A DNA stretch of 37,348 bases, taken from positions 1 to 37,348 of the forward strand of contig JAZUKI010000009.1 of assembly GCA_045643205.1 (NCBI GenBank), in the 5' to 3' direction. Both the position numbers and the translations under genes were made by a program. The notes beneath the pieces are model-generated. The model had not been told where the DNA came from. It saw only the letters and a list, made by a program, of their open reading frames with translations, and searched no databases. This stretch comes from Clostridia bacterium. Lineage in GTDB: Bacteria > Bacillota > Clostridia > TANB77 > CAG-508. How positions within the stretch are numbered: the first letter of the stretch is position 1; each line of letters starts with the position of its first letter. Positions 1 to 37,348 of this stretch are shown here, piece by piece.

Positions 1-375
1 CATTTGTAAATTAAAGTTTTCACCCTCAATTGATATCTTTCCATCTCTTAAATATCCTTGTGATAGAACATTGATATCCATGTAAAGTGTGTCTGTTGAA
101 TTTAAATTTGTACAACTTCCTAAGATTTTTTCTGCTGTTCCATTTCCATCTAAGTCCTTAGTAAAGAAAGCTGTAAATTTTACAAATTCACAGTTATCAA
201 ATACTTCATCTTCACTTTTTACAGTTTCATATTCTCTTGAATGAATCATATCTGGTGTAATTTCTTTTCTGTTGTTTGATTTTATTATACCGCCAGCAAT
301 CATAGCTATTGCTATTGCAACAACTATAATTAGTCCAATATGAAATTGTTTTTTGTTTAATAATTTCTTAAACAT
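1..375 (-). CDS. 5' part of a membrane-anchored or secreted surface protein, running off the window edge
   Basis: Not in the ORF track; translated by hand as MFKKLLNKKQFHIGLIIVVAIAIAMIAGGIIKSNNRKEITPD...KDLDGNGTAEKILGSC..., open to position 1. AGGAG RBS about 7 nt upstream; basic N-region plus hydrophobic helix; DxDGNG Ca-binding-like motif. Confidence 0.85.
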   Translation of the reverse strand, partial: MFKKLLNKKQFHIGLIIVVAIAIAMIAGGIIKSNNRKEITPDMIHSREYETVKSEDEVFDNCEFVKFTAFFTKDLDGNGTAEKILGSCTNLNSTDTLYMDINVLSQGYLRDGKISIEGENFNLQM

Positions 376-586
376 AACATTTCTCCTTTGTAAAATTAAT
401 CAATAATTTAGCCCTGGTTTATTAATCAATTTTCCGTTTTTGTTGCACTAATTATCTTCCTATATAATATAGTCTTCCATGGAGATTAATTATCATTAGT
501 AAAAATGTATGAAATATTAGAGTAGTTTTGTATTTAAAGCCTTTTATTTCGTAGACTTTCCTCATTTTTCATTTATCAAATTGCGC

Positions 587-621
587 AAAAAAAGAAGATA
601 AGATTGACATCTTATCTTCTT
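587..621 (-). terminator. Intrinsic terminator of the tuf/str operon
   Basis: 13-bp perfect stem AAGAAGATAAGAT/ATCTTATCTTCTT with 4-nt loop, followed by a T-run on the minus strand. Confidence 0.85.
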
Positions 622-667
622 GAATAAAACATATTAAATTCTAATTGTTTAATATCTAGTAATAAAA

Positions 668-1876
668 TTACTCAATGATATCTCCAACAACTCCAGAACC
701 TACTGTCTTACCACCTTCACGGATAGCGAATCTTAATCCTTTATCCATAGCGATTGGTGTGATTAATTCGATTGTCATTTCTAAGTTGTCTCCACCCATA
801 GCCATTTGTTTGTCAGCTGGTAAATCAATTTTTCCTGTAACGTCTGTTGTTCTGAAATAGAATTGTGGTCTATATCCTGTGAAGAATGGGTTCTTTTGTT
901 TTCTTCCACCTTCTTCTTCTTTTAATACGTATACTTGTGCTTTGAATTTTGTATGAGGTTGGATTGATCCTGGTTTTGCAAGAACTTGTCCTCTTTCAAC
1001 ATCTTTTCTATCAACACCTCTTAATAGAACACCTACGTTATCACCTGCTTCAGCTTCGTCTAATGTTTTTCTGAACATTTCGATACCTGTTGCAACTGTT
1101 TGTTTCTTTTCTTGTGATAAACCAACGATTTCTAGTGTATCACCAACTTTTAATGCACCTGTTTCTACTCTACCTGTAACAACAGTTCCACGTCCTGAAA
1201 TTGTCATAACATCTTCGATTGGCATTAAGAAAGTTTGATCAACTGGTCTTTCTGGTGTTGGGATGTAGCTATCAACTGCATCCATTAATTCTTTAATGCA
1301 AGTATATTCTGGAGCATCAACTTCTTTTGAAGCGCACTCTAATACTTTAAGAGCTGATCCCTTAACGATTGGAATTTCGTCTCCTGGGAATTCATATTCT
1401 GTTAATAGATCTCTAACTTCCATTTCAACTAAGTCGATAAGTTCTGCATCATCAACCATATCGCATTTATTTAAGAATACTACGATATATTTAACACCAA
1501 CTTGTCTAGCAAGTAAGATGTGCTCTCTTGTTTGAGGCATAGGACCATCAGCTGCAGAAACTACTAAGATAGCTCCGTCCATTTGTGCAGCACCTGTGAT
1601 CATGTTTTTAACATAGTCAGCGTGTCCTGGGCAGTCAACGTGAGCATAGTGTCTGTTGTCTGTTTCATATTCAACGTGAGCAGTATTAATTGTAATACCT
1701 CTTTCTCTTTCTTCTGGAGCGCTATCAATTGAAGCATAATCTTCAAATTGAGCATATCCTTTTAAACTTAAAAATTTTGTAATAGCAGCTGTTGTTGTTG
1801 TTTTACCATGGTCAACGTGACCGATAGTACCAATATTAACGTGTGGCTTACTTCTAACGAATTTTTCCTTAGCCAT
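668..1876 (-). CDS. tuf: Elongation factor Tu
   Basis: [33 protein letters not shown] and [14 protein letters not shown] motifs; downstream of fusA. Confidence 0.99.
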
Positions 1877-1949
1877 TTTAATTCCTCCTTAAATAGAATT
1901 TTTATTATATAATATTTTAAATTATAAAAACAAATTTAACACTTGCATT

Positions 1950-1978
1950 ATTTTATAACAATTAAATATTAAATGCAA
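1950..1978 (-). promoter_or_regulatory. Internal sigma-A-type promoter for tuf
   Basis: TTGCAT-17 nt-TAAAAT, bracketed by the inverted repeat CTTGCATT/AATGCAAG. Confidence 0.55.
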
Positions 1979-2010
1979 GATTTTTATTTTTTTGTTGAAA
2001 TACTGAAAAC

Positions 2011-2108
2011 AAGCAATTTCAAAGCATTTGCAGTTAATATGTTTATAAACAATTTAAATGTGTTCGCCTTTTAATATGTTTGTAAGCAATTTCAACATGT
2101 TCGCAGTT
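2011..2108. repeat. Degenerate ~37-bp tandem repeat, about 2.5 copies, between fusA and tuf
   Basis: TTAATATGTTT at 2034 and 2071; AAGCAATTTC-like blocks at 2011, 2047 and 2084; TGTTCGC at 2061 and 2098. Confidence 0.65.
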
Positions 2109-2117
2109 TTATAAAAA

Positions 2118-4205
2118 TTAGTCTTCTTTCTTTGTTCTTGAAGAAATAATTTCATCTGCAACATTCTTTGGAACTTCTTCATAATGAGATGGTTCCATTG
2201 AATATGTTCCTCTACCTTGAGTTTTTGATCTTAAGTCAGTAGCATATCCAAACATTTCTGAAAGTGGAACAAAACCTCTAATAATTTGAGATCCGCTTCT
2301 AGCTTCCATTCCTTCTAGTTTTCCTCTTCTAGCATTGATATCACCGATAACATCACCCATATATTCTTCTGGAACTGTTACTTCGATTCTTTCAATTGGT
2401 TCAAGTAAAACTGAATGACCTTTTTTGCATCCTTCTTTGAATGCGATTGAAGCTGCAACTTTGAATGCTGCTTCTGAAGAGTCAACTTCGTGGTATGAAC
2501 CATCAACTAAAGTACATTTGAAATCGATAACTGGGTAACCAGCTAAAATACCTGATTCAGCAGCTTCTCTCATTCCGTCTTCAGTAGGTTTAATAAATTC
2601 TTTTGGTACAGCACCACCAACGATTTTATTTTCGAAGATGATTCCTGAACCAGCTTCTAATGGTTCCATATCAAACCATACGTCACCGTATTGTCCGTGT
2701 CCACCAGATTGACGAACGAATTTACCTTGAACATGTACTTTGTCTCTAATTGTTTCTTTATAAGAAACTTGAGGCTTACCTTCAGTACATTCAACTTTAA
2801 ATTCTCTCTTTAATCTATCAACGATGATATCAAGGTGAAGCTCACCCATACCAGCGATGATTGTTTGTCCAGATTCTTTATCTGTCCATGTTTTGAATGT
2901 TGGATCTTCTTCAGCTAATTTTTGAAGAGCTATACCCATTTTTTCGCTGTTAGCTTTATCTTTTGGTTCGATAGCTACATCAATAACTGGCTCTGGGAAT
3001 ACCATGTTTTCAAGAATAATTGGGTGGTCAACATCACATAATGTATCACCAGTTCCAATTTCTTTTAATCCAACTACTGCAGCAATATCTCCAGAGTAAA
3101 CTTTTTCAATATCTTCTCTGTGATTTGAATGCATTAATAATAATCTTCCCATTCTGTCTTTCTTGTCCTTTGTTGCATTTAATACAGTATCACCTGCATT
3201 GCATACACCAGAGTAAACTCTGAAGAAACATAACTTTCCAACAAATGGATCTGTTGCAATTTTGAATGCTAAAGCTGAGAAAGGTTCTTTGTCAGAAGCT
3301 TTTCTTTCTTCTTCAGCACCTGATACAGGGTTTACACCCTTAACTGCATCGATATCTAAAGGTGATGGTAAGTAATCAACTACAGCGTCAATAACTTCTT
3401 GAACACCTTTGTTCTTGTATGAAGAACCACAGCATACTGGAATAATATTGTTAGCTAAAGTACCTTTTCTTAGTCCTAGCTTAATTTCTTCCTCTGATAA
3501 TTCTCCACCTTCTAAATATTTTTCCATTAAAGCATCATCTTGTTCAGCTGCTGCTTCAATCATTTCAGCTCTATATTTCTCAGCGATTTCTTTTAAATCA
3601 TCAGGAACTTCAGTTTCTTCAATTTCTTTTCCTAATTGGTCTGGTTGAATATAAGCTTTCATTTTTATTAAATCGACGATACCTTTAAGTTCTTCTTCTT
3701 TTCCAACTGGAACTTGAATTGGAACAGGATGGCATCCTAATCTTTCTTTCATTTGCTCAACGCAAGAATAGAAATCAGCACCAACAACGTCCATTTTATT
3801 AACGTAACAAATTCTTGGTACCTTATATTTATCAGCTTGTCTCCAAACTGTTTCAGATTGTGGTTGAACACCACTCTTGGCAGCTAATACTAAAACTGCA
3901 CCGTCAAGAACTCTTAAAGATCTTTCAACTTCAACTGTAAAGTCAACGTGACCTGGAGTATCAATGATGTTAATTCTATGACCTTTCCATTGGCATGTTG
4001 TAGCTGCAGAAGTAATTGTTATACCTCTTTCTTGCTCTTGAACCATCCAGTCCATAGTAGCTTGGCCATCATGAACTTCACCGATTTTGTGTGTTTTACC
4101 AGTGTAGAATAAAATTCTTTCTGTAGTAGTAGTTTTACCAGCATCGATGTGAGCCATGATTCCGATATTTCTAGTTTTCTCTAAAGGAAACTCTCTATCT
4201 GCCAT
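2118..4205 (-). CDS. fusA: Elongation factor G
   Basis: [26 protein letters not shown] and DTPGHVDF motifs; 695 aa; str operon position. Confidence 0.99.
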
Positions 4206-4236
4206 TGTCTTTCTCCTCTCAATATTTTATCTCTAA

Positions 4237-4707
4237 TTAAAATTTGTAATGAGCAAAAGCCTTATTAGCTTCAGCCATCTTGTGCATATCTTCTTTCTTC
4301 TTGAAAGATCCACCATTACCTTGTGTAGCATCTAGAATTTCAGCTGATAATTTTTCAGCCATTGTTTTTTCATTTCTTTTTCTTGCATAAGAAACTAACC
4401 ATCTTAATGCTAATGTTTGTCTTCTTTCAGGTCTGATTTCTAGTGGAACTTGGTATGTTGCACCACCAACTCTTCTTGCTTTAACTTCAAGAACTGGCAT
4501 AACATTATTTAAAGCTTCTTCGAAAACTTCAAGAGCTTCTCTTCCTGTTTTTTCTTTAATAATGTCAAAAGCATCGTAAACGATTTCTTGTGCAACTGTC
4601 TTTTTACCATCTAACATAACATTGTTGATTAACTTTGTAACAACTTTGCTATTAAAAATTGGATCTGGTAAAACATCTCTTTTTGCTATATATCCTTTTC
4701 TTGGCAC
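4237..4707 (-). CDS. rpsG: 30S ribosomal protein S7 (156 aa, GTG start)
   Basis: (M)[19 protein letters not shown]...[11 protein letters not shown]...[16 protein letters not shown] at 4707 follows AGGAGG, so the 192-aa track ORF is over-extended. Confidence 0.98.
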
Positions 4708-4730
4708 TATTCTTCCCTCCTTATAAATTT

Positions 4731-4836
4731 TTAATGTCCTATTTGACATTAGGTACTCGGAACTATTTAAATTACTGCTTACGCTTACTTCATTTAAATT
4801 TTCCGTATAGCGCAATCTATCGAAAATTTAAGTACG
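4731..4836 (-). promoter_or_regulatory. Structured rpsL-rpsG intergenic RNA, candidate S7 autoregulatory site
   Basis: Closing helix GTACTT/GAGTAC encloses the stems TAAATTTTC/GAAAATTTA (with inner ATAG/CTAT) and ATTTAAAT/ATTTAAAT; a TAATGTC/GACATTA hairpin follows just before the rpsG RBS. Confidence 0.45.
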
Positions 4837-4880
4837 AACTTAATTATCAATTATTGCACTAATTCAATGGTATGAAACTA

Positions 4881-5294
4881 TTAAGCCTTTGGCTTCTTTG
4901 CTCCATATTTGCTTCTAGCTTGTTGTCTATCCTTAACTCCGGCTGTATCTAATGTTCCTCTGATGATATGGTATCTAACACCTGGAACATCCTTAACTCT
5001 TCCACCTCTTATTAGAACAACGCTGTGCTCTTGTAAGTTGTGTCCTTCACCTGGAATATAAGCTGTAACTTCATAGCTATTTGAAAGTCTAACTCTGGCA
5101 ACTTTTCTTAAAGCTGAGTTTGGTTTCTTAGGAGTAACAGTTTTAACTACTGTACAAACACCTCTTTTTTGTGGTGATTTAGCATTAGTTGGTCTGTTCT
5201 TCATTGTGTTGAAACCATGTTGTAAAGCTGGAGATTTAGATTTTGCATGTGAGCTTTTTCTTCCTTTTCTAACTAATTGATTAATTGTTGGCAC
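4881..5294 (-). CDS. rpsL: 30S ribosomal protein S12 (GTG start)
   Basis: [29 protein letters not shown] and [13 protein letters not shown] motifs; Firmicute-type N-terminal insert. Confidence 0.99.
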
Positions 5295-5369
5295 TTAAAT
5301 TTCACCTCCTTTAAAATAAAAAAATACTGTTCTTTTGAGAAACGATTTTTTTCTCAGCGAACAGTACAT

Positions 5370-5398
5370 ATTTTATCATTTTTATGTAATTTTGTCAA
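5370..5398 (-). promoter_or_regulatory. Sigma-A promoter of the str operon
   Basis: TTGACA-17 nt-TAAAAT with extended -10 TG. Confidence 0.8.
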
Positions 5399-5409
5399 CG
5401 ATTTTTTCT

Positions 5410-6834
5410 TTATTTCCGTAGGGTTTGTAGAACTTTTAATGCTCTCTCACTTAATAGTCCATATTTAGCTTTTTTATCTCTTTTTACAACACTCTTTTTC
5501 AAGCCAGAAGCCTCAATTTCCCCATCTGTAAGACTTGGAAGAATTCCGTAATTAGCATTCATAGGTTGAAAAGCCTCATTTTTCGAAGAAATATAGCTTG
5601 CTAGAGCGCCAATCATAGTTCTAGAATCAAATGTAATTTTGTCGAATTTTGTCGAATTTTCGAACTGTTGTGCCGCGTTTATTGCAGCTACTAGTCCAGA
5701 CGCAATTGATTCAACATAACCCTCAACTCCAGTTATTTGGCCTGCAAAATAAATATTGGTATTTGCCTTAAAATTGTATGTATTATCTAATAATTCAGGT
5801 GAATTTATAAATGTATTTCTATGCATTACACCATACTTTGTAAATTCAGCATTTTCAAGACCCGGTATCATTTGAAAAACTCTTTTTTGCTCTCCAAATT
5901 TAAGATTTGTTTGGAATCCAACCATATTATATAAGTTACCCTCGCTGTTATCTTGTCTCAATTGTACAACAGCAAATGGTCTCTTGCATGTTCTAGGGTC
6001 ATCAAATCCAACTGGTTTTAATGGTCCGAAACGTAACGTGTCATCGCCGTTTTTTGACATTATTTCTATAGGCATACAACCTGAAAAAATTTCTTTCTTT
6101 TCAAAATCATGTAAAGTTACCACCTCTGCATTATTTAGTTCGGTAACAAACTTATAATACTCCTCTTTATTCATCGGAAGATTTATGTAATCCTCTTGAG
6201 AGCTTGATAAATCAGCAGTTCTAGTCTTCCATTCTTCTTCGCTTTCATCTTTTTTCTTTTCTTGATCATATCTATTTCCATAAAAAGCAATATCAAAATC
6301 AATAGAATCTTTTTCAATAATTGGTGCTGCTGCATCATAAAAATGCAAGTCATTTTCGCCCGTTAATTTTTGAATTCCTTTAGACAATTCGTCTGATGTT
6401 AGTGGTCCTGTTGCAATAATTACAATACCTTCATTCACTGCTTTTTCAAGCATTTCAGCAGTAAATTCTTCTTTGATAATCTCAATGTTTTCCATCGATT
6501 CTATTTTTTCAGTGATCTTTTTTGAAAAAACCTCTCTATCAACTGCTAGTGCTTGTCCTGCGGGAACACTAGTTACATCAGCCGTTTTAATTAATAATGA
6601 ATCTAACCTTCTTAATTCCTCTTTTAATAAGCCACACGCATTTGTAAGTAAATTTGATTTAAAAGAATTGCTACATACAATTTCAGCTAAATCTTTATTA
6701 CTGTGTGCTGGTGAAAACTTAACAGGTTTCATCTCATATAATTTTACTTTAATTCCTCTTTTTGCTATTTGATAAGAGGCCTCGCATCCAGCAAGGCCTC
6801 CCCCTATAACAGTTATATAATCAACTTTTTGCAT
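5410..6834 (-). CDS. trmFO: Folate/FAD-dependent tRNA (uracil-5)-methyltransferase TrmFO (Gid)
   Basis: GGGLAGCEA, AEIVCSNSF, VPAGQALAVDR, LRFGPLKPVG, GVMHRNTFINSP and AGQITGVEGYVES motifs. Confidence 0.97.
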   Translation of the reverse strand: MQKVDYITVIGGGLAGCEASYQIAKRGIKVKLYEMKPVKFSPAHSNKDLAEIVCSNSFKSNLLTNACGLLKEELRRLDSLLIKTADVTSVPAGQALAVDREVFSKKITEKIESMENIEIIKEEFTAEMLEKAVNEGIVIIATGPLTSDELSKGIQKLTGENDLHFYDAAAPIIEKDSIDFDIAFYGNRYDQEKKKDESEEEWKTRTADLSSSQEDYINLPMNKEEYYKFVTELNNAEVVTLHDFEKKEIFSGCMPIEIMSKNGDDTLRFGPLKPVGFDDPRTCKRPFAVVQLRQDNSEGNLYNMVGFQTNLKFGEQKRVFQMIPGLENAEFTKYGVMHRNTFINSPELLDNTYNFKANTNIYFAGQITGVEGYVESIASGLVAAINAAQQFENSTKFDKITFDSRTMIGALASYISSKNEAFQPMNANYGILPSLTDGEIEASGLKKSVVKRDKKAKYGLLSERALKVLQTLRK

Positions 6835-6867
6835 ACTTTCTATACTTTCTATATTTTCTTATATTTG

Positions 6868-7869
6868 TTATCTTTCTTCATCATCTATGTCATTATATTT
6901 TTGTATGTATCCTTCTTCATCTACGAATTCTTCATCAGGAATAACCCAGTCAGGATTATATCTATTTTTTTCTTCTTCTTCTTTTATTTGACCTAATCTT
7001 TGTTCTGCATTATATAATTCTTGTTCTGCTATTGTAAATTCTATCTTCTCTTCAACTTGTTCGATATATTCTTCTATATTTCTTTTATATCCTGTTACTC
7101 TATTTGCTTTGTCACAAATATTTTGTAAGGTTTTTGGTTTTTCCAAAATTAATTGGCCACCCTTTTTAGAAGAATCTATTTGTCCTTGTCCAATTAATTC
7201 ACTTCTTTGTTGCATAAATTCCTTTACATCTTTTAAATCTTCTAATTCTAAATCCCATAACCTTAATTTATCATCTTGAGTTACTGTATTTATTCCTCTT
7301 ATTGTAAGATTAAACAATATATCAAACTCTTTCGCATATTCAGATCTAAGCTTATTTTGATAATCTTTTGCTATGTAGCTTTCACTATCATTCATACACT
7401 TAGCATATTTAATTTTTTTATCTTGCCAATAAAGAAGTTCTCTTGTATTTGTATATAAAGTTTTTCTATATATTATTTCTTTTTTTATTCCTGAAGTTGT
7501 TTTAAGATCATATGGAGCATTTTTTTGAATTGCATTATATCTTGTAGTCATCTCCGTACGATTATCACAAAGATCATTTTGTAATAAAGAAATATCTTCA
7601 TATATTTGTTTTTGTAATTTCTTTATTCCTTCTTGTGTATTATAACCACCTTCTTTATATATTCCATAATAATTGCCATTTAATTGTATCTCTGATTTAA
7701 TTAAATCTCTTCTAAGGCTTATTAAATGTTGACGCTTTTCTACTTCTGTTCTATAAGAATTTTCATCTTCATATGCTTTTATTTGCTCTCTTATTTTTCT
7801 TATTTTTGCTTTATATTGTTCCGCATAATTAGTATAACGATCTAATTTTGACTCTTCAAAATAGCCCAT
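6868..7869 (-). CDS. Hypothetical charged coiled-coil protein with acidic C-terminal tail
   Basis: 333-aa ORF with AGGAG RBS and own promoter; no motif recognised. Confidence 0.8.
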   Translation of the reverse strand: MGYFEESKLDRYTNYAEQYKAKIRKIREQIKAYEDENSYRTEVEKRQHLISLRRDLIKSEIQLNGNYYGIYKEGGYNTQEGIKKLQKQIYEDISLLQNDLCDNRTEMTTRYNAIQKNAPYDLKTTSGIKKEIIYRKTLYTNTRELLYWQDKKIKYAKCMNDSESYIAKDYQNKLRSEYAKEFDILFNLTIRGINTVTQDDKLRLWDLELEDLKDVKEFMQQRSELIGQGQIDSSKKGGQLILEKPKTLQNICDKANRVTGYKRNIEEYIEQVEEKIEFTIAEQELYNAEQRLGQIKEEEEKNRYNPDWVIPDEEFVDEEGYIQKYNDIDDEER

Positions 7870-7905
7870 ATAAACTCCTTTTTTCTTTCAAAAAACTACA
7901 CCTTA

Positions 7906-7934
7906 ATTTTAATATATTTTCCTATTTCTGTCAA
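7906..7934 (-). promoter_or_regulatory. Sigma-A promoter for the orphan-trmFO unit
   Basis: TTGACA-17 nt-TAAAAT. Confidence 0.7.
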
Positions 7935-7937
7935 AAT

Positions 7938-10900
7938 TTACTCGAATAATTCCATAATTTCATCTTTGCTCAATTTGCTGATAAATGTCTCATTTGTTGA
8001 TAGCATATCATCAGCAAGTTTTGCCTTCTTTTCCTGTAATTTGTATATCTTCTCTTCAATAGAATTTTTAGTAATCAATTTATAAACTTGAACATTACGT
8101 TTTTGTCCAATTCTATAAGTTCTATCTGTTGCTTGGTTTTCAGCTGATAAGTTCCACCATGGATCATAATGAATAACCATGTCAGCCCCAATCAAGTTTA
8201 ATCCTGTTCCGCCAGCCTTAAGTGATATTAAGAAAACTTTAATGTTTTTGTTCTTGTTAAATTCATTTACTAATTTCATTCTTTCAGAAACCTTAGTTTG
8301 TCCTGTAAGTTTTAAGTATTGAATTCCCTTTTCCTTCAAACCTTCCTCAATATATCTAAACATTGATGAATAGCCTGAGAATAATAACATCTTGTGTCCG
8401 CCAGCTGCAGCATCTTCAATAATTTCCATACATTGATTAAGTTTCTTGCTACCCTCTGTATAGTTTTCTAGAAATAATCCTGGGTGACAACAAATTTGGC
8501 GAAGTCTCATTAATAATGCAAGAATTTTAATTTGGCTATTTTGAATTCCGTTAGTTTCAATTTCTTCACTAACTTGTTGTTTAGCACTTCTCATATAAGC
8601 CATATAAAGTTTTTGTTGCTCGCCTTCCATCTCATTTGTTAGTACACTAATTGTTTTTTCAGGTAGCTCAGTTAAAACTTTTTCTTTTACTCTTCTTAAA
8701 ACAAATGGCTCTATCATTTGTTTTAATCTATTCATTACTTCAGGACTATCTTCTCTAATAATTGGTGATTCAAATTGAATCTTAAACTTGTTATAAGTAA
8801 ACAAGTATCCTGGCATTATAAAATCGAAAATTGACCAAAGTTCTGCCAATGAATTTTCAATTGGTGTTCCTGTTAATGCATATCTTGTATCTGCTGTTAT
8901 TTCTTTAATTGCACGTGCATTCTTTGTTGTGTTGTTTTTAATATATTGTGCTTCATCTGCAATTAAATATCTAAATTTGTAATTGTATTTTTTATAAATA
9001 TCTAAATCTCTCTTTAATAAATCATAAGATGTTATTACGATATCATACTCAGGAATACTCTCAATTATTTTTTCTCTAACTGTTGTATCACCACTAATAA
9101 CAACGGTTTTAATATCAGGTGTAAATCTAGCTGCTTCTTCTTGCCAGTTCAAGCATAATGAACTTGGGCAAATAACTAAGCTAGGTCTCTTTTCATTTTC
9201 AGCTGTTGTATCAGAAGTTTTTAAAGAAGTATCTAGTGCGATTTGATTTCCACCTTCGATGCTGTTATTCTTTTCGCACTCTTCTATGTATGAATCAATT
9301 ACAGCTAAAACTTGAACTGTTTTTCCAAGTCCCATATCATCAGCTAAAATTCCGCCAAGCTTGTAATCATCAAGTGTTTTTAACCAATCAAATCCAACTT
9401 TTTGATACTCTCTGAAAAGTGCCTTTAATCCGTTAGGTAAAACATATTTATCAGATATTTGTCTATTATAAACATCATCAATTAATTCTTTATATTCTTG
9501 TGATTGCTTAACTGTAATCTCACTTTGTTTTAATATTTTGTCTAAGTATAAACTACGATAAATTGGAACTTGTACTTTTCCTGAAGTTAATTGTTTAAAA
9601 TCAACATTTGTTCCTTCATATAATTTCTTCAAAGCATCCAATGTTGCATTGTTCTCTAAGTCAACAAACTGTCCATTTTTTAATTTGTGATATTTTTGTT
9701 TTAAAATATATCCTTGCATAACTTCTTCAAGTTCTGCTTTATCAAAATTAAGTTCTGAAAGATCGATGCTTAATAAATTGTTTTCTATCTTTACGCCAAT
9801 AGATGACATCTTAGGTGAAATGATTTGTCTTGATTTAAAACTTTCTGTTGCCAAAACTTCATACTTTTCAATCAATTGTTCAACACCAACTTTAATAAAG
9901 TCATAAATTTTTGCTTCATCAGTTAGTACTAATTCTTTTTTATTCATATCAAGCATGAAACCGCAATCCTTCAATAAATCTAGTGCTTTAGACTCTGCAA
10001 TTACATTTCTTGAAACATCAAATGGATCTTGATCGAATGGATTAAATTCTATGCTCTCATATTTAAAATTAACATTTGCTGTTACAAAATCACTCTTTGT
10101 ATAATCCAAAAATATATTAACTTTTAAATCACTTGGTAAATATTCATCTAGCTCATATCTAGGAATGCTATCAAGAATAATTTTAGTTTCCATCTCTGGA
10201 ACTATAAGAGAATAAAGGTCTGCAAGTTCTCTCTTCTTAAAAGGAATTTCTGAAATTAAATTTACTCTAAAAGCAGATAATAATTTTAAAGTTGTTTTTT
10301 CAAATCTATTTGAACATCTAAATATTTTATTGTTCTTTAAGAAATATAAATATTCTTTTCCTTTTAGAACAGTATAATCATATACGTCTATGTTTGTAGT
10401 TAACGCATAAGCTTCATCGTTTAATTCTTTAACTTCAAATTTAATCGCTGGTTCACGATCAATAAATTCTAATCTATCTTCGCCATACTCATCTAAATAC
10501 AATGATGAATTGTTTTTCATAACTTCAAAAAACTCATCAAGTGCTGATTTTGTTAATAGTATATGTTCATCATTTAATACAGAAGGATAATATGCACTAT
10601 TATTTTCATTTGCATATTTTAAAATTTCTGCATACTTCAAAACGAAGTTTATCAATGGTTTCGACTCTTCATCAAAAGCATTAATAGAATGTATAAAATC
10701 TAATTTTTGTCCGTATTTATATTTTTCACCATTTTGCATTCTGTCATAAAATTGAGGAATGCTTTTAATTTTGTACATTTGCTTGTTGCCAATTTTAAAT
10801 TCAACTTTTAAGTTCTTTTCAAACTTATCAAAAATAACACGTGGCTCAACTCTTAGCTCCCCTGTACCTGCAAGTTTGACTTGTTGTTCTGATTGTTCCT

Positions 10901-11315
10901 CAGAATAAAACTCGCTAATCATTTGGCGATATATTCTATATTTTTCTTTATCATCTTCAATTATTTTCTTATCTTTTTTATTGTCATCAAATAACATGCC
11001 AAATTCTTTACTTTGATTGAACTTGTACGCTAAAGCTAAAATATGCTTGCATGTTCCGTATGAATCTTTGTAATAGTTGCATGTACACTTAACATCATTT
11101 AATTCGCCATCAGAAATTTCAATATATGGTTCATACGAAACATCTTCCATGTTTGCGCTTCCATATATTTTTATTTGCTTATCATCATACTTTACTCTTG
11201 TTATTGCTAACTCATTCGAAGATCCTAGATTTTTTGCTTCACTAACAAGCTTATCTGATGTGTAACGCTCTAATTCAGTTAAAACATTATCATTAATGAT
11301 CATTGTAATCTCCAT
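7938..11315 (-). CDS. SWIM zinc-finger plus SNF2-family helicase/ATPase
   Basis: SWIM CTC...CKH; LADDMGLGKT (motif I), DEAQ (II), LTGTPIENS (III), SLKAGGTGLNL (V), QATDRTYRIGQ (VI). Confidence 0.96.
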   Translation of the reverse strand: MEITMIINDNVLTELERYTSDKLVSEAKNLGSSNELAITRVKYDDKQIKIYGSANMEDVSYEPYIEISDGELNDVKCTCNYYKDSYGTCKHILALAYKFNQSKEFGMLFDDNKKDKKIIEDDKEKYRIYRQMISEFYSEEQSEQQVKLAGTGELRVEPRVIFDKFEKNLKVEFKIGNKQMYKIKSIPQFYDRMQNGEKYKYGQKLDFIHSINAFDEESKPLINFVLKYAEILKYANENNSAYYPSVLNDEHILLTKSALDEFFEVMKNNSSLYLDEYGEDRLEFIDREPAIKFEVKELNDEAYALTTNIDVYDYTVLKGKEYLYFLKNNKIFRCSNRFEKTTLKLLSAFRVNLISEIPFKKRELADLYSLIVPEMETKIILDSIPRYELDEYLPSDLKVNIFLDYTKSDFVTANVNFKYESIEFNPFDQDPFDVSRNVIAESKALDLLKDCGFMLDMNKKELVLTDEAKIYDFIKVGVEQLIEKYEVLATESFKSRQIISPKMSSIGVKIENNLLSIDLSELNFDKAELEEVMQGYILKQKYHKLKNGQFVDLENNATLDALKKLYEGTNVDFKQLTSGKVQVPIYRSLYLDKILKQSEITVKQSQEYKELIDDVYNRQISDKYVLPNGLKALFREYQKVGFDWLKTLDDYKLGGILADDMGLGKTVQVLAVIDSYIEECEKNNSIEGGNQIALDTSLKTSDTTAENEKRPSLVICPSSLCLNWQEEAARFTPDIKTVVISGDTTVREKIIESIPEYDIVITSYDLLKRDLDIYKKYNYKFRYLIADEAQYIKNNTTKNARAIKEITADTRYALTGTPIENSLAELWSIFDFIMPGYLFTYNKFKIQFESPIIREDSPEVMNRLKQMIEPFVLRRVKEKVLTELPEKTISVLTNEMEGEQQKLYMAYMRSAKQQVSEEIETNGIQNSQIKILALLMRLRQICCHPGLFLENYTEGSKKLNQCMEIIEDAAAGGHKMLLFSGYSSMFRYIEEGLKEKGIQYLKLTGQTKVSERMKLVNEFNKNKNIKVFLISLKAGGTGLNLIGADMVIHYDPWWNLSAENQATDRTYRIGQKRNVQVYKLITKNSIEEKIYKLQEKKAKLADDMLSTNETFISKLSKDEIMELFE

Positions 11316-11374
11316 AAAACAAATTTTTAGAACTAAAAATAATTGAAAAATAAATACTTCTAAACTAGTGTTAT

Positions 11375-11403
11375 ATTATATAATATTTTGTGCTATTTGG
11401 CAA
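11375..11403 (-). promoter_or_regulatory. Sigma-A promoter of the SNF2 gene
   Basis: TTGCCA-17 nt-TATAAT. Confidence 0.7.
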
Positions 11404-11414
11404 TTTTTTTGCAT

Positions 11415-11444
11415 AAAAAAGAAGCTCCGCTGTCGCAGAGCTTC
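11415..11444 (-). terminator. Intrinsic terminator of small gene 1
   Basis: GAAGCTCTGC-GACA-GCGGAGCTTC followed by TTTTTT. Confidence 0.9.
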
Positions 11445-11475
11445 TCTCGCTGGGGTGTAAATCAATGAATTTTTA

Positions 11476-11856
11476 TTAATAGTCCTGTAACGGTATAACT
11501 GTTATTCCCTGATTAATTTTTGAGAACGCATAATATTTTTCTATGTCTCTCGCAAATCTCTTGGTGGAATTTTCTGTTATTTTCCCATTCGCAGAAATTA
11601 TTTTTGGCGTTATATCTAATTCATTAACTTTATTGCCATCCTTTAATTGCAGAATAGCTTTTGGATTTCTTGAAAACCGCTTATTTTTTCCTTGTTTGCC
11701 AAGGTATCTAAAATCAGCATTTCTCAATGTCTTTTCATCATTTTTACATGTTATTGTATGACTTTCTTCCGGATAAAAAATGATTATACCTGATATCCTT
11801 ACTTCGTTTAAAAACTCAGTATTAATATCTATAATTACAGGTTTAAGAAGTTTCAT
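11476..11856 (-). CDS. Small basic hypothetical protein (126 aa), paralog 1 of a tandem family
   Basis: AAGGAG RBS, own promoter and terminator; FR..RNPKAILQLKDGNKVNELDIT aligns with FR..RNAKIIIVVKNGKNKVNLDIT of the neighbouring gene. Confidence 0.85.
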   Translation of the reverse strand: MKLLKPVIIDINTEFLNEVRISGIIIFYPEESHTITCKNDEKTLRNADFRYLGKQGKNKRFSRNPKAILQLKDGNKVNELDITPKIISANGKITENSTKRFARDIEKYYAFSKINQGITVIPLQDY

Positions 11857-11923
11857 GTTCTGCTTTCTCCTTTATTGCTCTAAAACTCCCCCAGCTATTT
11901 CCCTAAACGGTTAATATTGCGCG

Positions 11924-11952
11924 ATTATATAATATATTCTACCTTATGTCAA
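11924..11952 (-). promoter_or_regulatory. Consensus sigma-A promoter of small gene 1
   Basis: Perfect TTGACA-17 nt-TATAAT. Confidence 0.9.
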
Positions 11953-11957
11953 TTTAC

Positions 11958-11989
11958 AAAAAAAAAGAGCCAGTTGTTACTAGGCTCTT
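11958..11989 (-). terminator. Intrinsic terminator of small gene 2
   Basis: AAGAGCC...GGCTCTT stem followed by a long T-run. Confidence 0.9.
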
Positions 11990-12014
11990 CCTGCTGGGAA
12001 CGGATTTTGATTTA

Positions 12015-12401
12015 TTATAAGTTATTAGCTATTATTATTTCATCTTCCAATAACATTATATTAATCTTATTTTTTTTAATTTTTTTATATGTTTTCTGGA
12101 AAGCAGTTGGTGATATTTCACCTTCTGATTTTTTCACAAAATTCGTTATATCCAAATTAACTTTGTTCTTTCCATTCTTCACAACAATAATGATTTTTGC
12201 ATTTCGTGCGTAAGTCTGTTTAGCAATATTGCCTTTAGTTCTTACTTTCCGAAATCCTTTTTTTATCAATTGTTGCTTTTTGGCTACATCGTTTGAATCG
12301 ATTATTATTTCTGTATGGTACAGATAAACAATCTTTCCCCAGTCACATTTTGGATACCGAATATTCTCGGTCCCGAACTTTCTTACTTCTTTCTTTTCCA
12401 T
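12015..12401 (-). CDS. Small basic hypothetical protein (128 aa), paralog 2
   Basis: Start reassigned to ATG 12401 (MEKKEV...) after AAGGAGG; visibly similar to paralog 1. Confidence 0.85.
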   Translation of the reverse strand: MEKKEVRKFGTENIRYPKCDWGKIVYLYHTEIIIDSNDVAKKQQLIKKGFRKVRTKGNIAKQTYARNAKIIIVVKNGKNKVNLDITNFVKKSEGEISPTAFQKTYKKIKKNKINIMLLEDEIIIANNL

Positions 12402-12465
12402 GTTGATCCTCCTTGTTGTTTTAGAAGTAAATCCCAGCAATTAATTTTTAAAATCCGTATACTTC

Positions 12466-12494
12466 ATTATACTATATTTTCTACAAAATAGCAA
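12466..12494 (-). promoter_or_regulatory. Sigma-A promoter of small gene 2
   Basis: TTGCTA-17 nt-TATAAT. Confidence 0.8.
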
Positions 12495-12501
12495 TTTGCA
12501 T

Positions 12502-12531
12502 AAAAAAAGAAGTCGGAAATTTCCCGACCTC
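12502..12531 (-). terminator. Intrinsic terminator of small gene 3
   Basis: GAGGTCGG...CCGACTTC stem followed by T7. Confidence 0.9.
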
Positions 12532-12555
12532 CTTTTTGGCTTTAGCTATTATAGA

Positions 12556-12879
12556 TTATCTTACCAGAATTACAGTATGATCATCTTCGCTCAGAAACTC
12601 AGCCCGCAGTATTCCTGCTTTGACTTCCTTCCTAACGGTTTCAGCGACTTCTTCAGTCATCTCTCTCACATTATAGAGAGCAGAAATCTGTTTTGTCGCA
12701 TCCATCATTCCGACGTTTTTCAAATAGATATTTATGTGAGAAGCTTTCAATACTTTCACAACTTCTCCGTAATATACGGTTTCATATCCATTCTCAAGAT
12801 AGTGCTCTAACCGGCACAGCGTCGCTCCTTTCAGAGTTTCCTCTGAATAAGGAACAAATTCCACCTCAGTAATTTTCAT
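12556..12879 (-). CDS. Small hypothetical protein (107 aa), probable distant paralog 3
   Basis: GGAGG RBS; YLENGY...KASHINIYLKN..MDATKQI pattern parallels LIKKGF...RNAKIIIVVKN..LDITNFV; visibly more GC-rich than its flanks. Confidence 0.85.
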   Translation of the reverse strand: MKITEVEFVPYSEETLKGATLCRLEHYLENGYETVYYGEVVKVLKASHINIYLKNVGMMDATKQISALYNVREMTEEVAETVRKEVKAGILRAEFLSEDDHTVILVR

Positions 12880-12949
12880 TTGTACTTTCCTCCGTTGTTA
12901 AATCTACTAAGCCTATTTGCAACCTGTTACAAAAAGTAACATCCTCTTT

Positions 12950-12978
12950 ATTATAGCATATATTAAGCCTTTTAACAA
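12950..12978 (-). promoter_or_regulatory. Sigma-A promoter of small gene 3
   Basis: TTGTTA-17 nt-TATAAT with extended -10 TG. Confidence 0.75.
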
Positions 12979-12997
12979 TATCTATCTCTTATATTTG

Positions 12998-13705
12998 CTA
13001 TTTTTCCTTACTTTCTGCATTTATTGTTAGTCCTTTGCCTTCAAATTCCTTAACTTTAGCCTTTCTCTTTTCTTGCCATTCTTTTGAATTTACTACATTC
13101 AATCCAATTACAGCTGTTCCAACATTATTGTCTTTCCCAAATATTTTTATTGCCAGTTTTGTTTCTTCATGCTCACTTACAAACTTAGAATCTTGCAAAT
13201 CTTTTTTACTGTATATTTGAGTTTTAAAATCTAAATCATTTAAAAATTTCATTTCACTTTTAACTAATATTGGTGAAATCATATATATGTTATCTTTTCC
13301 AGCAAACTTAGGATTTCCTTCATTTTTTAATCTTCTTATTTTTTCTATTGCATCAAGCAAGTACAAATTAACAGTATCAAATGTTTTAGAGACTCCTCTT
13401 TCTTTCATCATTCCGTGTAAATCAACCGGCATATGCAAATGAATACTCTTCCTTCCTACACCGTATGAAAACATTTCATTAATTGGTATATGTTTTTCAC
13501 TGTTATGTTCATCCCCTTGTCTTTCGTTTAACTTCCTTTGTAAATAATTTTTTATAGAATCTTCACTATTTCCGATTTGAGAAACCATAGCCTCAATTTT
13601 ATCATCCGTTAATAAATCAATCTTGCCTATTAGTTTACTTATCTCGTTTTCGTTACTAGATGTTTGCATTGACATTAATAAATCTTTAATTTCATTTTTA
13701 TTCAA
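12998..13705 (-). CDS. Hypothetical protein (~235 aa)
   Basis: Long ORF; AGGAGG overlaps the track's GTG, so TTG at 13705 (8-nt spacing) is the likelier start; no motif recognised. Confidence 0.8.
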   Translation of the reverse strand: MNKNEIKDLLMSMQTSSNENEISKLIGKIDLLTDDKIEAMVSQIGNSEDSIKNYLQRKLNERQGDEHNSEKHIPINEMFSYGVGRKSIHLHMPVDLHGMMKERGVSKTFDTVNLYLLDAIEKIRRLKNEGNPKFAGKDNIYMISPILVKSEMKFLNDLDFKTQIYSKKDLQDSKFVSEHEETKLAIKIFGKDNNVGTAVIGLNVVNSKEWQEKRKAKVKEFEGKGLTINAESKEK

Positions 13706-13727
13706 CTTTAACACCTCCTACGCCTTA

Positions 13728-13756
13728 ATTATAGCACATTTCAGGGGTTGTTTCAA
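13728..13756 (-). promoter_or_regulatory. Sigma-A promoter of the 235-aa orphan
   Basis: TTGAAA-17 nt-TATAAT with extended -10 TG. Confidence 0.75.
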
Positions 13757-13762
13757 TTTGTT

Positions 13763-14040
13763 TTACATTAGGTTTTTAAGATGCCCATTTAGTATCTCTT
13801 GGTATGCCTTTTTTAATATCTCGTTGTTTTCATGTTCTGCAATTTCTTTCATTGTGTATTCAATCTTTTTATCTTCTTCATCTACAAATTCTATTTTATG
13901 TACAAACATAATTTCATGATATTTTGAACCATCTGATTTAAAAAAATTCTCAATTGTTGATATATAATTTCAATGTCTTTTCCTAGTTTTTCTTTAATCT
14001 CTCTTTTAATTGTATCTTCTGAGTTCTCTCCAATTTCTAC
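13763..14040 (-). pseudogene. Truncated, frameshifted Nudix hydrolase remnant
   Basis: Hand translation gives VEIGENSEDTIKREIKEKLGKDIEI (Nudix box lacking its N-terminal part), then in another frame ISTIENFFKSDGSKYHEIMFVHKIEF...; no start codon or RBS. Confidence 0.75.
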
Positions 14041-14106
14041 AATTGTATCATTCTTTGTATGTTATTCAAATAGGTAATATTGACCTTCGGGTTATGCGCT
14101 CTCAAC

Positions 14107-14146
14107 AAAAAAATCGCTACAATTCAACTAATTGTAACGATTTTTT
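14107..14146 (-). terminator. Intrinsic terminator of the por operon (possibly bidirectional)
   Basis: AAAAAATCG.TACAATT/AATTGTA.CGATTTTTT inverted repeat. Confidence 0.85.
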
Positions 14147-14171
14147 ATTTCTTTTTTTATATCTCTGTTTC

Positions 14172-15140
14172 TTATTCAGCTTTCTCTTCTTTTGCTTTGT
14201 TTGTCATTTCTTCTTTAGCTAAAAGTTCATTCCATCTCTTGTCTACTTCTTTTTGGAATTCTTCAATCATCCATTCGTTTCCTGGTTTGAATAAATGTTT
14301 GAATCTCTTTTGTTTCTTTAACCATTCGCTTATAGGAACTTTGTTGGCTGGCTTATAATTGATGTGATATACACCATCTACAACTTCATATAATGGCCAG
14401 TAACATGTTTCAACAGCAAGCTTGTTCATTTCCATTAAGTCTTCTGTTGGATATCCCCATCCTCTAGGACAAGGAGCTAATGCATTGATAAATGCTGGTC
14501 CATCTGTATAGATTGCTTTTTCTGCTTTCTCATATAAATCTTGGAATACTCCAATTGCTGCTGTTTGGCATACATATGGAATATGATGTTGTACCATGAT
14601 TTCTGTTAAGTCTTTTCTATTTTGCATCTTTCCAGGAATAACTGATCCTGCTGGAGATGTTGTTGTGTCTGCAAATTGTGGTGTTGCTGATGATCTTTGA
14701 ATACCTGTGTTCATGTAGGCTCCATTATCATAGCAAACATAAGTTAGGTTGTGTCCTCTTTCCATTGCTCCAGAAAGTGATTGAATTCCTATATCGTATG
14801 TTCCACCATCACCACCAAATACGATGAATTTTGTATCTTTATCTGCTGGCAATTTGCCTTGTTTCTTCATTGATTTATAAGCCGCTTCAACTCCTGAAGC
14901 TGTTGCTGATGCACACTCAAAAGCTGTGTGTATATATGAATCTGACCATGCTGTATATGGATAAATACATGTTGAAACTTCCATACATCCTGTTGCATTT
15001 GAAACTACAACATGATCTTCAGGTTTTACTGCTCTTAATACCATTCTAGCTACTGCTGGTGCTCCACAACCTGCACACATTCTGTGTCCTGCTGTGAATC
15101 TAGATGGTTTATTTGCTACTACTTCTTTTACGTTATACAT
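14172..15140 (-). CDS. porB: Pyruvate/2-oxoacid:ferredoxin oxidoreductase beta subunit
   Basis: CAGCG, TGC, TPP-binding GGDGGTYDIG...YDNGAYMNTG and APCPRGW motifs. Confidence 0.95.
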   Translation of the reverse strand: MYNVKEVVANKPSRFTAGHRMCAGCGAPAVARMVLRAVKPEDHVVVSNATGCMEVSTCIYPYTAWSDSYIHTAFECASATASGVEAAYKSMKKQGKLPADKDTKFIVFGGDGGTYDIGIQSLSGAMERGHNLTYVCYDNGAYMNTGIQRSSATPQFADTTTSPAGSVIPGKMQNRKDLTEIMVQHHIPYVCQTAAIGVFQDLYEKAEKAIYTDGPAFINALAPCPRGWGYPTEDLMEMNKLAVETCYWPLYEVVDGVYHINYKPANKVPISEWLKKQKRFKHLFKPGNEWMIEEFQKEVDKRWNELLAKEEMTNKAKEEKAE

Positions 15141-15143
15141 AGA

Positions 15144-16322
15144 CTATTTACCCTCCTTTAATCCTAAAAATCTATAAGGAACGCTCATATCTGTTGTGTA
15201 TTGTAAGTCGTGATAAACACTCTTAATTTGATCAACTGTAACGTCTCTTCCGCCTACACCATATGTATAATTGATTGTGTTAACATGAACTCCTCTATTA
15301 AACATTGATGATGTTATATCTTCATAAAGTGGTCCGCCTACATTTGATACTAGTGGAACTTTATCAAGTACTGCTACTGCTTTTGCATTTCTTAATGCAT
15401 CTGCAATCTCTTCTCCTGGGAATGGTCTGAATACTCTGATTTTTAATAATCCAGCTTTGATGCCTTGTGATCTAAGTTCGTCTACTACAGCTTTAACTGT
15501 GCCTGCTGTAGAGTTCATACATACGATTACAAATTCAGCATCATCCATATAATATCTTTCAAAGAATTCATAATGTCTGCCTGTCATTTCTTCAAATTCT
15601 CTTGCAACATCTAGAATTACTTGTTTTGCATTTGCCATTGCAACTGCTTGTTGTTTTTTATGTTCTGTTAGGTATGGTTGTAAATCCATTGGTCCTACTG
15701 CAATAGGATTATCTCTATCTAACAAATAATGTTCAGGATGATATTCTCCTACGAATTTTTTTACTGCATCATCTTCTTCAAGTTGAATTGTTTCGATAGC
15801 GTGTGATGTGATGAAACCATCTTGGCAAACCATTAATGGTAGTCTTACATCTTTGTGCTCTGCAATTCTATGAGCCATTAACATATTGTCGTATGCTTCT
15901 TGATTATTTTCACTGAATAACATTACCCATCCAGCATCTCTAACACTCATTGCATCTGTGTGATCGCAGTGAATATTTAATGGTCCTGAAATTGCTCTAT
16001 TAACAAGTCCCATAACTATTGGTAATCTTGATGATGATGCGATTTGAACCATTTCCCACATGTATTCAAGTCCGTTTGCAGAAGTTGCTGTCATAGCTCT
16101 TGCTCCTGCTGCTTCAGCTCCGATACATGCACTCATCGCACTATGTTCACTTTCAACTGCAACAAACTCTGTATCAACTTGTCCGTTTGCTACGTATGTT
16201 GAAAAGTATTGTGGTATTTCTGTTGATGGTGTAATTGGGAAAGCTGCAACAACATCAGGATTAATTTGTTTCATGGCATAAGCTGTAGCTTCGTTACCAC
16301 TTAAACGTTCTCTAATACTCAT
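15144..16322 (-). CDS. porA: Pyruvate/2-oxoacid:ferredoxin oxidoreductase alpha subunit
   Basis: FPITPST, VESEHSAMS, NRAISGPLNIHCDH and FRPFP motifs. Confidence 0.95.
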   Translation of the reverse strand: MSIRERLSGNEATAYAMKQINPDVVAAFPITPSTEIPQYFSTYVANGQVDTEFVAVESEHSAMSACIGAEAAGARAMTATSANGLEYMWEMVQIASSSRLPIVMGLVNRAISGPLNIHCDHTDAMSVRDAGWVMLFSENNQEAYDNMLMAHRIAEHKDVRLPLMVCQDGFITSHAIETIQLEEDDAVKKFVGEYHPEHYLLDRDNPIAVGPMDLQPYLTEHKKQQAVAMANAKQVILDVAREFEEMTGRHYEFFERYYMDDAEFVIVCMNSTAGTVKAVVDELRSQGIKAGLLKIRVFRPFPGEEIADALRNAKAVAVLDKVPLVSNVGGPLYEDITSSMFNRGVHVNTINYTYGVGGRDVTVDQIKSVYHDLQYTTDMSVPYRFLGLKEGK

Positions 16323-16323
16323 A

Positions 16324-16617
16324 TTATTTGCCCTCCTCTTTCATTTCAATTGCTTTGAATGGGCAAGCTTTTGCGCAAATTCCACAACCTTTGCAATAGT
16401 CATAATTGAACTCGCCTCTGCATAAATCTTTTCCTACAGGAATTGCATCATCTGGACAAACTGGATAACAAAGTCCACATTGTTTGCATTTCTCTGGAAT
16501 CCATACTGGTGTCATGCTTCTCCAGTCACCTGTTTTGAATTCTCTAGCATTTCCTGCTTCATATATTTCTCCACCTGGAGTTAATTCTTGCCAGGTTGAA
16601 TCTTTATTTATTTCCAT
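16324..16617 (-). CDS. porD: Oxidoreductase delta subunit (2x[4Fe-4S] ferredoxin-like)
   Basis: KTGDWR followed by CKQCGLCYPVCP and CKGCGICAKACP. Confidence 0.95.
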   Translation of the reverse strand: MEINKDSTWQELTPGGEIYEAGNAREFKTGDWRSMTPVWIPEKCKQCGLCYPVCPDDAIPVGKDLCRGEFNYDYCKGCGICAKACPFKAIEMKEEGK

Positions 16618-16651
16618 CTTTTCCTCCTTACTTATTGTTAATACTTGATGT

Positions 16652-17233
16652 TTATTGTAATTGCTTAATTTGTTCTAATGCTAAAGTTAATGCTTTCATG
16701 TTTCCTTCTATTACTTCTGGCTTCTTTGCAAATTTGTGTTTGAAAGAACCTTCCATATCTTTTATAAAATCTTCTTCAGACATTATCTCTGAAACTTTAA
16801 CAATAGATGCAAGCATTGGAGTATTAGGAAAATATTTTCCTAGTGCTTCTTCAGAAACAGCTCTTGCGTCAATTGCAAAAACTCTTCCTTCATATCCTTT
16901 TAATAAAGGTTTTAATTCATCGATTGTTCTTGTTGTGTTGATAACAATTGCTCCTTCTTTTTTTAGTCCTGCAGTTACATCTACAGAGCTTAATAAAGTA
17001 TCGTCTACAACTACAACGTAATCAGGTTCATAAATATTACTATGAATCTTGATTGGGTTTACACTTATACGATTGTAAGCAGTAATTGGTGCACCCATTC
17101 TTTCAGGTCCATATTCAGGAAAACCTTGAATATATTTTCCTGTGTTGAATGCAGCATCAGCTAATAAAAGTGAAGCTGTTTTTGCACCTTGGCCACCTCT
17201 TCCATGCCATCTAATTTCTATTAAATCTTTCAT
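16652..17233 (-). CDS. porC: Oxidoreductase gamma subunit
   Basis: EIRWHGRGGQGAKT and FPEYGPERMGAP motifs; start set at ATG 17233 after GGAGG. Confidence 0.95.
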   Translation of the reverse strand: MKDLIEIRWHGRGGQGAKTASLLLADAAFNTGKYIQGFPEYGPERMGAPITAYNRISVNPIKIHSNIYEPDYVVVVDDTLLSSVDVTAGLKKEGAIVINTTRTIDELKPLLKGYEGRVFAIDARAVSEEALGKYFPNTPMLASIVKVSEIMSEEDFIKDMEGSFKHKFAKKPEVIEGNMKALTLALEQIKQLQ

Positions 17234-17283
17234 GTGAGCCTCCATATAATAAAACACTATTTATCTAGTATTTTTCACTCAAA

Positions 17284-17312
17284 ATTATATATTTACGTAT
17301 ATTTAAAGTCAA
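17284..17312 (-). promoter_or_regulatory. Sigma-A promoter of the por operon
   Basis: TTGACT-17 nt-TATAAT. Confidence 0.85.
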
Positions 17313-17322
17313 TAAAAAGCAT

Positions 17323-17339
17323 TTTACAACTGAGTTACA
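17323..17339 (-). promoter_or_regulatory. Candidate WalR/OmpR-family direct-repeat box
   Basis: TGTAAC-TCAGT-TGTAAA matches TGTWAH-N5-TGTWAH, 10 nt upstream of the -35. Confidence 0.4.
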
Positions 17340-17388
17340 AAATATGATAGGTTATTGAAGTACACCAATATATAAATGAAGTCTGCAT

Positions 17389-17427
17389 AAAAAAGAAGAA
17401 TCTAGAATAGTTCTAAATTCTTCTTTT
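17389..17427 (-). terminator. Intrinsic terminator ending the upstream gene run
   Basis: AAGAAGAAT.TAGAA/TTCTA.ATTCTTCTT stem with flanking T-run. Confidence 0.8.
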
Positions 17428-17487
17428 ATTTTAAGCTGCTCTCGCTTTTAATTTGCTATCTTATTTAATCTACTATCTTAATTTAAA

Positions 17488-18795
17488 TTATAAATCAAAA
17501 TCCTTTAATTGTTCTCTTAAGCCTGGTAATATAGCATCACATAATTCTTGTTTATCTATATCTAATTTCCATTCAAATCCTTCTCTTCTTAATTTGAATG
17601 TAACTTCTGTTCCAACTTTTTCGATTTCATCACTTGTTAATAATTCTTTTAAGTATGCATCAAGTTTTTCTTGAACTGCTGATGATTGTTGTGTTGAGAA
17701 TGCTGATTGAATTGATAGTGCAAATCCTCTGATGTAATATTTTTTGATAATCTTTCCAATGTTTTTATTAACTATTTTTACTCTAACATATCCATCAACG
17801 AAATCAGCTTTTTCTTCTACTATTTCATATTCCATGTTTTTGAAGAAATCTATGTAATCATCTTCGCCTTTTTTGCTGTTTTCAATAATTTCATTTGTTA
17901 AGCTGTAATCATCAGATTTGTTTTCATCTGTTGAATTGTTTGTGATTAATAAATCATTGATGCTAACTCCATCGTTTTCATCTTTTGCTTCATTTAATCC
18001 TAATGTGCTTCCTAAGTCTATTAATTCAATTTCAGTTGCTTTGTCTCCAGCTTTTAGTTTTTCTAAAGTATCTACGATTTTATCGTGTGCACTTACTTTT
18101 GAGAAGTACCATAATCCTAAAAAGATTGCTATTGCTATAACAATTAATACAATCATAGTAGTTATAACTTTTCTTCCGCTTTTTCTTGCTTTCTTTTCTT
18201 CTTGAATATCTTCTTCTACTTCTGTTTTATTATATGCTTTATTTACTTCAGCACTTACTGTTGTTGTTCCAAAAGAATTTGTTGTAACAGCTTCAATTGG
18301 TTCTTCAACTACTGTTTCTACTGGTGCTTCGTTAACTGCAACTTCGATATTTGCATTCTCTGTTTCAACATTTTCTTTTACTTCTAAATCATCATCGCTT
18401 ACTTTTACTTCTTCAACTTTCTTTGCTCTAGTTGATTTTTTTGCTGGTGCTTTTTTAGCAGTAGCTTTTGTTGTTTTAGTTGTCTTTGTTACTTTTGTAG
18501 CCTTTGTTGCTGTGGCTTTTTTAGTTGTAGTTTTTGTTGCTGTTTTCTTTGTTGTTTCTTTCTTTGCTGCTTCTTTTTTTGTAGTTACCTTTTTTGCAGG
18601 TGCTTTCTTTTCTGTAGCTTTTGCAGTTGCCTTTTTTGTAGTTGTTTTCTTTGCTGGAACTTTTTTCGCATCATCTTTTACTGATGTTGTTTTTTTCGCA
18701 GTTGTTTTTGCAACTTTTGTTGCTTTAGTATCAGCTTTTGCTGTACTAGTTTTCTTTGCTGGAACTTTCTTTTCTTTCTTTTCTTCGTCCATCAT
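17488..18795 (-). CDS. Single-pass membrane protein with histone-H1-like Lys/Ala/Thr-rich N-terminus
   Basis: About 120 aa of PAKK/TTKK repeats, an acidic linker, a TM helix (VITTMIVLIVIAIAIFLGLWYF) and an external domain. Confidence 0.9.
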   Translation of the reverse strand: MMDEEKKEKKVPAKKTSTAKADTKATKVAKTTAKKTTSVKDDAKKVPAKKTTTKKATAKATEKKAPAKKVTTKKEAAKKETTKKTATKTTTKKATATKATKVTKTTKTTKATAKKAPAKKSTRAKKVEEVKVSDDDLEVKENVETENANIEVAVNEAPVETVVEEPIEAVTTNSFGTTTVSAEVNKAYNKTEVEEDIQEEKKARKSGRKVITTMIVLIVIAIAIFLGLWYFSKVSAHDKIVDTLEKLKAGDKATEIELIDLGSTLGLNEAKDENDGVSINDLLITNNSTDENKSDDYSLTNEIIENSKKGEDDYIDFFKNMEYEIVEEKADFVDGYVRVKIVNKNIGKIIKKYYIRGFALSIQSAFSTQQSSAVQEKLDAYLKELLTSDEIEKVGTEVTFKLRREGFEWKLDIDKQELCDAILPGLREQLKDFDL

Positions 18796-18826
18796 GTGCC
18801 TCCTTAGTATTTATACTTTATTATAA

Positions 18827-19435
18827 CTAATTAACTGTTCTATCATTATTCAAATATTCTTTAACAGCAAGATATGCCATTATTGAAATTCCACCTCTAA
18901 TATAACCTAATCTTATTAATTCAGCAAATTCTTCAATTGTGATTTCTAATGCTGAAATATATTCATCATCATCTAAATTTTGTTCAGATGTTTTTTCACA
19001 ACCTTCTGCTAAATATATATAATTTATTGATTTACTTGATGCTTCATCTGGATAATATTCTACTAGTTTTGTAAATTTTTGACCTATGTAACCAGTTTCT
19101 TCAACTAGTTCTCTCTTGGCTACTTCTTCAGGATCTTCACCTTCTTCTATTAGCCCTGCTGGCACTTCAACAGAAACTCCGCCTTTTATTGCAACTCTTG
19201 GTTCTACAATTATTAGTATGTTGCCTTCTTTTGTAATTGGAAAAATTATAGCTCCGCTTCCATCTTTTCCTTGCTTTTTTATAATTTGTCGATTGATTGT
19301 TTCTCCGTTGTTTAAATCATATTCAGCTTCATCTACTGTGATAAAACCGCATTCGTATACTTTTTGGTCGTGTGTGTCTATTGTTTTATACTTTTCTTTT
19401 TCTTTTTCAATTATTTCTAAAATTTCTTTTCTCAT
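18827..19435 (-). CDS. Nudix hydrolase, ADP-ribose pyrophosphatase-like
   Basis: PAGLIEEGEDPEEVAKRELVEETGY Nudix box; LDDDEYI. Confidence 0.92.
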   Translation of the reverse strand: MRKEILEIIEKEKEKYKTIDTHDQKVYECGFITVDEAEYDLNNGETINRQIIKKQGKDGSGAIIFPITKEGNILIIVEPRVAIKGGVSVEVPAGLIEEGEDPEEVAKRELVEETGYIGQKFTKLVEYYPDEASSKSINYIYLAEGCEKTSEQNLDDDEYISALEITIEEFAELIRLGYIRGGISIMAYLAVKEYLNNDRTVN

Positions 19436-19458
19436 TTGAATTTCTCCCAGACTAAAAA

Positions 19459-20388
19459 TTAAATATCATCGTTTGATGCGTTTTTCTTTTCTGCCTTATC
19501 CATTTCTTCTAACTTCTTTAATTCTTGCAATTCTTCTTTGCTTGCAAAGTCTTTTGAAATACTCTTCTTTGTATCTTTTAAAACTTTTACTTCTTCTACT
19601 TTATACTTTTTGAAGTAATTGTTTCCATCTTCATCTTTTAATTTTACTCTTACTACTTGTCTTAAAGCTTCAACGCTTTCAACTGTTCCTTCTCCATCTT
19701 CTTCAGTTTTTACTAAAGCTCCTGGATGAGGTAATGTTTTTAATATGTCATCATAAACATCTTGCTCATATTTTAAGCAACACATTAATCTACCACATGC
19801 TCCTGTAATTTTTGAAGCATCTAGTGATAAGCTTTGTTCTTTTGCCATCTTTATAGATACACCATCAAATTTCTTTAAGAAAGAACAACAGCATAATTCT
19901 CTTCCGCACATTCCATATCCGCCAATTTTCTTAACTTCATCTCTTGTGCTGATTTGTCTTAATTCAATTCTTGTTCTAAATACACTTGCTAAATCTTTTA
20001 CTAAATCTCTGAAGTCAATTCTGTTATCTGCAGTAAAAGAGAAAATCAATTTTGAGTTATCGAATAAATATTTTACTTCTGTTAATGTCATCTCAAGATT
20101 GTGCTCTTTTATTTTCTTTTTGCAAATTTCAAATGCTTCAGCATTTTTCTTTTCGTTTTCTGCTTGATGTTTTTTATCGTTTTCATCAGCAAGTTTAATT
20201 ATCTTTTTTAATGGTTCGGCACCTTTGCTTTCATCAACTAATTTTCCTAATGAAACTATAGTACCAAATTCAGGTCCCATTCTTGTTTCAGTGATAACTT
20301 GATCACCTATTTTTAATTCTATGTTGTTTGGATTGAAATAATAGATTCTTCCATTATCACTAAATCTTACCCCTGCAGCTTTAACCAT
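19459..20388 (-). CDS. ricT: PSP1-domain protein YaaT/RicT
   Basis: RIDFRDLVKDLA, RIELRQI, GMCGRELCC and GACGRLMCCLKYE motifs; follows holB as in Bacillus. Confidence 0.93.
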   Translation of the reverse strand: MVKAAGVRFSDNGRIYYFNPNNIELKIGDQVITETRMGPEFGTIVSLGKLVDESKGAEPLKKIIKLADENDKKHQAENEKKNAEAFEICKKKIKEHNLEMTLTEVKYLFDNSKLIFSFTADNRIDFRDLVKDLASVFRTRIELRQISTRDEVKKIGGYGMCGRELCCCSFLKKFDGVSIKMAKEQSLSLDASKITGACGRLMCCLKYEQDVYDDILKTLPHPGALVKTEEDGEGTVESVEALRQVVRVKLKDEDGNNYFKKYKVEEVKVLKDTKKSISKDFASKEELQELKKLEEMDKAEKKNASNDDI

Positions 20389-20465
20389 TTATTTTCCTTT
20401 CTAATCATTAGACTTATTTAATAGTTCTTTTCGCTATTAAACATTTTCTTTCGTAACTATTTCTT

Positions 20466-21323
20466 TTAATGTACTGATTTCCATGCATTCATTAATAGAT
20501 AATCAATACTCATTTCATAATTGTTGTTCATCAACAATTTTTGTTTTGTTTTTTCAACATATTTTATTGCATCAATCATATTATTTTTGAAGAACAATAT
20601 GTTCATGTACTCTAAATATGAGTTTATATTATCTTTACCATTGTATAAAACATCTGCCTCTTTTAATAATTCTTGTAATGGCTTACTTTTAATTTCTTGT
20701 ATTAGCTGTTTTATCGCTTCGTAATCCACAATGTTTGCTTGAATTGTGGAATCATTACTCATACTTCCATCTAAAATTTCAATTAATTCATCTGAAATTT
20801 CAGGATTTATTTTCTTTATGTCTTCTTGTTTTAATTTATTAAAACTTACTTTTATGCATCTTGATTTGATTGTTGGTAAAATGATGTTTTCATTTTCTAC
20901 TATTAAAATAATTGTAACGTATTCTGCTGGTTCTTCTAATGTTTTTAATAAACTATTTTGGCTTTCTGGATTCATCTTGTCTGCATCATTTATGATGTAA
21001 ACTTTTTTGCTTGATATTACTGGTTTTACTGAAATCTTTTCTAAAAGTGTTCTTACTTGTGCAATTTTTATTAGATTGCCTTCTGGCTCAACTTCAAAGA
21101 AATCAGTATGTGTACCTGCATCAAACTTAATGCAAGAATCACAATCACCTTTGCAATTTTCTTTATCCAAGCATAATAATTTTTTAGCGAATTCTTTTGC
21201 AAACAATCTTTTTCCAATGCCTGATTTTCCAACAAACATATAGCTGTGAGAAGCATTGTTTAATTCAATTGTTTTTTCTAAATATTTTTTTACTTCAGTA
21301 TTTCCAACTAAATTGTCAAACAA
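20466..21323 (-). CDS. holB: DNA polymerase III delta' subunit
   Basis: SHSYMFVGKSGIGK, Cys cluster, NSLLKTLEEP and TIKSRC; TTG start with GGAGGAG RBS. Confidence 0.93.
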   Translation of the reverse strand: MFDNLVGNTEVKKYLEKTIELNNASHSYMFVGKSGIGKRLFAKEFAKKLLCLDKENCKGDCDSCIKFDAGTHTDFFEVEPEGNLIKIAQVRTLLEKISVKPVISSKKVYIINDADKMNPESQNSLLKTLEEPAEYVTIILIVENENIILPTIKSRCIKVSFNKLKQEDIKKINPEISDELIEILDGSMSNDSTIQANIVDYEAIKQLIQEIKSKPLQELLKEADVLYNGKDNINSYLEYMNILFFKNNMIDAIKYVEKTKQKLLMNNNYEMSIDYLLMNAWKSVH

Positions 21324-21338
21324 TTTTCTCCTCCACTA

Positions 21339-21455
21339 TATTATTTTATTTTATTTAAATTTAATTTTAATTTAATTCTAATTTAATTTAGATTTTAATT
21401 TAATCAAACTTAATTTAAATTTATTTTTGCACTTTGATTTTTATTTTAATTTTTA
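21339..21455. repeat. Extremely AT-rich low-complexity spacer (TTTAA-like units)
   Basis: About 115 nt almost free of G/C, with repeated TTTAAT/ATTTA units. Confidence 0.7.
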
Positions 21456-22325
21456 TTATTCTACTCCACCGAATTTATCAAATGGGAAGAATCTTAAAAC
21501 TACTTTTGATTCTATTTTATCGATTGGTACACAACCAAATGCTCTACAATCAAGTGATACAGCTCTATTATCTCCCATTGCAAATACATAACCATCTGGA
21601 ACTACAAAATCATTATAGTTGTCTGAATATGTTTCTGTTCCTTCTGGTAAATAGTCTTCTATTAATTGATGACCATTTACATATACTTTTCCTTCTTTGA
21701 TTACTACATGATCCCCAGCAGTTGCGACTATTCTTTTAATGAAACTTGTTTTTCCAATTTCTAAAACATAATATTTGAATGCTTCAAATGGATTTTCTGG
21801 TTCTTCTTCATATTTTGCAACTGGATTATTTTGATCTATGCTAACTTGTTGTACTGAATCATTTGATGGTGCTGTAAATGTAATGATATCGCCTTTTTCA
21901 TATTCTTGATGAAATGTTCTACAAATTCTATTTAAGATTAATCTATCACCTGGTTTTAATGTTGGATACATTGATTCTTGTTGAACTACTGTAGGTGTTC
22001 CTACAAAGAATTTTATTAAAATTGCTATTACTACTGCAATTACAATGCAATAAACCCATTCAAGAATTGCTTTAACTTTTGGATTCATGCTTCTCTTTGC
22101 TTTTGGTCTATCTGAATTTTCTTCTTCAATGTCTCCAAATTTATCAACTTTATTATCATTGTGCTCATCATGTGCTGAATCTACATCGTTTGATTGAGTT
22201 TCAACTGTGCTTGTTGTAGCTGTGTCTGTTGATTCTACGTTGCTTGGTTGAATTACTTCTGGCTCAACTGAATTTGTTGTTTGATCCATTATTTCATTAT
22301 TTTCATCTAAATTACTTTTTCTCAT
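21456..22325 (-). CDS. lepB: Signal peptidase I with long acidic N-terminal extension
   Basis: ESMYPTL (Ser), FIKRIV (Lys) and GDNRAVSLDCR motifs; one TM helix. Confidence 0.95.
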   Translation of the reverse strand: MRKSNLDENNEIMDQTTNSVEPEVIQPSNVESTDTATTSTVETQSNDVDSAHDEHNDNKVDKFGDIEEENSDRPKAKRSMNPKVKAILEWVYCIVIAVVIAILIKFFVGTPTVVQQESMYPTLKPGDRLILNRICRTFHQEYEKGDIITFTAPSNDSVQQVSIDQNNPVAKYEEEPENPFEAFKYYVLEIGKTSFIKRIVATAGDHVVIKEGKVYVNGHQLIEDYLPEGTETYSDNYNDFVVPDGYVFAMGDNRAVSLDCRAFGCVPIDKIESKVVLRFFPFDKFGGVE

Positions 22326-22330
22326 GTTTT

Positions 22331-23707
22331 TTATATATCCTTATCCTTTTCGTTTTTAATTGGAACTTGAATAATTACTTCTGTACCTTTTCCTGTTTCG
22401 CTCTTTATTTCAATATTTCCACCGTTTTGCTCTATGATTTGTTTTGCGATAGAAAGTCCTAATCCTGTTCCGCCCATTTCTCTTGAACGTGCTTTGTCTA
22501 CTCTATAAAATCTATCGAATATTCTGTCTAAATCTTTTCTTGCAATTCCGATTCCTGTATCTTTGATTTTAATGTATGCTATGTTTCTGAATGATCCTAC
22601 ATATACATCGATTGAACCGCCTTCTGGAGTGTACTTAACACTATTACTTATAATGTTTATGATAACTCTTTCTAGTCCATCATAGTCTCCTCTTATTTCA
22701 GGAACGTTTGATGTTACATAGCTGTTTAATCTTTGACCTTTTCTTTGAACTTCAATTTCAAATTTTTCTACACAACTTTTTGTTAGTTTTCCAATATCGA
22801 ATGTTGAAATTTTTATTTCTGTCTTTTTATCATATTTTGAAAGTGTTAATAGGTCTTGAACAAGTTTCTCCATACGTTCTGCATTTTCATAAATTACTTT
22901 GATAAAGTGATTTACAGTTTCTGCATCTTGAACACCATCAAGCAATGTTTCTGAGAATCCTTTGATTGATGTTAGTGGAGTTTTTAATTCATGTGATACA
23001 TCTGCTACGAAACGTTTTCTCATATCGTCGTTTTTGATAGTGTTTGTTATATCATGAATTATTGTCATAAGACCTGTAGGTCTATTTATTTCATCCTTAA
23101 ATGGAACAAATATTAATGTCATTGTTCCTACGTTATTTGTTATGTTGTTGTCTGATGATGTGAAGTTGTCTAAGTAAATTATTTTTTCCATGTTGTAATC
23201 ATCTTTGTTTTCTCTGAATTTAGAAAATATTTTTGTGAATGTATCGTCTGTATCTCTAAGTTCTAGTAAATACTTTGCTCTAGGATTGATGTAATTTACT
23301 GTTCCATCGATATCGAATGAAATAACTCCATCATCTAAGTGATTTAAAATTGTACTAATTTCTGTTTTTTGTTTGTCTGTATCTCTTAATCTGTACTGTA
23401 ATTCGCTAACAAGTGCATTTAATTCTGACTCGTTTTTTGGCATCTTATCAATTGGTGTTAGATTTGCACTCTTTAACATTCTTGATGTTGGAACTATTAT
23501 TTTCAACTGTGTGAAAATTGCTACAACTATAAATATTAATGAACAAGCGCATAATGCAATAAAAGCAATAATACCAATCTTGGTAATTATTGCTTCGTTG
23601 CCTATTGTATTACCTATTACAATTGATATAGTAAACCACATTACTAAAATTGCTAAAGTACAAATTAGATCTGACAAAAGAATATATCTAAAATGATAAT
23701 TTTTCAT
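22331..23707 (-). CDS. PAS-containing sensor histidine kinase, WalK/PhoR-like
   Basis: Two TM helices, PAS region (ILNHLDDGVISFD), H-box DVSHELKTPLT, IFDRFYRVDKARSREMGGTGLGLSI. Confidence 0.93.
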   Translation of the reverse strand: MKNYHFRYILLSDLICTLAILVMWFTISIVIGNTIGNEAIITKIGIIAFIALCACSLIFIVVAIFTQLKIIVPTSRMLKSANLTPIDKMPKNESELNALVSELQYRLRDTDKQKTEISTILNHLDDGVISFDIDGTVNYINPRAKYLLELRDTDDTFTKIFSKFRENKDDYNMEKIIYLDNFTSSDNNITNNVGTMTLIFVPFKDEINRPTGLMTIIHDITNTIKNDDMRKRFVADVSHELKTPLTSIKGFSETLLDGVQDAETVNHFIKVIYENAERMEKLVQDLLTLSKYDKKTEIKISTFDIGKLTKSCVEKFEIEVQRKGQRLNSYVTSNVPEIRGDYDGLERVIINIISNSVKYTPEGGSIDVYVGSFRNIAYIKIKDTGIGIARKDLDRIFDRFYRVDKARSREMGGTGLGLSIAKQIIEQNGGNIEIKSETGKGTEVIIQVPIKNEKDKDI

Positions 23708-23749
23708 AATATGCCTCTTAATCTAATTAATGGTTTTGTTTTATATTAA

Positions 23750-24499
23750 CTATTTATTAGCTATATAATATCCTACTCCTCTTTTTGTAATTAAAATTTT
23801 AGGGTTTGCAGTATTCTTTTCAATTTTTTCTCTAATTCTTCTTACAGTAACATCAACTGTTCTGATGTCTCCATAATATTCGTAGCCCCATACTTTTTCA
23901 AGTAAGTCTTCTCTTGTTACTACTTGTCCTGGTTTTTGAGCTAAGTATTTTAATACTTCAAATTCTCTTCTTGTTAAGTCAGAAATTACTTCGCCTCTAA
24001 CGTTAACTTCGAATTTATCTAAATCTAATGTCATGCTTCCAACATCGATTTTATTGTCTCTTCTTGAAGCCATAACTGTTGCAGCTTGATCAGCTTTTCT
24101 AAGATTAGCTTTAATTCTTGCAGTTAATTCTCTTGTACTAAATGGTTTAGTCATGTAATCATCTGCACCAATTTCTAATCCTAAAATTTTATCAATTTCT
24201 TCACTTCTTGCAGAAAGCATAATGATTGGTGTGTTAACGTTTTCTTGTCTTAATCTTCTACAAACTGTTAAGCCATCTTGTTTTGGTAACATTACGTCAA
24301 GAATAATAACATCTGGTTTTAATTCCATAGCTTTCTTAAAGCCGTCTTCTCCGTTAGTTGCTGTTTCTACTTGATATCCTTCTTTTTCAATATTGAATTT
24401 TAATAAGTCTAATATTGATTCTTCATCATCTACAGCAAGAATTAATTTTTTCTCTTCTTCATTTGTAACTTCATTTGCGACAATATTTTCGTTCTCCAT
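23750..24499 (-). CDS. OmpR-family response regulator, WalR/YycF-like
   Basis: VDDE, LDVMLP, GADDYMTKPF, VWGYEYYGDIRTVDVTVRRIREKIE and TKRGVGY, close to the YycF signature. Confidence 0.93.
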   Translation of the reverse strand: MENENIVANEVTNEEEKKLILAVDDEESILDLLKFNIEKEGYQVETATNGEDGFKKAMELKPDVIILDVMLPKQDGLTVCRRLRQENVNTPIIMLSARSEEIDKILGLEIGADDYMTKPFSTRELTARIKANLRKADQAATVMASRRDNKIDVGSMTLDLDKFEVNVRGEVISDLTRREFEVLKYLAQKPGQVVTREDLLEKVWGYEYYGDIRTVDVTVRRIREKIEKNTANPKILITKRGVGYYIANK

Positions 24500-24595
24500 T
24501 TTTACGCTTTCCTTTCGTTTATTTTGTTTTGAAAAAAATGCTCTTAAATACTCTTTTTTTATATCATATTAGTGCGTATTTATCAATAAAAAAAG

Positions 24596-24656
24596 ACAAA
24601 AAAATTACAGCCTAATTATCAATTTGTAAATTAAAAAATTAAACTGTAATTTTTGT
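24596..24656 (-). terminator. Probable terminator downstream of exoA
   Basis: AAAAATTACAG/CTGTAATTTTT inverted repeat with T-run; loop is large and AT-rich. Confidence 0.5.
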
Positions 24657-24762
24657 AATTATTAATTTATCTATTATGTAAACAATGTTTTAAAGTGGCT
24701 GTGTTGCCCTTTTTACAAATGTTTGTTGAATTACTATCATTTAGTGTTTAAACATTACGTTT

Positions 24763-25554
24763 TTAAATATCTAATTCTAACTCTATTGGACAGTGATCAC
24801 TTCCTAAAACTTCTTGATGAATTTTTGCGTCAACTATCTTGTCTTTTATTCTATCTGAAACTATAAAGTAATCAATTCTCCATCCTGTGTTTTTTTCACG
24901 TGCATGGAACATATAACTCCACCATGTGTATTCTTCTGCTTTTTCTGGATATTTATATCTAAATGTATCAATGAAATTGTTTTCTAAAAGTTCTGTCATC
25001 TTTTCTCTTTCTTCATCTGTAAATCCTGCGTTGTGATGATTACTACTTGGATTTTTTAAATCAATTTCTTTGTGTGCTACATTTAAATCTCCACAATAAA
25101 CAATTGGTTTCTTGCTATCTAAAAGCTTTAAATAATTTCTTATAGCATCTTCCCAAACTATTCTATAATCAAGTCTTTCAAGTTCTCTTTTAGAATTTGG
25201 AATATAACAATTTACTAAATAAATTTTTTCATATTCGATTGTAATTATTCTTCCTTCATTGTCTTCTGTTAAAATTTTTAGCTCATCATTATTTTTAAAT
25301 TCATCAATAATTCCACGTGTTATTTTTATTGGTTCTTCTTTAAGAAACACTGCTGTTCCTGAGTATCCCTTTTTCTCTGCACTATTGAAATATTGATTTT
25401 TTCTAAGACTTGTTATGTCTAAATCTATTTGATCTTCTTGCATTTTTGTTTCTTGAATACAGAATGCATCTGCATCAATTTCTTCAAAGAATTCTTTGAA
25501 ACCTTTTGTCATGGCTGCTCTTAAGCCATTAACATTCCAAGAAATAAATTTCAT
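24763..25554 (-). CDS. xth: Exodeoxyribonuclease III / AP endonuclease
   Basis: SWNVNGLRA, IQETK, GDLNVAH, GWRIDYF and GSDHCP motifs; start at MKFISWN. Confidence 0.96.
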   Translation of the reverse strand: MKFISWNVNGLRAAMTKGFKEFFEEIDADAFCIQETKMQEDQIDLDITSLRKNQYFNSAEKKGYSGTAVFLKEEPIKITRGIIDEFKNNDELKILTEDNEGRIITIEYEKIYLVNCYIPNSKRELERLDYRIVWEDAIRNYLKLLDSKKPIVYCGDLNVAHKEIDLKNPSSNHHNAGFTDEEREKMTELLENNFIDTFRYKYPEKAEEYTWWSYMFHAREKNTGWRIDYFIVSDRIKDKIVDAKIHQEVLGSDHCPIELELDI

Positions 25555-25620
25555 TTTTATACCTCTCATTTTTATTCTATATTTTTCTATTATATATAGA
25601 ATAAAAAGTCAATATGATTT

Positions 25621-25652
25621 AAAAAAAGAGTAATGCAAAATGCACTACTCTT
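25621..25652 (-). terminator. Intrinsic terminator of the yabE-like gene
   Basis: AAGAGTA.TGCA/TGCA.TACTCTT stem with T-run. Confidence 0.85.
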
Positions 25653-25673
25653 AAAGTTCTTATTTAATTAATT

Positions 25674-26687
25674 TTACATTGGGTTGAAATAATAGTTTCC
25701 ACCGATGTTTGTTGAACCACTTACATAATATCCTCTGAATGATAAGAAGTTGTGGTTACGTTTTCCATTTAAGGCATCTTTAACTGCTCTTTTTACATGT
25801 TCTGGAACATTTCCGCCTAAGTATTTTACCCAGTGTCTGTCGATTGAATAACAGAATTGGTTCTTTGCACAATATTGACTTAATGGGTCTGTTCCGTTTC
25901 TTCTCCATCTAGCACTCTCTGCTCTGTTACAAGCACATGTTATAACTGCTAATGAAGCTTCGTAACTTGATCCTGCTTCTTGTCTTGTTATTGCATATAA
26001 TAAGTTCATATCTTCTTCGTTATAAGTCCAAGTTCCTGCACCTGTTCTAACAACAGATCCTCTTGAAGTTATCATTGTTCTAACTTCAACTACTTTATCA
26101 ACTTTTTCTTTTATAACCTTTTCAGATAAAACTGTTTTTTCTATTTCAGTACCATTTTGATATTTAATTTTATATGTTACTTCTTTTAATCCGTTAACTC
26201 CTGCAGTAACGACTCTATTAGTTGTAGTTGCTGATCCTCCTGATACATCTTTTGTGATTGTTTCAAAAGGTATTTGCTCTTCAACTTTAACTATTTTTTC
26301 AATTATTTGAGAGTAACTTTGAAGAATTTCTTCTTCTGAGAAATAATCCTCTGCCTTTTTTTCTTGTTTCTCCTCATTTTTTTCTTTAGTAATAATAATT
26401 TGACGATTGTTATCTTCAATGTCAGAATTTAAATCAGGAGTAACTGTTTCACCATCTAATATAGTAACATTATTTTCCTTAAGTATTTTTGAAACTCTTG
26501 TTGATGTGGTCATTACTTTCATTTCATATCCACTTGATAGTATGATTTTAATGCTTTTTACTTGATCGTTTGATGCTAAAACACCCATCATTCCCATCAT
26601 CATCATGAATATTGTTACGATTGCTACCACCTTCTTAAAGGAAAATCTTGCTCTAGGCTTAGCGGTTTCAGCTACGTGTATCCTCAT
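25674..26687 (-). CDS. YabE-like protein: TM, DUF348-like, G5 and SleB-type cell-wall hydrolase domains
   Basis: ATG 26687 after AGGAGG; G5 (EQIPFETI...GVNGLKEVTY...VDKVVEV); LLYAITRQEAG...LAV...NR...NQF hydrolase pattern; directly after tatD. Confidence 0.85.
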   Translation of the reverse strand: MRIHVAETAKPRARFSFKKVVAIVTIFMMMMGMMGVLASNDQVKSIKIILSSGYEMKVMTTSTRVSKILKENNVTILDGETVTPDLNSDIEDNNRQIIITKEKNEEKQEKKAEDYFSEEEILQSYSQIIEKIVKVEEQIPFETITKDVSGGSATTTNRVVTAGVNGLKEVTYKIKYQNGTEIEKTVLSEKVIKEKVDKVVEVRTMITSRGSVVRTGAGTWTYNEEDMNLLYAITRQEAGSSYEASLAVITCACNRAESARWRRNGTDPLSQYCAKNQFCYSIDRHWVKYLGGNVPEHVKRAVKDALNGKRNHNFLSFRGYYVSGSTNIGGNYYFNPM

Positions 26688-26733
26688 AAAACCTCCTTGC
26701 AAGCATTTTTCATGCTTTAAGCGTAACAAAAAT

Positions 26734-26762
26734 ATTATAGCATTATTACAATTAAATGTCAA
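26734..26762 (-). promoter_or_regulatory. Consensus sigma-A promoter of the yabE-like gene, overlapping the tatD stop
   Basis: TTGACA-17 nt-TATAAT with extended -10 TG. Confidence 0.88.
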
Positions 26763-27516
26763 TTTTGTAAAGGTTGATTGTGTTGTTGTATGAAAGCCTT
26801 GCGATTTCTTCTTTTGAAAGACCTTTGAACTCTGAAAGCTTATCTACTATGTATTGTAGGTTTCTCGAGTCGTTTCTTTTGCCTCTATTAGGCACTGGAG
26901 AAAGGTAAGGACTATCAGTCTCAATAGTGAATCTGTCATTTGGAACCATCTTTGCTATTTCTTCTGCATTTGAGTTCTTAAATGTACAAACTCCAGAAAA
27001 TGATATGTAAAATCCTAATTTTAGTGCTTCTTTTACTAATTCTCTGTTGAATGGACAGCAATGAAATACTCCTTTTTGTTTTACTGGATGTTCCTTTAAT
27101 ATTTGAATTGTATCCATTACTGCATCTCTTGTGTGAATTGTTATTGGTAAATTGTATTTATTTGCAAGCTCAATTTGTTTGATAAAAGCCTGCTTTTGAA
27201 TTGTTTTATCTGTATCATAGTGGTAGTCGAGTCCTATTTCTCCTACTGCTAGAACTTTTTGCTTATCTAATAATTCTTCTATTTTATTTATGTTTTCTTC
27301 CCAATTTTCATCTAAATCATTTGGTGAAATTCCAGCTGTTGCATATATGAAATCATATTTTTTTGTTAATTCATATGCATTAAATGATCCTTCTAAGCTA
27401 TAGCCATTGCATACAATTTTAGTGACTCCAAAATCATATATTGCCTTTATTAGCTCATCTCTGTCTTCATCAAATTGCTCATCATCATAATGTGCATGTG
27501 CATCAAAATATTCCAT
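26752..27516 (-). CDS. tatD: TatD-family DNase (YabD)
   Basis: DAHAH, VGEIGLDYHY, IHTRDA, FHC and ETDSPYLSP motifs. Confidence 0.95.
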   Translation of the reverse strand: MEYFDAHAHYDDEQFDEDRDELIKAIYDFGVTKIVCNGYSLEGSFNAYELTKKYDFIYATAGISPNDLDENWEENINKIEELLDKQKVLAVGEIGLDYHYDTDKTIQKQAFIKQIELANKYNLPITIHTRDAVMDTIQILKEHPVKQKGVFHCCPFNRELVKEALKLGFYISFSGVCTFKNSNAEEIAKMVPNDRFTIETDSPYLSPVPNRGKRNDSRNLQYIVDKLSEFKGLSKEEIARLSYNNTINLYKIDI

Positions 27517-27525
27517 TCTTTGCTC

Positions 27526-27927
27526 CTATTTAATTACTACAGTTGCTGTTGCCATAGCATGTGTTTTAATATGTGATAGACTTACATCTATGCTTAGTTT
27601 GTCTTCTTTTACTTTTTCTATAATATCAGCGATTTTTTCATTATCACCTTTTACTATATAAACTACAGGTCGTCCTGAATTTGTTCTTTGAATTTCTATG
27701 TTTGTCCAACCTATGTCATACTTGTTTTTTAATTCAGGTGAGATAGCTTTAAAAATTGCTTCTTTTCCTGCAAATCTTGCAGAATAATGTTCATATTTGT
27801 TTTCACCAAATTTTTCGCAATATTCGATTTCTACATCTGTAAAAACTCTTGTTTTAAAATTTTCATCTTCCATTGCTTTTTTTATTCTGCTAACTTCAAT
27901 AATATCAGCACCTGTTAAAATTCTCAT
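27526..27927 (-). CDS. acpS: Holo-[acyl-carrier-protein] synthase
   Basis: GADIIEVSRI, ARFAGKEAIFKA, SGRP and VSLSH motifs; start at MRILTG. Confidence 0.95.
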   Translation of the reverse strand: MRILTGADIIEVSRIKKAMEDENFKTRVFTDVEIEYCEKFGENKYEHYSARFAGKEAIFKAISPELKNKYDIGWTNIEIQRTNSGRPVVYIVKGDNEKIADIIEKVKEDKLSIDVSLSHIKTHAMATATVVIK

Positions 27928-27950
27928 TCTATCACCTTTCACTTTGTAAT

Positions 27951-28718
27951 TTAGCTGACTCTACAGATTAGCATAACTATTGAAACAATAAGTATAACTA
28001 CACATGTTCCAATTAAAAGATTTTGCTTTGATTTATATTCGTTTAGGTTACTGTTTTTGTATATCAAATCAAATTGGTTATCAACTTTTAAGTATTTATC
28101 TTCTAGTTCAAAATCATCAGCCCATCTGTTTAATTTGTTTTCAGCTTCTTCATCATCAGTAATTTTTACATCGTAAAATCTTGTTGTGAATTCAACAAAT
28201 GAATTTCTTGCTTTATCTAACATGCTTTCTTTTTTCATGTAATTTAATAATTTATTTAAATAAATCATTTTATGTAATTGCATGATGTACATGTATTTAT
28301 CAATTTCATCTTCAAGTATTGGATATGAATCTGTATCTCTAATATTGATTTCTGCCATGTCTTGACGTGCTTCATATGTTTTTAGCTTTTCAAGAACATG
28401 TGGATCATCTGTCATTGCAAGGCATATACCTGTTCTGAAACATACAACTTCGTCTTCACCCTTAACAAAAACATTACAGTCATAATCACTACAAACAGGT
28501 GCTTTTAAATCATTTGGCATCTTGTTGAAGCCTTCTATATCTGTTAGTTGAAATGTCCAAAACATATAATTATTTACTGTTGGTAAAAAGAAATCATACA
28601 TTTTTTTATCTTTCTTTTTATCAAAAATTTTTAATTCAAATCCTTCATCAAAAAGTAGTTCATAATATCCTGCCATACTTTTTGATTTGATTAAATATGG
28701 ATAAATTCTCTTTTCCAT
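27951..28718 (-). CDS. Hypothetical protein with helical C-terminal half and terminal TM helix
   Basis: 255-aa ORF with GGAGGAG RBS and C-terminal LLIGTCVVILIVSIVMLIC. Confidence 0.85.
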   Translation of the reverse strand: MEKRIYPYLIKSKSMAGYYELLFDEGFELKIFDKKKDKKMYDFFLPTVNNYMFWTFQLTDIEGFNKMPNDLKAPVCSDYDCNVFVKGEDEVVCFRTGICLAMTDDPHVLEKLKTYEARQDMAEINIRDTDSYPILEDEIDKYMYIMQLHKMIYLNKLLNYMKKESMLDKARNSFVEFTTRFYDVKITDDEEAENKLNRWADDFELEDKYLKVDNQFDLIYKNSNLNEYKSKQNLLIGTCVVILIVSIVMLICRVS

Positions 28719-28771
28719 ATATTTCTCCTCCGTGTGTATTAAGTCTTTTGTATTATGTATTATTTTTATTT

Positions 28772-30301
28772 TTATTCTTCTACATCTGTATAATAGTAAG
28801 CATTTACATCTGGTGCTAAGTGATAACTTCCGATGAAATCAATTACAGTATTATTTTCTAATGTGTATTTAAAATCAACAATTAGTTTTCCTGTTGAATC
28901 AATTGCACCCCATTTACCATTTTTCTTAACTGCTGAATATCCAAAATCATTTTGCTCAGTAGCATCATCAAATTGAACTTCAACTGCATTCTTTCCATTT
29001 TTGTTATTGTATCCATACTTTCCATTTTCTTTTACTAAGAACAATGTATTAGCTGGAAGTATATCTTGAATTGATTTTTCTTCAAACTTGAAATTATAGT
29101 ATTTATATGTGTCATCTTTTCTTATCTTAATGTAACTTTTCTTTTTATTAATTTCAGAAACAAGACCATTAACTTTTACTTCAAAATCTGTTCCTATTAA
29201 ATCTGATGTTCCATCTTCTTTTTCTGCTTTGATGAAACCTTCATCACTAAAATATGTTATAGCTTTGTAACCACTTATTTTTGTTTTATCGTTAGAATCT
29301 ACAATGCTTGTTTTTCCATCAAGTGTAGCAGAATAGTTTCCTTCAAATAAATATGTCATTGAATCATATTTTGCATCTACTTTTTTATCTCCATTAACAG
29401 TGATAACTCCAATCTTTCCGCCTTTTTGAATTATTGCATTTCCACTATTAATTGAATATACACTGTCGAAACCGCCACGTGCAGTTACTTTTCCGTTTGC
29501 ATCAATAATTGCTAAACCTTCGCTGTCTTTTATTACATAATATCCTGAACCTGTTACATGTTTTATTTCATCATACTTGCATTCTAGTATCATCTTTTTG
29601 CTGTAATTTACAACACCATATTTCCCAGATTCATTTTTTAATATATATCCGTCTTCATATTTGTTTGATAAAGCAGAAACATCTGAGTATTTGTTTTCTA
29701 CTATTGTATTACCGCTTTGATCAACTAATCCTAGTTTTCCATCTTTTACAGTTATAAAACTGTTTTTAATGTTTTTAACAGGTCTTATATTTTCATATTC
29801 ACAAGGTAATAAAACTTTTCCTTCGAAATTAATCATTCCGTATTTTCCATCTTTTTTTACCTTAATTGCTGATGAGTCAAAATAAATTGATCCGTCTGCA
29901 TTTATATTTTGAAAAATTTCAACCTTTTCATATTCTGTGAATTGTTGTTCACTTTTTTCGTTAATTACCTTTGCTTCAAATGTTTCCTTTTCTTGATCAA
30001 CGTTTGTTTGAACAAAGAATAAAGGTTTTGTGTAATCTGGAACAAGTACCATTGAATCATAAATTGGATCAATTACTTTGTTTCCCTTTGAATTGATTAC
30101 TCCCCATTTGTTTCCTGTAAAAACAGCAAAATATCCATTAGTTACTGCTTTTTCATCTACTTTGTTTTGATTGCTTGAAATGATTCCTCTGATAATTGTA
30201 ACCAAAATCATAATTATGATAGCAATAGCTAAAAGTACTGCTCCAACTTTCTTTACATTTAATTGTTGTCCTTCGTAATTATATCTTCTTCCTCTACTCA
30301 T
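28772..30301 (-). CDS. Membrane-anchored WG (KWG)-repeat protein
   Basis: N-terminal TM helix and many K(W/Y)G.I...G...I...Y units. Confidence 0.92.
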   Translation of the reverse strand: MSRGRRYNYEGQQLNVKKVGAVLLAIAIIIMILVTIIRGIISSNQNKVDEKAVTNGYFAVFTGNKWGVINSKGNKVIDPIYDSMVLVPDYTKPLFFVQTNVDQEKETFEAKVINEKSEQQFTEYEKVEIFQNINADGSIYFDSSAIKVKKDGKYGMINFEGKVLLPCEYENIRPVKNIKNSFITVKDGKLGLVDQSGNTIVENKYSDVSALSNKYEDGYILKNESGKYGVVNYSKKMILECKYDEIKHVTGSGYYVIKDSEGLAIIDANGKVTARGGFDSVYSINSGNAIIQKGGKIGVITVNGDKKVDAKYDSMTYLFEGNYSATLDGKTSIVDSNDKTKISGYKAITYFSDEGFIKAEKEDGTSDLIGTDFEVKVNGLVSEINKKKSYIKIRKDDTYKYYNFKFEEKSIQDILPANTLFLVKENGKYGYNNKNGKNAVEVQFDDATEQNDFGYSAVKKNGKWGAIDSTGKLIVDFKYTLENNTVIDFIGSYHLAPDVNAYYYTDVEE

Positions 30302-30466
30302 TAAAAACCTTAATATATCAACAAAAAACTGATATATTATGCTCCTTTCTGTTGTTACAAAAATTCACATTAACTATATCAGTTTTGATGTTTTTTTTCA
30401 ATAGAAAACTATGCTATTTAATAATAAAAACATATATTACTATTTTTATTTTGTTCATTAAAAACA

Positions 30467-30500
30467 TTTAATTGTTTTAATTGTTTTAATTGTTTTAATT
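30467..30500. repeat. Short tandem repeat of TTAATTGTT, 3 or more copies, at the SpoIIE-like stop
   Basis: tttaattgttttaattgttttaattgttttaatt seen directly. Confidence 0.75.
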
Positions 30501-32747
30501 AATTCTAATTACGATTACTCTTAAGTTGCTATCCACAATTCCTTGAGTATTTTCTATTGCTTCTTTCATTATAATATTAGCAACGTTTTCAGGAATATCT
30601 GTATTTAAATTTTCTAGCAAATCTTGAACCCAATAAGTAATATCTACATATTCAAAATTTGATTCTAGTATTCCCATGTTAGGCATTACAATTAAATCGC
30701 CTGGCTTAAATTGAGCATCTATAAATTTAGTATTCTCTGTACTAATATCAGCTAAAAAGTTTTCTGGTTTTATTATTGAAACTTTTTTGCCTCTCTTTAA
30801 ATATGTTGGTGTTGCATTTAGCTTAATGAATCTTCCAGTATTATCATACATATTTAATATTAAAGAATCTAAATTGTTGTTTATATTTTCATCATTAAGT
30901 GCGTATTTTTCAAATTCACTGATTGTTTTCTTTAAAACAACATCTCTGTTTTCAGAATCATAATCATCAAAGAATAAGTTGTTTTGAACTTGTTTACTAA
31001 GTACTTCTTCATATAATTTTATTGTATGTTTGCTCATTTTTTGAGCCTTTGTACCAGCTGTATCTCTGCCACTTGCGGTTATTGCATAATTGCCGTTATC
31101 TAATCTTATTGTTTCCACAATTTCACTACTAATTGTGGATCCATATATTTTTTGTGAAGCGTATGACATATCAAAAGATGATTTATCTTTTGACATAAAT
31201 ACTAATTCACAATCTTGTCTTTCTTCTCTAATTCCACATTTTTGAATTTGTAATGCAAAAACTTCGTTGAACATTTTAAATAATTCTTGTGCGATATTTC
31301 TTATTGGACAATAATTTCCGTTAGCATCTCCACATTTATTTATTATTACTTTTACAAGTTTACGTCCGCTTCTAAGCTCATTGATTTCTGCTTTTTTTAG
31401 TACTGTTCCTGAAAAACTCAAATTCTTAATAAGTTCGAATTCTTTTTCTGTAAAGTCTTTTGTTTTTACTGGTTTTTCTGAAACTTTTTCTTCTTTTTGC
31501 TTGTTTATTTTTTCAAATGATTCATTAATAACATCTAGTAATTGTTCTAATTGTCTATCATTTTCTTTGTTAATTTCATCATCACTAGTATGAATTAAAT
31601 AAATATTATTGCTTTCTAAAACCTTTGTCATTTCTTTCTTTGAAAGTTTTTTGTTAGCAACTAAACCTTTAAATAATTCATCTATTAGTTTTTCATCTCC
31701 AACTTTTACATATAAATATAAAAGATTATCTTGAATTTTATCTATCTCTTTATTTAATGTTTTCTTGAATTTTTCTTTTTTCTTTTCAAGTGTTAAGTAA
31801 TCTTCTTGTTCATTTTCAATAACAACATTTACTGGAATAAATCCTGAGTCTGATTCTTCTATAACTCCAGTTCTTTCCGGTAATAATGGAATAACCTTTA
31901 AAACTTCTTCACCTTTAAATTTGAATGATCTTATTAATCCAATTAATATTATGATTGGTGTTAATATCATTAAAACATTTATTAGAACATCGTTCATTGG
32001 TGATAAACAACATATTAATAATGAAACTATTAATGATGTTATAAATGATGGATATAGTCCGTTTTTCCATGCAAGTATTCCTAATAATATAAAATCTAAA
32101 ACTACACTTATTGGGATTTCTCCTAATAATATAAAATCAAATGATTGGAATGCTATTGTAAATAATATTGCAATACTAACTAATTCTTCGTTTGTGCAAA
32201 TTAATTTTTGTAATATTGAATCTATTGCTACTATTGAGTTTGAGAACACAAGATAAAGTACATATGCTAAAAATATAGCGCATGTTGTTACATATAAATT
32301 CTCAGTTGTAAATCCATTTGCAATTCCCATTATTATGAATTGGGCTACTATCGCAAAGATTAATTGCTTGCCTACTTTTCTTTTTCCGTATTCATCTGTT
32401 TTAGGTTTAACAAACAATACACTAATTAAGAATATTATAAGTATTATGCTTTGTGATAATGTTTCTCCCCAGCCAAACTTAATTGTTGTGCCTAACAATG
32501 ATGCGAAAAGCACAAAAATAATTGGAATGCCGTTACTCATAGATGCTGCAACCATTGCAATTCCAAAAGGCGCAATAAAGTTGCCCCTTTTAATTGATAT
32601 TGTTGATATCAAAAAAGCGACAATATATATAATAATATTCTTCAATGAGAATAATCTTTTAAATAAACTTCTTTCCTCTGTAGACTCTGAAATTTCATCT
32701 ATTTCATAATCTAATTTATCATTAGTACTGTTATCGAATTTTTTCAT
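30495..32747 (-). CDS. SpoIIE-like multi-TM protein with degenerate PP2C domain
   Basis: Multi-TM N-terminus with APFGIA, Cys-containing linker, and C-terminal GRFIKLNATPTYLKRG...PGDLIVM..GILE resembling SpoIIE; metal-binding Asp residues missing. Confidence 0.8.
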   Translation of the reverse strand: MKKFDNSTNDKLDYEIDEISESTEERSLFKRLFSLKNIIIYIVAFLISTISIKRGNFIAPFGIAMVAASMSNGIPIIFVLFASLLGTTIKFGWGETLSQSIILIIFLISVLFVKPKTDEYGKRKVGKQLIFAIVAQFIIMGIANGFTTENLYVTTCAIFLAYVLYLVFSNSIVAIDSILQKLICTNEELVSIAILFTIAFQSFDFILLGEIPISVVLDFILLGILAWKNGLYPSFITSLIVSLLICCLSPMNDVLINVLMILTPIIILIGLIRSFKFKGEEVLKVIPLLPERTGVIEESDSGFIPVNVVIENEQEDYLTLEKKKEKFKKTLNKEIDKIQDNLLYLYVKVGDEKLIDELFKGLVANKKLSKKEMTKVLESNNIYLIHTSDDEINKENDRQLEQLLDVINESFEKINKQKEEKVSEKPVKTKDFTEKEFELIKNLSFSGTVLKKAEINELRSGRKLVKVIINKCGDANGNYCPIRNIAQELFKMFNEVFALQIQKCGIREERQDCELVFMSKDKSSFDMSYASQKIYGSTISSEIVETIRLDNGNYAITASGRDTAGTKAQKMSKHTIKLYEEVLSKQVQNNLFFDDYDSENRDVVLKKTISEFEKYALNDENINNNLDSLILNMYDNTGRFIKLNATPTYLKRGKKVSIIKPENFLADISTENTKFIDAQFKPGDLIVMPNMGILESNFEYVDITYWVQDLLENLNTDIPENVANIIMKEAIENTQGIVDSNLRVIVIRIN

Positions 32748-32837
32748 TTACTTTCCCCTAAAAATAAATCTATAACAGTATATTTTTCCGTGCCCCTATT
32801 TTATCAAATTTTTAGCCTAAGCACAACCTAAATAAGA

Positions 32838-32875
32838 AAAAACAGCAAAGATTTACATAAAATTCTTTGCTGTTT
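32838..32875 (-). terminator. Intrinsic terminator of the GT2-GH5 operon
   Basis: AAACAGCAAAGA/TCTTTGCTGTTT stem with T-run. Confidence 0.85.
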
Positions 32876-32956
32876 GAATTATTGTTAGTTTAAGCCTGTT
32901 CTATTGGCTTATTGGCTCACTTTATGTATTTGCTTTGTATTAATAAGCCCTTTGCA

Positions 32957-34366
32957 TTATTGTTGCATTTCTTGGCCTTCAATGCCAGTTTCTATTTCAA
33001 CATTCTTTTCTATAGAATTTTCATTTTCGTTTTCTACGCCAACTCCCACATCATTTTCTGGTACTTCTATTGGCTCTGCTGGAGCTTCTCTTGATAGCAT
33101 TTCTTTTATATGCTTACCAGTTTCAGTTAAGTAGTCATTTATATTATAGTTTGTATCCACCCAAGTTTCTTCTTTTTGAACTTCCTCGCTTTGAGTCTCT
33201 CCGTTCTTTGTATCTTGGTTTTGAATTTCTTCATTGTTTGTATTTTGGTCTTGAGTTTCATTATCTTTTGTTTCTTCGCTAATTGTTATATTAGCTTCTA
33301 TAGTTTTATTAGTTGTTCCAAATTCTGCATCTTTATTTAAATCTATATTCTTAAATAATTCTTCATTTTTTGATGACTCTACTAATTTCTTTGCTGCATA
33401 TTCTTTTGTTAAAATAGATGAACTTTCTTCTTTGTTACTAAATTGCCAGAATATCCAGCTTATTTTGTTTGAATTTAAGTAATCTACCCATTTAGTAAAT
33501 TCTTCTTTAAATATTTCACCATTTCCTGTTAAATTTGTTATTCCACATTCAGAAACAACAATAGGAATATTGCTCTTTATACATTCATCAACTCTTCTTC
33601 TATAATTATCTGACATTGATCCTGCATAGAAATGGAATGAATAAGCTATATTTTCAATATTAATCGGGTTTTCCTTAGGAGCTGCTAATTGTTTTCCCCA
33701 TGTTGGTAATCCAATCCAAATCATTGATTTTGATGAATTATTTCTAATTGTCTTTATTACTTCTTCTGCATATGGTTTTACATTTTCTTCCCATGTGCAA
33801 TTGTTAGGCTCATTACAAATTTCATATATTAAGAAAGGATTTTCTTTATATTGATTTGATAATTCGTCAAAAAACTTAATTGCTTCTGTTTGATATGTTT
33901 GAGGATTTCCATCAGTTAAAACATGCCAATCAATTACTGCATATATTTCAAGTTCTTCGCACATATCTATTATTTTTGTTGCATTATTTTTATTTTGTTC
34001 TGGATTTAAAACATATCCATTAACATTTGGGTCTGTATACATTGCTATTCTGAAACAATTTATCCCCCATTCTTCTTTTAACTTTTTTAAATTATCATAT
34101 GTAATTACATCTGCAAAATCTACAATTGAATGACTGCTTAATCCTTTTAATTGTACTGTATTTCCATCATAGTCTTCGATTTTAGCTCCATTTATTTTTA
34201 ACCAATGTTGATTGTTATCTGTTTGAACATTTGCAATTTGATTTGTTTCATTTGTATCAGCTTGTTTATTATTGTCATTATTCATTTTAATAATTACAGC
34301 AGTAACTAATGAAATAATAAAAACAATAATCACAAAATATAAAATTTTGTTTCTTATCTTAATCAC
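32957..34366 (-). CDS. Membrane-anchored GH5 endoglucanase
   Basis: LKGLSSH, RIAMY, IDWH, YEICNEP (acid/base), FHFYA and VSECG (nucleophile); N-terminal TM; acidic C-terminal insert; overlaps the GT2 stop. Confidence 0.93.
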   Translation of the reverse strand: MIKIRNKILYFVIIVFIISLVTAVIIKMNNDNNKQADTNETNQIANVQTDNNQHWLKINGAKIEDYDGNTVQLKGLSSHSIVDFADVITYDNLKKLKEEWGINCFRIAMYTDPNVNGYVLNPEQNKNNATKIIDMCEELEIYAVIDWHVLTDGNPQTYQTEAIKFFDELSNQYKENPFLIYEICNEPNNCTWEENVKPYAEEVIKTIRNNSSKSMIWIGLPTWGKQLAAPKENPINIENIAYSFHFYAGSMSDNYRRRVDECIKSNIPIVVSECGITNLTGNGEIFKEEFTKWVDYLNSNKISWIFWQFSNKEESSSILTKEYAAKKLVESSKNEELFKNIDLNKDAEFGTTNKTIEANITISEETKDNETQDQNTNNEEIQNQDTKNGETQSEEVQKEETWVDTNYNINDYLTETGKHIKEMLSREAPAEPIEVPENDVGVGVENENENSIEKNVEIETGIEGQEMQQ

Positions 34367-35999
34367 TTCCTTTTACTTCTTTTTTATCTCTTCTAAAAAT
34401 ATTTATGAATATAAATGGTATAGAAGATCTTTTGTATTTTTCTATCTTGTTTGGAACAAAATCTTTTGGAATTTCTGTTCTATTGCTTAAGTCAAATATT
34501 ACAGCACATGTTAAGTAGAATATATTTGATGCTAGCCATATTAATGATAAGTTGAATGTCATACTGTTGAAGTATGGATCAAAGTAGAATGCACCTTGTC
34601 CACGAATAATACTATATACTAAAGCTGCAATACTTATTACTAATAAAATTAAATGTGATGCAAATAATTTTTTGTGTGTTCTTGTCATCTTTTTATTTAC
34701 AGAATATTTAGGTGTAACTTCAAATTTTGTACTTCCAAATCCTAATAATTCTTTTAATGTCTCTTTGAAAAGAACTGGTGTTAGTATTGTTTCATAAATT
34801 TTATTCCATGTAGAAGAACGTTGATGTCCTTCTGTCATATCTATTAAAAATCTTTTTATTAAATATGAAGGTAACCATACTGCTAAGAATATTCTTAAAT
34901 CGCAGTCTATGATAATTACTCCAAATACTGTGAATAGCAATGGTGCTAACATATATAGCATTCTTCTAATTCCGTAAAACCAATATGAAATACATGATCT
35001 GTATTCTAATTTTTGTCTAAAGCTTAATCCTTTTTGTTTTGAAATTTTATAGTTCTTTGCAACTTGCATACATCCTCTTGCCCATCTTGAACGTTGTTTT
35101 ATAAATGATGTTACATCGTTAACGTTGTTTCCATGAGCTCCGATTTCATCTATTGCTATTCCTGTGTAACCTGCGTTTTCTATTAACATTCCTGTTGCAA
35201 TATCTTCAGTAATTGTTTTTCTTGCAAAACCATTAACACTATTTAATGCTTCTCTTGATAAAACTAGGTTAGTTCCACAATTTATTGCTGTGTTAATATC
35301 GTTCTTTGATAATTGAATTTGACGATAAAAATAATCTTGTTCAAATGGAATTTTATCTGCTAGTTTAAAACGTAGTTGGAAGATATCTGGATTTTTGAAG
35401 CTTTGTGGAAGTTGTACAAATCCAACTTTTTTATCTTCACCTAGGAAGTAAGGTATTGTTTTCATTAAAAAGTCTTCTGTTGGAATCATGTCTGCATCAA
35501 ATGTTGCAATGTATGGTGATTTTGTTTGAGTTAATGCATGATTGTAATTTCCAGCTTTAGCATCTTTGTTTGTCAATCTTGTAATGTAGTTGATTTTCAA
35601 TTTATCTGAAAGTTCTTTAATATTTTTTCTATTGCCATCATCGCAAATATAAATATGAACTTTGTTTTTATCTGGGTATTTCATGTTTTTACATGCTTCG
35701 ATTGTGTTTGTTAAAACTTTTTCGTTTTCATTAATTGTTGCAATAAACACATCAACATCTGGATAATCTGTGTCTTTAATCTTTGGTAATTCTTTATTTT
35801 TACGATCTACTCCTAAAATATTCATATAATATATTGTGAAATCAATTGCATCCCAAATTTCTAATAATAAAACTATTATTGAAAAGATAATAGCAACTGG
35901 TCCTATACTTAATGGTAGTGTAAATACAATTCTAAACACTATATAAACAATTGTAAGTATTATTGTTAATGAATATAAAAACTCTTTTAAAAACTTCAT
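34359..35999 (-). CDS. GT2 processive beta-glucan/cellulose synthase catalytic subunit (BcsA/CcsA-like)
   Basis: DDG, KAGN, DAD, QLPQ, TED, QRSRW and FEVTPK motifs plus TM helices; start reassigned to ATG 35999 (GAGGA RBS). Confidence 0.93.
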   Translation of the reverse strand: MKFLKEFLYSLTIILTIVYIVFRIVFTLPLSIGPVAIIFSIIVLLLEIWDAIDFTIYYMNILGVDRKNKELPKIKDTDYPDVDVFIATINENEKVLTNTIEACKNMKYPDKNKVHIYICDDGNRKNIKELSDKLKINYITRLTNKDAKAGNYNHALTQTKSPYIATFDADMIPTEDFLMKTIPYFLGEDKKVGFVQLPQSFKNPDIFQLRFKLADKIPFEQDYFYRQIQLSKNDINTAINCGTNLVLSREALNSVNGFARKTITEDIATGMLIENAGYTGIAIDEIGAHGNNVNDVTSFIKQRSRWARGCMQVAKNYKISKQKGLSFRQKLEYRSCISYWFYGIRRMLYMLAPLLFTVFGVIIIDCDLRIFLAVWLPSYLIKRFLIDMTEGHQRSSTWNKIYETILTPVLFKETLKELLGFGSTKFEVTPKYSVNKKMTRTHKKLFASHLILLVISIAALVYSIIRGQGAFYFDPYFNSMTFNLSLIWLASNIFYLTCAVIFDLSNRTEIPKDFVPNKIEKYKRSSIPFIFINIFRRDKKEVKGSD

Positions 36000-36091
36000 T
36001 TTATCCTCTATTCTTTTGCAACTTTTTTTCTTTCGAAATGCGTTTATATTATATTGAAAAAAAATATAAAAGACAAGATAAAATTTCAAAC

Positions 36092-36157
36092 AAAAAAGCG
36101 AGAAATTTTATTTTTATGAACCTAGTGTAATTCACTTCAATTTCATTTCTCGCTTTT
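36092..36157 (-). terminator. Long hairpin, probable terminator downstream of the sortase
   Basis: 13-bp AAAAGCGAGAAAT/ATTTCTCGCTTTT inverted repeat with T-run. Confidence 0.65.
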
Positions 36158-36232
36158 ATTTTTATACTTATTTTTGTTTCTATTGCTTTTGCATTGGCTT
36201 GATTTATTACTGTCAAACAACTTTTTTTAAGC

Positions 36233-36925
36233 TTATACTTCTTTTGCTTTAATTACTAATCTATACTTGTTATTGTTTTGGCATGTAACTAATGTTATTT
36301 CACTTTTTCCAGCAGTATCTCTATTATAATAAGATGTGTCTGCTTCTTCAGTTTGATAAATGCTATAAATTGTATAAGTTTTTTTCACGCCTGTTGCATA
36401 ATTAGTTATATAAATTTCATCGCCTGTTTTCATTTTATAATTGCTTCCAAAAAACAATCCATTTTTATAATTGTGTCCTATGATAATTGTGTTTCCTACA
36501 GAATTTAATGGTACTCCATATTGAATACATACAGAAACATCAAGTGCATTTGCATTTGTCATTGTATCTAATATTGGATATCTTAGATTAACTGATGGCA
36601 TCTCAATTTTTCCTGCAACACTAAAGCCTTTATATACTTTGCCCTCTGCTGATATTCCTCCTGGAGCCTTTATTGGATTTCCATTCTGATCTAATGTTAT
36701 TTCTGCAACTATATTTTCATCAGCTACATTATTTTGATCATCATCTAAATTTATATTTATTTTATCTAATTCATTTAAGTAGTCTGCCGCTTCTTTATTC
36801 AGATTAATTATATTTAAATTATCTGCTATAAAAATCGCAGCAACAATAATTGTAGTAATCAATAAAATGATAAACAAAAATGATAATATTTTTTTCTTTT
36901 TATTTTTAGTTTGATTAGTTTTTAT
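36233..36925 (-). CDS. Sortase; start uncertain (ATA 36925 or TTG 36877)
   Basis: GHN (His), TLVTC (Cys) and downstream Arg (YRLV); N-terminal TM anchor. Confidence 0.9.
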   Translation of the reverse strand: MKTNQTKNKKKKILSFLFIILLITTIIVAAIFIADNLNIINLNKEAADYLNELDKININLDDDQNNVADENIVAEITLDQNGNPIKAPGGISAEGKVYKGFSVAGKIEMPSVNLRYPILDTMTNANALDVSVCIQYGVPLNSVGNTIIIGHNYKNGLFFGSNYKMKTGDEIYITNYATGVKKTYTIYSIYQTEEADTSYYNRDTAGKSEITLVTCQNNNKYRLVIKAKEV

Positions 36926-37021
36926 TTTAGTATTCTCCTTTTTATTATCTATATTTCGAAACTTTTTTAATTTATGTTTAATATAAATTTATAGTTTTGC
37001 TAAGTTTATTATAGTTTGTTC

Positions 37022-37348
37022 TTATTCATTATCTTCTGCAGCTACTAAATCATCATTTACTATAGTTGGTGCTCCAACATATTTTCCTACTAATGTTCCT
37101 ACTGCACCTATTAATGTGTTATTTTCAACTGTTGAATTTGTAATTACTGGTGATGTTCCTACTCCTGCTCCTACTAATCCACCTAAACATGTTGGAAAAT
37201 CTCCAGAATATTCACCTTTTAATGTAATTATTGTTGAATTTTTAACACTAGCTTTATCAATAGGATTTGTTGTGCATGCTACAATACCACCGGCATGTAG
37301 ACTTGCAGATGTAATAGTTGTTTCTTCTACGCTTACTGTATCCATTGA
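37022..37348 (-). CDS. 3' end of a GLUG-motif-like beta-solenoid surface protein (partial)
   Basis: AGGIVA, LGGLVG and VGKYVG repeats with I/V.NS motifs; frame open to the window edge. Confidence 0.7.
   Translation of the reverse strand, partial: SMDTVSVEETTITSASLHAGGIVACTTNPIDKASVKNSTIITLKGEYSGDFPTCLGGLVGAGVGTSPVITNSTVENNTLIGAVGTLVGKYVGAPTIVNDDLVAAEDNE

Follow-up and report, generated by a model that had tools for sequence, protein, structure and literature searches.

Complementary 5' and 3' UTR blocks beside the terminators of small orphan genes in an uncultured gut Clostridia bacterium: a candidate hbs-type long-range interaction

Three small genes with complementary UTR blocks

The window considered here, i.e. 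the whole stretch of 37,348 nucleotides that was analysed, belongs to the 1-Mb genome of an uncultured gut bacterium and contains three adjacent orphan genes on its - strand, each forming its own transcription unit with a sigma-70-type promoter-like site and an intrinsic terminator (Table 1). In the three units, blocks of the 5' UTR lying downstream of the promoter-like site are complementary to blocks of the 3' UTR of the same unit, and all of them were located exactly where the sequence-only reading had placed them. The two 3' blocks are separated by 11, 9 and 6 nt in genes 1, 2 and 3, and the outer one is followed by the terminator stem after 1, 0-1 and 3 nt, respectively, which bears out the split of 6-11 nt and the immediately following terminator that had been described. 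The 3' UTRs measure only 20-45 nt before the terminator. The 5' blocks begin at -40 (gene 1) and at -39 or -40 (gene 2) relative to the start codon, while those of gene 3 precede the start codon at 12879 by 22-34 nt and are 3' of a hairpin. The longest single helix in genes 1-3 does not exceed 11 bp, and the Shine-Dalgarno sequences, located 12-25 nt 3' of the 5' blocks, remain outside the long-range helices, as do the start codons. The minimum-free-energy folds of the predicted full transcripts are closed by these helices in all three cases, so that blocks and predicted folds agree in enclosing each ORF by the pairing of its own 5' UTR with its own 3' UTR beside the terminator, as had been proposed. 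As judged from the promoter-like sites, transcription would start upstream of the 5' blocks. Of the sampled words of the stretch, a fraction of 0.28 occurs in one sequencing run labelled RNA and 0.05 in another, which is not evidence of expression.

Table 1. Features of the three transcription units (positions within the window; block sequences in mRNA sense)
Feature	Position	Strand	Remarks
Gene 1 (g1) promoter-like site	11924..11952	-	TTGACA, 17 nt spacer, TATAAT; 12/12 matches
Gene 1 5' blocks	11882..11895	-	GCUGGGG outer, 11889-11895; GAGUUUU inner, 11882-11888, one G.U pair
Gene 1 ORF	11476..11856	-	126 aa, orphan protein
Gene 1 3' blocks	11449..11473	-	AAAAUUC, 11467-11473; 11 nt unpaired; CCCCAGC, 11449-11455, 1 nt before terminator
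Gene 1 intrinsic terminator	11418..11447	-	-20.5 kcal/mol
Gene 2 (g2) promoter-like site	12466..12494	-	TTGCTA, 17 nt spacer, TATAAT
Gene 2 helix A, 5' strand	12450..12458	-	ACGGAUUUU; from 8 nt past the -10 box, approximately the first transcribed base
Gene 2 helix B, 5' strand	12428..12440	-	UUGCUGGGA, plus the AUUUA extension given in the sequence-only reading
Gene 2 ORF	12015..12401	-	128 aa, basic orphan protein, paralog of gene 1
Gene 2 3' blocks	11991..12014	-	UAAAUC; A' AAAAUCCGU, 12000-12008; B' UCCCAGCAG, adjoining terminator
Gene 2 intrinsic terminator	11964..11990	-	
Gene 3 (g3) promoter-like site	12950..12978	-	TTGTTA, 17 nt spacer, TG-TATAAT
Gene 3 5'-terminal hairpin	12923..12943	-	GAUGUUAC-UUUUU-GUAACAGG; begins ~7 nt past the -10 box
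Gene 3 5' blocks	12901..12913	-	GGCUUAG outer, 12907-12913; GUAGAUU inner, 12901-12907
Gene 3 ORF	12556..12879	-	107 aa, acidic orphan protein
Gene 3 3' blocks	12538..12557	-	AAUCUAU, 12551-12557, overlaps stop codon; CUAAAGCC, 3 nt before terminator
Gene 3 intrinsic terminator	12506..12534	-	13-bp stem, -15.4 kcal/mol, then T run

Gene 2 contains a second helix. Its blocks had been read as TTGCTGGGA (12432-12440) with GATTTA (12428-12433) against TAAATC (12009-12014) and TCCCAGCAG (11991-11999), the intervening 3' stretch being considered a bulge; the 9-nt gap stands, but it is not predicted to be unpaired, as positions 12000-12008 form the second helix with the first transcribed bases. In the family of genes 1 and 2, helix B joins GCUGGGA with UCCCAGC, and helix A joins ACGGAUU with AAUCCGU, gene 1 excepted. 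Both helices are in crossing (pseudoknot) order, and cannot coexist in one nested fold; together they amount to 17-21 bp. Genes 1 and 2, whose proteins share 33% identity over 75 aa, are paralogs with a common GCUGGG/CCCAGC core, so the difference between their blocks largely reflects common descent plus one compensatory pair. The covariation once seen among the three genes, whose sequences differ while the pairing is kept, was to this extent overstated. In gene 3, the outer 3' block is CTAAAGCC (12538-12545, DNA letters, mRNA sense).

The proteins encoded by genes 1-3 are hydrophilic and of 107-128 aa. A globular, beta-rich fold was predicted for the g1/g2 family (pLDDT 82), for which fold searches found no match, the best values being E = 0.11 in the PDB and E = 0.045 in BFVD, with nothing usable in the ESM Atlas, while the model for gene 3 was poor (pLDDT 47). 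In a word-indexed search of 5.8 billion proteins, each of the three matched only itself, and an HMMER profile run against 1.84 billion representatives returned the two queries and four weak matches, the best short protein having E = 2.7e-4. Gene 1 found no match in 200 other genomes of the family, and a four-sequence profile hit 2 of 43 other genomes of the genus, namely that of the nearest species (G216) and one stop-codon-filled match (E ~0.009). No match above cut-off was obtained for the small proteins in Pfam, PHROGs, PADLOC or NCBIfam, nor any Rfam match in the window. The 238-aa gene g4 has a patchy distribution (19 of 201 genomes, counting G000), occurring elsewhere in other contexts and with no small-gene cassettes adjoining it.

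Chance, conservation and recurrence of the pairing

The pairing was evaluated with RNAduplex, confronting the 65 nt before with the 35 nt after each of 310 genes that have intergenic flanks, and approximately 3100 non-cognate trials were used as reference. Genes 1-3 occupied ranks 3, 4 and 5 of the 310 (-17.4, -16.7 and -16.3 kcal/mol), energies which were matched by 0.19%, 0.32% and 0.39% of the non-cognate pairs; over the 310 genes no genome-wide trend was observed (cognate mean -7.33, non-cognate -7.16, Mann-Whitney p = 0.23). When the test was anchored at the terminators of 99 units, -17.1 and -16.5 kcal/mol were obtained (null fraction 0.0017 each), with -11.1 (0.037) for gene 3, and 5 of the 99 units reached -14 kcal/mol or lower, compared with 1.1% of non-cognate pairs. 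Both comparisons agree with the earlier remark on the housekeeping genes, at which the layout is not seen, and it is common to unrelated genes. A terminator-anchored scan over 2 kb upstream was discarded, since the noise of the best-of-2-kb score (null mean -13.5 kcal/mol) swamped the signal.

Dinucleotide shuffling of each gene's own UTRs gave more modest values, as 9, 23 and 180 per 1000 shuffles reached the observed energy of genes 1, 2 and 3 (p = 0.009, 0.023 and 0.18). Shuffled UTRs, a control named by the sequence-only reading, thus rarely paired as strongly for the first two genes, whereas gene 3, matched by 180 of 1000, is not significant alone by this test. Furthermore, predicted closing helices are common in AU-rich messages: at least 6 closing pairs appeared in 20 of 64 other units, and as many within 3 nt of the terminator in 8 of 64, a tally that includes genes 1-3 and the contig C5 gene described below; among five of those control units inspected, at least two depend on promoter DNA which is probably not transcribed. 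The 5'/3' pairing exceeds chance, unevenly across the genes, and the comparative evidence is stronger.

At the same site, the nearest species, G216, and three metagenome contigs carry diverged cassettes in which the pairing is kept. In G216, flanks of 88-90% DNA identity surround homologs of only 23-36% protein identity. In all ten complete cassettes (G000, G216 and contigs L037 and L039) a 5' block folds onto a 3' block situated 0-3 nt before the terminator. As the whole-cassette MAFFT alignment misaligned the blocks of genes 1 and 2, the helices were tallied by hand-anchoring on their cores. Helix B, of 7-10 bp, was found in 7 of 7 cassettes and helix A, of 9-11 bp, in 6 of 7, both 3' blocks being also kept in two further 3' UTRs (L038 and the h2a cassette of L039). 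Only two columns covary within this family, G:C in gene 1 versus A:U in the other six cassettes for helix B, and U:A in gene 2 versus A:U in the h2b cassettes for helix A, both blocks being otherwise almost invariant across very diverged proteins, which would fit recognition by a factor as well as pairing. The homologs retain 5'-3' complementarity with compensatory changes, a check named by the sequence-only reading. G.U pairs on the sense strand occur in the inner helix of gene 1, in helix A of the L037 h2a cassette and in the contig C7 gene, and no internal A.C pair was seen in the helices examined. Gene 3 has homologs of ~30% identity at the same site in G216 (L031 5682-6065) and L037, and its 5' hairpin is present in both, with a compensatory C:G to U:A change. 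As judged from these cassettes, pairing appears to be maintained by selection in the relatives, the comparison of gene 3 with h3 being ambiguous since other blocks pair (GGCUU-AG or GGUU in gene 3, CGCAAU in h3).

The same layout recurs at other small genes of the genome. On contig C5, a 109-aa gene pairs ACACUUUGCACUUU with AAAGUGCAAAGUGU in G000 (14 bp, -19.8 kcal/mol), and two tandem G216 homologs pair ACACUUUUUCAU(U) with (A)AUGAAAAAGUGU, so that four columns have changed on both sides and none is broken; in other genera, 4 of 4 loci encoding distant homologs of this protein have short leaders and lack such pairing. For the 95-aa gene of contig C3, UCCGGUC pairs with GACCGGA in G000, 11 bp are formed in G216, and UGUCGGU pairs with ACCGACA in G211, representing two double changes. 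Moreover, the GCUGGG/CCCAGC pair brackets an unrelated gene for a 217-aa membrane protein on contig C7, for which G216 gave a weak, repeat-driven match only. Intergenic copies of the corresponding 7-mers fall mostly within such pairs (GCTGGGG 2 of 2, GCTGGGA 3 of 4, TGCTGGG 4 of 5). Altogether, a helix directly beside the terminator is seen in at least four small-gene families with no relation to one another. Blocks, positions, conservation and compensatory changes were all established by computation.

Relation to known systems and competing explanations

The sequence-only reading recognised no described family for this layout, a statement which has to be withdrawn, because the layout matches the long-range 5'/3'-UTR interaction of hbs in Bacillus subtilis (PMC5737220). 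As presented there, a stretch of 14 nt following the leader hairpins of hbs pairs with one of equal length immediately before the terminator (-19 kcal/mol), shielding RNase Y sites in the leader and slowing decay; when the pairing is disrupted, RNase Y cleaves more, and part of the stability returns with compensatory mutations (Braun, Durand and Condon 2017, PMC5737220). In PMC7821165, the hbs interaction is reported not to be conserved among close relatives. Within the compass of these two sources (PMC5737220, PMC7821165), experimentally supported bacterial cis 5'/3'-UTR pairing amounts to a handful of cases, hbs, icaR and RNAIII, while hilD is only named as a 5'/3'-UTR interaction affecting degradation (PMC7821165).

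The resemblance to hbs includes a monocistronic message for a small protein, a leader block, between 5' hairpins and the Shine-Dalgarno sequence, which pairs with a fully complementary block beside the terminator, and a host encoding RNase Y and RNase J, which together with RNase III score above curated cut-offs in this genome. The dimensions are also similar, since the 14 bp and -19 kcal/mol of hbs compare with 14 bp and -19.8 kcal/mol for the C5 gene, genes 1-3 lying between -11 and -17 kcal/mol. The differences are that the proteins here are unrelated to HU, that the helices are bipartite with a bulge, the second helix of the g1/g2 family taking the first transcribed bases in crossing order, and that the layout, known here from sequence, is found repeatedly in one lineage, in several orphan genes that are unrelated to each other. 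For the HU gene of this genome itself, no convincing interaction was obtained (-8.2 kcal/mol, null fraction 0.2). In Staphylococcus aureus RNAIII/hld, the 5' region of an RNA encoding a small protein is likewise connected to its 3' region by a short long-range helix; unlike the genes studied here, RNAIII is described as a large regulatory RNA with many hairpins, its helix not abutting the terminator and forming no repeated cassette layout (PMC7821165).

We consider it reasonably likely that these genes carry an hbs-type cis 5'/3'-UTR long-range interaction, whose role would be to protect the 5' end and leader from decay; by analogy with hbs, the pairing probably controls mRNA decay. Each gene would be transcribed alone, starting at a strong promoter and ending at an intrinsic terminator, and the 5' UTR block, situated between the 5' end (or the 5'-terminal hairpin) and the ribosome-binding site, would pair with the 3' UTR block abutting the terminator. 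The message would thereby be closed into a loop, where the terminator stem could serve as a stacking partner of the long-range helix. In the g1/g2 family, helix A would include the first transcribed bases and cross helix B. Such pairing would keep RNase J and RNase Y away from the 5' end and from the AU-rich, single-stranded leader, with only complete, correctly terminated transcripts becoming long-lived. We infer both that the helices exist in the living cell and that they stabilise rather than repress.

The opposite effect has a small chance of being the true one: the closing helices would repress, the full-length message being an RNase III substrate or an inactive fold until it is processed, in the manner of icaR or of hok/aapA. 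The hok/sok and aapA/IsoA systems combine hydrophobic peptides of less than ~60 aa, an antisense RNA and a 3' processing needed for activation, the 5'-3' fold-back of hok and aapA keeping the message inert. As in those systems, the full-length message here would be closed by pairing of both ends, but the proteins are soluble and of 107-128 aa, and an antisense partner was not found; in fact, no antisense RNA gene was identified for genes 1-3, where antisense promoter-like hits do occur. The earlier analogy with type I toxins was abandoned on account of these hydrophilic proteins, the predicted beta-rich fold of pLDDT 82 and the Shine-Dalgarno sequences lying outside the helices. A precedent is icaR of S. 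aureus (Ruiz de los Mozos et al. 2013), where the ribosome-binding site is paired by a UCCCC motif belonging to a long 3' UTR, which blocks translation and creates an RNase III site (PMC7821165). In addition, RNase III is encoded in the genome, and a helix with its stacked terminator, or helices A and B at 17-21 bp, approach duplex lengths usable by this enzyme. Against repression, single helices in genes 1-3 reach at most 11 bp and the ribosome-binding sites are, unlike in icaR, free of the helices. The 3' UTRs are also short compared with that of icaR. An anti-RBS 3' UTR of the icaR type was also considered and rejected, since the partners of the 3' blocks are located 12-25 nt before the Shine-Dalgarno sequence.

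Somewhat less probable still is that the blocks are sequence-specific sites for a protein or an RNA, for example the encoded protein acting on its own message or a shared factor recognising GCUGGGA and ACGGAUU, with the complementarity being secondary. The near-invariance of blocks A and B across cassettes of 23-36% protein identity would suit such sites, as would the GCUGGG/CCCAGC pair around the unrelated C7 gene and the location of most intergenic 7-mer copies in such pairs. However, the same layout is built from quite different blocks in gene 3, the C5 family and the C3 family, and in the latter two the sequences change while complementarity stays, which disfavours a fixed motif with respect to pairing; the need for a site plus its exact complement would also be left unexplained.

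There is a very slight likelihood that the blocks act in DNA, as inverted repeats ending small mobile or recombining cassettes in a hypervariable islet. In fact, the islet, lying between a conserved porB-like gene and a SNF2 helicase gene, has been replaced between close species, and the cassettes share junction sequences (T run, ATGC, -35 box). Nevertheless, the repeats differ between families, the 3' end of gene 2 repeats the order of blocks A and B instead of mirroring it, and the G.U positions would be mismatches in DNA. As each transcription unit has its repeats in its interior, after the -10 box and before the terminator, the repeats would carry neither promoter nor terminator. Moreover, no recombinase or transposase gene is adjacent, and among the species genomes the motif was confined to G216, while no viral contig had it. 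The proposal of mobile-cassette ends made from the sequence was therefore not upheld. Finally, chance complementarity carried along by paralog duplication, though suggested by the core that genes 1 and 2 share by descent, the 180 of 1000 shuffles reached for gene 3 and the frequent end-to-end pairing predicted for AU-rich RNAs, is scarcely credible for three adjacent genes ranking 3-5 of 310, with at least four unrelated families showing the terminator-abutting helix and with pairing and compensatory changes retained in other species.

Significance for the expression of accessory genes

Within one 1-Mb genome, the layout is present in at least four unrelated small-gene families and is conserved across species with compensatory changes; this recurrence and conservation suggests that the hbs-type device is a reusable way of expressing small accessory genes, and not an oddity of one message. 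The g1/g2 family, with ~500 nt and two helices of 8-10 bp, constitutes a compact test object, which could show how pairing between the 5' end and the 3' UTR affects the action of RNase J, RNase Y and RNase III.

A bolder proposal, to which only a low probability can be given, is that the fast-evolving orphan genes of the lineage are all provided with one type of closed-loop expression chassis, in which closure serves as a completeness check. Such a chassis would consist of a strong promoter, a leader of which the first bases and a further block both pair beside the terminator with the 3' UTR, in pseudoknot order, and the intrinsic terminator itself. If this were true, only full-length, correctly terminated messages would be nuclease-resistant and productive, and a hypervariable islet of new genes could be expressed at a high level independently of its surroundings. 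This would represent a general, so far undescribed post-transcriptional device, of which hbs would be one isolated known instance.

Complementary UTR blocks in three orphan genes

The complementary blocks that the sequence-only reading had named in the 5' and 3' UTRs of three small genes, g1, g2 and g3, were all found in place, the outer 3' block ending 0-3 nt short of the terminator stem. Folded to minimum free energy, the predicted full-length transcripts of 3/3 genes were closed by exactly these helices. Computation has given the block positions, the degree of conservation and the compensatory changes; in vivo, the helices would presumably form as well. Each gene has its own promoter-like site, a strong Shine-Dalgarno sequence and its own intrinsic terminator. 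The genome (G000) comprises 1.0 Mb with 28% G+C in 10 contigs, the window being one whole contig of 37,348 bases.

By sequence comparison the three proteins are orphans. A word-indexed protein search with g1, g2 and g3 returned the queries themselves only, g1 was matched in 0/200 other family genomes, nothing convincing came from profile searching against 1.84 billion representatives, and Pfam, PHROGs, PADLOC and NCBIfam gave no match above cut-off for the small proteins. The predicted model of the family of the paralogs g1 and g2, which is beta-rich and confident (pLDDT 82), matched nothing in the PDB and BFVD.

The weight of the pairing was assessed on a gene set from crude ORF-based calling. 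When 65 nt upstream were paired with 35 nt downstream in 310 genes with intergenic DNA on both sides, no genome-wide pairing tendency was seen (cognate mean -7.33, non-cognate -7.16 kcal/mol, p = 0.23); g1, g2 and g3 held ranks 3, 4 and 5 of 310 and were equalled by only 0.19-0.39% of non-cognate pairs, and three top-ranked genes side by side are improbable in themselves. In a terminator-anchored test of 99 monocistronic-like units, five, g1 and g2 among them, reached -14 kcal/mol or lower, against 1.1% of non-cognate pairs, g3 attaining only -11.1 kcal/mol (null fraction 0.037). When the UTRs of each gene were dinucleotide-shuffled, as the sequence-only reading had suggested for a control, the outcome was less favourable, the observed energy being reached in 9 (g1), 23 (g2) and 180 (g3) of 1000 shuffles. 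Moreover, predicted end-to-end helices are frequent in AU-rich messages, with at least 6 closing pairs in the folds of 20/64 control units; such a set of pairs lay 3 nt or less from the terminator in 8/64, a count including g1-g3 and a gene on contig C5, and at least two of five control units inspected draw on promoter DNA unlikely to be transcribed. Judged by sequence statistics alone, the case is good for g1 and g2 and weak for g3.

The interval between the porB-like and SNF2 genes

Features of the array, its surroundings and related loci
Feature	Sequence	Position	Strand	Length	Remark
SNF2/SWIM helicase gene	window	7938-11315	-		one flank of g1-g3
g1	window	11476-11856	-	126 aa	
g2	window	12015-12401	-	128 aa	
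g3	window	12556-12879	-	107 aa	
g4	window	12998-13714	-	238 aa	upstream of g1-g3; no family match
Broken-frame region	window	13760-14110	-	~350 nt	between operon terminator and g4 promoter
Short ORF in it	window	13763-13909		48 aa	
Oxidoreductase operon terminator	window	14111-14143			
porB-like 2-oxoacid:ferredoxin oxidoreductase gene	window	14172-15140			other flank of g1-g3
Islets compared	window	11316-14171			
	L031 (G216)	5485-7344			
	L037	1304-3185			
h2a, h2b leaders	L031	6170-6245, 6775-6860			equivalents in L037, L039
Tandem C5-gene paralogs (L048)	G216:C21	12195-14724	-		
Membrane protein gene (L050)	C7	34855-35508	-	217 aa	

At the same site in G216, a species of the genus, the N-terminus of the SNF2 protein is 90% identical to that in the window, and the flanks of the interval (L031) are 88-90% DNA-identical. 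The interval holds three diverged cassettes, namely a g3 homolog (30% identity) and two g1/g2-family relatives, h2a and h2b (24-36% identity to g2); a homolog of g4 is absent from it. Three more contigs, L037-L039, with further variants came from scanning metagenomes with the start of SNF2 as anchor, and a 5' block was paired to a terminator-adjoining 3' block in the folds of 10/10 complete cassettes. The interval is a hypervariable islet. Between the window and either G216 or L037, the islet flanks are 86-90% DNA-identical and the cassette proteins inside only 23-36%, g4 being present in the window only; since G216 and L037 differ by ~11% across the islet, that of the window looks replaced, not gradually diverged.

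As regards the neighbouring genes, the SNF2 protein carries an N-terminal SWIM zinc finger and a bacterial SNF2-associated domain, and its gene is probably core, despite strong PADLOC matches to the DpdE and ZorD helicase models, because it was found in 21/21 genus genomes searched, counting G000. The g4 gene occurs in 19/201 family genomes (again counting G000) in varied contexts, and the N-termini of its homologs point to TTG at 13705 as the likely true start; since the gene lacks its own terminator, transcription should continue into g3. Beyond it, the broken-frame region, with only short open frames, may be a decayed gene remnant.

Conservation and recurrence of the layout

In the g1/g2 family, helix B, with a GCUGGG core, spans 7-10 bp in 7/7 cassettes, and helix A, which joins ACGGAUU to AAUCCGU, 9-11 bp in 6/7. 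Because ACGGAUU starts 8 nt past the -10 box, helix A would take in about the first transcribed base. The AAUCCGU strand lies in what the sequence-only reading had taken for a bulge of the 3' UTR; g1 has no helix A, and an inner GAGUUUU/AAAAUUC helix takes its place. The blocks follow the order A, B ... A', B' (primes marking the 3' UTR strands), which is that of a pseudoknot and not the mirror order of an inverted repeat. Since both blocks are nearly invariant across the family, covariation is thin, with one covarying column in helix B (G:C in g1, A:U elsewhere) and one in helix A (U:A in g2, A:U in h2b); G.U pairs occur on the sense strand. The leaders of h2a and h2b have an extra local hairpin 3' of block B (CACAC-A-GUGUG and CAUGCA-UCA-UGCAUG, respectively), followed by a conserved ACUAGUUUU also found in the SNF2 gene's leader. 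In the case of g3, the 5'-terminal hairpin is kept in homologs, compensatory change having turned C:G into U:A, and a helix abuts the terminator in g3 and each homolog; as different blocks are paired (GGCUU-AG or GGUU in g3, CGCAAU/AUUGCG in homologs), the homology of these helices is uncertain.

Genome-wide screens of G000 gave further small stand-alone genes built alike, on contigs C5, C3 and C7. The C5 gene (109 aa) has a perfect 14 bp helix, ACACUUUGCACUUU with AAAGUGCAAAGUGU (-19.8 kcal/mol), which touches the terminator and is preceded by a leader hairpin; in G216, the two homologs in tandem, of 50% and 38% identity, have ACACUUUUUCAU(U) paired to (A)AUGAAAAAGUGU. Both sides are altered in four columns between the genomes, with Watson-Crick pairing kept. 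These tandem paralogs, for each of which there is a separate extended -10 promoter (TGGTAAAAT), a leader hairpin, a set of 5'/3' blocks and a terminator, make up another small array of closed-loop cassettes. The C3 gene (95 aa) pairs UCCGGUC with GACCGGA in G000, 11 bp in G216, and UGUCGGU with ACCGACA in the related genome G211, where there are two more double changes. In the C7 gene, UUUGCUGGG pairs with CCCAGCAGA, the same B motif, and a clear homolog was not found in G216; its membrane-anchored product has Pro/Thr-rich tandem repeats of TAPEPTSTPTPTPTVT units, and its message is bracketed by the GCUGGG/CCCAGC pair common to g1 and g2. In 4/4 loci from other genera, distant C5-protein homologs show a short leader and no such pairing; the device thus belongs to the lineage, not the protein family.

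Likeness to the hbs mRNA and probable role

The sequence-only reading recognised no described family; the layout is nevertheless that of the long-range interaction in the Bacillus subtilis hbs mRNA, as published (PMC5737220). There, a block of 14 nt just past the leader hairpins finds its full complement immediately before the terminator (-19 kcal/mol). According to that study and a review (PMC7821165), when either side is mutated, RNase Y cuts the leader more or the message decays faster, and stability is regained in part once the mutations compensate each other. In g3 and the C5 gene there is a local 5' hairpin and then a long-range block; the g2 family is a variant with two helices in crossing order, one taking in the 5' end. 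Given this hbs-like layout, the RNase Y, RNase J and RNase III genes encoded by G000, and the 5' hairpin or 5'-end pairing, the helices are most likely decay-control elements, which would close the messages against their terminators and stabilise complete transcripts; for the g2 family, it is the very 5' end that would be drawn into the 3' UTR pairing.

With low probability, the A and B blocks may be binding sites, as their invariance and the recurrence of the B motif at C7 would suggest, although this leaves unexplained the families whose blocks change yet stay complementary. Repression as in icaR or hok, the latter proposed earlier as toxin-like silencing, is less likely than decay control, the Shine-Dalgarno sequences lying outside the helices and the proteins being soluble and of 107-128 aa; we infer a stabilising rather than a repressing effect. 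Chance complementarity is unlikely because at least four independent families have the layout and it is conserved across species. The suggestion of mobile-cassette ends acting in DNA conflicts with blocks that lie inside each promoter-terminator unit, have family-specific sequences and, in g2, follow a non-mirrored order.

With decay control as the preferred reading, g1-g3 and the genes built alike are added members of the hbs-type 5'/3'-UTR interaction. In the literature on hbs-type and icaR-type interactions only single-gene cases were found, in a search that could not exclude a genome-wide survey. The context is of some interest because orphan genes that are not related to one another share the layout here, three of these genes lying within a fast-changing islet.
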